The notes below the pieces were generated by a model. The model had not been told where the DNA came from. It searched no databases and saw only the letters and a program-made list of their open reading frames with translations. From Mantamonas sphyraenae STR306 (Eukaryota > Protista > CRuMs), in contig JAPMXV010000023.1 in NCBI GenBank assembly GCA_026936335.1, positions 148,737 through 212,736 on the forward strand: 64,000 nucleotides of DNA. Reading direction: 5' to 3'. Below are positions 1 through 64,000 of the stretch, piece by piece. Numbering within the stretch: position 1 is the first letter of the stretch; each line of letters opens with the position of its first letter. The position numbers and the translations under genes are program-made.

Positions 1-49
1 GGCCCCTGCCATGGTCTGGCATCCCCTCACAAAGCAGGGTTCAACGTAC

Positions 50-270
50 GCGCGTCGACGAGCATTCAGCTCACGCTGGCTCTGTCGTTCCAGGCGCTTG
101 TAGTGACGGTTGACGGTGTTCTGCTTGATCTTGCGGTTGGTGCTCTTCTCCCACGACACCACATGCAGCTGTCGAGCAGCCTCTTGCTTGGTCTGCTCAA
201 ACACAGCGCGGCGGTCCTCCTCCGCACGTCGCTTCAAAATCAGATAATCCGAGGGCGGCTTGCGAGACAT
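50..270 (-). CDS. CFAP53: Cilia/flagella-associated protein 53-like (CCDC11), first exon; gene continues off the left edge
   Basis: Hand translation from ATG at 270: MSRKPPSDYLILKRRAEEDRRAVFEQTKQEAARQLHVVSWEKSTNRKIKQNTVNRHYKRLERQSQRELNARRR, then a GTACGT donor at 49. The P-x-D-Y-L-I-L-x-R-R ... W-E-x-x-T-x-x-K-I-x-x-N-T ... L-x-x-R-R pattern resembles the CFAP53 N-terminus. Not in the ORF track. Confidence 0.65.
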
Positions 271-323
271 CGGTGTGTGTGTGTGTTTGGCAGCGCCGGC
301 GGCACAAAGTCAAAACCGCAACC

Positions 324-1441
324 ATGAGTGTATCGCTTGCTCGCCAGCACATCAACCACATGCAGTCGTTTCAGACACGTGTGTCTGACTTTCAGGAGCA
401 GTTTGACACCTGGGCCGATGCCAAACTGGACGAGGTTCAGCAGACCGTGGAGGCGCACACCATGTACATGGAGGACGGCCAGCAGTCACTTCGAGCCATG
501 GAGAAGCAACACAGCCAGTTGGAGAGTCTGGCACAGCAGGTGCAGAACCAGTTGCAGCAGGAGAACGAGGAGATCGACGCGTGTCAGCAGCAGATCGAGG
601 AGGCGCAGGCTGACAAGAAGACGGCGACGGAAGAGTGCACGGCGATGAAGATGAAGGTGCACGAGGAGAAGAAGGGGGTGGAGAAGAAGACCAAGGGTGA
701 GTTGCAGTATGGGTGTGGGTGGATGTGGAGAGAGGGAGCGGGGGCAGGGGAGGAAGGTGGGGGCCGTGTGTGACGGGTGACCGTTTGGCGGGAGACGGAG
801 ATGGCGGGCGTTTGACGGATTTTTGGGATGGAGAGGGTGAGGGTGACAGAGACGGGAGGGAAGGGGTGTGTATGGAGTGTGGGATGGGTTTGCATGTGGG
901 ATAAGGATGAGGGGAGGCATGTGGGAACGTGTGGGAGGAGTGTGGAGCGGGTGTCGGATCCACAGGCTTGGAGGCACAGCAAAGACCAGAGTGAGACCCG
1001 TGATGACCCCACAGAGAGAGAGAGAAAGAGAGATCCATGGATGGGTGGACTGACACAACAAGGTCGTGTACGAACCACACCACACGGTGTCACACACACA
1101 CAGAGGTGGAACAAGCAAAGAGTGAGCTGGACACACGGGTCAAGGACGCGCAGGAGGGTCTGTTCTTCTACGAGGACAGGCTGAAGCTGTCGTTTGAGGT
1201 GCTGCAGCAGGATTATCTGCGCTTTGTGTTTACTCATGTGGATCCGAAGGATGCGGAGCGGCAGTTCTTGTTCACGGTGCACGTGGACATTGACGACCAG
1301 TACTACGTGGACGAGTGCTCACCGGGCATTGGGGGACGCAAGTTGAGCAGCATGGCCAAGGAGCTGAACAAGAGCAACAACTTTTCACACTTTGTGGTGG
1401 CCATGCGCAGGGAGTTTCGGGAGATTGCCCTGAGCGAGTGA
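324..1441 (+). CDS. SPC25: Kinetochore Ndc80-complex subunit Spc25; exons 324-696, 1104-1441
   Basis: N-terminal coiled coil plus RWD-like C-terminus (LRFVFTHVDPKDAERQFLFTVHV...YYVDECSP...LNKSNNFSHFVVAMRREF). Intron GTGAGT(697)..CAG(1103) joins the frames. Confidence 0.85.
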
Positions 1442-1551
1442 TGATGTTGGTTGCACACTGTCCACCACAGCTCCCACAAAGTACATATGTCCATTGCCCA
1501 CCACGCCCATCATTGTTGCAAAGCGTCGAGGCACCCATCCAAATCCCGACG

Positions 1552-3033
1552 ATGGCGGACGACTTTCCCACGTCGTACATCGACGAGTTTGGCAACGAGG
1601 TGCACATTCACATGGGCGAAGAATACGACGTGTTTGACAGCCACGACGCAGACTACGATCTGGCTGGCTACCAGGGCACTCTGATGGACGACATGCCTCG
1701 CGACTGCGTGGTCTTTGTGGGCCACGAAGATGCAGGCGTCATGGAGCTCGTGCGAGCCATGTACGGCGAAGGAACCTCGCCAGAGGATGCTCAGATCGAC
1801 AATGTCCACGAGTATCTGCAACACAGCAGCAGCCTACATCTGAGCACCAAATATTACCAGGCAGACATCAAGCTGCAGGTTGTGTCTCCTTTTGTCAACG
1901 CCGACCTCGTCGACGACTTTGACTTTTTCACAGGCGTGCTGGGAACCACCTGCCAGGCCATTGTGCTTGTGTATGACCCGCTTCGTGTACGTTGAACAGT
2001 CCAGAGTGGACCACACACCCGCTGAATTCCCCTCTTTCCAACCCTCCGTTCCTCACCCTCCCCCACCCCACACATACACTCACGCACACGCAACCGCACA
2101 CAGCCAGAGACGTTGGACGTGTGCACACAATGGGCCGACTTTGTCAGCATGTACGTCCCATCCATCCGGCTGCTGGTGGCCAATTTCCACAACAACGACG
2201 AAGCTGTGCATGCCGACCTGAGCCCTGCCAACGACTGGTGCATGTCCCTGGGCTATGACATTGGCTTTGAACTCGTCGAGTTTGCCCACCCGCACCACCT
2301 CCTCCCTGCCGAGCAGCAGCAACACATGGCCATGCACGAAAAGGTCGGCGCCGAACGCGTTGTTCAGGCCCTGGAAACCTGCATCGACTGGCCCGGCATC
2401 GAACTCGGATCCGGTGTCCAGGCACCATCGGGTATGGCTGGATTTATGATGGGTGGTGGCATGGGTGATGGGATACTGGGTGGGAGCAGCAGCAGCAGCA
2501 GCAGCAGCAGTAGCAGCAGCTCTTCCTCGTCCTCCTCATCGGCCGACGCTGCCACTACAGACAAGGCCGTGATTGTGGAGGGTGGTGAGGAGAAGCCCAG
2601 TGAAGCAGAGGGTGACAAGACGCAGGAGGCAACCCCCACGTCAGAGGAGACCACGAAGCAGTTTGCCACAGCCGACGAGATGGCAAAGAAGATCGAAAGC
2701 GACCTGGCTGGTGACATGGCAGCATTGGGTGGAGGGGCAGCCGGAGGCGTGCCCTCAGGCGTTGAGGCTATGTTTGCCGCCCTTTTTGGAGCGGAGGAAG
2801 GCGACGACGACGACGAACCAAACGAGGAGGACATCGAGAACTTTGAGCGTGCCATGGCCCTCATGATGCAGATGAAACGTGAGGCTGCCGATTTGCCCGA
2901 CGATGTGCGCCGCCAGCGTGCTGCAGACGTCGCTCTCAGCCTGTACAAAGCGTTGGGCGTTGACGGCGATCTGAGCGACGATGATGAGGAGGGGCAGCAG
3001 GCGACAAACACAGAAACTGAAGACAAGGCATAG
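1552..3033 (+). CDS. AAGAB: Alpha- and gamma-adaptin-binding protein p34; exons 1552-1986, 2104-3033
   Basis: LSTKYYQADIKL motif of the GTPase-like domain, GAERVVQALE, and C-terminal FERAMALMMQMKREAADLPDDVRRQRAADVA. Phase-0 intron GTACGT..CAG. Confidence 0.8.
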
Positions 3034-3075
3034 AAACAAAAACGGCCGCATTTCAACGCATCACAGTTGACATCT

Positions 3076-6000
3076 TTAGTTCATTGCTTTCAGCTTCTTG
3101 TTGATATGAGCCAAGGAGACGAGCCAGGGCTTGATCCTGGATTGGGTCTGCTCCTTGGTGGGCTTGATGCCATTGTTCTGCTCCTGGAACGTGTGTGTCC
3201 ACTGCTCGATGAGTTCGCTCCACTTGCGCAGACTTGCCTGCAACACCAACTTGAGCTCGTCCTTCTCGAGATCGTCGTCGGCCAGCACGTCGTCGACAAA
3301 GGTGACCAACGAGTCGCCGTCGTGAGGCATGTTCTTGATGAGCTTCTGGCTGGGACGGATGGCCACCTGCTCCGTGGTCACCTTGACCTTCTTGGTCTTC
3401 TTGGCCCGCTTCTTCAGGTCCTTTTGTGACTTGCGCAGATCCTCCTCCATGGCCTGCAGCTCCTGTTCCTCCTTGTCGTCCAGTTCCTTCATCACCTGTT
3501 TGATCGTGGCATACTTTGTGTACAACAGAGCCAGTTCGGGCATTCCTCGCTTCTCCTCTGCAGACGCCTTGCGTCCGTACTGCTCCTCAAACTCCGCCTC
3601 CATCACTTCAATCTCCTTGCGTGTGCTCTTCTTCAGCTTCTTCAGCGTCTTGCGGCTCTTGCCACGATACTCGTCCGCCGGATCATACACCACCGGCTCG
3701 GGAGACGCAGGTTTCGCCTCTCCAGACCCTGTGCTGGCGTTGCTCTCGCCACGCGGACCAGACAGAGAGGACGACGAGGATGAAGAAGAGGATGAAGAGG
3801 ACGCCCCTGCGTCCTCTTCGGCGGTGGGTGCCGTGGCTGGTCTGGAGCCCGGGGCAGCTCCCTTGTCAGTTCGCTGAGTCTGCTTCTGCTGCTCGTCGGC
3901 ATCGGTGTCCTCCTCCACCAGCACCTGAGACTGGTCGATGACGCGTTGGATCTCGTCGAGCTCCTTGCGCCTGCGCTCGTCCTCGAGGGCTTGCAGGGCG
4001 CGCATGTCTTCGAGCTCCCGCTTGCGTTTCTCCTCTTCCAGCTGCTTCTTCATGGCAATGGCCTCCTCGCGGCGGCGCTCCATGTTTGTGGCAGCATACT
4101 TCTCACCGGCCTCCATAAAGGCGCGTGCAGCGAGGCAAACGAGGAGGAAACGACGGCGTGGCAGGGGCATAAAGGTGAGTTCGCGGTCGCGCTGGTCCAG
4201 ACGCAGACGGAAGTGGTGCAGGAGGGGCTCCAGGTGCGGGTTGGGAAACATGGACACGCGTAGGACGCTGTTGTAGATGCGAATGAGCTCCTCAACGAGA
4301 TGAGCGAGGATAAAAACCATGGGGGATTCGCTCATGCGAGCTTGACTCAGGTGCCGTTGCATGACTTCGATCTCGCGACGCAGGTGGCCCTTGTGGACGA
4401 ATTCGGGCATGGAACGGCGCATGTTGTTGACTTCCTGCAGCACACGCTCGCAGTTGCCAATGGCAATCAGCACGTTCTCGTTGTCGCGCGTAAACGACAG
4501 GGCGTCCTTCTTGGTCACGGCCATCGGGCGTCGGGCGAAAAGGCGTCCTTGAGAATGATGAGGAGGGCAATGAGGGTGGCGAGGCCGTTGATGAAGAGGA
4601 GCTCGTAAAACAGGGTGTTGGGCAGCAGCAGCGGGGAAAACACCTTTGCGGCCACAAGCAGGGCGAAGAAGGCGTTGGCAATAAACATCCACACTTGAGT
4701 GTGACGCAGCAGGGAGCTGCTCCACATGCGATACGGGTTGGTCTGCCACAGCAGCACCGAGGCCCACAAGGCCCAGAGGGCCAAGAACAGAGCTGCCTGG
4801 AGCACGTAGTCGGAGGTGACAAAGACGAGGTTGAGCAGGAGGAGCAACTTCATGGCCAGGGGGATAAGTCCTGAGCGTGCAGTGTTCCTGTGGTAGGAGC
4901 TGATGACATGCAATTGCTTGATGGCCCACTGGTCGTCCAGACCCATGAGGAAGGCCATCTCCATTTCCACCAGCCAGTACCGGTGGCGTTCCTCGCTGCT
5001 GTAGATGATGTTGTAGTGGATCAGCTGGGCCATGTACACGGGGAAGCCCACGCTGAAGAGGACAAAGGTGACCACAGACAGGGCAAACGCGACCACATAC
5101 ACAGGGTCCGTGGAGGCCAGGTCCAGCCGTGTCGAACACGACACGGTAGGGTCAACACGCAGTGAGTTGGTCGCGGATGAACAGTCCCACAGGCGAAGGG
5201 TCACCAGCGTGATTGGAATGTACAGAAGCGAACCTGTGGGTAATTGGGGGGTGGCGTCAGTGGATGCAGACACAGAGGAACAGAGGAACAGAGGAAGAAC
5301 AAAAGGGCGATCACACGAACAACAGCCACCAGCACAGCAATCGGGAGAGGCGGCCGTGAGGGAGGTGAGGGGAACGTACAGGTGGTGAGGAGGATGCGCT
5401 TGATGGTGGCCTCGACAAGGAGGCGGTAGCGAGGGTTTGTCTGTGTGTGTGCGTAGAAACGCAAGGCCATGGCATAGGCCAACATGAGGAGGAAGGGCAT
5501 GGCCACAAAGGGCAGGCTGTACCAGGCAAAGGAGAAGGCGACGGGGAAGCCAAGGGCGTCGGGGAAAAACGTCCACAGATCACCAATGGCCAGCAGCATG
5601 TAGTCGGTGTACTTGTACCATCCGGCGGGCCATGGGTAGGGTTTGGCCATGAGCAACAGGATGCCGTACATTTGCACGGCCTCGACGAAAATGCCCAGCT
5701 TTTCGGTCCAGTAGCGGGAAACGTTGCGAATGCGAGAGGAAGTGCGTCTGTGGGCGGTGCGTGGGAGGGCATCAGAGCATGGGAGGGCGTCAGTGGCGGT
5801 GTCATATGGATGTACGCTGTGTGGGGCGCATGTTGCTGTGTGTGCGTGTGCGTGGAGCGTGGGGCGGGCGGGGCTAAGTTTGGAAAAGCCGTTACGGCCG
5901 GTGTGGGTTCACTCACGTGCGCAGGCGCTCCACATAGGCGCGCTTCAGCGAGTCCTCGTCGTCCAGCCCGTCGACCTGAATGCCTTTGAGCAATTCGGTG

Positions 6001-6590
6001 CTCTCTGTGACGTCGTCGTCGTCATCGTTATTGTCGTCGTGGTGCGAGAGTCTGCGTCGGGTGCTGCTGTGGGTGGTGGGTGATTCGGAGCGGCCGGCGT
6101 TGTCGTCGTTGGTGAAGCGAACCACGTTGGGCGTCTCCTCGGCAATGTTGGCGAGTGACGTGCCCATGGAAGGCGCCCTACGTTTGCTCAGGCCCCCGGG
6201 CATGCCTGGAGAGCCACCTGAAAAGATGTCTGTGGGCGAACGGGTGCCCAGCACGACGTGGGAGGCGCTGGCGCTGCTGGGCGGAGGCGACAGTTTGCCT
6301 TTGTACATATTGAGGGCGCCTGCATCCGAGCTCAGCGCTTGCATTTCCACACTGTCCCTGCGGCCGTGGACTCCGCCGCCGACCCCGCCTCCACTTCCGT
6401 GGAGCCGTGCAAACCGGTTCTTGCCCGATTGGGAGCTGCGTGAGAACGAGCCCAGATTGCGCAGAGGCGGCCCTGGCGTGCTGGTGTCCACGGGCACGAC
6501 ACTCTGCATGCTCGCTAGGCCACCGCCTCCCCCGCCGCCACTGTGGATGTTCAGCCGATGGATAGGTTTCGGCCGAGGCGGCGTGTGCAT
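3076..6590 (-). CDS. Large multipass membrane protein with a coiled-coil/FAM13-like C-terminus; exons 6590(or 6509)-5917, 5747-5380, 5233-3076, with a one-base frame break near 4520
   Basis: Frame-consistent GT-AG introns 5916-5748 and 5379-5234. About 8-9 hydrophobic helices. ...ARWP* continues as VTKKDAL in the -1 frame. Two F-x-x-x-x-G-x-K-[AP]-[ST]-x-E helical motifs at the C-terminus. Confidence 0.65.
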
Positions 6591-6712
6591 GGGATTGGGG
6601 TGTGTGGTGTGGTGAGGTGTTGCGCCGACGAGCGCAAACGAAGCGACATTTCATTAGCATGAGTCTGAGCGGAAGAGCATGGACGCGTGGAATGAAGTGG
6701 AAGAAGGGCAAC

Positions 6713-7579
6713 ATGGCCCTGTGTGCACTTGTGGTGTTGTGTGTGCTGTTGTGTGTCCGTACAGGCGAGGCAGGAGGGGCAGAAGGAGGAGGACGCAACA
6801 AGAACCGAGTGATGCCCTGGCTGTGTCTGCAACGGTGCAACCAAACGCTGGCAGAGGTAAAGGCGAATGTGGCATCACTGAAGGCACACTTGGACGTGTT
6901 TGACGCCGCATCGTTTGAGATGTTCAACCTGGGGGCCAACGGGACGCTGGTGTACAACTCGGACCTGTACGACGTGATGCAGGACCTGGCGCCGCTGGGC
7001 ATCAAAACCTACGCCATGATTTCATCGTATCCTTACCCGCCCCAGTTTCTGGATTGGATGCGACAGGTGTTTGCGGCGCCACAGCCGTTTATTGCAAAGT
7101 GTGTGGCGGCGATGCACACACACGGCTTCCACGGCTTCAACGTGGACTGGGAACCCACCAGCAGCCACGCCACCGACGCAGACGCAGTGGAATACGCGAA
7201 TTTTCTCAACGCTTTTGCGGATGGCATCCACGCGGCGGGAGGGGAGGTGACGGTGGATGTGGGCGGGTGGAGCCCGATTTGGAACTGGACTCTGTTGGCC
7301 AGCACACGTGTGGACAGGATCATCAACATGGCCACGTACACGGGTGCGTGGGACACATGGGAACGCGTCTTTCAGCGCTCCTTGGAACAGATTGGCGTGG
7401 ATCGGCTGGGCGTGGGCCTGCAGAACGTGGACCCGCGCACAAACGCCCCGCTCAACGACACTCAGATTGCGCTGCGCATGGGCGCCATTGTCGAACATGG
7501 ATGCACCGAAATCGATCTGTGGCGCTTCCCGTTTGCCGACAACTGGTGGCCTGCGCTGGAGAAGTATGTGGGGATGTGA
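6713..7579 (+). CDS. Secreted glycoside hydrolase family 18 (chitinase/chitobiase-like); start could be 6692
   Basis: Signal-peptide-like MALCALVVLCVLLCV, catalytic motif FHGFNVDWEP, VDRIINMATY, terminal IDLW. Intronless. Confidence 0.8.
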   Translation: MALCALVVLCVLLCVRTGEAGGAEGGGRNKNRVMPWLCLQRCNQTLAEVKANVASLKAHLDVFDAASFEMFNLGANGTLVYNSDLYDVMQDLAPLGIKTYAMISSYPYPPQFLDWMRQVFAAPQPFIAKCVAAMHTHGFHGFNVDWEPTSSHATDADAVEYANFLNAFADGIHAAGGEVTVDVGGWSPIWNWTLLASTRVDRIINMATYTGAWDTWERVFQRSLEQIGVDRLGVGLQNVDPRTNAPLNDTQIALRMGAIVEHGCTEIDLWRFPFADNWWPALEKYVGM

Positions 7580-7603
7580 AACAGCGTGTGGAGACCTGAC
7601 GAA

Positions 7604-8056
7604 TCAACGGCGCCAAAAGGTCTGCCACAGCCAGTGGACGATGCCGGCGGTAATGTTGAGGAGGATAAAGCCCACCCAAAGCTGATAGAGCCAAATGTTT
7701 TGCGGATCGGTGCCCAGGAGCAGAAGTAGCTGCTGGAGGGTTTGGAGGGGCGCCACGCAGTCGATCAGCGACGTGGTTTGCCCACACACACGCGTGACGA
7801 CGGCGCCGCCGAGGCTGGCAATGCCAAAGCTCACCACAGCCACAAACACCAGGGTGTAGATGAGGCGAGGCAGGGAGACGTGAGTGGTGGGTTCGTTCGT
7901 GGAGTGTTGGGGCTGAGGTGTCTGGTGGGGCGGAGGCTGTTGTTGCGGCACTGCAGGGGCAGCCGTAGAGGCGTCGAGAGAAGCCAAGCGGGCACGAAGG
8001 AGGGCGTTTTCCTGACGCAGACGCAACACTTCTGCGTCGTCGTCGTTGCCAGCCAT
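7604..8056 (-). CDS. Small hypothetical membrane protein (short coiled coil plus 2 TM helices)
   Basis: MAGNDDDAEVLRLRQENALLRARL followed by hydrophobic LIYTLVFVAVVSFGIASL and LWVGFILLNITAGIVHWLW. Fills the gap between neighbouring genes. Confidence 0.55.
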   Translation of the reverse strand: MAGNDDDAEVLRLRQENALLRARLASLDASTAAPAVPQQQPPPHQTPQPQHSTNEPTTHVSLPRLIYTLVFVAVVSFGIASLGGAVVTRVCGQTTSLIDCVAPLQTLQQLLLLLGTDPQNIWLYQLWVGFILLNITAGIVHWLWQTFWRR

Positions 8057-8162
8057 GGTGGGCAATGTGGGGGGAGGGGGGATGGGGGTGGGGACAGGAG
8101 AGAGAGATGGCGTGCTGGGGAGAGAGCGACGAGGCCGCCACCGCAACACCAACAGCAAAACC

Positions 8163-9016
8163 ATGTCAGGGGGAGCCAAGAAGAAGCAAAACTCGCATCG
8201 TCCGGCTCACCAGAACAAGACGGCGTTCAAGCACAACAAGAACTCGAAAAAGACAAAGAAGATCTTGGAAATGCCCATCACCGGGGTGTGCAGCAAATGC
8301 TACGAGGTGCTGACCTGGAGGAAACAATACCGCAAATACAAGCCACTCAAGGCACCGGGAAAATGGTACGTGGGACAAACAGGCGTGTGCAATGGCATGG
8401 GCTGCACTACAGGCGCCCAGAGACGCATGTGTGGCTGACACACTCGAATTCCGTTGGTCAGCGCAGCAGCAAATGCTTGAGGCGCAACCTGAAGGTGTCC
8501 TACTTTACGTGTTGCAAGGACTGTGCCACTCAGGGCAAGGAGAAGCTGTGTCAAAAGTGTCTGAAGCCCACAGGCGGGTTCGATCCGGGGTAAGTGGTCC
8601 GCGTGCGCTGGACGGAAATCCGCGTGCGCCGCTGACGCCCATTGGGACATGGTTGACCGCACCCACCACCATCATCGTCACCACACAGGGAACAAACGGC
8701 CATCGAGCGCAACAACGACAACACAAAGTTTGAGGCGACGCTGCAGGGGCTCAGCGAACGCGAACGGCGCAGCGCTCTGCGGGCTCTCGAGAAGGGCACG
8801 CTCGTCGTGCACGCCAAGGATGGCAGCACTGTGTATAAAGGGAACCATGTGGATGACGGCGAAGAGGAGGAAGAGGAGGATGGGGAGGAAGAGGAGGATG
8901 AGGAGGATGAGGAGGATGGGGAGGATGAAGAGGATGGGGAGGACGAGGAAGAGGCAGAGGAGGTCGAGGTGCTTGTGGGGGACGAAGAGGACCAGCAGAT
9001 AGCAATCGAGCCGTGA
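8163..9016 (+). CDS. C9orf85/DUF2039-family Cys-rich protein; exons 8163-8365, 8467-8589, 8689-9016
   Basis: HQNKTAFKHNK...GVCSKCYEVLTWRKQYRKYKPLK...CSKC...CKDC...CQKC. Two frame-consistent introns with GCTGAC branch sites. Acidic tail. Confidence 0.85.
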
Positions 9017-9049
9017 TATGGACATGGAGTGTACTAAACAAGGTGTTGG

Positions 9050-10271
9050 TCAGCTATCTTGATACCGGGAGCGCCGTGAGCGTGTGCTGCGACGCGTTCC
9101 TGATTGGTTTTGCTGCGTTTCGCTGCTGTTCTGCCGTGACGAACGTGTGCTCGAGCGAGAGCTTGTGGTGCGTGTGCGGCGCGCTTGGCCATTGCGGCTG
9201 TTGCTGTTGTTGCTGTTGTTCCTCCGATTGCTGCTGCTACGGGTGTTGCTGCTGCTCTGCTGCACTTCGTCTGCAGGCACTTCCGTCCTGCACAGCGGGC
9301 ACGTGTTGTTCTCACTGAGCCACGGCGTGATACACTCTTCGTGGTACACATGCTTGCAAGGCAGCTGTCCCACATTCTCGCCATCCTGAAACTCCTCTTG
9401 GCACACCGCACAGGGCAGATCTGCAACGGGGGGGGAGAACAAGACAAAATCCGCGTGAGCAACCGACCGAAGGGCATCCAGGAAATTTGCGAGCCAGAAA
9501 TCAGGAACTGCGCCTTTCAGGCACACGCAGTGCGGGAAACACTCACCTTGCATGCTCCTCTTGTCAAACGCAACCATGGGCATCTTCTTGAGCCACTCCT
9601 TGGCCGTGGGCTTTGTCTGTGGCTGGCCCTGCAGCTGCTCGAGCAATCCGTCCCATTCCTGCTGGTTGCCCGAGAACACATCCCCTGGGTTCGTCGTCAA
9701 CATGTGCTGTGTTATGTGCGCGAGGATGTCACCGAAAGCCGACATCGGGTTCTCTCTGTGCGTGTGTGCCAGCGTGTGCGCATGTGTCAGTTTGTGGGGC
9801 GTGGGGGCCAGGTGAGTGATGCGCGCTTCCATTCCGGCTCGAAACACTGCACGGGCTACGGCGCGAGACATACAGTTGTGAACCGCCTGACTGGGTCGGC
9901 GTTGTGGCAAATGCAACCTGAACACGCCCTCCGCGGAAACGGTTGTGCATGTACGTGTGCACCAGGTCCATAAACAAGCGTTGTTGGCTGAACAGATTCT
10001 GGTTGGCTCGTTCCTCATCCATTTGTTCGTCTGTGAGATCCTCGTCGTCGTCCACGATGAACCCATCGTCGTCGTCGTCCTCGTCTTCGTATGCGTACTC
10101 CTCATAGTCGTCCACGTTGAACCCATCGTCCTCCATGATCTCCAGGAAATCCCCTCCGCACTCTGGGCACACCATATCCGTCTGCGTGGTGTCGGCGTCC
10201 ACCACGCTCCTGCACGTGTGGCACCACACCTCACCGTCGTCCATGTGTTCCACGGTCACCTGGATATCCAT
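9050..10271 (-). CDS. RING-H2 E3 ubiquitin ligase, RNF126/RNF115-like; exons 10271-9874, 9755-9547, 9420-9050
   Basis: N-terminal zinc ribbon WCHTC...CPECGGDFLEIM and RING-H2 CAVCQEEF...LPCKHVYHEECITPWL...CPLCR. Introns are frame-consistent. Confidence 0.88.
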
Positions 10272-10336
10272 GCGAGTGGGCAAGGGAGGTGTTTACTTGT
10301 GTCCGCGGGCGCCCGGCGTCTCGAGAGATCCAACAA

Positions 10337-12829
10337 TCACCGTCGCCTGTGGTCTTTCATCCAGCGGTTCTCATGCGGATAGTCCTCGTCCAGAACCGAA
10401 CGCTTGCCAATGGTCCAGGGCTCGGCGGTGTGCAGAATGCGCAAACGGCGCCTGTCCTTCGTGAACAGCCAGCCGGTGTCGCCCGCGTACGCAAGGTGCT
10501 TGGGGGCCACATCCTTGTTGGTGGCATACAGCGACAGGGTTGCCAAACGAGGCAGCATTTCGTTGTTGTCCATCCACACGAGCGCCGACTCGTCCAGATC
10601 GTGCAGGTAGGACAGGTTGAGTTCTTGCAGCTGCACAAAGCCACCCATGCACAGGGAGGACTGCAAGCCCTCGTTGCTCATCAGCATGCAGCCACTGATG
10701 TCCAGCTCGAGCAGACACGGCGAGAACGCAAGCGTGTACAACGTCATTTCGCTCACCATTGTCTGCGACAGATTGATGGCACAGATGCCCTCAATTGTGG
10801 CCAGCTGAGCCACACCCACGTCGGTCAGCTGCGTGCATGCCTTGAGTGACACTTTGCGCAACGGGGCCTGGTTGACCTCGAGCGCCGCTTCCAGCGTGGC
10901 GTCGTCCAAGGTGTCGTTGCCTGCGAGACGCAGCAGTTTCAGCTGGAGGCAGCGGCTGAGGATGCTGCCCAGCACATTCTGTTGCTGGTTCTGCTGTGCA
11001 GACATGGCCAGATCGCACATCGACAGATCCAACTCCTCCAGCTTGGGACACAGCTCGCCGATGCGGCTGACCGAGGCCGCATCAAAGTAGCGCCCTGCGT
11101 GCAGATCCAGTTTCTGCAGACACCAGCCCGTCTTTTCCAGCAGATGCACCAGGCTGGAGCTGCACACGGCTACGGCCTCATCCACATCTGTCAGAGGGCT
11201 GCACGGCGTCTTGATCCACTTGAGCTTTGACAGCACATGGATCTCCTCTTCCAGCCACGGGTTGTACCCGAGGCGCTCTTCGAGCTCGGCAAACTGCGGG
11301 TCCTTTTCAATGGAAGCCGGAGTCGACTCGTCGTATGCCATCAATGCAGGGGCGCACAGCGACAGCAGATGGCAGTTTGAGTCTGCAAGGATGTCCAGCA
11401 CGGACACGTTGCAGAAAGGAGGCAGCACAAGGTGTTGCAGGCGTGACATGTTGCCCAGCTGCGGCGCAGGCTGGAACAGACCCAGGCATCGGCCAATGTC
11501 CAGCCTGCGTACGTTTCTCTTGTTTTCCAGGGCCTTGGTCAGGGTCGGATCGCCCACACCCAGCGGCGCGATGGCTAGGCGCAGACTGAGCAGCTCCTGG
11601 TCCTGGTCCAATGCGTCCAGGAATGTGGGCGACACAAATGACTTTTTCAGATCTGCTGCTGAAAAGGTGTCGTTGAGGAAGGCAGACACGTTGACGGTCA
11701 GACCAAAGTGCTCGAGAGTGGGTGCCACCATCATGGCCGCCTCTGCCACACGTTTCCAATCCTGCCAGTGGGCCACGTGGTTGATGTCCAGCCAGCGCAG
11801 CTTGTGCAAATCACCCAGGTACGTCCAATACTTGCTCAGCATCGCCTCGGTCTCGCCTTCGTCGCCATGGATGTCCTCAAACGGGAACAGCAGCGTTTCG
11901 TCGCCTGCAAACTCCTCCAAATTGCCCAGCGCTGCCTCCCACCCGGTTTCGTCGTCTGCCTTGAGACCGTATGTGCACTCGCGAAACCTTCCCACATCGT
12001 AGCGCGACACGTTTTCGTTCTGCTGCCAACCCAGCTTGCAGACGCGCAAGTGCGGGGTATCTTTCACCATGTCGACCTTGGAATACACGGCAGAGTGACG
12101 CGATTCGTCGAATGACAGTACGGGTGGTTCGTACTCCACGTGCTCGGTCGCCTTCAGGGTGTGCAGGTTCATGGCAATGATGGAGTTGCGGATGGAGATG
12201 CGTCGCAGCGACCGGCCGCGAATGGCCTTGTGAAGCACTTCCCATGAAGCATGTGGCGAGTTGACCACATCCAAGCTTTCCAACTCTCGCAGCTGACGGA
12301 TCATTTCCTTCACCGAGTTGCCCTGGCGCCGGTCAAAGCCACTCAGAGTCAGGTGACGCACGTCGCGAAAGTTTTCCACCGTCTCCATGATGTAGACGGG
12401 CAGGTAGCGAAAGTTGCGCAGCTCGAGCACGCTTACAGTCTTGCTGTCACCTGCACACTCGGTCACCCACTGGATTTCGTTCCTGTAGGCGATGGCAGCG
12501 AGCAGATTTCGCGTCAACGACTCGACATCGCGTGTGCCTCCGCTCATGGAGCTGTTGTCAAAGCGCAGGCGACCCCACAGCGTCGACGTCGACGCATCCA
12601 CAGCCAGTTTCCATTGTGAGCTCACCAGGCGTAGCCGCAGCCAGTCGGGGGTGTCCAGGAACGTCAGCACACGCTCTGCGAGCTCGGTGGGGATGGTGCC
12701 CAGGTCCAGCACAAACTCGTCGTCGTCTTCGTCGTCGTAGTACTCGTCGTCGACGGAGTACTCACCCTCCTCCTCCTCCTCGTCGATGCTGTGATCGATT
12801 TCCTCAACGGGATCTGGCACTGGTTCCAT
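10337..12829 (-). CDS. F-box/leucine-rich-repeat protein (FBXL-like)
   Basis: F-box LGTIPTELAERVLTFLDTPDWLRLRLVSSQW followed by cysteine-containing LRRs (CPKLEELDLSMC, LLELDISGC, LQELNLSY). Intronless. Confidence 0.85.
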   Translation of the reverse strand: MEPVPDPVEEIDHSIDEEEEEGEYSVDDEYYDDEDDDEFVLDLGTIPTELAERVLTFLDTPDWLRLRLVSSQWKLAVDASTSTLWGRLRFDNSSMSGGTRDVESLTRNLLAAIAYRNEIQWVTECAGDSKTVSVLELRNFRYLPVYIMETVENFRDVRHLTLSGFDRRQGNSVKEMIRQLRELESLDVVNSPHASWEVLHKAIRGRSLRRISIRNSIIAMNLHTLKATEHVEYEPPVLSFDESRHSAVYSKVDMVKDTPHLRVCKLGWQQNENVSRYDVGRFRECTYGLKADDETGWEAALGNLEEFAGDETLLFPFEDIHGDEGETEAMLSKYWTYLGDLHKLRWLDINHVAHWQDWKRVAEAAMMVAPTLEHFGLTVNVSAFLNDTFSAADLKKSFVSPTFLDALDQDQELLSLRLAIAPLGVGDPTLTKALENKRNVRRLDIGRCLGLFQPAPQLGNMSRLQHLVLPPFCNVSVLDILADSNCHLLSLCAPALMAYDESTPASIEKDPQFAELEERLGYNPWLEEEIHVLSKLKWIKTPCSPLTDVDEAVAVCSSSLVHLLEKTGWCLQKLDLHAGRYFDAASVSRIGELCPKLEELDLSMCDLAMSAQQNQQQNVLGSILSRCLQLKLLRLAGNDTLDDATLEAALEVNQAPLRKVSLKACTQLTDVGVAQLATIEGICAINLSQTMVSEMTLYTLAFSPCLLELDISGCMLMSNEGLQSSLCMGGFVQLQELNLSYLHDLDESALVWMDNNEMLPRLATLSLYATNKDVAPKHLAYAGDTGWLFTKDRRRLRILHTAEPWTIGKRSVLDEDYPHENRWMKDHRRR

Positions 12830-13101
12830 GGACGAATCTGGTTTGAGGTGCCAGGGGGGCCGCCACTGGAGACAACCCTTTCTCAGAAACACCCGCTTCG
12901 GTTTTGGCCAACCAACACCGAACGGACAAGCGCACTTTGCAAACCCAAGAAAGCCTCAAAGACCTTTACACCCCACCACCCCTTGGCGGCGACACCAACC
13001 AACAGCATGGAAGAGAGCAGCGGCAGCAGCGACTCTTCTTCTTCCTCCTCCCACAAGTACCACCAGCGGAGACACGAGACCTATTGCCCACAGCAGGCAG
13101 G

Positions 13102-13901
13102 ATGTTGGGATTTTCACAGGAGCATGCAGGGATGGCACTGCTAACAGGCGGACGGGGCGAGCAAACCGAGCCCGAACGGGAGTCGCCGCCGATGCGGAAT
13201 TCCTCGCAGGAGGCGCAGCTGGACGACGCGTCCACGCACAAGAATCGATACGTGCACTACAGCAAGCGAAAGTGGAGCGATGCGGAAGACCGGCCGTTTA
13301 CGCGCAAGGAGGACACGGATCTGGGGTGGCGCAAGCAGCAGCGGACGATGGAGACGGACGACAATGCTGAGGTGGCCGGCCGAAAAAAGTTGCCTCTCAG
13401 TGCCCAAGCGCTGCAACTGGGCCAGGACGACGCCATGGTGTGCCACAGCACAAGCAGCAGCCGCGCGAGTGGTGGCACTGGAACTGGCAGTGGTCGAGGT
13501 GGTAGCAGTAGCAGTAGCAGTGGTCGTAGGAGCAGCAACGAGATGATGATGGAGGTGGAGGAGGAGAACGTGGACGAATTGATGGCCCAGCTGCTGGACA
13601 GCCTGCACGAAGACGAACGCGTGCAGCTGCACCAACTGGAAGCCATTGGAGACGATGACACGGTGGCTGAGGGGTCGTTTGGCCATGTGCTTCAACGTAC
13701 ACTGTACAACGAAGCACACCCGGACGGAGTGCGTGTGGCGGTCAAGGTGATGCGTCTGGCAGACGAACGCGCACCCACACGCACCGAAGTGCTGCAGTTT
13801 GCCAGAGAGGTACACATGCTGCAAAAGGCCCAACACGACCACGTCGTGCGCTTCTACGGGGCAGGAGCAGAGTGTGAGGAAGATGACGACGGCGACGAGG
13901 G

Positions 13902-13943
<42 letters not shown>

Positions 13944-14834
13944 TGACAATGACACACGACATCGCTGTGGTGGTGGACGTGAGGATTTGGACGACGACGA
14001 TGATGATGACGGAGCACTGGAGGAGGAGGAGGAGGACGGGGAGGAGGAGGTAGACGAAGGCGAACGAGTTACGAAGCGGCGTGGCAGGTACAGTTTGTTT
14101 CTGGTGACCGAACTGCTGGAATGTGGCGATCTGAGCATGCCCAGCGGATTGCACAGGGACGGCGCAGACGGTGCAAGCAATGCAGCAGCAGCAGCAGCAG
14201 CAGCAAACGGCACTATCTCCTGGGTCGTGGTGGGCTGATCTGCAGCATCGGCCTGGGTGTCGCCAACGCCCTCAACTGGCTCCATGAGTTGGGCATGGTG
14301 CACCACGACGTCAAGTGCAGCAATGTGCTGCTGGACCGCAACTTTGAACCGAGGCTGTGTGACTTTGGCCTGGCCAGCATGGCCGAGGAGCATGAGAAGC
14401 GCACTGTGGGCGCCGCACGGTACCTGGCACCAGAAATCAAGCGAGGCGAAGCGTTTGACGCAAAGGTCGACGTGTATGCCTTTGCCCTCATGCTGTGGGA
14501 GATGATTGCAGGCAGGCAGGCGTTTGCACAGTACGGCAACGACTCGTTGCGCGAGCTGGCTGCACGCGTCGCCGACGTCGAGTCTCCCCTACGCGAGAGC
14601 CTGGATGGCTGGCAGTTCCACGACATGCCCGACGACCTGCTCCAGCTCATCCGTGACTGCTGGGCCGCACGCGGATGCGACAGACCCGCCATGTCCGAGG
14701 TTGTCGAACGCCTCGCCGCCATGGATTGCCAACCTGCAACCTCGGAAGACTGCAGCTGGCTTTGGGACCATCGGTTCATCCGTGACCTCACCGTTAGCAC
14801 CAGCTACGACGATCTGGCAAACATCATCGAATGA
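13102..14834 (+). CDS. Tyrosine-kinase-like (TKL) Ser/Thr protein kinase; start uncertain (13007, 13102 or 13132); one-base frame break near 14232
   Basis: AEGSFGHV, VAVK, helix-C FAREV and LFLVTE in ORF 12904-14238. HHDVKCSN, DFG, YLAPE, DVYAFALMLWEM and CW...RP in the -1 frame ORF 14121-14834. Confidence 0.85.
13906..13941 (+). repeat. (AGC)n microsatellite encoding poly-Ser inside the kinase insert; similar tracts at ~2484-2520 and ~20263-20290
   Basis: Directly visible AGC runs. Confidence 0.85.
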
Positions 14835-14957
14835 AGAACAAAATTGATTGCGCGCAAAGCTGCTGCAACGCGTTCAAACACCAGAAGGTCCATGTTGAGG
14901 CGCAAGAGCTGTGGAACGTGTTTCATTCTCCGTGAGAGGACATTCATTCAACACATC

Positions 14958-17900
14958 TCAGTGACCCACGTGCAGGTGTGCCGTGGCGTGGTGACGTTGG
15001 CCATCCTTGGGCGACGTGCCATGCATGGTGCCCTGCAGGGCGCTGACGGTAGCCAGGTCCGACGAGGTGCGCTTGCGATTCGACTTGCGTCCTACAGACA
15101 CGCTGGCCACTGCGCCAAAGCCTCCCATGCCGTCAACAGCAGCTGCGGCTGTGGGCGACTCGCCACGCACGCTTTCTTCCCGCTCCTTGTCCAGCTTGAG
15201 CAGATCGGTGGCGCCAGAGAATTTGTCCAACTGTTGCAGCTCAAACTCCTTGAACTGCTCCAGGTCGTTCATCAGCAGGTCACGCGACCAGCGGCGTTGC
15301 TTGCGTACGTTGAAGCTCACCTTTGTGTCGCCGTCCTTCTTGGCCTGCTCTTCCTCTTCCTTGGTCTGCGTGATCTGCAGCATGATGTTCTTGTCCGAGT
15401 CGTGCAGGTCGCGCTGCACAAGGAAGATTTCGAGAATGAGGGCCACCACCAAGTTGACCACAATCATGACCACAATGATGGTGAAAATGACAAAGAAGTA
15501 CGACGCGTACGGGTTCGTGGCTTCCATGTGCGCGTACATCACGCCATGCCAATTGCTTGTCGTCAGCAGCTGGAACAGCACAATGTACGACGAGCCAATG
15601 TTGTCAAAGTTAAAGTCCTTGATGGACGAGGCGTACGTGCCCTGCGCAGCTGTGCGGTGCGCAATCTTGGCATACGCGCCGCCAAACACCTCCATGCCGA
15701 TGCCTGCGAAGAAATAGAAAATGATGATGATGAGGAAGCACATGGTGGTGAACGCAGGCACAATGCGCACAAACGTGCTGATGAGCACGCGGAAGCGGCG
15801 GCCCGTGGCAAACACGCGCAGCGAACGGAAGCCGCGCACGAGCTTGAGCAAGCGGAAGACGACCACCAGCCGTGCCGAGCCTGCGCCTTGGCCATTGGTG
15901 AGCACAAACGGGAGCACAAACGACACCCAGCTCATGACGACAATGAGGGCGTCAAACTGGTTCCAGCCGTCGCTGAAGTAACCGTGCAGGCCGAGGGCAA
16001 TCAGCTTCAGGAACATTTCCAGCGTAAAGAGGCACAGGATGATGAGGTCAAACGTGTCCAGCACCGCCTCTTCTTGTGCGCTGATGCCGTACCGGTACAG
16101 GCAGAGCACGATGGTGTTTACAAGGATGAGGACAAGCACACCTGTGGTGAAGGCAGAGTGCGTGGTGATCTTCTGAAACGTGTCGCGATGCAGGTTCTCG
16201 TTGCACCACTTGCGCCAAGTGGCCGGGAAGAAGAGGTCGATGTCGGTGAGCTTGGTGAAGCGCAGGAGCATGAGGTCACAAAACTCAAAGAATTCGAGGA
16301 CGTCAATGGTGCCGCTGTTGTCCGTGTCCAGGGTCTCGAACAGCAGGCGGATCTGCCGAGGCAAGATGTCTGGCTTGAGCTTGATCATGAGGCTCTCCCA
16401 CACCTCGAGGGTGACGTAGCCCTTGCCCTCGTCGAGGGTGTGGAAGGCGGCCATGAGTGCGCGGCGTTCCTTGACGCGGTCGTGGAGGACCTGACGCTGC
16501 ATCTGGACCTTGTAGGCGTCGTAAACGACGGCAATGAGCACAGAGAGACCGATGTACAGGCCGATGACGATGAAGATGATGAAAAACAGGGAGTAGGCCG
16601 GGGACTGGCGATAGGCCGGCACCATGACGCCTGGGTAGTTTTCGGTGGTGATGAGCGCAAACAGGGCGAGGAGAGCAGAGGGAAAGTCGTCAAAGTTTTC
16701 GATGGCGACGCTGCCGTCCGGGTTGCGGTAAACGCCTGCAAAGAGCTGGACGCCGGCGATGGCAAAGACGATGAGGAGGCCGAGGATGACGCCGGCCATC
16801 TCGGCAATGTTGGGCACGGTCTTGACAAAGGTGTTGAGCACGTTGCGCATCTTGTGGTGAAAGATGAGGAGGAGCAAGCCGCGGAGCGGGCGTGTGATGT
16901 GCACGGTGGCGAAGCCCGAGGCGCCGTAGATGATGGTGTCGATGAGGAGGACGAGGGTAAAGATGAGTTGGAAGTAGTTGCGCTTCTTTTTGAAGAAGTA
17001 CTTGGGCCCCATCTGGTAGAAGTTCATGGCAAAGTCTGTCAGTTCGACGACGATGCAGCACCATTCGATGATGTAGGCAATCATCTCGTAGGGAGATGTG
17101 TTTGTGGACCGGAGGGCGGAGGAAGGCGACTCGAGGACAATGACACACATGTGGAGGAGGACGGCCAGGTAGAGGAGTCCGCGCCACTGGTCGCTGAACA
17201 TAAAGTTGTACACGCGGAGAGGCCACTTGGAGAGACGGTGAGATTTGACGGTACGGCCATTGATGGCTTCGTTGATGTAATGTGTGGCACGGTCGAGGCG
17301 CTGCTCGGCCGTCTTGGGCTGCGACTTTGTGTGAAGCCAGAAGCCTCCCTTGTCCTTCTTCTTCTTCATTGGAGTGGCACCATCGAGGGAGCCTGCTGCG
17401 TCGGCCATCTCTGCGTCCTTCTTGGCCGAGGTTTCGTCTGGAGGAGGAGTTGTGTCATGTGCATGGGGGGGCGGTGGGTTGCACGGGGGAACGAGGGGGC
17501 ATCAGTGTCAGAAGTGGGTGTGTGTGGGAGCACGGCAGACGGGGGAACGGGGTGAGAGGGACGTCGAGGGATCGGCAGGCAGGAGGGGTGGACATACGCT
17601 GGACAATGAGGCGATCGAGGTCATGGGCACTGGACTTTTTCGAGCCTCGGAGGTACTGGTCGAGGGCGACGTTGTCGGCCTGCTGGACAATGTTGCCGAC
17701 AAGGCCGACTGTGGGAGACGGGAGGGATGGACGGGTTGGGTACAGGAGCAGTGTGTGAGCAGACTGGATAGGGAGGAAATGGGAGGTGGGCGCTTGACGG
17801 GCGGGGAGGAAAAGTGCGCTTTTTCACAAAAACATGCGTCGGCTCACAGGCGTGCAATTTCGGGACGTGTGTGCAAGGGTAGACAGGGAGAGGAGGCAAG

Positions 17901-19042
17901 GGGAAAAGGGCCAAGGGACGTCAGGGCAGAGGGTGGCCCAGGGACGACATGTGGGAGGTGGCAGATGCGCAGGGATGGGAAATGGGAAGCGAAGGAAGCG
18001 AAGGCGAGGAGGCGGTTGAGAAATGAAACGGTGGAGTTGGGAAATCCGAGCCAAGAAAGGCAAACGGCGGCTCAAGGCAAGGCCAAAGCAAGTTGCGGGC
18101 GAGAGGAGGGCACTTACGTCCTTGGAGGGCCATGGCAACCTCGTTCTTGTTGCGGAGAAAGAGGGGCTGGTGTGGTTCGGCCTGTGTGGAGCCGCCGGAA
18201 CGTCGCTTGACCTTGTTCATGGCGCCCTTGAGAGCCTTGGTGGCCTTGTTTCCCTTGTTTTCCTTCTTCTTGTGCTCTTTGCTGAGGTCACCGAGACGCA
18301 TGACACGATCGAGCTCAGGGTTCTTGCGAGCGGCACTGCCTCCGCGCAAGGAGGACTTCAGTTCCATGGCCTGTGCGACGGTGCTGTCGGTGCGCTCCAA
18401 ACTCGCACCGGAAGGGAAGCGCACATTGCGCGCCGACTTGCGGCGTACAGGTTGTGGCACGGCAGCATCGGTGGCCTTTGTGGCAGATGCGTCGCCCTCA
18501 GCTGCGTCTGTGTCCATATTGTCGTCGCCCTGCGGCTCGTTCGAGTCGGCGTGGGGTCCTGCGAGGATTCCGGGATTTGCCTCCCGCTCGTCTTTGTCTT
18601 CTTCAGCGTCGGCTTCGTCGTCCTCCTCCTCTTCCTGCTGTGCTGCCTGATGGCCACTGAGCTGGTTATCGCTGTCGTTGCTGCCGTCGCTATCGTCGTC
18701 GTCGTCGTCGTCGTCGTCGTCTTCGTCGGCGAGCTGTTGCTCCTCGACTCCGTCGTCGACGGCCGGTGTCTGCGACTGGTCGTCGCTCTCAGCGTCAACA
18801 CCGGTGTCTGCAGCGTCGCTGGCGTCTGCTGCGTCTGCGGCTTGCATTTGCATAGCCACTGCGTCGGTGTTGGTGTTGGTTGTGTCTTCCAAAGCAATCT
18901 CTTCGGCGTCGATGCTGGCGTTGCTCGTGCGCGAGCCGCGGCGATTGAGCGCGCCACGCAGACCCTGGCTACCGTGGCGAACGGCAGACTGGGCTTTACG
19001 GATGACGGCTGTCTTTTCCGGAGTACTTCCTGTGTCAGACAT
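14958..19042 (-). CDS. TPCN: Two-pore channel (TPC) with EF-hand linker and long acidic N-terminal extension; exons 19042-18118, 17708-17598, 17437-14958 (about 1171 aa)
   Basis: Two 6TM repeats with pore motifs LITTENYPGVM and LLTTSNWHGVM, S4 RLLKLVRGFRSLR, and EF loop DTDNSGTIDVLE. Introns GTAAGT..CAG (18117-17709) and GTATGT..CAG (17597-17438) join in frame. Confidence 0.9.
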
Positions 19043-19159
19043 TCCAGTCGGTGTCGGTGTTTGTCTGCGGTGGTGGGTGGAAGGTTGGGTGGCGGCGCGC
19101 CACCACCCACCAACGCAAACCGAAAACGTGTTGGCCACCCGCGGAGCACAGGCGCCAAG

Positions 19160-20259
19160 ATGAACATTGTGGAGTTTGAAAAGGAGAACAACGCACTGCT
19201 GACGTATCTCAAGTACCAAACGGAGGATTTGCTTGTGTGGAGGGCGATCGTGCGGCACAGGCCTGCGATCCTTGTGCCTCACTCGGCCGAGATGGACAAG
19301 GTGTTGCCACTGACCAAGGCATTTGCACGCAACCACGTGGCGCTGATGTCAGACGACGTCTCTGGAAGCGAGCAGGACGAAGAAGCCTGGGCTGTGCATC
19401 GGCGCTTTGTGACGCTGTCCGGGTTGTCAGGCCTGGTGTTCCCCAAGGACAACCGGTTGACCGTGCTGCAGGCGCCTTCGGGCATTACGTCGCCCTCGCT
19501 GTCGCGTCTCAAGACACTGGTGCATTCGGGTGAGTGGGGCGAGAGCGAGGCGTGGTGGGAGAGGGCATCCGCCACGGGGCGTGTACGCAAAGCAAGGATG
19601 CTGACTCACAAACGGACACATGGACACCACCGGTGAAATCACACCTCGATGACGCATGGCATGTGTGTGCGCCGTCTGTGTGTGGCCAACCAGATCCCGT
19701 GTTTCGGATGTGGGAGCAGCTGAAGGACAAGGCTGCGGCTGCGGCGGCGCTCCACTCGCCGTATGTGATGCGAGAGGCGGAAGTGGAAGTGACGGTGCCG
19801 GAAATGATTGCAAACGACCTGCAGATGGACGAGGAGGAGGAGAGGGTGTACACCCTGCCGCTGTATCTGATCTCTGCAGTGGTCAAGTGCGACACGGGCC
19901 TGGAGGACGTTGTGGAGAGCAGCGAGGGCAGCGGGAGCAGTGCCGGAGGGGTCAGTGGCACCAAAGACGATGAGAAAGTGCGCACACGGGACGACTCTGC
20001 GCTGGCTGGGGGCAGCGGACGTGGGGCGAGTGCAGCGAGGGCGGCTGTGGCGGAGCAGCAGCGCGGCCTGGCGAAGCGAAGCGTGTCCCTAAGCGCAGCA
20101 CAGGGCAAAGAGAAATTGCGCAAGGAGAACAATTTGCAGATGGCAGTGGAGGAGAGCAGGTCGGCAACAAGCAAGGGTGGCTCGTCGTTCTTCTCGTCCT
20201 TGCAAGTGAAGGAACCGCACGTCGGAGGCACAGACGAGGAGGTTCAGGTGACAGCCGAG

Positions 20260-20296
<37 letters not shown>

Positions 20297-21549
20297 GTGG
20301 CGATGGAAGTGGAGGAGGAGGAAGCAGTGGCAGCGGAAACACACGGACACGCAAGGCAAGCGATGCAGTGGCAGCGGAAGAGGTGGAACAAGAATCGCCA
20401 AGCAAAGAGGGCAAAACGACGACCACGGGCTCCATCAGCTTCCAGAGCTTTCTGTCCAAGATGAAGAACGCAGCCGCAAGAGATGTGGTGATTTCGCTGA
20501 AGCAGTTTATTCAGCGGTTTCGGCTGCTGCCCGAGACACTGAGCAGCGACGAGCTCGCGGCAGAGCTGACTGGGTTTATCGAAACGACGATGGAGGAGCT
20601 TGTGGAACACCCGCTGTGGCGTAATGCAAGCGAGCTGGAGATGGAAAACACGCTGGAGGGCCTGGAGAAGTATCTGCTGACAAAGGTGTACAACCGTGCG
20701 TTTGCGCCACGCGGAGAGACAGACCACGAGAGGGACTGGGAAGTGAGCATGCACCTACGCTGCCTGCAGTTTGTGGGGCCCAAGCAGCTGGACGTGGAGG
20801 GGGAGCTCGTGAAGAACGAAAACTTTGAGCTGGCAAAAGGAGAGTTGCAGAAGATCAATTCGTTCAAGGCGCCCCTGGACAAACTGATCTGCATTTTGAA
20901 CACATGCCGGCTGATTGGTCGCATTTTGGACGCACACAAGGAAGGGGCAGGGGCGGACGAGTTTCTGCCGCTGCTGGTGCTTGTGATTCTGCAAGCGAAC
21001 CCGCCGCACCTGGTATCGAACCTGGAGTATGTGAGTGCGTTTAGGAATAGCGGAGGCATGGCGGGCGAGACGATGTACTATTACACACAGGTGTGGAGTG
21101 CAGTGCAGTACCTGCGGGATCTGAAAGGGGCCAAGCAGTTGAGTGGAATGGAGCAGGAGGAGTTTGACAGGCTGTACCAGGGCAACCAAAAGCGTCTGGA
21201 GGCCGAAATGGGCGGAGAGAGTGTAGACGACGAGCACACAGGGCAGTGGGAGGTGGTGTCGAGCAGTGTGCGGCCCACCGGAGTCGGAGAGGCGGGAATG
21301 AGCACACCGACACATGGGATGGGCAACAGCAGCGCCTTGGGTGGCTTGGGAGGCAGCAACGTAACGCCGGCCAAGAGCGAACTGGTGCAGGAGCTGGTGC
21401 AGCCGGACGATCGCTTTCTGCAGATGGATTTCGACCAGCTGACCATGGCAGACGTGAAGGAGCTTTTGGAGAAGTATCAGAGGTTGGTGCATGAGCGTGA
21501 TGTGTTGCGTCTGTTGGTGGGGCAGCTGAAGGAGCAATTGGGACAATGA
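19160..21549 (+). CDS. VPS9-domain Rab5-family GEF (Rabex-5/Vps9-like); exons 19160-19529, 19694-21549
   Basis: Helical bundle LEGLEKYLLTKVY, VPS9 motifs KAPLDKLICI, GADEFLPLL, PPHLVSNLEYV, GETMYY, and C-terminal LTMADVKELLEKY. Confidence 0.9.
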
Positions 21550-21589
21550 GCGGCGAGTCTGCCAACAAAAAGAAACATCCGTGCAGAGA

Positions 21590-22905
21590 ATGAGTGAGAC
21601 GTTGAGCCTGGCGGATGCACACGTGCTTGGTTTTGACATGGATCACACGATCATCCGGTACAATGTGGAGTTGCTGGAGTCGATTGTGCACGAGTCGACG
21701 TGGGACTTTTTGGAGAAGGAGATCGGGCTGCCGGACGGCGTGACCCGAAGCGAATATGTCCACAACTCGACGACGCGGGGTGTGCTGGTGGACATGGAGA
21801 ACGGATGGATGCTGCAGATTGGCAAGGATGGCCAGATTCTGCAGGCTCGGCAGGGCCGGGAAATGCAGCCGGAAGAAATTGCCGCGGCGTACGGAGAGGA
21901 GATGCGCATTGAGTACGACGCGTTGGCAAGCACAAACACAGATCGTTTCCATGCGTGTCACAGCTACTTTGAGCTGCCCATGCTGGCCATCTTTGGCGAA
22001 CTGGCGAGCGTGTTTGAAGAGTACAGCGGCTGGGCATGGAGCGACTACAAGGGACTGTACGACACCATCATCAGCAGCTTTGACTTTAACTTTGGAAGCA
22101 TGACTCGTGGGGTGTTCTTTCCGCGTGTGATGAAGGAGCTGGACCAGCTGATCTACAAGCGGCCGTCAGTGCGCACATGGCTGGAGAAGCTGCACACAGA
22201 AGGCAAGGTGGTCGTGTTGGCGACCAACAGCAAGGCAGACTACACGAATTTGCTGATGACACATGCGTATGGGGAGGACTGGCGGTCGTTGTTCGACGTG
22301 GTGCTGTGCCGCTGCGGCAAGCCGCGATTCTTCACAGAGAAGCGAGACTTTGTGGAGGTGTTGGACATGGACAATGCTGAGTATGGAGAGACGACGACGA
22401 CCCTGGAGGTGGGCAAGGTGTATGAAAACGGCACGCAGAGGCAATGATTGCGAGCATCGAGGCGTGGGGCACGTGGGAGATTGGATCGACGGCAAAGGAG
22501 GCAAGGTGGACACGTGCGGACAATGACGAGGTGCTCAAGGTGGTCTACTTTGGTGACCACGTGATTGCGGACGTGGTGTCCAGCAAACTGCACTGCGACT
22601 GGCACACGGTGGCCATTGTGGAGGAGCTGAACGACGTGGAGGAGACAATGGACAGCGAGGGCAACATGGTGGACGGCAAGGGGACGACAGCAACACGATA
22701 CGGCGACTGGGGCCATTTCCTGCTCGGCAACAAGGACGACGACGTATTGTCGTACTGGGCACATGTGGTGTGTGACAACGCGTCCACGGTGACTCCGTGT
22801 CTCAGCCATCTGGTAGAACTGGAGCTGGACTATGAGCACCAGCCACTGGCTGTGCAGCTGCAGGAGAAGATGGGAGTGGAGATTCCGTCCTCGGTGGACA
22901 ATTGA
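21590..22905 (+). CDS. HAD-superfamily 5'-nucleotidase (NT5DC-like); one-base frame break near 22431
   Basis: Motif I GFDMDHT, motif II LATNS, motif III KPRFF. Motif IV VVYFGDHVIADV and WHTVAIVEEL lie in the -1 frame. Confidence 0.88.
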
Positions 22906-22910
22906 AGCGT

Positions 22911-23322
22911 TCATTTCAACAGCTTGCTCCACTTGGAATGTTTGGAGATGTAGTGTGCGACGTAGGAGCATGTGGGCACGACGGCAATGGAGTTTGTTTC
23001 GGCGTGGTTGAGGGCCGCTTCCACAAGGAGGCCAGCAATCCCTTGGCCTCGGGCAGCAGCAGGGGTCTGTGGATGCAAGGACAAAGCGAGAGTGTGTGAG
23101 AACAACAGGAATAATGATGGGGGTGGTGAGTCGAGTGGGTGACAAATGCACGTACGACGTGTGGAGCATGTCATAGACGTCGCCTCCTGGCGACTCCTGG
23201 AAGGAAAGCTCCGCTTCGCCATTCTCGCCAAGATCGATGAAGAAGCGGCCATAGCCGTCCTTGGGAGGTTCCAACACAACGTCGTCGATGGTGAACCCTT
23301 TCTTTTCTTCTTCGGTGGACAT
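22911..23322 (-). CDS. Small GNAT acetyltransferase, YjdJ/NATD1 (Acetyltransf_CG) family; two exons, intron about 23155-23067
   Basis: GRFFI...AEL...DMLHT / P-x-x-RGQGIAGLLVEAALNHA...VVPTCSYV signature. Exact donor is ambiguous. Confidence 0.8.
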
Positions 23323-23386
23323 GGGGATTGTGGTGGGCTGGCTTTCGCATTGTATTTTGCAAATGCAACAGTATGTAGGCGGATCC

Positions 23387-24538
23387 TCATTGAACAGCGC
23401 ACACCTTTGTGTCGTCCGTGACAGACACACCGTCCCAGCGCTTGAGACCGAGGACTTTCATGCCATCTTCGTCGAGTTCGTCGGTGAGGTTTTCCTCGTG
23501 CTTCTCCAGCAGGGTGGCCACTGTGAGCGCACGGGCCTTCTCTACAGTCTTGTTGGTCAGAGGCGGCTCTTTCCACATTTTGATATACTGGCAGAGGCGG
23601 AAGTTGGTGCTGTTGTTGGGATGGTTGCCGTGCGGCTGGCGAGAGTCCCAGATGACAAGCGAGCCCGCACGCACGGCAATCTTGCGGATGTGGTGGCGCA
23701 TGGGATCGTCCTTGGGCACAGACACAAAGGAGGCATTGTGTTTCTGGCTCTCGAAAAGGTCGTCGTGAGCCTTGGCCCAGGAGCGTAGCTGCTTGGCGAA
23801 GCCAGGGACTGTGTGGAAGCCACCATCTTCTTCCCTGGCGTCGCTGATGGCCAACAGTCCCTGCACAGTGGCATTCTCGCCCATTTGGGCATCGTTGTTC
23901 TCCAGCAGGAGGCTGGAGGGCGAAAGCAGCTGGTTGCCGTCCAAATACTCGGTGTATGCCTCTCGTTGCGTGCTCACCGAGTCGTCGTGGGAGTGCAGGC
24001 GATGAAAGTACCATGGGTTCAGATCCCAGTGCAGCCACTTTTCGATGGATCTGCGTTTGGGAAACTCGTTGCCGTTCTCGTCAAAGGTGGGTCTCATGGC
24101 GCCAAAGCGGTCGACGCTGACGCGCAGTTCGTTGGTGCCCACGGTGAGCTCAAAGGCCTTGCGCAGATTCTTGTTGAGCCTGTTCTTCCAGGCCTGAAGC
24201 GCTGTGCAAGGCTGGGAGCTGACGATGCCCATTTGCGCACCAAAGGGCCACCCCTCGTCCCAGGTGCTCTCGTCGTTGCGGTCAACCCCTGAGGAGAGCA
24301 CTTCGATGGTGTCCCACACCGCGTCGACAGAGGCGTCAATCTCCTCCTGGGTCAGGATGTCCCGCACGACGACAAAGCCAAAGTCGTTGAAGAATTCCAC
24401 GAGGGCTTCCTCGTCATCCAAAGCAAAGGAGGGAAAGAAGCCCTCTTCGTCGTTGTCAATCTCGGGATAGTCGAATTCGACCTCTGCAGAGGCCAGTGTG
24501 GTGGTCCTGCTGGCCGTATGGCCGTGTTTGGAGCTCAT
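23387..24538 (-). CDS. Phytanoyl-CoA dioxygenase (PhyH)-family Fe(II)/2OG oxygenase
   Basis: FFNDFGFVVVRDIL, HxD in WLHWDLNP, VQGLL, DGGFHTVPG, AGSLVIWDSRQPHGN, FRLCQYI. Confidence 0.85.
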   Translation of the reverse strand: MSSKHGHTASRTTTLASAEVEFDYPEIDNDEEGFFPSFALDDEEALVEFFNDFGFVVVRDILTQEEIDASVDAVWDTIEVLSSGVDRNDESTWDEGWPFGAQMGIVSSQPCTALQAWKNRLNKNLRKAFELTVGTNELRVSVDRFGAMRPTFDENGNEFPKRRSIEKWLHWDLNPWYFHRLHSHDDSVSTQREAYTEYLDGNQLLSPSSLLLENNDAQMGENATVQGLLAISDAREEDGGFHTVPGFAKQLRSWAKAHDDLFESQKHNASFVSVPKDDPMRHHIRKIAVRAGSLVIWDSRQPHGNHPNNSTNFRLCQYIKMWKEPPLTNKTVEKARALTVATLLEKHEENLTDELDEDGMKVLGLKRWDGVSVTDDTKVCAVQ

Positions 24539-24662
24539 GATTGGAACGGAGTGCGTTGGATTGGATTGAATTGCGTGGAGCCAGTGGATTGATTGCGACA
24601 CCAGGAAATGAGGATGTATTCTACTGTATGACGACATGAACCCACCACGACCGTGCATGGCA

Positions 24663-25307
24663 TCACCGCCCCACAAAGCACCAGTCGATGGCAACAGGTT
24701 CGCCGTACACGTTCTTGCCCTGGCATTCGTCCAAGGCAGCCTTGGCTTCGTTGTAGTTGTCAAAAGTGACCCACGCATGACCCATGGACGCCCCCGTGCG
24801 TCTGTTGAGCGGGAATCGGACTCCCTTGACATCAAAGTCGCCAAAGAGATCTTCGACACTTTCCTCGTCGCTCTCTGTGTGGAGGCCAGACACAAAGAGG
24901 ACAAAGCCTTCCTCGGCTGTATCATTGGTGGGTACGTGAAGCGCCCGTGGGCGTGAGTGTGTGCTTGCAAACGGACCTCATGCACGGAGAGAGGCCACAA
25001 ACTCACACTCGACAGGTTCGCCGCGCGCCGCGTGTCCTCGTCCGGCGTCAAAGTGGCCCGAGGAGCCACCGTAGCGCTGAGAGACGTCGGAACGCATGCT
25101 GAAATCGCTGCCGCGGCCTTTGATGACAATCTCGCTGGCGACAGTGGCTGTGTTGGAAGTGTGGGTGAGATCTGGCTGTGGCGGCGAGGTCGGAGAAGGC
25201 GAACGGACGTCCTCGGCATGGGCCGGGGACACGGGATGGTCAACAACGAGCACTTGACCGTCGACAATGTCTACGGCAATGTCAAGGTCGTCGGGGTGGG
25301 TGGCCAT
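24663..25307 (-). CDS. RBM8A: Exon junction complex subunit Y14 (RRM); exons 25307-25007, 24916-24663
   Basis: KGRG motif, PVESEEGFVLFVSGLH (cf. PQRSVEGWILFVTGVH), LNRRTG, and terminal IDWCFV. Confidence 0.85.
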
Positions 25308-25364
25308 GGGGAGGAAAGAGTGCGTGGGCAAGCGCAGCGCGAGCTGCGGCAGCAAAAAGCAGCG

Positions 25365-28300
25365 ATGGGCCGGCGAGGACGCAATCAACGGCGCAACCGT
25401 AGTGCAGCGAAGGAGATTAACATGGATGTGTACGATGCAGAAGAGGGGAGGGACAACCGCACGGAGAGGCGAGTGACGGCGCGTGAGGATCGGCCTCAAA
25501 ACTACGAGTACCAGCTGCCGGCTGACTTTGAGGACGAGGAGATTGATGAAGAGCTGGCGTTTGGTGAAGAGGACGACGGAGACGATTTTGCGTATGGGGT
25601 GCATTCTTCGTCGCGCTGGTCGATTTCCGAGCCGAGCAAGGGGCCCTCGGTAGGTGAAACATGCAGCGCAAATCCGCCCGTGAGGAAGTCGGGACGCAGG
25701 CTGACACGGACGGAACCACACAGGATCTGCTTGGGGAGGATTCGGAGAGCGAAGACGATTTCGGGGCTGAGGACACGCTGAACAGTGACGAGAGCGATGA
25801 GGAGGAGGGTGGGGTGGACATCTCAAGCATGCTGGACGAGAAGCCGCAAGAACGTGCGGCACACGACCGGTTGGTGCGCAAGATTGTGTCTGCAAGCCGA
25901 GGGCCGCGAGACAACGAGGCAGGCTTGGAGAGCATTGCCGCACTGAGGAAGCAGCGCAAGGGAAGGGGTCGCGGACCGGCAGGACCAGAGGCAGAATTTC
26001 CAGGCATGGAGGGAGGCGCACAGGAGGAGCTGGAGCTGGACACGCTGCTGGAGGGACTGGACACGACGGTGCCCGGGTATAGCAAGCTGAAGAAGCAGGT
26101 GAAGAGTCTGCAGAAGCGCGGACGAGCGGGGGCGGCGGACGAGTTGCTGGAAACGCCTGTGGACAAGGTGGTGACGGAGCGCATGACGCGTCAGGTGTCG
26201 TACGATCAAACAAACAACTATCTGAAGCGGTGGCAGTCTGTGGTGAAGATGAACCGCGAACGGCACACGCTGGATCTGACGAAAGAAAAGGTGCGGGTGC
26301 CTGCACCGAGCACAGGCAGCATGGTGGAGAACCACGAGGCACGCAGCGAGATGGAACGCGAAGTGCAAGAGCTGCTGATGGCATCGGGGATGCAGGAGCA
26401 GGAGCTTGCGCGTGCAGAAAAGCTGGCGTTGAACAAGCTGGACCCGAAGCAGGTGGAGAAGCGCAATCAGGAGCTGGCGCGCATGAAGTCGTTGCTGTTT
26501 CACCACGAGCAGAAACGCAAGCGGATGAGCAAGATCAAGAGCAAAACGTACCGAAAGATTCGCAAGAAGCAGCGAGATCGGCTGCAGGCGAAGCTGGAGG
26601 ATCTGGATCCAGAAGCGGCGGAGGAGCGTGCGATGAAGCAAGAGTACGACCGGATCAAAGAACGCATGTCGCTGAAGCACAAGAACACAGGACGATGGGT
26701 CAAGCGTGCGCTGCGCAAGGGGATCCGCAACGAGGGCACGCGTGCAGCCATTGCGGAGCAGTTGAATATGAACGCGGAGCTGGAGCGCAAGATGCGCAAC
26801 GCTGATGGAGAAGATGGAAACTCGAGCGACGAAGTGCTGGAAATGGACTCCGAGGAGGAGGAGGAGTTCTACTCGTACCTGCAGGACCAGGGTCTGTCGA
26901 TGGAAGACGTGCCCGAGGTGCGGAAACGCAAACGGGGCGGCGAGGACGACGAAGACAGCGAAGACGAGGAGGAGGACAGCGACAGTGAAGGCGAAGATGA
27001 CGAAAAGGCACAGCGGCGTCGTGCGGTGAAGGAGCGACTGCGCAAAATGCGACGCATGATGGACCCCAGCGAAGATGCGCCGGAGGTGCCGACCAAGGGC
27101 ATCTTTGGGATGAAGTTTATGCAGCAAGCGATGGAACGAGAGCGTAAGGAGGCGCAGGAGATGTTTGAGAAGTTTGGGGAGGACTACAAGAACATGGACG
27201 ACCTGGACAAGGCAGAAGCAATGGAGCAGGGCGGAGAGAGCTCGGATGGAGAGGATGGAGCGGAGGACGACGAGGCGCTGTACGACAGCGACGAAGACGC
27301 GGTGGACAGGCGTGCACGTGAGCGCCGTGAACGAGAGGCACGGGCAGAAGCAGCCGCAGACGCAGAGATGGAGGAGGAGGCGGAGGAGGCGGAGGAGGCA
27401 CGGAAGGAGGCAGCAGAAGCAAAACGACGAGCAGGGGCTGAGGCATTCCGAGAATCGTTTGCAGGCGGCAGCTTGGAGTTGGACCGAGTTGGCCTGTCTG
27501 GAGGGCATCGCACGCGCACCGGTGGGCACGTGGGCGTCGGCAAAGAGGTGACGAGTGATGAGATGGGCGGCCTGGCTGGCAAGCCTGGCAAGAAGAAGAA
27601 AGAGAAGAAGGGGAAGAAGGGTAGTGAGAAGAAGAGTGGTGGAGAACAGGCACAGGGGATGGTGATGGAAGAGGAGGAGAGCGAGGAAAGTGAGGCGGAA
27701 GAGGAGGTGGAGGATGAGGAAGACGAGGAGGAGGATGGAAACGGAGGTGACAACCCGTGGCTTGCAGTGGACAGGGAGGCGCAGGGCAAGTCGGAACGTG
27801 TCAAGGCGCTGCAGGAGGAGGACGAGGAGGAAAAGGTGGTGATGATTGACAACAACACGGGCATCGACATGAACAAGGGCAACGACGGCGTGGAGGGGGA
27901 GGAGGATGAAGAGGATGAGAACGAAAACATGCTGTCGCTGAGGAGCTCGCAGAACCAGGAGATCCTGAGACAGGCGTTTGCAGACACGGGTTTGGAGGTT
28001 GCGTTTGCAAAGGAAAAGGCAGCGCAGGTGGAGACGGAAAACCCGGAGGAAGATGTGAAGGAGAGGCGAGGCTGGGGCGAGTGGACAGGACGAGGTGTGA
28101 AGCTGAGCAAGAAGAAGCAGGCGTGGAAGAAGAAGCAGCTGAAGGCTCGGAAGGAGGCAGTCGCAGTGGCGGCGGCGGAGGCGCGAGGCAAGCGGAAGGA
28201 TGCAAAGCTGAAACACGTGATTATCAACGAAAAGAGAGACAAAAAGGCGGCCAAGTACATGCTGGACAACCTGCCCCATCCGTTTGCGAGCAGGGCGCAG

Positions 28301-28624
28301 TACGAGAGGACGATTGCGCATCCGCTGGGCTCGGAGTGGAATGCGGGCAACGCGCACCGCAACATGACGCGACCCGAGGTGATTACACAACGGGGACAGG
28401 TCATTGACCCGATTAGTTTTGACCAGGCGAAGCACGACGTGCTTGTGAAGCGAGAGAAGAAGCGAGTGCGAGGCGAGAAGCTGGCACAGACATTTGGACA
28501 AAAGAAGGCGGCGCTGGGCAAGGCGCTGGCAAGTGCAGAGACGCCGGCAAACCCGCACAGCAGGAGGCAACGCATGAAGCGGAAGGAGCAGAAGCAAAAG
28601 CGCAAAGGGATGGGGAGTGGATGA
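25365..28624 (+). CDS. UTP14: SSU processome component Utp14; exons 25365-25649, 25724-28624
   Basis: [66 protein letters not shown]. Phase-0 intron GTAGGT..CAG. Confidence 0.93.
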
Positions 28625-28662
28625 GCGAGAGCCAAAGCAACAAAACAGAGAAGTGTGCAAGC

Positions 28663-31600
28663 ATGGGAGTGCCAGCATACTTTCGTTGGTTGACGAGAAA
28701 GTACCCAAAGGTGTTGGAGGATGCCAAAGAGGACGAAGGGACGGTGTTGGACGGGGTGCGGGTGCCGCCTGTGTTGCAAGAGGCCAACCCGAACGGACGG
28801 GAGTTTGACTGCCTGTATCTGGACATGAACGGCATCATTCATCCGTGTTGCCACCCGGAGGGGCGTGTAGGTTTGGGTGGAAAGTCAAGACGGACTGAGG
28901 CGGGGCGAGAGAAGAACATGCATGGCTGACACAGGCGGGCTCCCACACACACAGCCGGCGCCCGGAAGCGAAGCAGAGATGATGAAGGAGGTGTTTATGT
29001 ACATCGACAGGCTGTTCTCGATTGTGCGTCCGCGCAAGCTGTTGTTCATGGCCATCGGTAAGTGTGCGCAACTTGAGCGCAACTTCCAGATTCCGGCGAG
29101 GATGGTGGGTGGCGGGGCACAGCGCAGCAGCTGACAGGAAGAGGGCACACACAATGCACACACACACAGATGGTGTGGCACCGCGTGCAAAGATGAACCA
29201 GCAGCGATCGCGCCGGTTCCGTGCGGCACAGGAGGCTGCAGTTGCGGCACAGGTGGAGGAGGAGCTGCGGCAAAAGTTCCTGAAGGAGGGCAGGCCGGTG
29301 CCGGAGAAGAAGGAGCACTGGGACAGCAACGTAATCACGCCCGGTACACAGTTTATGGACGAGCTGGCGCAGGCACTGCGTTTCTACGTGCGCAAACGGC
29401 AAGAGGAGGAACCTGCGTGGCGAGACATCAAGGTGATCCTGAGCGACGCGAACTGCCCTGGTGAGGGTGAGCACAAGATCATGGAGTACATCCGTGCACA
29501 ACGCAGTGACAAGGACTACGACGTGAACACGAGCCACGTGCTGTACGGCCTGGACGCAGATCTGATCATGCTGGGACTGGCCACGCACGAGATGGACTTT
29601 ACGCTGCTGCGTGAGGTGATTTTCTTCAACAAGAACCAGAAAGCATGTGCCATTTGCGGCTCGACATCGCACCCTGCGGCCAAGTGTCCGCGTACGATGA
29701 GCAAGGACGCAGGGGGAGGCGACGTGAAGCTGGGAATGGAGGACGAGGACGAGGACGAGGTGGAGGATCCGAGGCGCAATGCGATTGCGTACATGAAGCC
29801 CTTCCAGCTGATGAGCCTGCCTGCGCTGCGGCAGTATCTGGAGTACGATTTGGTGCGTCCGCTGCATGGGAAAGGGTGGGATTTGGAACGTGTGCTGGAC
29901 GACTTTATCTACCTGTGCTTCTTTGTGGGCAACGACTTTCTGCCGCACCTTCCATCGCTGGACATCTACGACGGGGCCATTGACATCCTGATGGACCTGT
30001 ACAGGCGAATGCTGCCGGATTTGCCGGACTACCTGACCGAGTCTGGCGAACTGAACATCCCGCTGGCGCTGAAGTTTGCCCGGGAGCTGGGGTCTGTAGA
30101 GGACGAGATTTTCGCGCGGCGCAAGCTGCAGGAGGAGAAACGGAGGCGGGAGAAGGAGGCACGTGAGCATGATCAGGAGATGCGAAAGCAGGCGGAACAA
30201 GCGACGTCGTCGTCACGTGCAGCACAGGCACAGGCGCAGGCACAGGCCATGGACACGGAGGCTGTGAAAAAGGCCAATCAGAGTGCGGCAGCCAAGCTCA
30301 AGGCGCAGCTGGCGGCCAAGGAGCGGGAAGCGGCGGAAGAGTTTAACCGGCGGGCGGAGGAGAACAACAAGGACGCGGGGAAGAAGAAAGTGGGTGTGCG
30401 GATGATGCCCATGGCCATCACGGGCTCGGGTGAGATGGAGGTAGAGGGAAAGGTGAAGAAAGTGGAGGAAAAGGTGGAGGAAAAGGTGGAGGGAAAGGAA
30501 GAGATGGAGGTGGAGGCCTCGGTGGCAACGGAGGCGACAGAGGAGGAGGACGAGGAGGAGGAAGAGGAGGACGCAGAGGCGGCAGAGGACGCATTCAAGG
30601 CGGCGGTGAAGGAAGAGGTGAAGGCCAAGATGGCATTGGATGGAGAGGACAAGGTACGGCTGGGTGAAGACGGATGGAAGCAGCGGTACTACCTGGACAA
30701 GTTTCCGCACTACGAGCCAAAGGAAGACAAGGCGTTTCGTGCACAATTGGCACTGAAGTATCTGGAGGGGATGTGTTGGGTGTTGAAGTACTACTACCAG
30801 GGCTGTGCATCGTGGCGTTGGTTCTATCCGGAGCACTACGCGCCGTTTGCGTCGGACCTGGGCGACCTGCCAGACGACACGACGATTACGTTTGAGCTGG
30901 GCGAGCCGTTTACGCCGTTTGAACAACTGATGGGCGTGTTTCCGCTGGCGAGTTCGCACGCAATCCCAAAGCAGCTGCGGCAGATGATGGACAAGGAGCC
31001 GCTGGTGCAGTTTTACCCGACCAAGTTTGAGATTGACCCGAATGGGAAGAAGCAAGCGTGGTTGGGTGTGGCACTGCTGCCGTTTATCGACGAACAGGTG
31101 TTGCTGGGAGAGATCCAACCTGTGGAGCGAGCGCTGGAGGCGGAGGATCCGGAGCTTGCACGACGCAACGGGCTGGTTGCACACCAGGAACTGTTTGTGT
31201 ACTGCGAAGAGGACGACGAGCAGCTGGAAGACGACCAGACGCAACGATCGGACGTGGCGCAGCTTGCCTACGAGCTGTACCGTATGCCGCAGCTCATGAA
31301 GATGTTTGGGGGCGAGGATAGCGAAGAGGGGCGTGAGGAGTGCAAACTGGAGGCCAACTGGGCGAAGCATGGGGTCAAGGGCGTGGTGAAGTACTCTACG
31401 GACCACGTGGGTCTGGGCATGACGGTGGAGAGCCCGCAGGCGGCACTGGGCATGGAGGACATTGACGAGAATCATGTGTTGTTGGGCAACTACTACGTGC
31501 CGAAGAACGTGAAGCACCAGAGTGTGCTGCTGCCCAAGACACGCATGCTGCTGCCGTTGGACCAAAACGATCTGGCGGGCAAGCCGCGCGGACGTGCACA

Positions 31601-32357
31601 CATCCTGCAGCACAGGCATCTGGACACAGGACGAAACCTGGGCGGGGGCTACGCAGCCAAGATGGTGAATGTGAGGCACGACAACTATGGGCGTGAAGGG
31701 TTCCAGCAGCGGCGCAACTACCAGGATCACAGCCAGCCGTTTGGGTACCGTGGAGGAGGACGCGGTGGAGGGCGAGGCGGCGGCGGAAGAGGGCGCGGAC
31801 GAGGAGGATACCACGGTGGGCAGCCGTACGGGCAGCCGTATCAACACGGGCAGTCGTACCAACAGCACCATCGTGGAGGATACAATGTGGATCGAGGGCA
31901 GCACAGGGGCGGCTACGGGCAGCAGTTTGTGCCTCAGCAGCCATACAACCAAGGCACGCAGTTCCATCATCCTCAGTCGTATGGAAACAACCACAACCAC
32001 AACTACGGCTACAACCAGGGGTATTCGACACAGGGCGCACGGCAACATACGTTCTTTGGCGGACCTCAGGGACAACCGCAGCCGCAGCAGCAATTCGGAG
32101 GGGGAGGAGGATTCGGTGGGATGCAGCAGCAGCAGCCGCAGCCTCAACAGCATGTGTTTATGCCTCAGCAGCAGCAGGGGATGGCGTACATGCCATTTCC
32201 ACAGGGTCAGGGGCATTTTGGAGGTGGAGTGCAGCCGCAGCCGTCGCAGCCGAGGATGCAGAGTTGGAGCAACAACAGCAACAGCAGCAGTGGGAGTGGG
32301 AGTGGGAGTGGGAGTGGAGGAAAAGGCAAGAAGAAGCAGTTTGTGCGCAAGGGTTGA
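28663..32357 (+). CDS. XRN2: 5'-3' exoribonuclease 2 (Rat1/XRN2); exons 28663-28866, 28955-29057, 29170-32357
   Basis: [67 protein letters not shown] knuckle, [19 protein letters not shown]. Confidence 0.95.
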
Positions 32358-32389
32358 AGGGTTGAGGGAAACAAAAGGAACAAAACTGC

Positions 32390-34119
32390 TCATTCGTTGG
32401 ATTCTTCTGGCTCTCCGAACGGATCGGCTTCGGCGACGAGCGCGTTGGGTCCGTCGTCTTCATCGTCTTGGTAGTCGTCGATGTGGTCGACAAAGGCGTC
32501 TGCGTCGTCGTGATCGCCGTCCGCGTCGTCTTCGTCGTGGTCCAGAAAGTCGTCCAAGGCGGCAAGGTCCTCCTCGGTGACTTCGACAAATTGATCAAGA
32601 TCTTGGTAGTCATCGAGATGGTGCTTCTCCGCTTGCTGTTGTTGCTGCTCGTCGTGGGTGACTGGGTCTGGAGAAGAGGAGGACGAGGCGTCGTCGACAA
32701 AGTCGGCCAATGTGGCGCCGCCCTGGACCATTTCGTCCATGTTTGCCTGCTTGCGTTCAGGGATGTGATCGCCCTGGCCGAGTTGGTCGAGATTGCGCTG
32801 GAAGCGGGCACGGAACTGGTCTGTGGCGAGGTCGAGGGGACGGTAGCCGGCTTTGTTGAGGACGGTGAGATCGGCGCCTCCTTCGTGGTAGACGGTCCAG
32901 GAGGCGTCAAACTTGCGGTACTGGGCAAACACATGGAGGGGTGTGAAGAGGTCGTTGTCGGCGAGTGTACAGTTGGCGCCTGCGTTGATGAGGAGCGAGA
33001 GCAGCTGCTCGTTGTCGGTTTGGAAGGCGCCGCAGTAGAACAAAGGGGTCCATCCCTGGGCATCCTGCAGGTCTGGGTTTGCACCGTGGTCGAGAAGCAG
33101 CTTGCAGATTTCCAGGGCCTCCTTGCGCTTGTCCGGCTCGACTTGCTGCACAAGGGTGTGCAGAGGCGTGTCCCCTTGTGTGGTTTGTGCGTTTGCATCT
33201 GCACCGTACTCCTCGAGGAGGAGCTTGACCATGTCGACGAGGGAGTTTGCGGCGGCATAGTGGAGGGGTGTCTTTCCGCCGTGGTCGGTGGCGTTGATAT
33301 TTGCCTCGTGACCCAGCAGCTGCCAGGCAAGATTGAGCTTCTGCTGGCTGCGTGCGCAGTGGTGGAGAGCCGTGCAGCCTTCCTTGTCCTTGAGTTCAGT
33401 ACGTGCGCCGGACTCCAACAGAATCTGGGAGATAGGATGGAAAGGAGTGGGTGCAATGGCGGGGTGAGGAGGGACGAAAACATGGTGGGGAGGGGCAGCG
33501 GCTCCTGCGAGGAGCGAGGGCATGGAAGTGTGCAGTGCGACGGAAAGGGATGGGATGGATTGGGTGGGAGGAGAGAGAGACAGAGAGAGAGGAGGAGGGA
33601 AGCGGTTGGAGAAGAGAGACTGACCTGAACGGCACGTGCAGCCCTGTTTGCGTGGGGGCCGATGCAAGCGAGAATGAGAGGTGACTTGCCGTCGACCTGG
33701 TCGTCCATGTCGACGGAACCACGCGCAAGCAGGACTTCGATGACACTGTCCTGTGCGTAGAAGCAGGCGAGGTGAAGCGGGGAAAAGCCTTCTGCATCGG
33801 TGGAGTCTGTGTCGGCGCCGTGGTTGAGGAGAAGGTCGGCCATGACAACGTGACCAAAACGTGCGCACTCGTGGAGGGGAGTCTTGTCGTCGGCCATGCC
33901 CTTGCCATTGGGGTTTGCTTTGCAGTCTTCGAGGAGGTGTTTGGCCACTTGGAGGGCGTTGTTGCGTGCACATAGGAGGAGCGGAGTGACACGGTCTCGG
34001 GTCAGTTCGGCGCTTACGGACGCGTTGACCTGCCGTGTGTGTTCGGCGGTAAATGCCTTTGCGTTCTCCAGATTGTCCTGGGCGCAGTCGTTGGCAAATG
34101 TGTCAAAGGCGTTGCCCAT
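32390..34119 (-). CDS. Ankyrin-repeat protein with MG N-terminus (possible myristoylation) and acidic tail; exons 34119-33625, 33424-32390
   Basis: Repeated TPLH/SPLH/TALH ankyrin motifs (about 9). Intron GTCAGT..CAG joins AVQ|ILLE. Confidence 0.88.
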
Positions 34120-34241
34120 GGTGGCACGACGGGGGTTGGAATGGGCGAGCTGGGGGAGTGCCTGAGTTGTGCGCAGGCTGCTCAAACGCAAAAATGTCCA
34201 CGAGGAGTTCCGTGGGGCCGCTGGAGACACGGCATCAGCAA

Positions 34242-35789
34242 ATGATGGCTGTGGAGGAGAGTCTGTTGCATGCCAAGCGGCATGGCAAGTATCTGATGCT
34301 GCGTAGACTGTGCATGTACGAGAAGGAGAAGGAGAAGGAAATGGGACAGGAAGAGGTCAGAAAAGTGGCCAAGGCAAAGGTGCAGGCGTACCTTCAGCTG
34401 CGCTCGCTTCTGCTGTCGCACAAACGGCACATGATTGAGCAGAACCTATCGCGTAGCAGCGTCGTGGCCAAAATGGCCGAGAGTGCAGACGGGTAGGTGG
34501 CTTTGTGTGCTGGAGCCGGAACGAAAGCTGGGACGGCGGGCTTTTGCGGCTGGAAACGCTGACGCACAGGGATGTGGTGATGGGCGGTGTGGCGTGTGGG
34601 GACACACAGACGAGCATGGACAAATATTGACGAGGTGTCGGACCGGGCGTCGTCTGTGTCGCACTCGTCGTTCTACGAGGACGGCGACGTGATGCCGCTG
34701 GAGCCGAGCGACATTGACGCGCAGCTGGTCAAGGCAAAGAGCAAGAAGCAGGCGGAGACACTGGAGGAGGCGTATGCATTCCGAGGGATGCATCACATCT
34801 TTACACACGCAAAGGACGCAGTGACGTGCGTGCAGTTTGGCAACGAAGATCGGGATCTTCTTGCGTTTGGCAGTCTGGACGGAACGATCACGGTGGCGAC
34901 GGCCATGTACTCGCCAGGCATTGCCACCATCCTGGCTGGCCACAGGAAGGGGGTCACCGACATACAATGGAGCAGCGGGAACGACTATCTCCTGAGCAGC
35001 AGCAAAGACGGAACGCTGCGTTTGTGGACGCCATCGCCGGGCAAATGTGTACGTACGATTGAGGACGGGAAGCAGGCTGTGAACTGTTGTTGCTTCCATC
35101 CGCTGAACGCAAACATGATTGTGTCTGGAAACGAGCGAGGCCAGCTGCGGTCATACAATTTCAGCACGGGCCTGCAGCTGGACAAGACGAGCTACACAGG
35201 AGCCATCACAGCGCTGCGCTTCTCCATGACAGCGTACGGGGCGATTTTGTTTGTGGGCACGAGTAAGGGCAAGATGGGCGCATACACGGTGGACCTGCAG
35301 TCGGGCTCATTCAGCAAGGTGTTTCGCATGTCGGTGGGAGGAAAGGACGACCATGTGACGAGCATTGCGTACAACAACTACCTGGGCACGCAAGCACACC
35401 CATTGCTGCTGGTGAACATTAGCGGGAGCAACGCAGTGCACGTGTTTGAGTTGACAAGCAGCAGCCGAGGCAACGTGGAGGCGCAGGTGCTTCGCACGTA
35501 TGGCATCCAGCACAGGCATCATGGTTTGCGCTCTGTGTTTTGCCCTTTAATCCCATTCAACCGCAAGGGGGCATGTGTTGTCAGTGGCTCTGAGGACGCG
35601 ACTATTTATGTGTACGACATCACGGACACGCGCGGCGGCGGGTTGGTCAACACACTGTTGGGCCACAACGGGCCCGTGTTGGCCGTTCACTGGAACTACG
35701 ACGAGTCGCTGCTGGTCTCTGCCGATTTGGCAGGCACGGTGATTTTGTGGAAGCGGATGGACTTTCAGATCGCAGAGCGGATTTTGTGA
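34242..35789 (+). CDS. WDR13: WD-repeat protein 13; exons 34242-34492, 34610-35789
   Basis: YLQLRSLLL N-terminal motif, YAFRGMHHIF...AVTCVQFGNED...GSLDG, RSVFCPLI...GACVVSGSED, WNYDESLLVSAD...VILWKR. Confidence 0.88.
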
Positions 35790-35854
35790 GGCGGGTTCAT
35801 CTTCATTCGCGAAAACACTTTGTACAGCGTGTGTTGGCACATCCAATCTCCTGT

Positions 35855-37603
35855 CTACGCCGTGCTGGTGGAGCTGTTGCTGTTGATGAGGCGCGAAATA
35901 CCTGTGCCGACGCCCGAGGCGGCAAGGGTGATCATGCTCTTGATAAAGGCGTCGTTGACCTCAAAACCAAGGACTTTGAAGTTCATGCGCACGCCGCGGA
36001 GGACAATGATGAGGTTGTTGAGCATGTTTGCGACCTCGCGGGAGTACTGGCGCTGCTGGATGGACAGTTGCGGGTTGACAACCTCGAGGTTGGCGTCCCA
36101 CTGGCGGTCGCTGATGACCATCTCATGACCCTTGAGGAGACGGTTGATTTCAGCGCCGACGAGGATGGTGCGGATGAGGAAGGAACTGAGGACAGCGGCG
36201 TCGTAGATCAGCTTTTGCACAAAGAGGGAGTTGATGGCGAGGCCCGAGGTGGGAAACACAAGGCCGAGAATCATAAAGACAAGGATGCCAATGTCGGCGA
36301 GGAGGACAAAGGAAAGAATGACCTCTTGCCAGCGCAGCTCGACGATTTTGTAGGCAAGAAAGAACTTGCGGATGCGCATCCAGGCGCTGATGTTGCGGAG
36401 GTTGAGGAGGTTGAGGAACGGGATGGAGTCCTTGGTGCAGTACTCGATGGAGGAGCAGTGGGAAAACAGGAGGATGCGGTTGCGGCGTGCGAGAAAGAGC
36501 ATCTCGGAGCGCAGCACGACAAAGAGGAGCATAAAGAAGAGGAGGTAGTCGAGGAGGATGGAGCCGAGCATGATGAACTGGAAGAGCGGATCTTCAGTGC
36601 CGAGGAAGCTGCCGCCGCGGGCGATGCGAGTGATGGGAATCATGAGGGCGTGAGGAAGAGCCCAGAAGAGACTCTTGTAGATTTGCGTGCGCTTTGCGTC
36701 TTGGATCATGTCGAGGGCACGGTCATTGATATGCTCGACAATGTCGCGGCATGTGTCGATGCCAGGTGTGCTGTCGACCTCGACGTCGCCGAGATCTTCG
36801 AGCTCACGTTCTCCGACGCCCTGCTCGTCTTCGGAGGCGAGCATGGTGGCACAGATGATGCTGACCATGAGATAGATGGTGAGTGGGGCGTATACCTGGA
36901 CGGTGGCGGAGCCGTCGAGGGTGGAGGCAGTGGTGTCGCTGAGAGCAAAGATGAGAGGGACGACGATGAGGATGAGGTAGGATGGGAGCATGAGGAAGAG
37001 CCAGGCGAGGGCGGCGACAAGTCGGTTGGAGCGGATGGTGCGTGTGATGTCGGGACCAGTCATGGCGTAGAAGAACATCTTGACAGGCTGGAGGCGGTTG
37101 AAGTAGCGGCTGAGAGGGAGGGTGAAGGGCAGAAAGAGAAATGCGGCGAGAAAGACGCCAAACTCGGTGGGGGAAAAGGTGACACGTTCCTTCTTGTTGA
37201 CCCAGTTGCGCATGCGAATGATGTTTTCAGGGTGGAAGAGAAGCTGCATGTTTTCCCAGAGCTCGCCAGTTTCCTCGTCGCCCGAGGCGAGGATGCGCAT
37301 AAGGTTGACAAACTCGTCCTCTTCGATGGTGTTGTCGTGGTCCTGGTCGGCTGTGGCAAAGATGCGCACGAGCTGCTCGTTGCTCATTTCGATGCCAAGG
37401 AATGCGACGACGTTTGCGAGGTCGTCGAGGTCGATTTCGCCCGTGCCGTTTGCGTCAAAGAGGTGAAAGGCCTCGCGGACATCGTCTTCTTTCTCTTGGG
37501 AAAAGTGAAAGGTGCTGTGAGCGGAGGAGAGGAGGTCGACGCCAGCCTCTTTGCTTTGGCGGAGCTGGTTTGCGCGGAGCCGCAGCTTGGAGCTGGCAGA
37601 CAT
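35855..37603 (-). CDS. EF-hand pair fused to a PHTF-like seven-transmembrane domain; probably extends upstream into the 37765-38913 ORF
   Basis: EF loops DANGTGEIDLDD and DQDHDNTIEEDE. About 7-8 hydrophobic helices. PHTF-like segments IPFLNL...NISAWMRIRKFF, FLIRTILVGAEIN and FKVLGFEVN...SGVGTGIS. Confidence 0.75.
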   Translation of the reverse strand: MSASSKLRLRANQLRQSKEAGVDLLSSAHSTFHFSQEKEDDVREAFHLFDANGTGEIDLDDLANVVAFLGIEMSNEQLVRIFATADQDHDNTIEEDEFVNLMRILASGDEETGELWENMQLLFHPENIIRMRNWVNKKERVTFSPTEFGVFLAAFLFLPFTLPLSRYFNRLQPVKMFFYAMTGPDITRTIRSNRLVAALAWLFLMLPSYLILIVVPLIFALSDTTASTLDGSATVQVYAPLTIYLMVSIICATMLASEDEQGVGERELEDLGDVEVDSTPGIDTCRDIVEHINDRALDMIQDAKRTQIYKSLFWALPHALMIPITRIARGGSFLGTEDPLFQFIMLGSILLDYLLFFMLLFVVLRSEMLFLARRNRILLFSHCSSIEYCTKDSIPFLNLLNLRNISAWMRIRKFFLAYKIVELRWQEVILSFVLLADIGILVFMILGLVFPTSGLAINSLFVQKLIYDAAVLSSFLIRTILVGAEINRLLKGHEMVISDRQWDANLEVVNPQLSIQQRQYSREVANMLNNLIIVLRGVRMNFKVLGFEVNDAFIKSMITLAASGVGTGISRLINSNSSTSTA

Positions 37604-37764
37604 GACGGGGAACAGGGAGTGGGACTGCTTCTTGGAGATGGAAGGGGGATGGGGCGGAGCGGAGTGGAGTTGCAGAGGCGGACTGAGGCGTGTGGGGAGC
37701 GTGGCACCCGGGGTGATGTGTGCGTGGGCCTCGGAAAAGGTGAGGCTTGCGTTGTGGGACGGGA

Positions 37765-38913
37765 TCATGGTGCTCTCGAGGGGCGAGCGGTCGCGAGGAG
37801 AGGTCGGGGCACGTCGCAGCTTGGCGTGTGCTGAGCTGAGGTGAGTTGGGAACTGGATGGCATGGTGTTGGGGATGATGTGGGGCTGCGGCTGTGGAGAT
37901 GGGCTGCGGGACGGGGACGGGGAGCGTTCACGGGGCTCGGGTAGTTGGACAACGCGGATCTTGTCGCGAGAGACGAGCTTCTGGGAGGCACCCTTGCGCC
38001 ATTGGATGAGATAGAGGTCACGGTCAACGTCGTAGCTGAGGATGATACAATCGCGCCATTTGGTCTTGCCCGAGTTGGAGGTGTAGGGGCTCTTGGCAAG
38101 GGTGTCACGAGGAAGTGGATGGATGTCTTGATAGCGTGTGTCGTGGGAGCGTGCGGCGGCGTCGAGGTTGCGAGCTCGGGAGGCGGCGGCAGCGGCTGGC
38201 GGAAGCGTGGACCTTTGGGAGAGGCGTTTGTTGGAGGCAGAGCGAGAGGTGGAGTTGCTGTTCTGTACAGGGGAGGCGCCGGCGAGGGACTTGCGGATGG
38301 GACCGGCAGAGCGGCGTGGAGGACCGCCGGTGGTGTTGCTGCGGAGGGGCGGCATGGAGTTGCGTTGACCCGGCTGTGCGTCGGAGAGCGTGGCATGTGC
38401 GCGAAAGTCGGCTGAGGAGTGTCGATTGGCGTGCGTGGTTGTGCGGGAGAGTGGGCCGTTTGGAGAATCGCGAGAGCGTTGAGGGCCGGAACGACGCGGT
38501 GGACGACGGTCGGAGGGTTGGGTGTCGTCGACATCATCGTCATCCTCGTCCTCTTCATCCGCCTGGTCGTCGTCGACGTAGTTGTGGTAGTCGTCGCCGT
38601 CGTAGTCGTAGTCTTGTGTGGCCCGGGTTTCGGGTGTCCGTTGGCGAACGTTGTGTGCGCGCGGGGCGGCCATCATGGCACGTTCGGCATTGTGAAGCTG
38701 CTCGGCGTCGTACTCTGAGTAGGGATCGTCGTCCTGGGAGGGCTGTGTGAGGATGTCGTTCTGCTCTGCGTCGTCGTCGTCGTCGTCGTAGTCGTCGTCG
38801 TCTTCTCCCCGTTGCAGCTGAGGCTCGCTAACGGCATGGTGTGTTCGCGAGAGCTGGGGTGAGTCTAGCGAAGAGCCACGGTGGGGTTGAATGGGCCGGA
38901 GCTTTCGGTGCAT
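37765..38913 (-). CDS. Disordered acidic/Ser-Arg region with a small Tudor/SH3-like barrel; likely N-terminal part of the EF-hand/PHTF gene
   Basis: KWRDCIILSYDVDRDLYLIQWRKGASQKLVSRDKIRVV. Its stop overlaps the ATG of the downstream frame (ATGA at 37768-37765), and the downstream frame is open from about 37927. Confidence 0.55.
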   Translation of the reverse strand: MHRKLRPIQPHRGSSLDSPQLSRTHHAVSEPQLQRGEDDDDYDDDDDDAEQNDILTQPSQDDDPYSEYDAEQLHNAERAMMAAPRAHNVRQRTPETRATQDYDYDGDDYHNYVDDDQADEEDEDDDDVDDTQPSDRRPPRRSGPQRSRDSPNGPLSRTTTHANRHSSADFRAHATLSDAQPGQRNSMPPLRSNTTGGPPRRSAGPIRKSLAGASPVQNSNSTSRSASNKRLSQRSTLPPAAAAASRARNLDAAARSHDTRYQDIHPLPRDTLAKSPYTSNSGKTKWRDCIILSYDVDRDLYLIQWRKGASQKLVSRDKIRVVQLPEPRERSPSPSRSPSPQPQPHIIPNTMPSSSQLTSAQHTPSCDVPRPLLATARPSRAP

Positions 38914-39072
38914 GGATGGTAGGGTGAGGGTTGGGTGGGTGCGGGCAAGACGGACGCGTGGGCTGGGCGTCGGGCCAGCCAACGAGACGCAGGAGCAGGT
39001 GAGTGGAAGCGGTCGTGCTGAGGTGGAGAGGATCCAGGGGGCGCTGACACAGACACACAGCTGGCAGCAGGG

Positions 39073-42000
39073 ATGTGGGTCAAGAAGCTTCGGGAACAGT
39101 GGACGAAAGAGCAATCACGAAGCAGTCTGCAGATCAAAGAGACGCTGCAGGACGATGAGGCAGAGGAGGAGCCGAAGAAGGAGAAGGAAGAAGAGGAAGT
39201 GAGAAAGAAAGACGCCGATGTGGATGGCGGTGCTAAGGAAGGCGCAGAGAGCACGGGCGAGGAGACGACGGCAGAGAAGGAGGATGAGGTTGCGCTGCGA
39301 GAAGCGATGCTCTCTAGCTTTGTGGGCAAGGCATTGGGCATCCTGGACATGGACGACGTGGCCGAGTGGGTGCGGAAGGAGCGTGACGGGATGTAAGTGT
39401 CGGAGCGGGTTGGAGGGTGCAGGACGGGGAGTGGGCACAGCAGAGGAGGCAGAGGGAAAGGGTGGCGGCTGGAGAGAGGGCTGACGTTGTTGGGGTTGCA
39501 CGTGGCGGGACTGTGGACACAGGATCATGGCACAAGTGGACGACAAGGACAGTACATTGGAGTGGCGAGCGACAGACGAGGAACTGGAAGGGATGGAGAC
39601 TCAGCTTGCGTATTGGCTGCGAGAGAACGGATTGACGGTGGAGGATGTTCGTGGCGACGAAGATGCCGGAGAGAAGAGGCCAACGCTTCCTGACAGGTTG
39701 CGCCGCATGAAGTGGAAGAAAAAGGATGCGCGTGAGCTGCGCCGTGCATACGGGGAGGATGTCGGGGAGGAGGAAGAGGAGGAGGAGGAAGAAGAAGAAG
39801 AAGAGAAGAGGAAGAGGAGGAAGAGGAGGAGGATGAGGAGGAAGTGGAAGAGGGTGTCGAACAGTTGCTGAGTCCGATCCAAACACAGCCTGTGTTCAAG
39901 ATGGGCCGTTCGGGAAGTCTGGTGCAGCGGTCGACGAGTTTGAAGCGGTCGGGCCAAAACATCCAGGTGGCGATCCTGGATCTGGCGAAGAAGCAAGAAG
40001 CAGAGGGAAAGGGTGGAGAGGAGACAGATGCAGCTCGATCGAGCTCGGGGCTGCTGGCGAGGCCGAAATTAAGCCCTGCGCAGAAGCGGGCAAGCGGGTC
40101 GCATCGTTTGGGCCGTGCGCTTTCGTCGCTGGCTAGCAGAGGGGTGCTTTTCAAGCTAGACGGAGACGAGAGCTCGCTGCGAGTAGGGAGGACAGGACGT
40201 GCGAGGATGGAGTCGTCGATGGGCCACGTGGAGGAAATCGAGTTTAGCGGTGAATTGGGGTCGTCGATCGAGCAGTTTAAGGCTGCGGGAGAAGGCGCAG
40301 AGAAGGAAGGGACAGAGGGTGCGGCAGGAGAGAAGCCGGGGTGGCTGAGCGAGCTGTCGTCGATGTGGGATCAGGCGTATGACGAGCAGCACACGGAGGA
40401 GGGCGGGAAAGGCAAAGAGAGGCAAGCGGCGTTGGAGCGTGTGGAGGAAGAGGGGGCGGAGGAGGAAGAAGAGGAAGAGGGAGGCGCGGGTGTGGAGGAG
40501 GAGGAGGAGGAAGCGACGCCACAGAGGCAAGAGTCGCGTGCGAAGCGAACGATGCGCTCGTTGACGACAGGCGGGTACGGCAAGGGCACGACGAGCAAGA
40601 GGAGACTGCGAACGATGACAATGGGCAACCTGTTTGCACGCGGGCGAGGAGACAGTGAAGAGGAGGGAAGCGGGTTGACGACGGTGACAAAGGGCAAGGC
40701 GCTGAGCAAGTCGCGAATTGAGCGGTATCTGTTTAAGCTGCGGAACCACGTGCGGCGTCGGCGCAAGGTGCAAAATAGCCTGGGGAAGGAGTATCGACAG
40801 CTGACAAAGGCGTACTCTGAGGAGTATGCAATGCTGGGGCGTATGGGTCTGCTTGAGCTGCGGAAACGATACAAGGAGCTTGCGCGGCTGCAATGCAGTG
40901 TGATCAACACGCGGATGGAGGCAGAGACTCTGTATGTGGATGCACTGAACAAGAAACGTGCAGAGCTGGAGGAGATCGTGCGTGGAGGGGTAGAGGCGTG
41001 GGTGGACAAGGTGGTTGCGGAGCGGCGAGAGGTGCTGGGGGAGGAGGGCGGCGTTGTGGAGGCGCCCACGATGGAAGAGGTGTGTCCAGGGTATGTGGAG
41101 GTGGCCAAGCAGGGTGGAGAGTGGGAGGATGCGATGCGACGTGCGGAGGGAACGCAGGTGCGAGTTGAGCAGCTGGAAAGGGAGTATGCGGCGATCCGGA
41201 AGAGACTGCCACAAACGACGGAAGCAGAAATGCAGGGCCTGGTGAAGGATGCATTGGGGCGGGTGAGCGCACACAACGACAAGATCGGATTCCACGAGTA
41301 CGTGGACGAGGACCAGGACTTTTTCGACAGTCTGATGATGGACCAGCGGATGGCAATCAACACGCGGATGGAAAAGTTTGTGGTGCTGGTGAACGGGACG
41401 ACGGAGCGGCTGGACCCGAGGGATGTGGTGGAGTTTGTGCAGGACTTTTGCCGGCGGATGATGGAGACGTACGCGCTGGATGAGGAGGCGGAAGGGAGCA
41501 AGCTGGAGCTGTTTGTGAAGCGGTATGTGTTTCCGCTGGTGCAAGGATACACGTGGTCACTGGAGCGATGGATGAGTGCGGCCGAGGTGGAGGAGACACT
41601 GAGGCGGGACGAGGCGTACCGGGATGCGTGCAAGCGATTCCATGGGAAGGAACCCGGGTTCTTTGGGGTAGAATCTGTGTATGTGGGGGAAAGCGGGCAG
41701 GAGGCGTATGCAGATGCAGTGGAAGTGCTCGGGGAGCTGGACTGGGAAACGGTGCCGACGGACATGCTGTACACACTTCTCAAGGTGTTTTCGATGTTGC
41801 ACGCGGAAGCCAAAGGACACGCAAACGCAGTGGGGGAGGCTGAGGAGGGACTTGGGGCGGACGATATGCTGCCGATTGTGGTGTATGTGTGCGTGCGTGC
41901 GGCGAACCTGTACATGTTCTCAAATTTGGAGTTTATGCAGGCGTACGCGACTCCCGAGGAGCAGTATTCTGAGCTGGGGTATGTGGTGACGAGCGTGTAT

Positions 42001-42111
42001 GCTGCAGCGGAGCATATATTGCAGCTGGGGGAGAAGGAGGGAGAGGAGGGGAAGGAGGGAGGGAAGGGGAAGGAGGAAGGGAAGGAGGAGGGAGAGGAGG
42101 AGGGAGAATGA
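39073..42111 (+). CDS. Second VPS9-domain protein with long acidic/coiled-coil N-terminus; intron 39393-39522; one-base frame break near 39806; possible upstream intron 38999-39060
   Basis: C-terminal VPTDMLYTL...LGADDMLPIVVYV...SNLEFM...ELGYVVTS. The Glu run switches frame (gag aag agg). Confidence 0.8.
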
Positions 42112-42138
42112 ACGGAGGTTGCCGAGTGCTGTTGATGG

Positions 42139-42510
42139 TCACATGGGATGGTCGCCAAGGGCGTCGATGAAGTCGAGGATGCCTTGGTGGGCCTGGCTGA
42201 GGAGGGGCGTGCGGTGCGGGGACGGTTTGCCTTTGCGGAGCGACGGACTGCGTGCTTGTTGGGCGACGAGCCAGGCGAGGTTTGTGACGAGACGTCGGGC
42301 TTGGGAGGGAGAAATAGGCGGTGAAGGAGAAGGACGGGAGGAGTTTGGTGCAGGAGAGAGGGCGGCGCGGAGGAGAACAAGAGCGCCACGAGCTCGGCGT
42401 GTGTTGTAGGGGTCGATGCGTGCCTGTTGGAGGGTGTAGGCGGTGAGTGTGGCACGGATGTTGTGCCTGCGAGTGTGTCGCAGGTCACGTAGAAGGTCGC
42501 GCAGGAGCAT
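42139..42510 (-). CDS. Small basic hypothetical protein (about 123 aa)
   Basis: MLLRDLLRDLRH...GILDFIDALGDHPM fills an otherwise empty gap. C-ending codons match other minus-strand genes. Confidence 0.4.
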   Translation of the reverse strand: MLLRDLLRDLRHTRRHNIRATLTAYTLQQARIDPYNTRRARGALVLLRAALSPAPNSSRPSPSPPISPSQARRLVTNLAWLVAQQARSPSLRKGKPSPHRTPLLSQAHQGILDFIDALGDHPM

Positions 42511-42522
42511 GCAAGAGAAGAG

Positions 42523-44139
42523 ATGGCGCAGCTGGCGGACAACGCAGACGTGTTGTTCCCGTTGCTGGACAAGGAGCTGATTTGCACGGTGGCGCCGTTT
42601 CAGCAGTATGTGTTTGTGCAGCTGGTGGGGTTTGTGGCGACGACGATCGGGTTTCTGGTGCTGAGCGTGCATTACATCGTGAAGCTGTGCCACGAAAAAG
42701 CGCACCCGTCGCAGGCAGTGCGGATCAACAACAGCGCAGCACTGCCGCTACTTGAGGAACCAGTTCATTGGAACGACATGGAGGTGGACGAGACGACGGA
42801 ATACGCGCCTGCGCGGGGCTGGGCAAAGCTGGACTGCAGACCTGATCCACGCGCGGTGGAAGGACCGCAGGGGGCACCCGCACGGCAGCCGCACACGAGT
42901 GCAGGAGGGGTGGTGACATTTGTGCTGGTGTTGATGTTTCTGATGGGCTGGTTTGCGGTGGCGCTGAATGAGAGGGCGCCAAACGTGTCGTCGGTGACGG
43001 AGTACGCGACGCCGTTGATCACGCAGAGCATGATGGGGCCGGTGCTGATTAACGTGACGTCGCATGTGGTGCTGCACAACGACGGGTGCGACGCGTTTGC
43101 GCCGCTCAAGGTGGAGGGGACGGGCGAGTGGGCGTCGTTCCGGTGGACGAGGGCGACGATGACGCTGAACAAGACGAAGCACTGCATGGTGACGGTGGAC
43201 ATGCAGCAACGCGTCAACCAGACCAACGTGGGCCACACGTCGGGATTCATGATGAGGTACGGGCGGAAGGGAGGGGTGGAACCACAAATCAGCGGGCACG
43301 TGAACACGACGCAACGCAAGTTTTTTAGCATCATGCCGGTGATGCCCGAGGAGGAGGGGCTGCTGAAGCGAGCGTTTCTGCGCAACGCAGTGGCGTGTCT
43401 GTCGGATTTGCCTGCAGAGGTGCAGCTGACGCTGCAACAGCAGTGTCTGGTGCTCGGGTCGCTTGAGGATTGGGTGCTGCAGAAACGGACGCCGTGCAAG
43501 CCGGAAACGAGTGCATTTGTGTTGAGCAACACGCGAGTGGCACCAAAGCCGAGGAACGGGTCTGTGTCGTTCCAGATCAGCGGGACGGACGCACGGGTGC
43601 TGCTGAGCAAGGGAGAACACAGCTCAAACTCGATGACGCTGCTTGTGTTTTCGTTCATTGGGTCACTGCTAGCGTTGCATCCGATCTTGCGGCAGATTGG
43701 GCACAAGATGTACGTGGACAGCCATCGGCCGGCATGGAGTGAGGACGCAAGCAAGCGGCCAAAGATTGGCAACTGGGGAGACTTTGCAGTGATGGTGGTG
43801 GCGGCGACGCTGAGTCCCATTGTATCGCAGATTGTGATTGGATGCAGTGGCAAGGTGGTGAGTTTGCGGGGACACGCCGGGTTGATGATGAGTGGGCCGT
43901 TTGGATCTGCGTTTACGGCGGTGTTTTCTGCGTACAAAGCGGTGCAGATGGCAACGAGCGCGGAGCTGTCTGTGGAGCTGCAGGAGTATGCGGGCACGTG
44001 GCAGGCGATGTGGGCGCTGAGTTGTGTGAGTTCGGTGCTGTTGATCTGGGTGTTTTCGGTGATGATCCACCGGGCGTACGTGCGCAACTACATCTGGATT
44101 ACGGAGGCTGAGAAGAAGGACAAGGAAGATGGTGTGTGA
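42523..44139 (+). CDS. Hypothetical multipass membrane protein (538 aa)
   Basis: Intronless ORF with about 6 hydrophobic helices and a ~220-aa loop containing several NxS/T sequons. Confidence 0.65.
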   Translation: MAQLADNADVLFPLLDKELICTVAPFQQYVFVQLVGFVATTIGFLVLSVHYIVKLCHEKAHPSQAVRINNSAALPLLEEPVHWNDMEVDETTEYAPARGWAKLDCRPDPRAVEGPQGAPARQPHTSAGGVVTFVLVLMFLMGWFAVALNERAPNVSSVTEYATPLITQSMMGPVLINVTSHVVLHNDGCDAFAPLKVEGTGEWASFRWTRATMTLNKTKHCMVTVDMQQRVNQTNVGHTSGFMMRYGRKGGVEPQISGHVNTTQRKFFSIMPVMPEEEGLLKRAFLRNAVACLSDLPAEVQLTLQQQCLVLGSLEDWVLQKRTPCKPETSAFVLSNTRVAPKPRNGSVSFQISGTDARVLLSKGEHSSNSMTLLVFSFIGSLLALHPILRQIGHKMYVDSHRPAWSEDASKRPKIGNWGDFAVMVVAATLSPIVSQIVIGCSGKVVSLRGHAGLMMSGPFGSAFTAVFSAYKAVQMATSAELSVELQEYAGTWQAMWALSCVSSVLLIWVFSVMIHRAYVRNYIWITEAEKKDKEDGV

Positions 44140-44142
44140 TGT

Positions 44143-46530
44143 TCATTCTGTTTGTTGTTGGCGCTGTGCTTGGGCGCCGCGTTGGTTGACCTGTTGTGCG
44201 ATTTCAAACAGGCGGCGCTCGGTTTTGCGTCGGGCACGTTGGGTCTTGTTGGAAGCTTTGTCGGTCTTGTTGGCTTTCTTGGACTTTGAGGTTCCGCGCA
44301 AGTCGTCGTTTTCGGCAATGAGCTGCTCGAGGACGCGGACGGCGACGACAAGGCCGCGCGACTGTAGGTCGTGCAGGACAGACTGACGCAGGGAAGCGAG
44401 CTTGCGATTGCGTTGGGCAGATGTGTCCCATGGCTGAGGCTCCATGTCGGCCAGGTGAGCGAAAATGAGTTCGAGGACTTCCATGGGCAGATTGAAGCCG
44501 ATGGTTGTGTCTGCGGTGTGCTCAAAGTCATGGTCGTCTGCGGAGGAGTCGGAGGAGTTGTTGTCATCGTCGTCGTTGTCGATATCGTCCGAGTCGTTGT
44601 CGGAGTCGTCGCTGCCGTCGTCCGCGTCGCTTTCGTCGTCGGAGTGATCTCTGGTTGGGGTGAGTGTGTTGGAAGAAGTGGCAGAGTGCAGTTGTTGTGG
44701 TGTGGGGTTTGAGGAGGAGGAGGATGAGGAGGAGGTTGAGGAGGAGGTGGTAGTCGTGGAGGATGTGCTGAGGTGGGGCAGGTTTTCGTGGACGCGGCGT
44801 CCAAGCTGTTCGTCGTCGAGGTCGTCGTCGAAGTCGTCGTCGGTGTCGGGCACGTAGCGAAAGTCAAAGTGATTGATGCAGAGCATGGTGAACACCTGAG
44901 CACGAAATTCCGAGGCAAAGTAGCGATGGTTTCGGGGCGACCAGGTGGGCGGGATGGCACCATGCTCGTAAAGCATGGAGCGTATGTCTGTGTCCGATGT
45001 GGCCATGATGGGGGTGATGTGGTTGAGGTCGGGCTGGTTGGGATCTGCGCCGGAAAAGACGAGGAAGGTTGCGGCGTTGCTGTTGTTTTGTGCACAGGCA
45101 GCTGTGAGGGGAGTATCGCCAGCGGGAGAGGGTGCGTTGACGTCCAATGCACGGTGGAGGTCGTTGAGGAGGATGACCTGGAGCAGCTTGCTGTGGGTGC
45201 TGCCGTTGACAAAGAGAGCGTCGGCTGGGTTTGCGCCGCGTTCGACGAGCATGCGGTAGAGGGCGAGACCATCGTCGGTCATGGAAATGGACTCTGCGCG
45301 GGCCTTGGATTTGTGTTTGTGTTTGGACTTTGCGCCGGGCAGCGGTATGGATTGGGAGATGTAGCGGAGGACGCTTTTGCCATGCTGGTCGAGGGCGTCC
45401 ATGTCAGCGCCGTGGTCGAGAAGCATTTGGACGAGTTCGACGTTGCCGCTAGAGACGGCACGCATGAGAGAGGTGCGGCCGCGTGCGTCAAAGGCATGGA
45501 CATTGGCGCCAGCGTCGAGGAGGATCTGGGCTGTTCGGGTCTTGCCAGCGGCGGCGGCGTGGCAGAGGGCTGTGCCTTTGGACTCTCCGTGCTGGTACTC
45601 GATGTCGCAACCATGGTCAAGAAGAACCTTGAGGGCGTCGGGAGAGTCTTCTGCAGCCGCAGTTTGGAGCGGAGAGGCGACCTTGCGGGTTGCGGTGAGA
45701 CGGACGCCCGGCTGCTGGAGAAGGAAGCGGACAAACTGGATACGGTCATGCTTGGATGCCTTGAGGAGAGGGGAGTCGCCTATGTCGCCAGAGTTGATGT
45801 GGACGCCGGCCTGGGCGAGGATCTGAAAGGCCTCAAAGTTGTTTGACTTTTCAGCAAGGAGGAGTGGGGTGCGTTTGTCTTTGTCGCGTAGTTCAAGGTT
45901 GAGCTGGTGGCTGTGGTTGTGGAGGAGCCATTGAAGAGCGTCGTGAGCGCGTTCGAGGATGCAGACGTGGAGAAGGCCTTCCCGTTTGTGGTTTTCCGCG
46001 GCGAGGTCTGCGCCGGTGTCGATGAGGAACTGCATGGATTCGATGTCGTTGTTGGCGGCAGCACGGGCGAGAGGGGTGGGCCCCTTTTTCTGTTTGGTCT
46101 CGAGGTCGAGGGGCGGGCAGTTTGCAAGGAGGAGGCGGAGGGCGTGATAGTTTCTGGAGGCAATGGCTGTGTGCAAAAGTCCGGAGACGCGATAGAGGGT
46201 CTTTTTGGACATGTTGGCGAGGTTTGTGTCTGAGAGAAGGTAGGCAAAGGCCGTATCGACGACTTGGTGGGATGAGTCTGTCGGAGAGCTCTGGATGGCT
46301 TGGGAGGCGACCTCGACGTCGACGCTGCCCTCGCCAAAGTGTTGAATGAGAGCGAGGAGGACATGGTGGTGCTGGAGGATGGCGGCCTTGCACATCCACG
46401 CACGTACGACTGTTGAGGTGGGCTGTTCAGCACCATTGGCGCGCTGGCGGGTGAGGACTTTGGAGAGAGCGTCGACGTCGCCGGCAGCTATGTGCTGATG
46501 GATGGCTTCTGTCGCCTGTGTGTTTCCCAT
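44143..46530 (-). CDS. Ankyrin-repeat protein (MGN start) with a C-terminal F-box/SOCS-like motif
   Basis: More than 10 ankyrin motifs (GPTPLARAA, RTPLLLA, GTALCHAAAAG, GDTPLTAAC). C-terminal WSPRNHRYF...FRAQVFTML and LPMEVLELIFAHL. Confidence 0.85.
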   Translation of the reverse strand: MGNTQATEAIHQHIAAGDVDALSKVLTRQRANGAEQPTSTVVRAWMCKAAILQHHHVLLALIQHFGEGSVDVEVASQAIQSSPTDSSHQVVDTAFAYLLSDTNLANMSKKTLYRVSGLLHTAIASRNYHALRLLLANCPPLDLETKQKKGPTPLARAAANNDIESMQFLIDTGADLAAENHKREGLLHVCILERAHDALQWLLHNHSHQLNLELRDKDKRTPLLLAEKSNNFEAFQILAQAGVHINSGDIGDSPLLKASKHDRIQFVRFLLQQPGVRLTATRKVASPLQTAAAEDSPDALKVLLDHGCDIEYQHGESKGTALCHAAAAGKTRTAQILLDAGANVHAFDARGRTSLMRAVSSGNVELVQMLLDHGADMDALDQHGKSVLRYISQSIPLPGAKSKHKHKSKARAESISMTDDGLALYRMLVERGANPADALFVNGSTHSKLLQVILLNDLHRALDVNAPSPAGDTPLTAACAQNNSNAATFLVFSGADPNQPDLNHITPIMATSDTDIRSMLYEHGAIPPTWSPRNHRYFASEFRAQVFTMLCINHFDFRYVPDTDDDFDDDLDDEQLGRRVHENLPHLSTSSTTTTSSSTSSSSSSSSNPTPQQLHSATSSNTLTPTRDHSDDESDADDGSDDSDNDSDDIDNDDDDNNSSDSSADDHDFEHTADTTIGFNLPMEVLELIFAHLADMEPQPWDTSAQRNRKLASLRQSVLHDLQSRGLVVAVRVLEQLIAENDDLRGTSKSKKANKTDKASNKTQRARRKTERRLFEIAQQVNQRGAQAQRQQQTE

Positions 46531-46611
46531 GTGAGGGACGGTGGAATGGATGAAGGGATGAAGGGATGAAGGGGAAAGGGGAAAGTTTTTGTTGTCGGCG
46601 TTTGCGCGCGG

Positions 46612-49600
46612 TTAGACGCCGTAGAGGAGGCCCATGCCCTGTGCACAACGTGCGCGTACGGCGGGGTTCTTGTGCCTGAGAAGAGACTTGAACTCGGTGG
46701 TGGCCTGAGAGACGTTGACACCGGAAAGCTGGTCGCCGAGGTTGAGGAGGATGTAGCCGGCAAGAACGGCTGCGTGGCCCTTGATGGTGTCCCAGGAGCT
46801 GCCAAAGAAGCCGACGGCGTCCATGAGGTAGTAGTCGATGCGGTTGGGAAAGTACTCGATGAGGAGCTTGCTGACGTCGTTGAGGAACTGGTCGTGGTCG
46901 AGGTAGCGGCCTTCGTCGAGCTGTGGCCCGTTGACAAGCTCCTCGAGGTCGTCTGCGTGGAGGACAGGGACGAGGTTGCGGAGGGCGACCTTGCAGGCGT
47001 TCTGGACGACAGGAGCGTCGTCGTTGACGTGGAGGAGAAAGACGACAAAGTTTTCGTGGATCTGGTTGATAAAGGTCTGTGCGCCTTCCTCTTCGCCGAA
47101 ACGAGCGAGGGCGCCAAAGAGCTGGAAGGCAGCAGCGCGGATGTCCTCGTTCTCACGCTTAAAGGCAGCTCGGATGCCGATGCTGATGTTGATGAGGATC
47201 TGGAGGACGGAGGACGGGTTGATGACCTCGAGGATCTTGCGAAGGGCGTCCATGGCCTCGAGGACGATCATTTCGTCGCTGTCGTCGATGCCGCTGACGA
47301 GGGCGTTTACGACGGTGCCGCTGTAGCGGTTGACTTCCTCCTCGCCGGCGCTGACGAGGTTGCCGAGGCCCTTGAGAGCCTGCCTGCGGACGCGGTTCTC
47401 GGTGTCTGCGCAGCGGCCAAGGAGACAGCTGATGAGGGTGTTGAGGAGGCTGGGGAACTTGTCGGACTGGTTGACGAGCTCGGCAAAGACAGCACAGACG
47501 ACGAGGCGCTGGCCTTCGTAGCTCTTTGTGAGGTATGGGTAGAGGATCTTGCAGAAGCTCTGGACGTCGTCGAGGTGGTGTTCGCAGAGGGCGGCGGTGA
47601 TCTCTGTGATGCTGTCCTCCATCTCGTTTGTGGTGAGGCGGTCCTGGAGCTCGGGGTTGTCAAAGATTTCCATGACGCTGAGGTCGTCAGCGCCCTTGAG
47701 GAACGACTGGAAGGCTTCGACGGTGTAGCGTGTGGCCGTGCCGTCGCCGACCTCGTTGGTGTTGCCAAAGCGTAGGAGGATGGAGGAGACAAAGAGGGCA
47801 TAGTTGTCCGTGAGGACATCTTCGAGCTCGTCGTCCTCGTCGATCATCTCGCCGAGGGCGCAGGTTGCGCTCATGGGCGGGACGGTGGGAGTGCGCTCGA
47901 CAGCGCCACGTCTGCCCTCGCGCTCTGTGTAGGGCTGGGCGTTGTTCATGACGTCGGTAAAGTGCTTGAGCATCTGGAGGGAGAGGTCTTCGTCCTGGGC
48001 AAAGGCCTGGAAGCATTTTTGGACATGTGTGGAGTGGGGCAGGGGCTTGCTGAGGAGCTCGTCGAGGATGCTGATGAGATGGTGTGAGGCGAGGGTCTTG
48101 ATGGCGAGGAGGGAGCCGTTGACAGCCTGCTGGTTGTTGACGAGCGGGAGGGCCTCGACGAGGACGGAGGTGATGGAGGCGGCAGCGACACCGAGCTCGG
48201 ATGCCTTGTGCTCCATGATGCCGTGGAGGACGATGGCTGTGCCGGAGGAGGAGGTGTCAAACTGGTCGCTGAGGCCTTGGGCGAGTTTGACAAGGAAAGG
48301 GGTTGTGTTGAGGACGGAAAGCATGGAGGCGAGAAGCTTTGCGAGCTCCTTCATGACGACGACCTGGCGGCCCATTTCCGGGACGCGGATGGCCTGGCGC
48401 ATGGGTTCCATGTGGGTGAGCTCGTCGGGAGGCTTGAGGGCAAAGCCTGCGCCGGGATCGTTCTCGAGCATAAACTGGGTAAAGAGAAGGATGGCGATGG
48501 TCTCTACGGCGAGCTGGCGCACGTCTGGATCAGGGTCCATGGAGCGGGGCACGAGGAGGGCGAGGTAGTAGGTGTAGTTGTCAAAGGGGGAGTCGTCGTT
48601 GTGGCTGGCAGCGGTGGAGCTGCTCTTGTACTCGATGAAGCGCTTGAGGAGGAGGAGCATGGTGGAGATGGCGCGCTTGCGGATGGAAGCGTCCTTGTTG
48701 CTGAACCACTGCTCGAGGCGGGTAAAGATGCGGTTGAGGCGGGGCACGGAGGGATCCATAAAGATGAGGGACGAGAGGACCTCGTTGAGGTTCTTGGTGA
48801 GGAGCTGGAGGAGGTCTGAGTCTTCTTCGTCGGCGTCATCGGGAAGGGTGATGGCATAGAAGGGCACAATGCGGTCGAGGAGGTTTGTCTCGTCGTCTTG
48901 GGGCAGGGGCGGTTGGAGGCGCACGAGGGTGCTTGCGGCCTGGAGACCGAGGGCAAGGACCTGGTTGGGGGCCTGGCCGGTCATGAGGCCGTTGACCTGG
49001 CCGAGGAGGGTGTCGCGCTGCTTGAGGTCGAACTGCACGCCGAGGTGGTCTGGGTGGAGGCTCTTTGCGACGAGGTCGATGGCCTTGATGACGTTTGTCT
49101 TTACGGAGGGGCGCTCGACGTCGGAGATGTGAGGGATGATGTTCATGACGATGTGGACCTCTGCGCGAGAGACGAGGAGGGAGGTGTCTGCGTAGGCGGT
49201 GGTGTAGCCGTAGGCAAGGAGGACGGTGGAGCGGATGCTCATGGCCTCTTCGGGGGTCTTGTCCTTGGAGAGGCCGAGGAAACCGGAGCTCTTGACGACC
49301 ATGTCGTCCTTGGTGGCCTTTGTGAGGCGTTCGAGGACGGTGTCGAGGTGTGCGTTGCCAGCGATGCCAAAGGCCTGCGCGAGGCCGAGGCGCTGTGTGT
49401 CGTTGTTGTGGTCGACGTCGTCAAAGATGAGGTCGAGGTGTTGCTTGACGAAGCTCTTGATGGTGGAGCGCTGCATGACCTGGCCGAGGAGTTTGTAGAG
49501 GGCCTTTTTGGAATGGTGATCGTTGGGGTAAAGAGCGACGTGCCTGCCGAGAGCTTCGCCTAGGTCGCGTGTCCATTCGTCGTCGTTGACGGTGTCGATT

Positions 49601-52332
49601 GTCTGGCAAAGAAAGCGGAGGACGGTGTCCTGCCAGTTGGAGAGGGAAAAGTCGTCGTCGTAGGCGTTTTCCTCGAGAAAGGCGGACATCTTGGGGATGA
49701 GCTCGTCCCAAAGGTCGACGACAGACGGGTGGAGGACTGCAGCGAGGGCGTGCATGGCGTCGAGAATGCGGAGGCCAAGGGAGCCGCGGCGTGTGGGCTG
49801 GCAGAGCATGACAAAGAGGCGTGCGAGGAGCTCGGGGGCCTTTGGAAGATTTGGATGCTGGTCAAAGTCGATGAGGTAGTCGGGCTCTTCGGCGTCGCGC
49901 TTGCGCTCTGCGAGAAAGGCGACGCACTTGCAAACGATGGCGAGGGCGTCTGTAAACTCCTTGGGGACGACGGTCTCGAGGAGATACGGGTAGAGGACGG
50001 CGTCCATGTCTGCAATGGTGGTTGTGATGAGGTTGAGGATGTGGTCGTTCATGTCACGAAGCTGGCCCGGGAGAACGACCTCGCCCGAGCCGGAGCCGCC
50101 GGAGGAGGAGGAGGAGGATTTGCCTTTGGCGTTGCTCTGGCGGCCCTTTGCGACGTCGGTGTCTGTGATGGCGCAGTTGGAGACGATGAATTCGACAAGG
50201 CTTTGGCCGCCGATGTGTTGGAGGTACTGGCGGTGGGCCATGGCGATGATGAGTTGGGAGAAGGCCTTTCGCACGGCGAGGTTTTCTTCGAACTTGAGGA
50301 CGTTTGCGCCGGAGACGATGTATTCCTTTCTGGTTTGGAGTTCGTCATCTGGGGGAGGGGGGGGGGAGGGGGGGGAAGGGGGGAGGAAGGGGGGGAGGGG
50401 GGGAGTGGTTAGGGAAGGGGGAAAGGGGTGGGGATTGGGGATTGGGGGGAATGTGCGCCCGCACAGTTACCCATGCCACATGGGGTAGAGGTGGCGATTG
50501 GTAGGCAAAGGCAGGCGTTGTGGGAGTTGATGTGGCATCGACACAATGGAAAAAAAGTGCCGTGTGCAAGGTGCCAAGAAGAGGGGTTGGAACCCTCCCT
50601 CCGAGGCGTGCCTGCGCACGGCGGGATCGGACAAGGCGGGGCAGAGTGGAAAGGTTGTGCTTCGGAATGGAAGCACAAGGTCTGCGTCGCTGTACGGTGG
50701 ATGCGTGGTGGTGGTGGTGGCGGCGGCGGCGGCGGCGGCAAAGGTGGCGGTGGAGGGCGGGTAACGTACCGAGGCGGTTGATGAGGTGCTTGAGGACAAG
50801 AATGGCGCCGATGCGCCAGTGGGGATCTTTGTGCTTGAACTGGTCGATGATGCCGCTGAGGATGTGCTCGCGCTCGGCACGTGCAAGGATCTCGAAGCAG
50901 CGGAGGAGCTCGTTTTGGTTCTTGATGAGGTTGGGGTTGCTGGCATCGATGGGAGTGCTGATGAGAGCGGAGAGGGAGGCGACAATGGTGTCGAGGTACT
51001 GGCTGATGCCGATGTTTTGGCAGGTGATAAAGAGAATCATGCTGAGGCCCTGGGTGAGCGGGAGGTGGTCTTGGATCTTCTCCTTGCGGAAGAGGTTGAG
51101 GATGGCCGGGAAGAGCTTGGGGAGGAGCTCCTCGATCTTGGACTTGTCGGCAATGGCAGACATGTGGCCAAGCGCCTGAACGGTGGCAAGGCGGACTTTT
51201 TGCTCGCGCGCTGTGAGCCACTGGGTGTAGAGCATCTCAAAGGCGGTTGTGATCTCGCTCTCAAAGTCGGCCATGGTGATGGACTTGTCGGAGGCCTGCT
51301 CGGAATTGTGGACGTAGGTGAGGATGGCCTCGCAAAAGTGGCCGAGGGCCGAGGCAAAGACCCAGCGGTGGTTGTCGTGCTTGATGATGGTGAGGACCGG
51401 GATGACCTTGAGGAGGACGTCCTTCATGTAGGGAACAAAGAGCATGGGGTGGGCGTGGGCCATGTCACTGAGGGTCTTTGCGACAAAGTAGTGAGGGACG
51501 GCGCCGGCCTCAAACTTGGAGAGGGTGTGGGCCATGGCAACGTCGGGGTAGACAGCGGCAAGGGAGACAATGAGGGCAGAGGCAGTGTTTTGCCAGGCGA
51601 CCTTGATGTCGCGCTGGGCAATCATGTCCTCGGCAGCAAACTTGATGATTTCGCCGGCGAGCTGCTCGCTGACGTCGTCCTTGCGCATCTCGGTGACCTT
51701 GAGCATGACGTCGAGGAGAGAGACGCGGTGGTCGAGGTTGATCTTTTTGGTGGAGACAATGAAGGAGAGGCAGGCGCTGAGGACGAGCTCGGGCTGGTTT
51801 GCGCCAATGTCCTTGAGAGACTCTTCGAGGGAAGAGACGACCTGTCGGTTGCTATCGGAAGCGGCGGCGACCATGACCTGGACGACGTCTGGAGTGGAGA
51901 GGAGGAGGGAGAAGGGGGAGGGAGGGAGGGGGAGGGGGAAGGGGAGATAGGTGGGCAGCGGGGCAGGCGCAGGGAGTGGTGCGGCGGAGGTGAGTGTGAG
52001 CGAAAGGCGTGGATTTGGCATGCCAGGACGTGGGCAAGGGAGGAGAGGTGCAGGCAGATGAGTTGCCAAGGGAGGGGCGAGAGATAGGATAGGTGGCGGC
52101 GGGCGGGCGGAATAGGGTGGGCGGGTCGCGGTGGACGGGTGTGGGAAGGGTCCGTGAAACGGAGGCGGCGAGGGCGAGAGGGAAAGGGAAATGGGCAAAC
52201 GGGAAGGCGGAGGCTTTGCTGGCGGGTGTGGAGGGTCGGAGGGATCGTACCGTCGATGTAGCCGCCTGTGGTACGCACGGCCGAGGTGTGCACAATGCTG
52301 TCCTTGGAGTTCTTCTTGCCGAAAAAGGACAT
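46612..52332 (-). CDS. MROH1: Maestro HEAT-like repeat protein MROH1 (SGR6-like); exons 52332-52251, 51888-50770, 50348-46612
   Basis: About 1640-aa HEAT solenoid with motifs PHYFVAKTL, WVFASALGHFCEAI, NQNELLRCF, LYPYLLE, LPKAPELLARL, RSTVLLAYG, LVPRSMDP, LLHVNDD. Frame-consistent phase-1 introns. Confidence 0.88.
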
Positions 52333-52518
52333 GTTGCAGAGGAAAGGTTGCAGGACGGGTCGCGGCGAGGGAGCCAAGGCAGGAAGGCGTGCGCGACAAG
52401 GAGCACAACGTGAGCGAGCGAGAGAGAGAGAGAGAGCGCGCAAGAGCAAGCAGAGACGAGACACGAAGCAGTCGTTGAGAGAGAGACAGAAAAACAGAGA
52501 GCAAAGAGCAAAAAGAAA

Positions 52519-55500
52519 ATGGAGGCGTGTTTCTTGATGCCGCAAAGCGTGGCGGCTGATGCGCGCGAGCTGAAGCTGAGCAGCCAGAATGGGCGGCTTC
52601 TGGTGGCGTACGCAAACGGAAACGAAGTGGTGGTGTTTGACGACGAGCTGGGCGTGAAGCAGGTGCTTGCGTTCCACGACACGGTGACGGGGATTTCGTG
52701 GTGCGGCACACAGCTTGCGGTGAGCTCGCTGAACGAAGTGGTTATATTCGGGATGGAAGACAAAGATCAAAAGGTGGGTTGTGGCGAGATGAGCGCAGGA
52801 AGGAGGAGGAGGGTGGTCGAAGGGATGGGGAATGGACGGGAAGAAGGGCTGACGCAGTGGGAGGGAGACGCAGATGCAATGGGCGGAGCGGGCGACGCTG
52901 AAGCACGAGCATCCGGTGTACGATGTGTCGTGGCACCCGTCGGGGGAGTACATTGTGAGCGCCGGAGAGAAGTTGCAGCTGTGGTTCCGGAGAGAGTCGA
53001 ACGGCCTGCTGACGGAGGAGCAGGCGTGGATCACGACGTGGTCGCTGCAGGACGCGGATGTGGTGGTGCAGGCTGAGTTTTCGCCTGATGGGCGGCTGAT
53101 TGCGACACGTGCGCAGCATAGCGTGTTTATCAAGGTGTGGTTCAGGCATAGCAACGGGCACGGGGACTTGTCGTTTTTGTACCTGCGGCATCCGTGCAGC
53201 GTGACAAGCCTTGCGTGGCGGCCTGCGCTGAACGAGGGGGCCAATGTGCTGATGAGCACGGCGCGGGACGGCCTGGTGCGTTTCTGGGCAGAGACGCTGA
53301 TGGGGGAGCCGTTTGCGTTTGCGCTGGCGACGTTTGTGGATCCGGAAACGTCTGAAGAGATGCGGTTCGGGTGGGTGAGCCACCACGGCCAGATGGAGGT
53401 GGCACAAAGCGGAAACGAATTGTTTGGGTGGCATGGTCACAGGACAGAGTATGACCGTTTCGGTCGGCAGCTGCACAGGGGGCAGGCGACGGGAGGAAGC
53501 AAGAACACGGTGGAAGAGGACTATGTGGTGGGGATGGACGCGGCTGGGAACTGCAGCATGTGGGGTGTGCAGTCGCTGACGCAAGAGGCGCGGCGCACGC
53601 CGAGGACGGTGTTGCAGTGCAAGTGGGAAGCGAAGGAGCACGGAGGCACGGGCACGGGCGTGACAAGCGTTCTGGGGATGAGCGTGACGGGACAAGAGGA
53701 AGGAGGCGTGAGCGGGGCGATGGGCGTGCATGCACTGAGCGTGCACACGGACGGAAGCGTGGTGCAAGAGTGGCTAGGCAATTCGGGCCACGTACGGGAG
53801 AAGGAACACAGTTTCTACGGGCACAACAGCCGGGTGGTGCAGCTGTGCGCACACGAACAGGCGGGACTTGTTGTGTCGCGAGACGAGGGCGGTCAGATGC
53901 ACGTGTGGCAGGAGCGGATGAGCGGGGGCATGGTTGTGGAGGGCGGACGGGTGCTGGTACACGTGGAAGCGCTTGCGGAGAACGTAGGAATGGTTGCGTG
54001 GGCGCCCGGGACGCGGTATTTGTTTGGGACACGAGGGCGAGAAGTGGTAGTGTTTAGCATGGAGGTGACGCCGATGATTGTGGTGGGGACGCTGCAATTG
54101 GGGGAGGAGGTGGGCGGGGGCTCGCTGGTGGCAGTGCAGGTTTTCCGACGGGCGGCGCTTGTGCTGGAGCCTGGGGGACACGAGGATGCAGAGGAGCGTG
54201 AGCGGTGGGTGGTGATGGGCTGTACAGGGAGCGAGGTTGTGGTGTGGGAGGCAGACGTGGTGATCGAAAGCCAGCAGCTGGAAGGGGTGATGGTGAGCCA
54301 CAGCGAGGTGGGATCCGAGGTGAAGTGCATGGGCAGCGTGTGCACGGAGGAGATCTGGTCGCAGTTGCAGCTTGCGGAGGAGGCGCAAGTGGAGGTTGCG
54401 GAGGAGGCGATTGCGGTGGCGGCGTACTGCGTGGGCACGGGTTGTGCAAACGGGGAGGTTGTGCTGTGGCAAGTGGACAAAGACCTGCAGGTGCGGCGTG
54501 TGGGCGTGCTCGAGTCGCGTGATGGGCAGGCTGTGGAGGAGGTTGCGTTTGCAGACAGCGGGCGGGTGGCGTGCGCGTCTGCAGGGGTGGTGCGTGTGTG
54601 GCAGAACGAAACACGGAGGCCCGAGTTTGCGGTGGAGGAGACGATGCGATTTGACACGGGAGAGGCGCCCAAGGTGCGATGGCTGCGTATGGAAGACGGG
54701 GCCACGGCGCTTGTGATTGGTGTGCACGGGTTGGTGATTGTGCTGGAGCAGTGGCGGACAGAGGGACTGTACGCGGGGCAGGTTGCGTGGCGAGAGGTTT
54801 GCCGCACGGCGCAGCCGCGGTTTGTTCGTGTGGACGCTCTGGAAGTGACGCGGGAAGCAAACATTGTGGTTGCGTGCGAGGCGTCGATGGAGGTGTACAC
54901 GCGGCTGTCGCTGGACGTGGAAGACGCGCGTGTGCAAGAGTCTGAGGGACATCGTGTGGGCACGGGGTCTGGCGGACGGTCGCGCAATGTGCTGCACCAT
55001 CTGTACGAGGCACGGCGAGGGCTTGCGGATTACCACCCGCGGCTGCTGCAGGAGTACCTGACCAATGGAGAGTATGAAGTGATCCGGCGTGTGCTGGAGC
55101 ATGTGTATGCGTATGTGACTGAAGCGGTGGACATGCAGACGGTGGCGGAAGGGACCGAGGTGAACGACATTCCACGATTGAGTTTGGTTGGAGTCGGGCT
55201 GGGTGTGCAGGAGGCGAAGGAGGCAGGCGCAGATGTGGAGGCGGTAGAAGAAGGCAAGGGGGCTGTGTTGGCTAATGAGGAGAATGAGGCAGGTGAGGAA
55301 GAGGTGAGCGAGGAGGGAGGGGGCAAGTACGACGAGCTGTTTGCGGCGGAAGAGGAGGTTGTGGATCTGTTTGGAGAGTTGGACGCGGCGGCGGCGGCGG
55401 CGAAGCATGTGCGTACGATTGAAAAGGTGCAGGACGTGCTGAAGTACGTGCGGCTGGGAGGACTGAGTGAGGATGAGCAGAAGCAGCTGGGAGTGATTGC

Positions 55501-58500
55501 GCAGACGGTGGAAGACATCGACACAGTGGACCACACACTGGACGCAGAGGCACAGCGGTTGTACCTGCACACGCGTTCAGGAGCAAAGAGCAGCGGGCTG
55601 TTGGGGCTGGAGGTGAGCGCGGGAGAGGTTGCGTGGGCGATGCACAGCAAGACGTCGACGGAGCTGACGAAGCTTGTGTGTCCTGGGGAGAGTACGACGT
55701 GGGAAGATGCGCGGGGTGTGGGCCTGGTGCTGTGGAACCGAGAAGTTGTGCAGCTGCGTCGTGCGGCGGAGCAAATGGCAAACGCGGTGTTCAAGGCGAC
55801 GAAAGACCCGGACCGGTGTGCGATCTTCAACATGGCGCTGGGGCGAAAGTCGAGGCAGTTGGCGCTGTACAAGGCAGTGCAGTCGAAGAATCCGAAGCTG
55901 GTGGACTTTCTGAGCAACGACTTTCGGGAGGAGCGTTGGGCGCGGGCGGCGTGCAAGAATGGGTATGCGCTGGTGAGCAAGCACAGGTACGAGTTTGGGG
56001 CAGCGTTCTTCCTGCTGGGAGGAGACCTGAAGGGTGCAGCCAATGTGTGCATCCACAGTCTGCAGGACGTGCAGCTGGCGTACTTTCTGGCACGCGTGGT
56101 GGAAGGAGACGCAGAGGTGCAGCCTGTGACGACGATGGTGCGCGAAGAGATGCAGCGACGTGCAGAGGGTGGTAGGGATGTGTTTTTGCAGAGTGTGCTT
56201 CTGTGGCACGCGGGAGAGGCGGAAGGAGCCCTTGCGGTGCTGGAAGAGGAGGGGAGTGGGCAAAGCAAAGCGGCACGTGCGCAAGAGGTGGACGAGGAGC
56301 CCGGGGTACGGTTTGAGTGGTATCGAAGCGGAGAGGATGAAGAGGAAGAGGCTGTGCAGCAGAGCTTCAGCGAGGCGGTGTTTGCTGGGACGGTGTCGAG
56401 TGCATCGCGGGATGGGGCACGTCGGAAAAAGGGCAAGAAGAAGCGCGGGCTGGTGGGATCGGAGTCGATGTTGAGTGTGGCCAGCGGGAGCGTGGGGAGC
56501 GGGTCGAGCTCGTGGATTTCGAACGAGTGGCGTGCAAGCAAGCTGACTGTGAGGATGGAGGGACAGGAGGGAGGGCGTTCGACGCAGCACAACCCGACGA
56601 TGTATGCGTACATGCGCTACCTGCGCGGAGTGCTGGATAGGAAGGAGCTGCAAGCAGCGGCAGCTGCAGAAGGAGGGGTCGGGGTCAAGTACACGGCGCT
56701 GGAGGGCAAGGCGAACGCGGCTGTGGATGGGCAGTGTCTGCGTCGCAATGTGTATGCGTATGAGAATGGTGGGATGGTGGGTCTGGCACTGGAGCAGGTG
56801 TTGGAGTTGGAGCGCGGGCGGGTGCATGGGTTTCTTCAGCGGGGTGTTGGAGGCGGGAAAGAGGAGGGAGAGGGGGGAGAGGGGGGAGAAGGGGAGAGGA
56901 GGAGGTGGTGGGGGTGGTGGAGGAGGAAGAGGAGGAGGAGGAGGAGGAGGAGGATGAGGATTGGTATGATAGTTTTGGTGGAGGAGGGGGTGGGTTTGGA
57001 GGGGGTGGGTTTGGTGGAGGGGGTGGGTTTGGTGGAGGCGGAGGTGCTGCGGCGGCGTTGTTTGGGGGTGATGATGGAGGAGACGAGGGGGAAGGCGCGG
57101 ATGATGATGGAGAGGCGGCAGCAGTGAGTCAGGCGGAGGAAAAGGTGGACGAGGTGGAGGACAACGAGGGAGGGGGAGAGGGAGGAGAGGAGCTGTATGC
57201 ACTAGACAGGGCAGTGGTGTTGCGGTTGGCGAGGAAACAGGTGGTGGAGCTGCTGGGCGTCGGGCGCAAGACGCGTGTGCACCAGGGAGAACTGGAAGCT
57301 GTGCGGGAAACGCTGCGTGTGCTGCGAGAAGCGTACTGTGTGGAGACAAAGGAGGTGTTGGAGGACGTGTGGGCGTTTTGCGAGAGCCGGGGGTACGTGG
57401 TGGGCATGTACCTGCTGCTGTCGGTGCCGTACGTGCCTGTGAGTCTGGCAAGATTGGCCGGGAAGCAGGAGGCGTGGGTGGCGGCGCTGGGTGGGAAGGG
57501 CGCAGGGTCGAGCGCAGGCACAGGTGAGGAAGTGGCGATGAAGACGGCGCTGGTGGTGCATTTGATCGGCGAGACGGACGTGCTCGTGGAACATGCGCTT
57601 GAGGACGGGCTGCATACACACGAAGTGGAGGAGGTGCGCGTGTTTGTTCGAGAGCTGAGTGCGCTGTGGCGTGCGCTGGATGAGGGCGACGAGCTGGAGA
57701 AGCTGCCCGAGGTGGTCAGGCATGCCCTGCGCGTATCGATGTTGGTGCTTGTGTTTTTGTGCGCTTGGCAGCAAGACCACCTGCCTGTGCTTCAGGCGCT
57801 GATGGATCTGCACAACGAAGCGCTGGAGCAAGTCGGGGTGGAGGAGATCGGAAAGCTGGTGGACATGCTGGCAGACAAGGAGTGGCAAGCAACGGACGCA
57901 GCGGCGCGGGCAGCGGAGTACGACAGCGACGATGAACTGTACGACAGCGACACGGACACGGACGCATATCTGGCAATGCTGCGGGAGCGAGAGCGTGCAC
58001 GGAAGGGAAAGACGGCGCGGCGGAAGAAGAAACGCGTGGTGGCGCCGGAGTGGCGCGAGCGGATGGACGAGGTACACGCGTTTCAGGACGAACTACTGCG
58101 GGTCATGCTCGTACAGCGGTTTGTAGAGCTCGTGCGGCGAGACGGGAACCTGGATCGGATGTACGGGCAGCGACGCGAGGTGCTGGAGGAAGAGGAAGCG
58201 CGGCGACCGATCTTGGGCAGGCTGGCACAATGGTGGCACAGGGAAACGACACATGCGATTGTACGTGTGCCGCGAGAGATCGTGCAGCTTGCGTTTATGG
58301 ATGACCTGAGCGTGCACGAGCTGCACAGCGAAAAGATGGACTTGAAGTACAACGGGCTGGGGGAACGGGAGGAAGAGACGGCGGCGCGTCGGGCGCGTCT
58401 GTGGAACACGCTGATGGAGCGTCCGTCGACGTTTAGCGCCATGGCTAGCGTGGTGCTGTCGTTGGCGGCAAGTAGGGACGAGGTTCGATCCGGGTTTGTG

Positions 58501-59829
58501 TCTGCGGAAGAGGTGTACAGGCGCGAGGGAATGCCTGTGCTGGACTTTTGCGTGTCACCGCTGCCGACACTGAGCACCAAGACGCGGTACGTGGTGATCG
58601 GCACGAGCGAAGGTCTTGTGGAGATCAGCGTGCCGCTTGAGGGCGACATGGGCGACGTGGGCCAGGTGATGCGCGACCAGAGGTCGACGTCACTGGTGCC
58701 GGGCGAGGAACAACTGCACAGAGAGGTGGTGACATGGAACCCGCGGCTCACGGGGATGGCTGAAGAAGACGACGGCGAGGAGGAGAGCGTCGGGCGCAGC
58801 GGGAGCGACATGGCTCGCATCGAGATCATCGACGAGTACGAAGCGGCCAAACCGAGGCGTGCGGTGGCGACGCTGCAGCGGACGGTGAAGCGGTCAACAC
58901 AGAACAAGAGCGTGAAGCGAAGCAGAAGCAACAAGAGTGACCGTCGCAAGCGCAAGGGGTTCTCGAAGCATGCGTTCCCGGACATCCATTTTGGCGAAGA
59001 CGAAGGCGGAGCAGGGGGCGGAAGCAGCGGGACTACGAGCAACATGAGCAGGCAGTTTGAGGCGAGTGCACTGGAGGCACATCCAAACCAGCCGTTTTAC
59101 ATCAGCGGAAGCGAGGATGGCGTACAGCTGTGGCGTTTTGGCGTGGAGGAGTGCATTCGCGAGTATGTATGGGACAGCGGGCGTCTGGGAGGCGTGGGTC
59201 AGCTGGAGTTTAACGACAACGGGGACATCTTTGCCGCGACGAGTGCAGACAAGATCCAGCTGTACAAGTTTAACCGGGAAGAGGCGTTTGAAGAGATCGA
59301 AACGCACTATCGAATGATCCACGATCTGCTGTTTTTGCGCAGCAAGAGCGTGTTTGTGACGGCGGGAGAGGCTGCACGGGAGGTGTGCTTGTTTGACACG
59401 CTGCTGCCTCACAAGCGGCCGATTGTGCACAGCGGGCGGTACTTTGAGGAAGGCTCGACGGCGGTGTGCTACGTGCCGGAGCTGTACACCCTCGTGGTGG
59501 GGAGCAAGAAGGGAGGGTTGTGTGCGGTGGACGTGCGCAAGTTTGGCCGGATTCACGAGATGCACGGGGCGCACGAGGGAGCGATCGGGTGCATGCAGTA
59601 TCTGGGGGAGGGGCAATTTGCAAGCGGAGACGCAAGCGGAATGGTGAAGGTTTGGGACGTCCGGGGAAAGGCGATGGAGGTGGTGGACGAGTGGAAGGAG
59701 GAGACGCACGGCAGGAAGGGGTTTGGGTTTGGGACGCATGTGTCGGGCGTGGTGGGTGTGAGGTTGGTTGGAAATGAGGTGTATAGTGGGGTGGCGGAGG
59801 GGTATGTGGGGAGGAGGAGGAGGGTGTGA
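52519..59829 (+). CDS. DMXL: Rabconnectin-3 alpha / DMX-like / Rav1 (V-ATPase assembly factor); exons 52519-52773, 52874-59829; one-base frame break near 56895
   Basis: N-terminal WD40s (FSPDGRLIAT, FLYLRHPCSVT, NVLMST), LADYHPRLL, Rav1p_C motif FLSNDF..ERW.RAACKNGYALVSKHRYEFGAAFFLLGG, C-terminal WD40s HPNQPFYISGSEDG. Confidence 0.9.
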
Positions 59830-59931
59830 ACGGTGGCGTGGGTGGGAATGAAAAGGGTGGTTGAAGCTGCCGGATGAGGTGATGGAGAGAGTGATTGGGT
59901 GGGTGGGGAGGGGTGCGGAATGAAGGGTGGT

Positions 59932-62900
59932 TCATTCGAGGCGTTGGCGTTTGGAGGAGGAGGAGGAGGAGGAGGAGGAGGAGGAGGAGGAGGAGGAGGA
60001 AGGGTCTTTGCGCTTGGGGAGGGTGAAGGAGGGGATGGGGTAGGCGTTGACGAGTGCGGAGGTGGTGGGGCGGGTGGTGATGTGGGGTGTGATGCGGTCG
60101 ATGAGGGTGTGGAGGAGGGTGTGCAGTGTGGTGTCGTTGGGTTTGGGGTTGTCGAGCCAGGCGATCTTGAGGGAGAGGGAGGTGACGCCGCGGGTGACGG
60201 ATTTGCTGATGGCCTGTTGCACCTGCTGGTAGGTGAGTCGTGGCCTGAGGAGGCGGACAAAGAAGGCCATGTCGACAGGCGGCACGCCAACGTTGCCCAG
60301 CGCCAGGATGATGTGTCGCAGCAGGGACAGCATGCTGCCGTTGTTGATCAGCTCACGCAGTGCCTGGTGCTCGTGTGTGTGCTGATGGCGAGGGTGCTTG
60401 GCTGCACGTGCCTTCATGTGTGCCAGCAGCGTCTGGAACTCCCGCGCCGTGCAGCTGCCACGCTCGTCGCTGGGAGTTCCTGTGCTCCAGCCACTGCGCA
60501 CAGAATCAAGGCGCCATTGTTCCTTGTTTGACGTGAAGTGGTGATCGTAGTCGCATTGTGTCCAGTGTGGGTCGCTGTCGTTGTCAGCAGGGCGTCGTGC
60601 TTTCTGCAGCCACAGTTGGGTTTGCTCGTGTTCCTCCCAGCTGGTGGGGTGGGGTCTGTTGCCGAGAGTGTCCATCTCTGTCATGAGCAGGTGGAGGAGG
60701 GCGTAGTTGGGGTCATCGTGGTCGTGTGGATCTTCCAGCCAGCACACCTTCAACCCAGCCTTTGTCACACCCATGGCCAGACCAGCGTGGAGGATGGCAT
60801 TTCTACACGCCTTTTGATCCATGTCACGGCCGAGAAGGGTGAGGCAGAAGGCCATGTCGCCCTTTGAGAGGGGAATGTTGCCCAGAGCGAGCGGGATCTG
60901 TCGGACGAGCGTGTTCAGGGTGCCATGGCAGACCACAACACGCGCTTGTAGGGTCATGAGGTCGGGGATGTTGCCGATGGGATGCTCGTTGGCCAGGGTG
61001 TGCATGTTCTTCAGCAGTGCCGTGTGCTCCTTCTTGTTGCTGTGGCTGCGCTCGCTCGTGCGCCACCTCGTCCAGCCACTGCGCACAACGCCATCTGGCA
61101 GTCCATCCTCCACGGCCATCTTCTCCTTCTCTGTGGGCTCGGGCAGAACAAGCTCGGGGATGTCGAGGTTGCTGACAGCGTCGTATGTGATTGGGCGGGT
61201 GGTGATGTGGGGTGTGATGCGGTCGACGAGGGTGTGGAGGAGGGTGTGCAGTGTGGCGTCGCTGGGTTGGGGGTTGTCGAGCAAGGCGATCTTGAGGGAG
61301 AGGGAGGTGACGCCGCGTGTGAGGGTGTTGCTGATGGCACCAACCACCTGCTGGTAGGTGAGATGTGGCCTGAGGAGGCGGACAAAGAAGGCCAGGTCAA
61401 CAGGCGGCACGCCAACGTTGCCCAGCGCCAGGATGATGTGTCGCAGCAGGGACTGCTTGCTGCCGTTGTTGATCAGCGCCCGCAGTGCCTGGTTCTCGTG
61501 TGTGTGCTGATGGCGAGGATGCTTGGCTGCGCGTGCCTTCATGTGTGCCAGCAGCGTCTGAAACTCCCGTGCCGTGCAGCTGCCACGCTCGTCGCTGGGA
61601 AAGGCTCGGCTCCAGCCACTGCGCACAGACTCAGGATGCCACCTTTCCACCATGGTTGTGGTGAGGTGGTGGTCGTAGTCGCATTGTGTCCAGTGTGGGT
61701 CGCTGTCGTTGTCAGCAGGGCGTCGTGCTTTCTGCAGCCACAGTTGGGTTTGCTCGTGTTCCTCCCAGCTGGTGGGGTGGGGTCTGTTGCCGAGAGTGTC
61801 CATCTCTGTCATGAGCAGGTGGAGGAGGGCGTAGTTGGGGTCATCGTGGTCGTGTGGATCTTCCAGCCAGCACACCTTCAACCCAGCCTTTGTCACACCC
61901 GTGGCCAGACCAGCGCTGAGGATGGCACGGCTGCACGCCAATTGGTCCATATCGCGGCCGAGAAGGGTGAGGCAGAAGGCCATGTCGCCCTGGGAGAGGG
62001 GAATGTTGCCCAGAGCGAGCGGGATCTGTCGGACGAGCGTGTTCAGGGTGCCATGGCAGACCACAACACGCGCTTGCAGGGTCATGAGGTCTGGAATGTT
62101 GTCAATTGGATGCTCGTTGGCCAGAGAGTGCATGTGCTTCAGCAGTGCCGTGTGCTCCTTCTTGTTGCTGCGGCTGCGCTCGTCACTGCGCCAGTCCCGC
62201 GACCACCCTTTGCGCACAACCACATCTGGCAACTTGTTGGTCTTGTTCATGCCTGCTGACTTCCCTGCACCGATGTCTCCGTTCTTGACCCTCCTTGCCC
62301 GTGTGCTCGACGTCCCTGTCCCTGTGCCACTGCCAGCCGTGACCCTGATCCTGCTCGTTCCGCTGCCTGTCATCCTTTGTGTACCGGTACGTCGGCTGGT
62401 GTTACCTCTGCGTCGTCGCCTGCGGCCGATGCTTGTGCGTCTCGGCTGCCATTCGTCCAAGTCCTCCTGCTCCATGTTGTCTGCGTCCTCGTCGCTGTCG
62501 TCTTGCGGGTTGTACTCCTCATCCATGGCATCACCAGTGTCTGCATAGCTGAGTGGACCCCGAGTGTTCAACTCGTCGTCCACGGGCTGCTGGGTTGCGT
62601 CGTTTGCCTCGCCGTCTTCTTCATACGCCTCCATCCAAGAGCTAGTCATCCAATTTGAGTTGCTGGAGGTTGTCCGCGGTTCACGATGGCCGAAGCTCAG
62701 GAAAATCAGGTCCTCCACGTCGCCGGTGTCATGTGTGTGTGCGTCCTGATCTGCGTCGTCGTCGTTGCTGTCTCCAGTCTGCTGTGTGGCCTGGTGGGAA
62801 GAGGACGACGATGTGGTGGTGGATGTGGTCCGTGTGATACCAACAAAAGCAGGGCTGACGCGTTTGGGGACGCGGTTGCGGTTTGTGGTGGGTTGAGCAG

Positions 62901-63525
62901 GCGGAGGGTGCAACGGAGTCTGAGCAAAGTGCACCTGGGCGGTTTGTCGCGGCTGAGGAGGAGGCGGAGGAGGGTAGGCGTAGTATGGGTGGCCCTGATG
63001 AGCATACGCGTGCAGCTGCTGGGGATGGGTATTGACAGGGACCCAGATGATGGGTGGTGGTGGGTGCTGGTACTGGTTTTGTACGCCAGAGGCGGGCAGC
63101 ATGTTCGGAAATGGCTGGGCAGCCATGGGAGGGACCATGTACCCGTAGCTGTGGGGAAGACGAGAGGGGCGCGGTAGGAACGGTGAGCGGAAGGCGGAAT
63201 GGACGCCATCAGGGCAGAAGCGGGGGTGAAGGGAGGCTGGAGCGAGCAAAGAGGGAAAACGGAGGAGATTGGCAGACGCGGAAACTGGCAACGGGGAGGG
63301 CAGTGACAGGGAGGAGGGGATCGGAGAAGAGCGGAGACGACAGCAGCGGTGGTGATGGGGAAGTGGAGATGCAGGGCAGGAGTGCAGGCAAGCGACCGAG
63401 GCATGTAGGAGGCAAGGAAGCTGGAGAAGCGGGCAGTCAGAAAACGGAGTGGAAGGCAGAACGCACGCTGGGTAGGTGTTGGGAGTGTGTTGTTGCTTCG
63501 GAGTGCTTGAGTAGTCGTTGTCCAT
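59932..63525 (-). CDS. Orphan telomere-adjacent protein with four homologous ~185-aa modules; exons 63525-63467, 63148-59932
   Basis: Long open frame. In-frame 318-nt GTGCGT..CAG intron. Pro/Gln-rich and acidic N-terminus, basic RRRRRR, modules A-B-A'-B', poly-Ser and C-terminal KRQRLE. Confidence 0.75.
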   Translation of the reverse strand: MDNDYSSTPKQQHTPNTYPACVLPSTPFSDCPLLQLPCLLHASVACLHSCPASPLPHHHRCCRLRSSPIPSSLSLPSPLPVSASANLLRFPSLLAPASLHPRFCPDGVHSAFRSPFLPRPSRLPHSYGYMVPPMAAQPFPNMLPASGVQNQYQHPPPPIIWVPVNTHPQQLHAYAHQGHPYYAYPPPPPPQPRQTAQVHFAQTPLHPPPAQPTTNRNRVPKRVSPAFVGITRTTSTTTSSSSSHQATQQTGDSNDDDADQDAHTHDTGDVEDLIFLSFGHREPRTTSSNSNWMTSSWMEAYEEDGEANDATQQPVDDELNTRGPLSYADTGDAMDEEYNPQDDSDEDADNMEQEDLDEWQPRRTSIGRRRRRRGNTSRRTGTQRMTGSGTSRIRVTAGSGTGTGTSSTRARRVKNGDIGAGKSAGMNKTNKLPDVVVRKGWSRDWRSDERSRSNKKEHTALLKHMHSLANEHPIDNIPDLMTLQARVVVCHGTLNTLVRQIPLALGNIPLSQGDMAFCLTLLGRDMDQLACSRAILSAGLATGVTKAGLKVCWLEDPHDHDDPNYALLHLLMTEMDTLGNRPHPTSWEEHEQTQLWLQKARRPADNDSDPHWTQCDYDHHLTTTMVERWHPESVRSGWSRAFPSDERGSCTAREFQTLLAHMKARAAKHPRHQHTHENQALRALINNGSKQSLLRHIILALGNVGVPPVDLAFFVRLLRPHLTYQQVVGAISNTLTRGVTSLSLKIALLDNPQPSDATLHTLLHTLVDRITPHITTRPITYDAVSNLDIPELVLPEPTEKEKMAVEDGLPDGVVRSGWTRWRTSERSHSNKKEHTALLKNMHTLANEHPIGNIPDLMTLQARVVVCHGTLNTLVRQIPLALGNIPLSKGDMAFCLTLLGRDMDQKACRNAILHAGLAMGVTKAGLKVCWLEDPHDHDDPNYALLHLLMTEMDTLGNRPHPTSWEEHEQTQLWLQKARRPADNDSDPHWTQCDYDHHFTSNKEQWRLDSVRSGWSTGTPSDERGSCTAREFQTLLAHMKARAAKHPRHQHTHEHQALRELINNGSMLSLLRHIILALGNVGVPPVDMAFFVRLLRPRLTYQQVQQAISKSVTRGVTSLSLKIAWLDNPKPNDTTLHTLLHTLIDRITPHITTRPTTSALVNAYPIPSFTLPKRKDPSSSSSSSSSSSSSSSSKRQRLE
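59953..60000. repeat. (GGA)n microsatellite encoding poly-Ser on the minus strand
   Basis: About 16 perfect GGA units. Confidence 0.9.
60068..62231. repeat. Tandem direct duplication, unit about 1125-1131 bp (copies ~60068-61100 and ~61193-62231)
   Basis: Near-identical copies. For example, the ~225 bp starting at 60547 and at 61675 read identically. Confidence 0.95.
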
Positions 63526-63796
63526 GGTGATGGTGATGGTGCTGGAGTGTATGCGGATTGTGTTGGACTGGTGGAGGGTGTTGTGGGTGTTGGTGATACT
63601 TTGGTTGAAGGCGGACGGGCAGTGCTGACTGCGCGGCGTTGCAGGACGACAGCCACTCACTAGCGACATTTCCACTCCCACCCACTGCCCACTGCCCCAT
63701 GTCAACACCCAACTCAGCCACACCGCCAGCTAACACAAGCACAACTCACATGACATAGACCGGACTCATCACATCAACAAACCATGCAACTACAGA

Positions 63797-64000
63797 TTAG
63801 GGTTAGGGTTAGGGTTAGGGTTAGGGTTAGGGTTAGGGTTAGGGTTAGGATTAGGGTTAGGGTTAGGGTTAGGGTTAGGGTTAGGGTTAGGGTTAGGGTT
63901 AGGGTTAGGGTTAGGGTTAGGGTTAGGGTTAGGGTTAGGGTTAGGGTTAGGGTTAGGGTTAGGGTTAGGGTTAAGGGTTAGGGTTAGGTTAGGGTTAGGG
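63797..64000 (+). repeat. Telomeric (TTAGGG)n array, chromosome end
   Basis: About 33 TTAGGG units running to the window end, with rare variants (TTAGGA, TTAAGGG, TTAGG). Confidence 0.98.

What the first reader, a model, noticed from the sequence alone, without database searches (positions are those of the whole stretch)
35855..37603. EF-hand-fused PHTF/7TM ion channel: a candidate Ca2+-regulated member of the insect odorant/gustatory receptor superfamily
Seen: two EF loops (DANGTGEIDLDD, DQDHDNTIEEDE) in a centrin/calmodulin-like lobe (VREAFHLFD...). They are followed by a short hydrophobic segment and seven helices ending in FKVLGFEVNDAFIKSMITLAASGVGTGISRLI. Known: the C-terminal half aligns by eye with animal PHTF1/2 (LPHFRL..VQNIKMWLSLRSYL; FLLRL..LGSETN; PFRLYGLTMN...SAVSGVISDLL). 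PHTF has been assigned structurally to the 7TM ion channel (Or/Gr-like) superfamily, which has a cytosolic N-terminus. Inference: the EF-hands would be cytosolic and could gate or desensitise a tetrameric channel through Ca2+. I do not know this architecture from characterised Or/Gr/PHTF proteins.
Basis: partly seen in the sequence, partly recalled or inferred. Interest (0 to 1): 0.82.

Follow-up and report, generated by a model that had tools for sequence, protein, structure and literature searches.

The report
EF-hand-fused PHTF-like seven-helix membrane protein
A marine flagellate gene joins a calcium-binding EF-hand pair to a membrane domain that is related to animal PHTF proteins and folds like insect smell and taste receptor channels, which gives a testable clue (calcium control) to a protein family whose function is unknown.

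Summary
One uninterrupted minus-strand ORF (35855-37603, 582 aa) encodes a canonical EF-hand pair (Pfam E 4e-13; both loops fit the PROSITE pattern), then a short hydrophobic hairpin and seven helices.

- **PHTF homology:** a profile of this protein and six paralogs from the same genome hits PF12129-bearing PHTF proteins at E 1e-14 to 1e-18. HHalign gives 98.8% over TM3-TM7.
- **Topology:** K+R counts (27 inside, 1 outside) and the model put the EF-hands in the cytosol.
- **Family placement:** the protein lies outside the canonical PHTF clade. It has no PHTF1-2_N domain and its first intracellular loop is 48 aa. I file it as a PHTF-like "Class-B" 7TMIC.
- **Organism:** assembly statistics match Mantamonas sphyraenae.
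- **Distribution:** the same fusion occurs in a second paralog (already noted by the scan on another contig), Diphylleia, Chrysophaeum and a MMETSP transcript, and more weakly in Chlamydomonas. Other relatives carry cNMP-binding, C2 or Kelch domains.

The held papers on 7TMICs and PHTF that I searched do not mention EF-hands or calcium. Channel activity, tetramer formation, Ca2+ gating and the 5' end of the gene remain untested.

The parts
35855..37603 (-). Minimal coding sequence (582 aa plus TAG) of the EF-hand / PHTF-like 7TM protein
   Evidence: Uninterrupted ORF. Codon-usage score is positive in this frame throughout.
37283..37498 (-). EF-hand pair, one calmodulin/centrin-like lobe (residues 36-107)
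37421..37456 (-). EF loop 1 (residues 50-61); Asp rather than Glu at loop position 12
   Evidence: Matches the PROSITE EF-hand pattern; coordinates checked.
37313..37348 (-). EF loop 2 (residues 86-97); fully canonical, Glu at position 12
   Evidence: Matches the PROSITE EF-hand pattern; coordinates checked.
37196..37276 (-). Two amphipathic linker helices (residues 110-136) between the EF lobe and the membrane part
   Evidence: Helices 110-122 and 125-136 in the model, pLDDT 60-67. Some EF-hand structures align through residue 131-138.
37109..37171 (-). First hydrophobic segment (residues 145-165) with the family's conserved FLP motif; read as a re-entrant helix-kink-helix, not a membrane span
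   Evidence: Two short helices, 145-156 and 158-165, pLDDT above 90. Five K/R on each flank. The motif is shared with PHTF and with EF-bearing relatives. The segment lies inside the structural match to PHTF.
37028..37099 (-). S0-like intracellular helix (residues 169-192)
   Evidence: Structural alignments to Orco/Gr/Or begin at model residues 175-177, opposite the first resolved residues of those chains. BmGr9 has an N-terminal intracellular S0 helix (PMC11100771).
35861..37024 (-). Seven-helix 7TMIC core (residues 194-581): TM1 194-221, TM2 231-256, acidic IL1 257-304, TM3 305-328, TM4 339-382, TM5 420-449, TM6 459-509, TM7a 515-537, TM7b 551-581
36353..36400 (-). Conserved cytosolic helix before TM5 (residues 402-417), holding the nearly invariant W408 and R412
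   Evidence: W408 and R412 are conserved in at least 90% of 150 aligned family members. They align with an invariant W and R of PHTF.
35954..35983 (-). Short hairpin with the invariant Leu-Gly (L545, G546) at the TM7a/TM7b break
   Evidence: Invariant in all 7 paralogs. Strand-turn-strand in the model. Aligns with the PHTF Ser-Gly-Leu motif.
37604..37927 (-). Possible 5' extension: same frame open, alternative ATG at 37766-37768, Pro/Ser-rich
   Evidence: Open frame of 690 aa. Codon score is +0.25 for 37768-37604 and +0.17 for 37927-37769 in this frame, against -0.06 for the upstream ORF's frame. Suggestive only.
37765..38913 (-). Upstream ORF (382 aa from its ATG), acidic and disordered with a small Tudor-like segment; its TGA overlaps the ATG at 37768. 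Either a separate gene or the N-terminal part of this gene, split by a frame change
   Evidence: No Pfam family and no similarity to the N-termini of any homolog.

Best explanation
Shown.
- The gene encodes one polypeptide. An N-terminal calmodulin-like EF-hand pair with two canonical loops is tethered, through two amphipathic helices and a short hydrophobic hairpin, to a seven-helix domain.
- That domain is homologous to animal PHTF proteins over TM3-TM7.
- It has the fold of insect odorant and gustatory receptor channels (7TMIC): split TM7, and long cytosolic extensions of TM4-TM6.
- It belongs to a family of at least seven paralogs in this genome, most likely Mantamonas sphyraenae. It lies outside the canonical PHTF clade, so it is a PHTF-like 'Class-B' 7TMIC.

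Inferred.
- The N-terminus is cytosolic, so the EF lobe senses cytosolic Ca2+.
- On binding Ca2+ the lobe changes its grip on the adjacent amphipathic helices (110-136). These are fixed to the re-entrant segment and the S0-like helix at the base of the helical bundle.
- This shifts the 7TM domain between active and inactive states.
- The 7TM domain most likely works as a tetrameric cation channel, like its only characterised relatives. The protein would then be a Ca2+-activated or Ca2+-desensitised channel.

My odds: architecture and fold above 0.9; cytosolic EF-hands about 0.85; real Ca2+ binding about 0.7; ion channel about 0.4.
For: - Single ORF.
- PHTF homology: the paralog profile finds 682 proteins at E<=1e-3, and 9 of 10 hits of 720-930 aa that I tested carry PF12129. 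HHalign gives 98.8%, E 8e-17.
- Topology: K+R 27 inside against 1 outside, with 5 K/R on each side of the first hydrophobic segment. There is no signal peptide ahead of a 144-residue folded N-terminus. In the model the bridge residues 142-143 can pair only with elements on the cytosolic face.
- Recurrent fusion: EF-hands also occur in paralog L011, Diphylleia rotans P0005, Chrysophaeum taylorii P0085, a MMETSP transcript and metagenomic proteins, all collinear.
- Other cytosolic sensor domains sit at the same position in relatives: cNMP-binding in P0008 and C2 in P0021.
Against: - No PHTF or PHTF-like protein has a demonstrated function. Rat PHTF1 sits in the endoplasmic reticulum and binds FEM1B (PMC9998090), which does not point to a channel.
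- The tetramer prediction gave no verdict.
- Loop 1 has Asp at position 12 and Thr at position 5, which may lower Ca2+ affinity (my own knowledge of EF-hands).
- The position of the EF lobe relative to the membrane domain is modelled with only moderate confidence (pLDDT 60-84). I could not inspect coordinates.
- EF-bearing members are scattered on a poorly resolved tree (8 changes), so the fusion is not a stable trait of one clade. The window protein's closest paralog, L010, has no EF-hand.
- No RNA data were available.
Confidence: 0.45

Rival explanations
1. Ca2+-dependent membrane scaffold, not a channel. PHTF-like proteins anchor cytosolic partners, for example ubiquitin-ligase components, to an internal membrane. 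The N-terminal domain is the recruiting module, and here the EF lobe makes recruitment Ca2+-dependent.
For: [quoted passage not shown] Six of 97 relatives carry N-terminal Kelch propellers, which are typical substrate adaptors. One has a weak ubiquitin-like match. No conductance has been shown for any PHTF.
Against: The full 7TMIC channel architecture is kept at high model confidence: split TM7, anchor-type helix extensions, and an invariant Leu-Gly at the TM7 break. cNMP-binding, C2 and EF-hand fusions are typical of regulated channels. The two readings are not exclusive.
Confidence: 0.25
2. The EF-hands are luminal or extracellular. The first hydrophobic segment (145-165) spans the membrane as a signal anchor, so the EF lobe would sense store or external Ca2+, as the STIM EF-hand does.
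For: The segment has 17-19 consecutive hydrophobic residues and passes a simple hydropathy threshold. One relative gave a faint match to the STIM1 EF-hand family (E 8e-4).
Against: Five K/R on each flank. A 144-residue folded, signal-less N-terminus. The segment is broken at Pro157 into helices of 12 and 8 residues. The following S0-like helix aligns with the intracellular S0 of Or/Gr. The homologous FLP motif of PHTF lies near residue 80, inside the roughly 100-residue N-terminal region that precedes the seven TM helices in the published PHTF topology (PMC9998090). All other domains fused at this position (Kelch, cNMP, C2, MORN in trypanosomes) are cytosolic types.
Confidence: 0.07
3. The EF pair is a structural or degenerate module with no regulatory Ca2+ switch. 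It may be permanently Ca2+- or Mg2+-loaded, or act as a dimerisation or packing domain.
For: Loop 1 has Asp at position 12. Several relatives keep only one canonical loop (P0005, P0041, the Chlamydomonas protein). The closest paralog, L010, manages without an EF-hand.
Against: Both loops of this protein fit the PROSITE pattern, and loop 2 is fully canonical. The second EF-bearing paralog, L011, keeps three canonical loops.
Confidence: 0.1
4. Gene-model rival, compatible with any of the functions above. The real protein is about 900 aa. The upstream acidic, Tudor-like ORF (38913-37765) and the EF-hand/7TM ORF are one gene, split in the assembly by a one-base indel near 37860-37930. Alternatively the protein simply starts at the ATG at 37768.
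For: Codon-usage score passes from the upstream frame to the EF frame near 37860-37920 with no non-coding dip. The EF frame is open from 37927. The last 50 or so codons of the upstream ORF score like non-coding sequence. There are six C4 runs in the overlap. Paralogs carry N-terminal extensions of 500-850 aa in the same ORF.
Against: The assembly was polished with Illumina reads (PMC10492846), and the paralogs' long ORFs are intact. C-rich low-complexity DNA can look coding in several frames. No homolog has a similar N-terminus. An intron is unlikely: there is no GTRAG donor or CTRAC branch motif in 38300-37500, whereas an intron I read in a ribosomal protein gene of this genome has a GTGAGT donor and a CTGAC branch motif, and a second has the CTGAC motif before its acceptor.
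Confidence: 0.3

Closest known systems
Animal PHTF1/PHTF2 and Drosophila Phtf (PF12129-bearing 'putative homeodomain transcription factor' proteins)
   Same: Sequence homology over TM3-TM7 (HHalign 98.8%, E 8e-17; hmmsearch E 1e-14 to 1e-18). Shared FLP motif before TM1, the W/R helix before TM5, and the Gly-containing break before TM7b. Best structural match among predicted models (TM 0.63).
   Different: No PHTF1-2_N domain (no Pfam hit at E<=1). Only a weak 19-column match in TM2. The first intracellular loop is 48 aa instead of more than 300. The protein lies outside the 99%-supported PHTF clade. It carries an EF-hand pair, which none of the 26 PF12129 proteins examined has.
Insect odorant and gustatory receptor channels (Orco 6C70, MhOr5 7LIC, BmGr9 8VC1, Gr43a 8JM9)
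   Different: 7-12% identity. No match to 7tm_6, 7tm_7 or DUF3537 profiles. An extra N-terminal EF-hand pair, linker and hydrophobic hairpin. The insect proteins are gated by external ligands; nothing is known here.
Trypanosomatid GRL1 (MORN-repeat plus 7TMIC fusion, Benton & Himmel 2023, PMC9998090)
   Same: A 7TMIC fold with a cytosolic domain fused to its N-terminus. That paper calls it the first example of such a fusion.
   Different: A different fused domain (MORN against EF-hand) and a different 7TMIC branch. The trypanosome proteins have homologs only within trypanosomes, whereas this family is PHTF-like and widespread.
Uncharacterised proteins with the same architecture: Chrysophaeum taylorii KAJ8604370.1, a Diphylleia rotans transcript (EukProt P032183), a MMETSP transcript, Chlamydomonas reinhardtii CHLRE_09g401550v5
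   Same: An N-terminal EF-hand or EF-hands, a linker, the FLP hydrophobic segment, then a PHTF-like 7TM domain, all collinear.
   Different: Only 20-27% identity. Several keep one canonical loop. The Chlamydomonas protein has one PROSITE-type loop but no Pfam EF-hand at E<=0.01. None is described in the papers searched.
Channels with built-in cytosolic EF-hands, such as plant TPC1 (from my own knowledge, not tested here)
   Same: A cytosolic EF-hand pair in the same polypeptide as a cation channel couples Ca2+ to gating. This is the working analogy for the proposed mechanism.
   Different: Unrelated fold (voltage-gated-like 6TM repeats), and the EF-hands sit in an internal linker rather than at the N-terminus.

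Membership tests
7TMIC superfamily (insect Or/Gr fold) | Seven transmembrane helices with the N-terminus inside and the C-terminus outside | tested here: met
   Seven long helices after residue 194. K+R 27 in the predicted cytosolic loops against 1 in the outer loops.
7TMIC superfamily (insect Or/Gr fold) | TM7 split into a cytosolic 7a and a pore-lining 7b | tested here: met
   Helices 515-537 and 551-581, separated by a hairpin with an invariant Leu-Gly.
7TMIC superfamily (insect Or/Gr fold) | Cytosolic extensions of TM4, TM5, TM6 and TM7a (anchor domain) | tested here: met
   Helices 339-382 (44 residues), 402-417 plus 420-449, and 459-509 (51 residues), all at pLDDT above 90. They are aligned to the Or/Gr chains over their whole length.
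7TMIC superfamily (insect Or/Gr fold) | Homotetramer with a central pore | tested here: inconclusive
   Four copies of residues 339-582 gave score 0.00, 'no answer'. The alignment was not used.
7TMIC superfamily (insect Or/Gr fold) | Ion channel activity | not testable with these tools
   Needs electrophysiology or flux assays.
PHTF family proper (PF12129 proteins) | Sequence homology of the C-terminal TM3-TM7 region | tested here: met
   HHalign 98.8%, E 8e-17, 269 columns. PF12129 proteins are hit at E 1e-14 to 1e-18.
PHTF family proper (PF12129 proteins) | PHTF1-2_N domain at the N-terminus | tested here: not met
   No PF12129 hit at E<=1. Only a 19-column local match in TM2 (probability 34%).
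PHTF family proper (PF12129 proteins) | [quoted passage not shown] | tested here: not met
   The loop is residues 257-304, 48 aa, and acidic.
PHTF family proper (PF12129 proteins) | Placement inside the PHTF clade | tested here: not met
   The 26 PF12129 proteins form one clade (SH-aLRT 99). The window protein lies outside it, sister to paralog L010 (95) in an unresolved protist assemblage (quick search, midpoint root).
Class-B / PHTF-like eukaryotic 7TMICs (Himmel, Moi & Benton 2023 preprint) | 7TMIC fold plus sequence-detectable similarity to PHTF, in diverse eukaryotes | tested here: met
   The class is described in 10.1101/2023.08.30.555482. The long first intracellular loop that the preprint describes for the class is absent here.
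EF-hand Ca2+-binding domain | Paired helix-loop-helix motifs above Pfam cut-offs, with canonical 12-residue loops | tested here: met
   EF-hand_7 at 50 bits (cut-off 30). Both loops fit PROSITE PS00018 as written from memory into a regular expression. The paired short strands at 56-58 and 92-94 are present in the model.
EF-hand Ca2+-binding domain | Actual Ca2+ binding and a Ca2+-induced conformational change | not testable with these tools
   Needs calorimetry, 45Ca overlay or NMR on residues 30-140.

The most novel reading that the evidence does not exclude
PHTF-like 7TMICs as a class are channels gated from the cytosolic side by second messengers. The EF-hand, C2 and cNMP-binding fusions found in protists would then show the ancestral mode of control of the superfamily that later gave rise to externally gated insect smell and taste receptors. 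Animal PHTF1/2 would be internal-membrane channels regulated through their long N-terminal region and first loop.
Probability: 0.15. Interest if true: 0.85.

Novelty: new variant of a known kind. Interest (0 to 1): 0.6.

Why it matters
PHTF proteins are conserved from protists to humans, yet no function is known for any of them. They were linked to insect chemoreceptor channels only in 2023, and only by predicted structure.

A natural fusion of the PHTF-like domain to a Ca2+ sensor is a direct functional hint. It recurs in distant eukaryotes, and in other relatives the same position holds cyclic-nucleotide-binding, C2 or Kelch domains. That pattern suggests which stimulus to apply in a patch-clamp or flux experiment, and on which side of the membrane. 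It also points to candidate tractable test cases: this compact single-ORF gene, and an apparently related Chlamydomonas gene.

The fusion also adds a second kind of cytosolic domain fused to the 7TMIC fold, after the MORN fusion of trypanosomes.

Tried and rejected
- **Word-indexed protein search.** The whole protein returned nothing. The candidate list overflowed, so this is uninformative. The exhaustive profile search found 682 relatives.
- **Sequence search of PDB chains with the paralog profile.** Only chance hits (E>=0.5).
- **RNA evidence.** No RNA run was listed for 35700-39300 (none was listed, which is not the same as none exists). Read laying could therefore not be used.
- **Exact-sequence look-up of the 637-aa and 582-aa products.** Nothing on record.
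- **Tetramer prediction.** Four copies of residues 339-582 gave 'no answer'. This is evidence neither for nor against binding.
- **Intron joining the upstream ORF to this ORF.** There are 79 GT..AG pairs with the right phase, but none has a GTRAG donor or a CTRAC branch motif. An intron read in a ribosomal protein gene of this genome shows GTGAGT and CTGAC, and a second shows CTGAC before its acceptor. Rejected as unlikely.
- **Similarity of the upstream ORF to N-termini of homologs.** None found.
- **Kinetoplastid origin.** I first guessed this from the GC content and long ORFs. I dropped it when the assembly size, contig number and GC matched Mantamonas sphyraenae and the paralogs' nearest relatives proved to be Mantamonas plastica transcripts.
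- **Regular-expression hunt for cNMP domains.** Found nothing. Pfam scans later located the domain in P0008.
Full report
**1. The observation**

On the minus strand an ORF runs from an ATG at 37601-37603 to a TAG at 35855-35857. It is 582 codons long with no internal stop.

Pfam finds an EF-hand pair at E 3.9e-13 (50 bits, cut-off 30). EF-hand_1 and EF-hand_6 are also above their cut-offs. Loop 2 is fully canonical. Loop 1 has Thr at position 5 and Asp at position 12.

No Pfam family matches the membrane part at E<=1. That includes 7tm_6, 7tm_7, DUF3537 and PHTF1-2_N. A hydropathy scan and the predicted structure show a 21-residue hydrophobic segment (145-165) followed by seven long helices. 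The description in the finding is accurate.

**2. Organism and gene family**

The window is contig 23 of a 25,061,354-base assembly in 78 contigs, with about 59% GC. The published Mantamonas sphyraenae assembly has 25.06 Mb, 78 contigs and 59.19% GC, and its genes are 'mostly mono-exonic' (PMC10492846).

The nearest database relatives of two paralogs are Mantamonas plastica transcripts, at 53% and 62% identity. I take the organism to be M. sphyraenae, a marine gliding flagellate of the CRuMs group. This is an inference from matching statistics.

The genome holds at least six further paralogs of the membrane domain. Their N-terminal regions range from about 100 to 850 residues.

One of them, on contig 18 (locus L011, 1225-aa open frame), also carries EF-hands, with three canonical loops. 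This is probably the protein that the scan noted earlier on another piece of this genome (s1-586050).

**3. Homology to PHTF**

A profile of the seven paralogs, searched against 1.84 billion representative proteins, found 682 proteins at E<=1e-3 and 220 at E<=1e-10. Nine of the ten hits of 720-930 aa that I tested carry PF12129 (PHTF1-2_N), so they are true PHTF proteins. They match the profile at E 1e-14 to 1e-18 over its C-terminal half.

A profile-profile comparison of the paralogs with nine such PHTFs gives probability 98.8%, E 8e-17, over 269 columns from TM3 to TM7.
- the helix before TM5, with its nearly invariant Trp and Arg (W408 and R412 here);
- the Asn-containing motif after TM6;
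- the Gly-containing break before the last helix.

The N-terminal half gives only a weak local match in TM2. The FLP motif of the first hydrophobic segment is, however, shared with the PHTF consensus.

**4. Fold**

An AlphaFold2 model was built on a 150-row alignment. It has mean pLDDT 85.5 and pTM 0.80, with most of the membrane domain above 90.

- **Foldseek against the PDB.** Among membrane proteins it returns only insect gustatory and odorant receptors. The best is Gr43a 8jm9_A: E 3.4e-3, target-normalised TM 0.54.
- **Predicted structures.** The nearest is an arthropod PHTF cluster: TM 0.63, 413 residues, rmsd 3.7, covering model residues 121-575.

The model shows the defining 7TMIC traits. 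TM7 is split (515-537 and 551-581), and TM4, TM5 and TM6 have long cytosolic extensions. A language-model feature search had already placed plant DUF3537 proteins among the look-alikes.

**5. Which side are the EF-hands on?**

7TMICs have an intracellular N-terminus and an intracellular S0 helix (PMC9998090; PMC11100771). Here the structural alignments begin at residues 175-177, opposite the first resolved residues of the receptor chains. Helix 169-192 therefore corresponds to S0.

The loops predicted to be cytosolic hold 27 Lys+Arg, against 1 in the outer loops. Each flank of the hydrophobic segment 145-165 holds 5.

That segment is broken at a proline into helices of 12 and 8 residues. In the model, the bridge residues just before it (142-143) can pair only with elements at the cytosolic face (257-258, 275/284 or 543-548).

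The N-terminus has no signal peptide ahead of 144 residues. The other domains fused at this position in relatives are all of cytosolic types. I conclude, with about 85% confidence, that the segment is a re-entrant hairpin and that the EF lobe is cytosolic. I could not inspect coordinates, so this remains indirect.

**6. How common is the fusion?**

Among the 97 best relatives with at least 60 residues ahead of the membrane domain, the Pfam counts were:

| N-terminal domain | Relatives |
|---|---|
| PHTF1-2_N | 26 |
| Kelch propellers | 6 |
| EF-hands | 5 |
| Cyclic-nucleotide-binding | 1 |
| C2 | 1 |

The cyclic-nucleotide-binding domain is in P0008 (E 2e-18) and the C2 domain is in P0021 (E 1e-12).

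EF-bearing members come from several sources:
- Diphylleia rotans (another CRuMs member);
- the stramenopile Chrysophaeum taylorii (KAJ8604370.1, which UniRef calls an EF-hand domain-containing protein);
- a MMETSP transcript;
- metagenomes;
- more weakly, Colponema and the cryptophyte Hanusia.

A Chlamydomonas reinhardtii protein (CHLRE_09g401550v5) has a full PHTF-like domain (E 1e-27 to the profile) and one PROSITE-type loop. It has no Pfam EF-hand at E<=0.01.

The order EF pair, linker, FLP segment, TM1 is collinear in these proteins.

On a quick maximum-likelihood tree of the C-terminal 269 columns, the PF12129 proteins form one clade (SH-aLRT 99). The window protein lies outside it, next to paralog L010 (95). 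EF-bearing rows are scattered (at least 8 changes), but the backbone is unresolved and many rows are fragments. The number of independent gains is therefore unknown.

**7. What is known**

PHTF proteins were assigned to the 7TMIC fold by Benton & Himmel (PMC9998090). PHTF-like 'Class-B' 7TMICs of diverse protists were catalogued by Himmel, Moi & Benton (10.1101/2023.08.30.555482).

Neither text contains 'EF-hand' or 'calcium'. The first describes the MORN fusion of trypanosomes as the first fusion of this fold with a cytosolic domain. Full-text searches for PHTF or 7TMIC together with EF-hand returned only gene lists. Nothing mentions the Chlamydomonas gene.

The kind of protein is therefore known, and this domain architecture is not described in the papers I could search. 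I rate it a new variant of a known kind.

**8. Mechanism**

Shown: the architecture, the homology, the fold and the probable topology.

Inferred:
- Ca2+ binding to the lobe alters its interaction with the amphipathic helices 110-136.
- Those helices are fixed to the re-entrant segment and the S0-like helix, so the change is passed to the 7TM bundle.
- By analogy with insect receptors, the bundle would form a tetrameric cation channel.

The main rival is a non-channel scaffold that recruits partners in a Ca2+-dependent way. It is supported by the PHTF1-FEM1B interaction and by the Kelch fusions. The tetramer test gave no verdict.

**9. The 5' end**

The EF frame stays open upstream to 37927, with an ATG at 37768 that overlaps the TGA of an upstream 382-aa ORF (38913-37765).

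The codon-usage score passes from the upstream frame to the EF frame near 37860-37920 without a non-coding dip. In the EF frame it is +0.25 for 37768-37604 and +0.17 for 37927-37769. In the upstream frame it is -0.06.

This fits either a start at 37768 or a single longer gene split by a one-base indel. There are six C4 runs in the overlap. An intron is unlikely. No homolog has a similar N-terminus and no RNA run was listed. I leave this open, at about 30% for the fused model.

**10. Verdict**

The finding is real and correctly read. It is a moderately interesting new architecture within a known but functionally dark family, with a clear experimental path.

Noticed in passing
window 34587-35789 (+) and 35855-35857 (-): A WD40 propeller gene (400-aa ORF, Pfam WD40 E 3e-29) converges on the EF-hand/7TM gene. 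The two stop codons are only 65 bases apart, so the 3' untranslated regions must be very short or must overlap.
   Followed up: partly
window 37765-38913 (-): Upstream ORF of 382 aa: very acidic Asp/Tyr-rich stretches, a Ser/Arg/Pro-rich disordered middle, and a short Tudor- or SH3-like segment near its end. It has no Pfam family. Its TGA overlaps the next frame's ATG in the sequence ATGA.
   Followed up: partly
window 35747-37834 (+): A 695-aa ORF lies antisense to the gene and is rich in Asp/Glu/Gly/Val. It looks like a mirror ORF produced by the strong codon bias of the real gene, not a gene.
   Followed up: no
L009:4624-8589 (-) = G000 contig 57: This paralog has an N-terminal extension of about 850 aa with poly-Gln runs. 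A motif of roughly 20 residues (acidic run, then Gly-Gly-Phe-Leu, basic, Pro-Ala-Asn-His) is repeated three times. Its membrane domain is 53% identical to a Mantamonas plastica transcript.
   Followed up: no
L012:4516-7317 (-) and L013:5348-8341 (-), G000 contigs 17 and 33: Two sister paralogs (SH-aLRT 99) share an N-terminal region of about 500 aa that looks helical-repeat plus a small beta-grasp-like segment and a coiled coil. No Pfam family was found.
   Followed up: no
proteins P0015, P0019, P0020, P0049, P0090, P0119 (public databases): A group of PHTF-like proteins carries N-terminal Kelch beta-propellers. On the tree they cluster beside the canonical PHTF clade, together with Anaeramoeba proteins that NCBI annotates as 'homeodomain transcription factor phtf'.
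   Followed up: partly
proteins P0008 and P0021 (public databases): Single relatives carry a cyclic-nucleotide-binding domain (E 2e-18) or a C2 domain (E 1e-12) ahead of a full PHTF-like membrane domain. I did not check whether these are correct gene calls.
   Followed up: partly
G000 contig 23: 133633-134178 (+) and 141916-142461 (-); locus L018: Two ribosomal protein L1/L10A-family matches with identical scores lie in inverted orientation about 8 kb apart, just upstream of the window. The L018 copy shows an intron of roughly 145 nt with a GTGAGT donor, a CTGAC branch motif and a CAG acceptor.
   Followed up: partly

What the first reader, a model, noticed from the sequence alone, without database searches (positions are those of the whole stretch)
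59932..63525. Last gene on the chromosome: orphan protein of four homologous modules (A-B-A'-B') of an unrecognised domain
Seen: an ancient duplication (A vs B) nested inside a recent ~1.13 kb duplication (AB vs A'B'). All four modules share VRxGW[ST]...S[DE]R.S...E..[TA]LL.[HN]M...A..HP...L[VL]R.I.LALGN....D[ML]AF...LL...AI......GVT...LK[VI]..L..P....LLH.L. The N-terminus is Pro/Gln-rich then acidic with RRRRRR, and the protein ends in KRQRLE. I recognise no known family. Inference: NLS-like motifs, a low-complexity activation-like region and tandem helical modules suggest a nuclear nucleic-acid-binding protein, possibly a subtelomeric multigene family or a telomere-associated element.
Basis: partly seen in the sequence, partly recalled or inferred. 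Interest (0 to 1): 0.8.

Follow-up and report, generated by a model that had tools for sequence, protein, structure and literature searches.

The report
Hypervariable winged-helix gene capping telomeres
The last gene before this telomere is one of about 160 copies of an undescribed gene that sits at nearly every chromosome end of the protist Mantamonas sphyraenae; it encodes a chain of four winged-helix modules that vary mainly on the helix that normally reads DNA, so the family may be a home-grown set of DNA readers, though binding is untested.

Summary
The ORF and its four modules (A-B-A'-B') are real. A and B are homologous (37% identity, E 3e-22). Three points need correcting.

1. The gene has no relatives in other organisms, but it is not single-copy. 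Its start motif occurs 162 times in this 25-Mb genome, 81 on each strand. The genome is the Mantamonas sphyraenae assembly. Copies lie at about 110 contig ends and always point away from the telomere.
2. The conserved start is MVPPMAAQPF (window 63138).
3. The AB/A'B' repeat is family-wide and not recent. All A modules are 87-90% alike whatever their gene or position.

AlphaFold2 gives a confident module (pLDDT 91.7) with canonical winged-helix topology. All 50 best structural matches are winged-helix DNA binders, but only at Z 5-6.2. No sequence search found relatives among 1.84 billion representative proteins, Pfam, PDB, metagenome or viral contigs.

Variation concentrates in three patches, one being the exposed face of helix 3. 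These patches change 3-6 times faster than the gene-wide synonymous rate. Copies are recombination mosaics.

DNA binding, nuclear location and expression are inferred, not shown. The scan found this family before on other DNA of the same genome.

The parts
63797..64000 (+). Telomere array, 34 x TTAGGG, running to the window (contig) end
63768..63796 (.). About 30 nt between the telomere repeats and the conserved leader; it differs at every chromosome end compared
   Evidence: alignment of 18 ends
63620..63767 (-). Terminal-only conserved segment (about 150 nt). It is present in the telomere-adjacent copies examined and absent from the inner tandem copies examined, whose leader starts at position 178
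63139..63619 (-). Conserved leader shared by all copies (column conservation 0.91-0.98). The indel pattern and inconsistent frames say it is non-coding; it is the presumed promoter / 5' UTR (inferred)
59932..63138 (-). Conserved coding sequence, MVPPMAAQPF...KRQRLE, 1068 residues plus stop. Intact, and within the family's canonical length of 1054-1070 aa
62233..63138 (-). N-terminal low-complexity region: P/Q-rich (pI 10.3), Ser/Thr plus acidic (pI 4.05), then Arg-rich with RRRRRR (pI 12). It is the least conserved part of the unit (median 81-85% identity at 62600-62100)
61791..62223 (-). Module A1 (near-neutral, pI 6.2). Winged-helix core at module residues about 55-125
61915..61944 (-). Helix 3 of A1 (QLACSRAILS). 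Hypervariable at module positions 95, 98, 99, 102, 103; conserved at 96, 97, 100, 101, 104
61206..61632 (-). Module B1 (basic, pI 11.1), same topology as A
61324..61356 (-). Helix 3 of B1 (YQQVVGAISNT), hypervariable face
60663..61092 (-). Module A2 (pI 7.3)
60081..60507 (-). Module B2 (pI 10.8)
59935..60080 (-). C-terminal tail PKRKD-(Ser)16-KRQRLE (NLS-like, inferred). The poly-Ser is a (GGA)16 microsatellite at 59953-60000 on the + strand, and its length differs between copies
59805..59931 (-). About 125 nt of conserved 3' flank. Family homology ends here, about 25 nt from the stop of the convergent WD40 gene (56905-59829, +)

Best explanation
This is one intact copy of a unit of about 3.85-3.9 kb. 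One to three tandem copies of the unit cap nearly every chromosome end of Mantamonas sphyraenae.

Shown:
- Each unit holds one gene that reads away from the telomere.
- The protein has a disordered N-terminus (P/Q-rich, then acidic, then Arg-rich) followed by alternating A (neutral) and B (basic) modules.
- The scaffold of the modules is under purifying selection.
- Three small patches per module change several times faster than synonymous sites.
- Copies are mosaics made by recombination.

Predicted:
- Each module folds as a winged helix with extra N- and C-terminal elements.
- The modules are joined by flexible linkers.
- One variable patch is the exposed face of helix 3, the recognition helix of winged-helix proteins.

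Inferred:
- The protein enters the nucleus through its Arg/Lys clusters.
- Each module reads a few base pairs through helix 3 and the wing, so the array recognises a composite DNA site.
- The family of about 160 members is a repertoire of sequence readers. It is diversified by selection on the contact residues and shuffled by ectopic gene conversion and unequal crossing-over, which the subtelomeric position favours.
- This works like KRAB zinc-finger genes. Plausible uses are control of mobile or foreign DNA, or marking of chromosome ends.
For: Family and position:
- 81 protein matches at 82-86% identity, none with internal stops, almost all 1.7-2 kb from contig ends, + at left ends and - at right ends. 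More ends appear.
- The 32-nt start motif occurs 81 times forward and 81 times reverse; the reversed control gives 0.
- The leader is conserved and homology stops just after the stop codon.

Fold:
- AF2 module: pLDDT 91.7, pTM 0.85, topology H60-70 / b76-77 / H78-87 / H94-103 / b107-111 / b115-119.
- The B module has the same topology. The AB linker is disordered and pTM is 0.49.
- All 50 top VIA matches are winged-helix domains (Hop2, MarR, Fur, MecI, ORC/Cdc6, Z-alpha, FOXM1): Z 5.0-6.2, many at rmsd 1.5-3.6 A over 57-83 residues, the longer MarR/SmtB-type alignments at up to 9 A.
- Foldseek and Atlas hits are of the same class.

Selection:
- Scaffold pN/pS is 0.32 (A) and 0.50 (B).
- Patch columns have dN(site)/dS(gene) of 3-6, with 50-87 replacements per column on trees of 72 (A) and 76 (B) modules. 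The site-wise binomial test gives p of 1e-4 to 5e-3 at A99, B62, B63, B101 and B105.
- In helix 3, positions 96/97/100/101/104 are conserved A/C/A/I/A and positions 95/98/99/102/103 vary, which marks one exposed face.
- 67-78% of residues on that face are R/K/H/N/Q/S/T, and acidic residues are few (counted).
- B modules have pI about 11.

Recombination:
- Neighbouring informative sites are more compatible than in 1000 of 1000 permutations (z -5.2), and 36% of site pairs fail the four-gamete test.
- The nearest paralogue changes in every 200-nt window.
- Genes with 2, 4 or 6 modules exist.
Against: - No binding, localisation or expression data. No RNA run was listed.
- Structural Z scores are middling (at most 6.2) and Foldseek E is 0.05 or worse. 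The fold call rests on topology and on the uniform class of the hits.
- There is no sequence-profile link to any winged-helix family.
- Many eukaryotic winged helices bind proteins, not DNA.
- A modules are near neutral (pI 6.2-7.3).
- Some hypervariable positions carry many hydrophobic residues or proline (A99 L/A/F; A102 P/L/I).
- Synonymous divergence is also doubled inside the patches, so patch pN/pS against the patch's own pS is only 1.24-1.32. A focal mutation or micro-conversion process could add to the variability.
- I could not see model coordinates, so exposure and the spatial clustering of the three patches are inferred from helical periodicity only.
Confidence: 0.55

Rival explanations
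1. The winged-helix modules are protein-binding or other ligand-binding scaffolds, as in cullin, ESCRT-II, RPA32 or Stn1 winged helices. The family would then be a diversifying intracellular recognition repertoire, for example against viral or parasite proteins, and not a set of DNA readers.
For: - Hydrophobic and proline residues are common at several hypervariable sites (A99, A102, B63, B101).
- A modules are not basic.
- No sequence link to any DNA-binding winged-helix family.
- The fold alone does not show function (note).
Against: - The variable face is exactly helix 3 of the winged-helix motif and is dominated by Q/H/N/K/R/S.
- B modules have pI about 11, and an Arg-rich segment precedes the array.
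- The layout (acidic low-complexity N-terminus, basic clusters, tandem binding modules) is that of a transcription-factor-like nuclear protein (inference).
Confidence: 0.2
2. This is a Y'-like subtelomeric repeat. The unit persists and spreads because chromosome ends recombine. Its ORF is kept for a role in the unit's own maintenance or in telomere or end protection. The patch variability would then be a by-product of recombination-linked mutation and not of selection for new specificities.
For: - One to three head-to-tail copies at ends, a sharp unit boundary and pervasive recombination.
- Synonymous divergence is also raised in the patches.
- The 32-nt start motif is identical in at least 100 copies although modules are only about 88-90% alike, which points to strong homogenisation.
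Against: - The scaffold is under purifying selection (pN/pS 0.32-0.5), and 16 of 21 sampled telomere-adjacent copies are intact at about 16-19% synonymous divergence.
- Variability is confined to the same few columns in both A and B modules and follows helical periodicity. A mutational by-product does not predict this.
- There is no helicase or other enzymatic domain.
Confidence: 0.15
3. This is a telomere-specific retrotransposon or its gag-like partner (HeT-A/TART, TRAS/SART type), and the ORF is an element protein.
For: - The 5' end faces the chromosome end and arrays are head-to-tail, as in HeT-A (own knowledge of that family).
- The published repeat analysis left most repeats unclassified (PMC10492846).
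Against: - No reverse transcriptase, endonuclease, integrase or gag domain in Pfam.
- No poly(A) or A-rich tract at unit 3' ends or at tandem junctions, and no interstitial telomere repeats.
- Canonical TTAGGG repeats cap every end.
- Copies are about 10% diverged with no young near-identical subfamily.
Confidence: 0.03

Closest known systems
Winged-helix (wHTH) DNA-binding domains, e.g. MarR/Fur/ArsR-SmtB/BlaI-MecI repressors, the Hop2 winged helix, the ORC/Cdc6 C-terminal winged helix
   Same: - Same H1-S1-H2-H3-S2-wing-S3 topology.
- Core superposes on these domains at Z 5-6.2; many matches have rmsd 1.5-3.6 A over about 60-80 residues.
- The variable residues sit on H3, the helix that these proteins place in the major groove (established knowledge of the fold).
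   Different: - No sequence-profile similarity to any of them.
- Each module adds an N-terminal strand, two helices and a C-terminal helix that do not superpose well on MarR (rmsd 6-8 A when included).
- Modules are chained 2-6 per polypeptide and do not act as homodimers.
- DNA binding is untested.
KRAB/C2H2 zinc-finger gene clusters of vertebrates
   Same: Works alike (inference):
- tandem small DNA-reading modules in one protein;
- constant scaffold with hypervariable helix positions evolving faster than neutral;
- large, clustered, fast-turning-over gene family with module-number changes.
   Different: - Unrelated fold with no zinc ligands.
- About 145-residue modules on disordered linkers, not 28-residue fingers.
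- Strictly chromosome-end location.
- An acidic/PQ N-terminus in place of KRAB.
Yeast Y' elements and fungal telomere-linked helicase (TLH) genes
   Same: - A conserved unit of several kb directly inside the telomere repeats at most chromosome ends.
- Sometimes in short tandem arrays.
- Holds one long ORF and is homogenised by recombination between ends.
   Different: - The ORF encodes winged-helix arrays, not a helicase.
- No interstitial telomere repeats between tandem units.
- Focal hypervariability in the protein.
TALE / RipTAL / Bat repeat proteins
   Same: A possible modular code: repeated modules with a fixed frame and a few specificity positions.
   Different: - Different fold and module size.
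- Several variable positions in three patches, not one di-residue.
- No evidence of a one-module-one-base rule.
- An endogenous eukaryotic gene family, not secreted bacterial effectors.

Membership tests
Winged-helix (wHTH) fold superfamily | Canonical order H1-S1-H2-turn-H3-S2-wing-S3 | tested here: met
   The AF2 model (pLDDT 91.7) has H60-70, b76-77, H78-87, H94-103, b107-111 and b115-119. The B module has the same order. This is a prediction, not a solved structure.
Winged-helix (wHTH) fold superfamily | Structural superposition on solved winged-helix domains, clearly above other folds | tested here: inconclusive
   All 50 best of 48,161 chains are winged helices, but Z is only 5.0-6.2. 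Foldseek E is 0.05 or worse. Atlas TM is 0.35-0.42. The hit class is uniform, but the scores are in the range the tool calls middling.
Winged-helix (wHTH) fold superfamily | Sequence-profile match to a described winged-helix family (Pfam, PDB, NCBIfam) | tested here: not met
   No Pfam family at E up to 1 in 28 modules apart from scattered chance hits. The PDB profile search gives only E 0.74 to a universal stress protein. NCBIfam gives none.
Winged-helix (wHTH) fold superfamily | Nucleic-acid binding through H3 and the wing | not testable with these tools
   Only indirect evidence: a polar/basic variable H3 face, conserved K116 in the wing and R65 in H1, and basic B modules.
MarR family | N- and C-terminal helices forming a dimer interface around the winged-helix motif; Pfam MarR match | tested here: not met
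   No MarR Pfam hit. Alignments that include the flanking helices have rmsd 6-8 A.
Forkhead / other eukaryotic winged-helix transcription factor families | Pfam Forkhead, RFX, ETS, HSF or E2F signature | tested here: not met
   None reported by Pfam. FOXM1 is only rank 45 of the structural hits, at 1% identity.
Y'-type subtelomeric element | Unit directly inside the telomere at many ends, sometimes in tandem | tested here: met
Y'-type subtelomeric element | Helicase ORF; telomere repeats between tandem units | tested here: not met
   No helicase domain. No interstitial repeats.
Telomeric non-LTR retrotransposons (HeT-A/TART, TRAS/SART) | Reverse transcriptase or gag ORF; poly(A) at the centromere-proximal end of each unit | tested here: not met
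   No such domains. Unit 3' ends are C-rich without A runs.
FEN1/XPG-nuclease-fused relatives (lead from earlier scan notes) | Pfam XPG_N / XPG_I signature in the giant internal relatives on contigs C29 and C75 | tested here: not met
   Own-genome searches with PF00752 and PF00867 hit only C21, C30, C32, C34 and C52, not C29 or C75. A fold-level likeness could not be tested because those sequences could no longer be fetched.

The most novel reading that the evidence does not exclude
Mantamonas has evolved its own modular, re-targetable DNA-reading system. It consists of chains of winged-helix modules whose specificity is set by a handful of hypervariable residues on helix 3 and two nearby patches. 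About 160 variants are kept and shuffled at the chromosome ends. Possible uses are genome defence (zinc-finger-like) or chromosome-end or chromosome-identity marking in a nucleus with about 66 small chromosomes. It would be a fourth natural kind of programmable DNA reader, beside zinc fingers, TALEs and guide-RNA systems.
Probability: 0.3. Interest if true: 0.9.

Novelty: new variant of a known kind. Interest (0 to 1): 0.7.

Why it matters
If the modules do read DNA, this is an undescribed way of building a large repertoire of sequence-specific proteins. It uses one of the commonest DNA-binding folds, in a lineage (CRuMs) near the base of Amorphea.

It would also be a clear case of subtelomeres serving as a diversification workshop for nuclear proteins, where the known examples are surface antigens.

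There is a practical point too. The family takes up about 2.5% of the genome (162 x 3.9 kb). It may be missing from the public protein sets I searched because repeats were masked before gene calling (PMC10492846). Proteome-based comparisons of this reference species would then miss it.

The module is small, folds confidently in prediction and has a defined variable surface, so the recognition question can be tested directly in vitro.

Tried and rejected
- Pfam, NCBIfam and PDB sequence searches of the whole protein, of 28 modules and of a divergent paralogue found nothing meaningful.
- A profile of 28 modules against 1.84 billion representatives gave one hit, P0001. It is an F-box-like protein with an artefactual 10-fold repeat that matches 25 profile positions, so I rejected it as spurious.
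- ESM Atlas search by features gave no usable hit.
- Metagenome and viral contig scans gave pattern matches but no tblastn relative.
- RNA evidence: no run was listed. I kept the telomere repeat out of that query.
The right ends were therefore sampled only through the 5.1-kb loci. The giant relatives on C29 and C75 could not be read beyond L025.
- An exon-1-plus-intron model for the leader: neither built nor tested, because no RNA was available.
- A recent within-gene duplication: rejected.
- The retrotransposon reading: rejected.
- A fixed A-B pseudo-dimer arrangement: not supported (pTM 0.49, disordered linker).
- The first PHI-like run had an integer overflow. It was redone.
Full report
**What is at the locus**

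The window ends in 34 TTAGGG repeats at 63797-64000. On the minus strand, an open frame runs from near the telomere to a stop at 59932-59934. The next gene inward is a convergent WD40 protein at 56905-59829. So this is indeed the last gene on the chromosome.

The four modules start at reader residues 437, 634, 814 and 1009. A1 and A2 are 90% identical. A and B are 36-37% identical with BLASTP E 3e-22. The DNA repeat spacing is 1125-1128 nt.

**Which organism**

The window is contig 23 of a genome of 25,061,354 bases in 78 contigs. The published Mantamonas sphyraenae FALCON assembly has exactly these figures: 25.06 Mb, 78 contigs, 59.19% GC, and TTAGGG at both ends of 59 contigs and at one end of 14 (PMC10492846). 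The name first reached me through earlier scan notes, and I checked it against the paper. The paper does not mention this family. It does state that repeats were masked before gene prediction.

**Not a single gene but a chromosome-end family**

- The module region finds 81 matches in the genome at 82-86% protein identity. None has an internal stop. Nearly all lie 1.7-2 kb from contig ends, on the + strand at left ends and the - strand at right ends.
- A second search adds further ends.
- A 32-nt motif over the conserved start codon occurs 81 times forward and 81 times reverse, against 0 for the reversed control. At least 100 of these are exact matches.
- Merging the three lists gives about 56 left ends and about 54 right ends of the 156 contig ends. 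Right-end status was checked against known contig lengths for 17 of them. These counts are lower bounds.
- Every copy points away from its telomere.
- Some ends carry two or three head-to-tail copies about 3.85 kb apart. The left end of this same contig is an example.

**Unit anatomy**

I aligned 18 ends.
- About 30 nt next to the telomere repeats differ at every end.
- After that, about 640 nt are conserved at 0.91-0.98 per column.
- The inner tandem copies examined lack the first 157 nt or so of this leader. There are no telomere repeats between copies.
- Homology to other copies ends about 125 nt after the stop codon.
- Unit ends are C-rich with no A run.

**Start codon**

- In 10 of 18 ends an in-frame stop lies 25 codons upstream of MVPPMAAQPF.
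- The leader carries 1-nt and 5-nt indels.
- This copy alone lacks 5 nt that the other 17 ends have.
- In other copies the frame from that ATG stands in phase 0, 1 or 2 and runs for 29 to 274 codons.

I therefore place the start at 63138, which gives 1068 residues. Twenty intact paralogues measure 1054-1070 aa. An upstream exon joined by an intron cannot be excluded.

**Fold**

An alignment of 28 modules (A, B, and four divergent ones from a neighbouring giant gene on contig 75) gave an AlphaFold2 model with pLDDT 91.7 and pTM 0.85. Its elements are:
- strand 2-5
- helices 21-37 and 45-57
- H60-70, b76-77, H78-87, H94-103, hairpin 107-111/115-119
- helix 131-143

The middle part is the textbook winged-helix order.

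An exhaustive structural comparison with 48,161 solved chains returned winged-helix domains in all 50 top places. These include the Hop2 winged helix, MarR, Fur, MecI, ORC/Cdc6, Z-alpha and FOXM1. Z is 5.0-6.2. Many rows superpose at rmsd 1.5-3.6 A over 57-83 residues spanning about model residues 55-125, while the longer MarR/SmtB-type alignments run up to 9 A. Foldseek against the PDB and the ESM Atlas gave the same class with weak scores. The scores are middling, which is usual for a 65-residue domain (my knowledge). I therefore count the topology as met and the superposition as suggestive.

The A-B pair model keeps both modules but not their mutual position (pLDDT 76.6, pTM 0.49, linker 171-198 below pLDDT 50). 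The modules are thus probably beads on a string.

**No relatives by sequence**

- Pfam, NCBIfam and PDB profile searches were empty.
- The module profile against 1.84 billion representative proteins gave one spurious hit.
- That library did not return the family's own members either, so the family is absent from those public protein sets.
- Metagenome and viral contig scans found none.

**Variation**

I used 72 distinct A modules and 76 distinct B modules.
- Overall pS is 0.16-0.19 and pN/pS is 0.5-0.7.
- Without the variable columns, pN/pS falls to 0.32 (A) and 0.50 (B).
- Variability is focal, in three patches:
  - the loop after the invariant Trp (columns 8-15);
  - the N-cap of H1 (A 60-61, B 62-63);
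  - helix 3 (A 95, 98, 99, 102, 103; B 97, 98, 100, 101, 104, 105).
- On a tree, these columns take 30-87 replacements each. That is 3-6 times the gene-wide synonymous rate. Site-wise binomial p is 1e-4 to 5e-3 at five of them.
- In helix 3, the conserved A96-C97, A100-I101 and A104 alternate with the variable positions, which marks one buried and one exposed face.
- The exposed face is 67% (A) and 78% (B) R/K/H/N/Q/S/T, counted.

Caveat: synonymous divergence is doubled within the patches, so patch pN/pS against the patch's own pS is only 1.24-1.32. This could come from whole-codon replacements, from old alleles kept by selection, or from a focal mutational process.

**Recombination**

- First and second modules of a gene are no closer to each other than to modules of other genes.
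- The best-matching paralogue changes in each 200-nt window, at 88-95% identity and with no long identical tract.
- In 20 intact genes, 36% of informative site pairs fail the four-gamete test. Neighbouring sites are more compatible than in all 1000 permutations, z -5.2.
- Genes with 2, 4 or 6 modules occur.
- Of 21 fully sampled telomere-adjacent copies, 16 are intact and 5 are truncated or frame-shifted.

**Reading**

The most likely account is a nuclear protein with an array of winged-helix readers. It belongs to a repertoire that is diversified at the contact residues and shuffled between chromosome ends. It works like KRAB zinc-finger families but is built on another fold.

The family, its architecture, the selection pattern and the mosaicism are shown. 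The fold is predicted. DNA binding, nuclear import and the biological use are inferred.

The rivals are a protein-binding repertoire, a Y'-like repeat with a maintenance function, and a telomeric retroelement. The last is nearly excluded.

**Relation to earlier scan notes**

The scan has reported this family many times on other contigs. My tests agree on the family, the 3.85-kb unit and the variable helix face. They disagree with one note that found the winged-helix fold unsupported. They do not confirm, at Pfam level, the FEN1/XPG domain reported for the giant internal relatives: XPG_N and XPG_I hit only five other loci. I could not read those genes.

**Limits**

- No read data could be laid.

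Noticed in passing
L025:3616-7000 (contig C75, left end, just inside the family gene): A giant open frame (3232 aa) begins right after the family gene. It holds at least five much more divergent modules of the same kind, 20-27% identical to A (BLASTP E 5e-05). Pfam finds nothing in its first 829 residues.
   Followed up: partly
G000 contig C29, about 75-104 kb (not in the window): An internal cluster of family-like genes with very long open frames (1902, 2172 and 3224 aa), + strand first and then - strand. This is the opposite of what a telomere-to-telomere fusion would leave. Pfam XPG_N and XPG_I do not hit there.
   Followed up: partly
window 26000-64000, and L021-L040: The strand that runs 5'->3' toward the telomere is strongly G-over-C rich. 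Skew is +0.2 to +0.45 here and is mirrored at -0.21 to -0.25 at 20 left ends. It holds whatever the orientation of the ORFs, so the family gene's sense strand is C-rich.
   Followed up: partly
window about 63160-63165 (leader, about 25 nt upstream of ATG 63138): This copy alone lacks 5 nt (TGCCC) that are present in all 17 other leaders compared.
   Followed up: yes
window 63107-63138 and 161 other places in the genome: The 32 nt at the start codon are identical in at least 100 copies, although the modules are only about 88-90% alike and synonymous sites differ by 16-19%. This stretch seems to be under unusually strong constraint or homogenisation.
   Followed up: no
window 63768-63796: The roughly 30 nt between the telomere repeats and the conserved leader differ at every chromosome end compared. 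They could be end-specific tags or just ragged junctions.
   Followed up: no
window 59953-60000: A perfect (GGA)16 microsatellite encodes the poly-Ser run before KRQRLE. Run length ranges from about 6 to 19 or more Ser between copies.
   Followed up: partly
window 60982-62259 (+) and other long antisense ORFs: Long open frames lie antisense to the gene (up to 425 aa). This is usual in 60% GC DNA, and there is no sign that they are coding.
   Followed up: no
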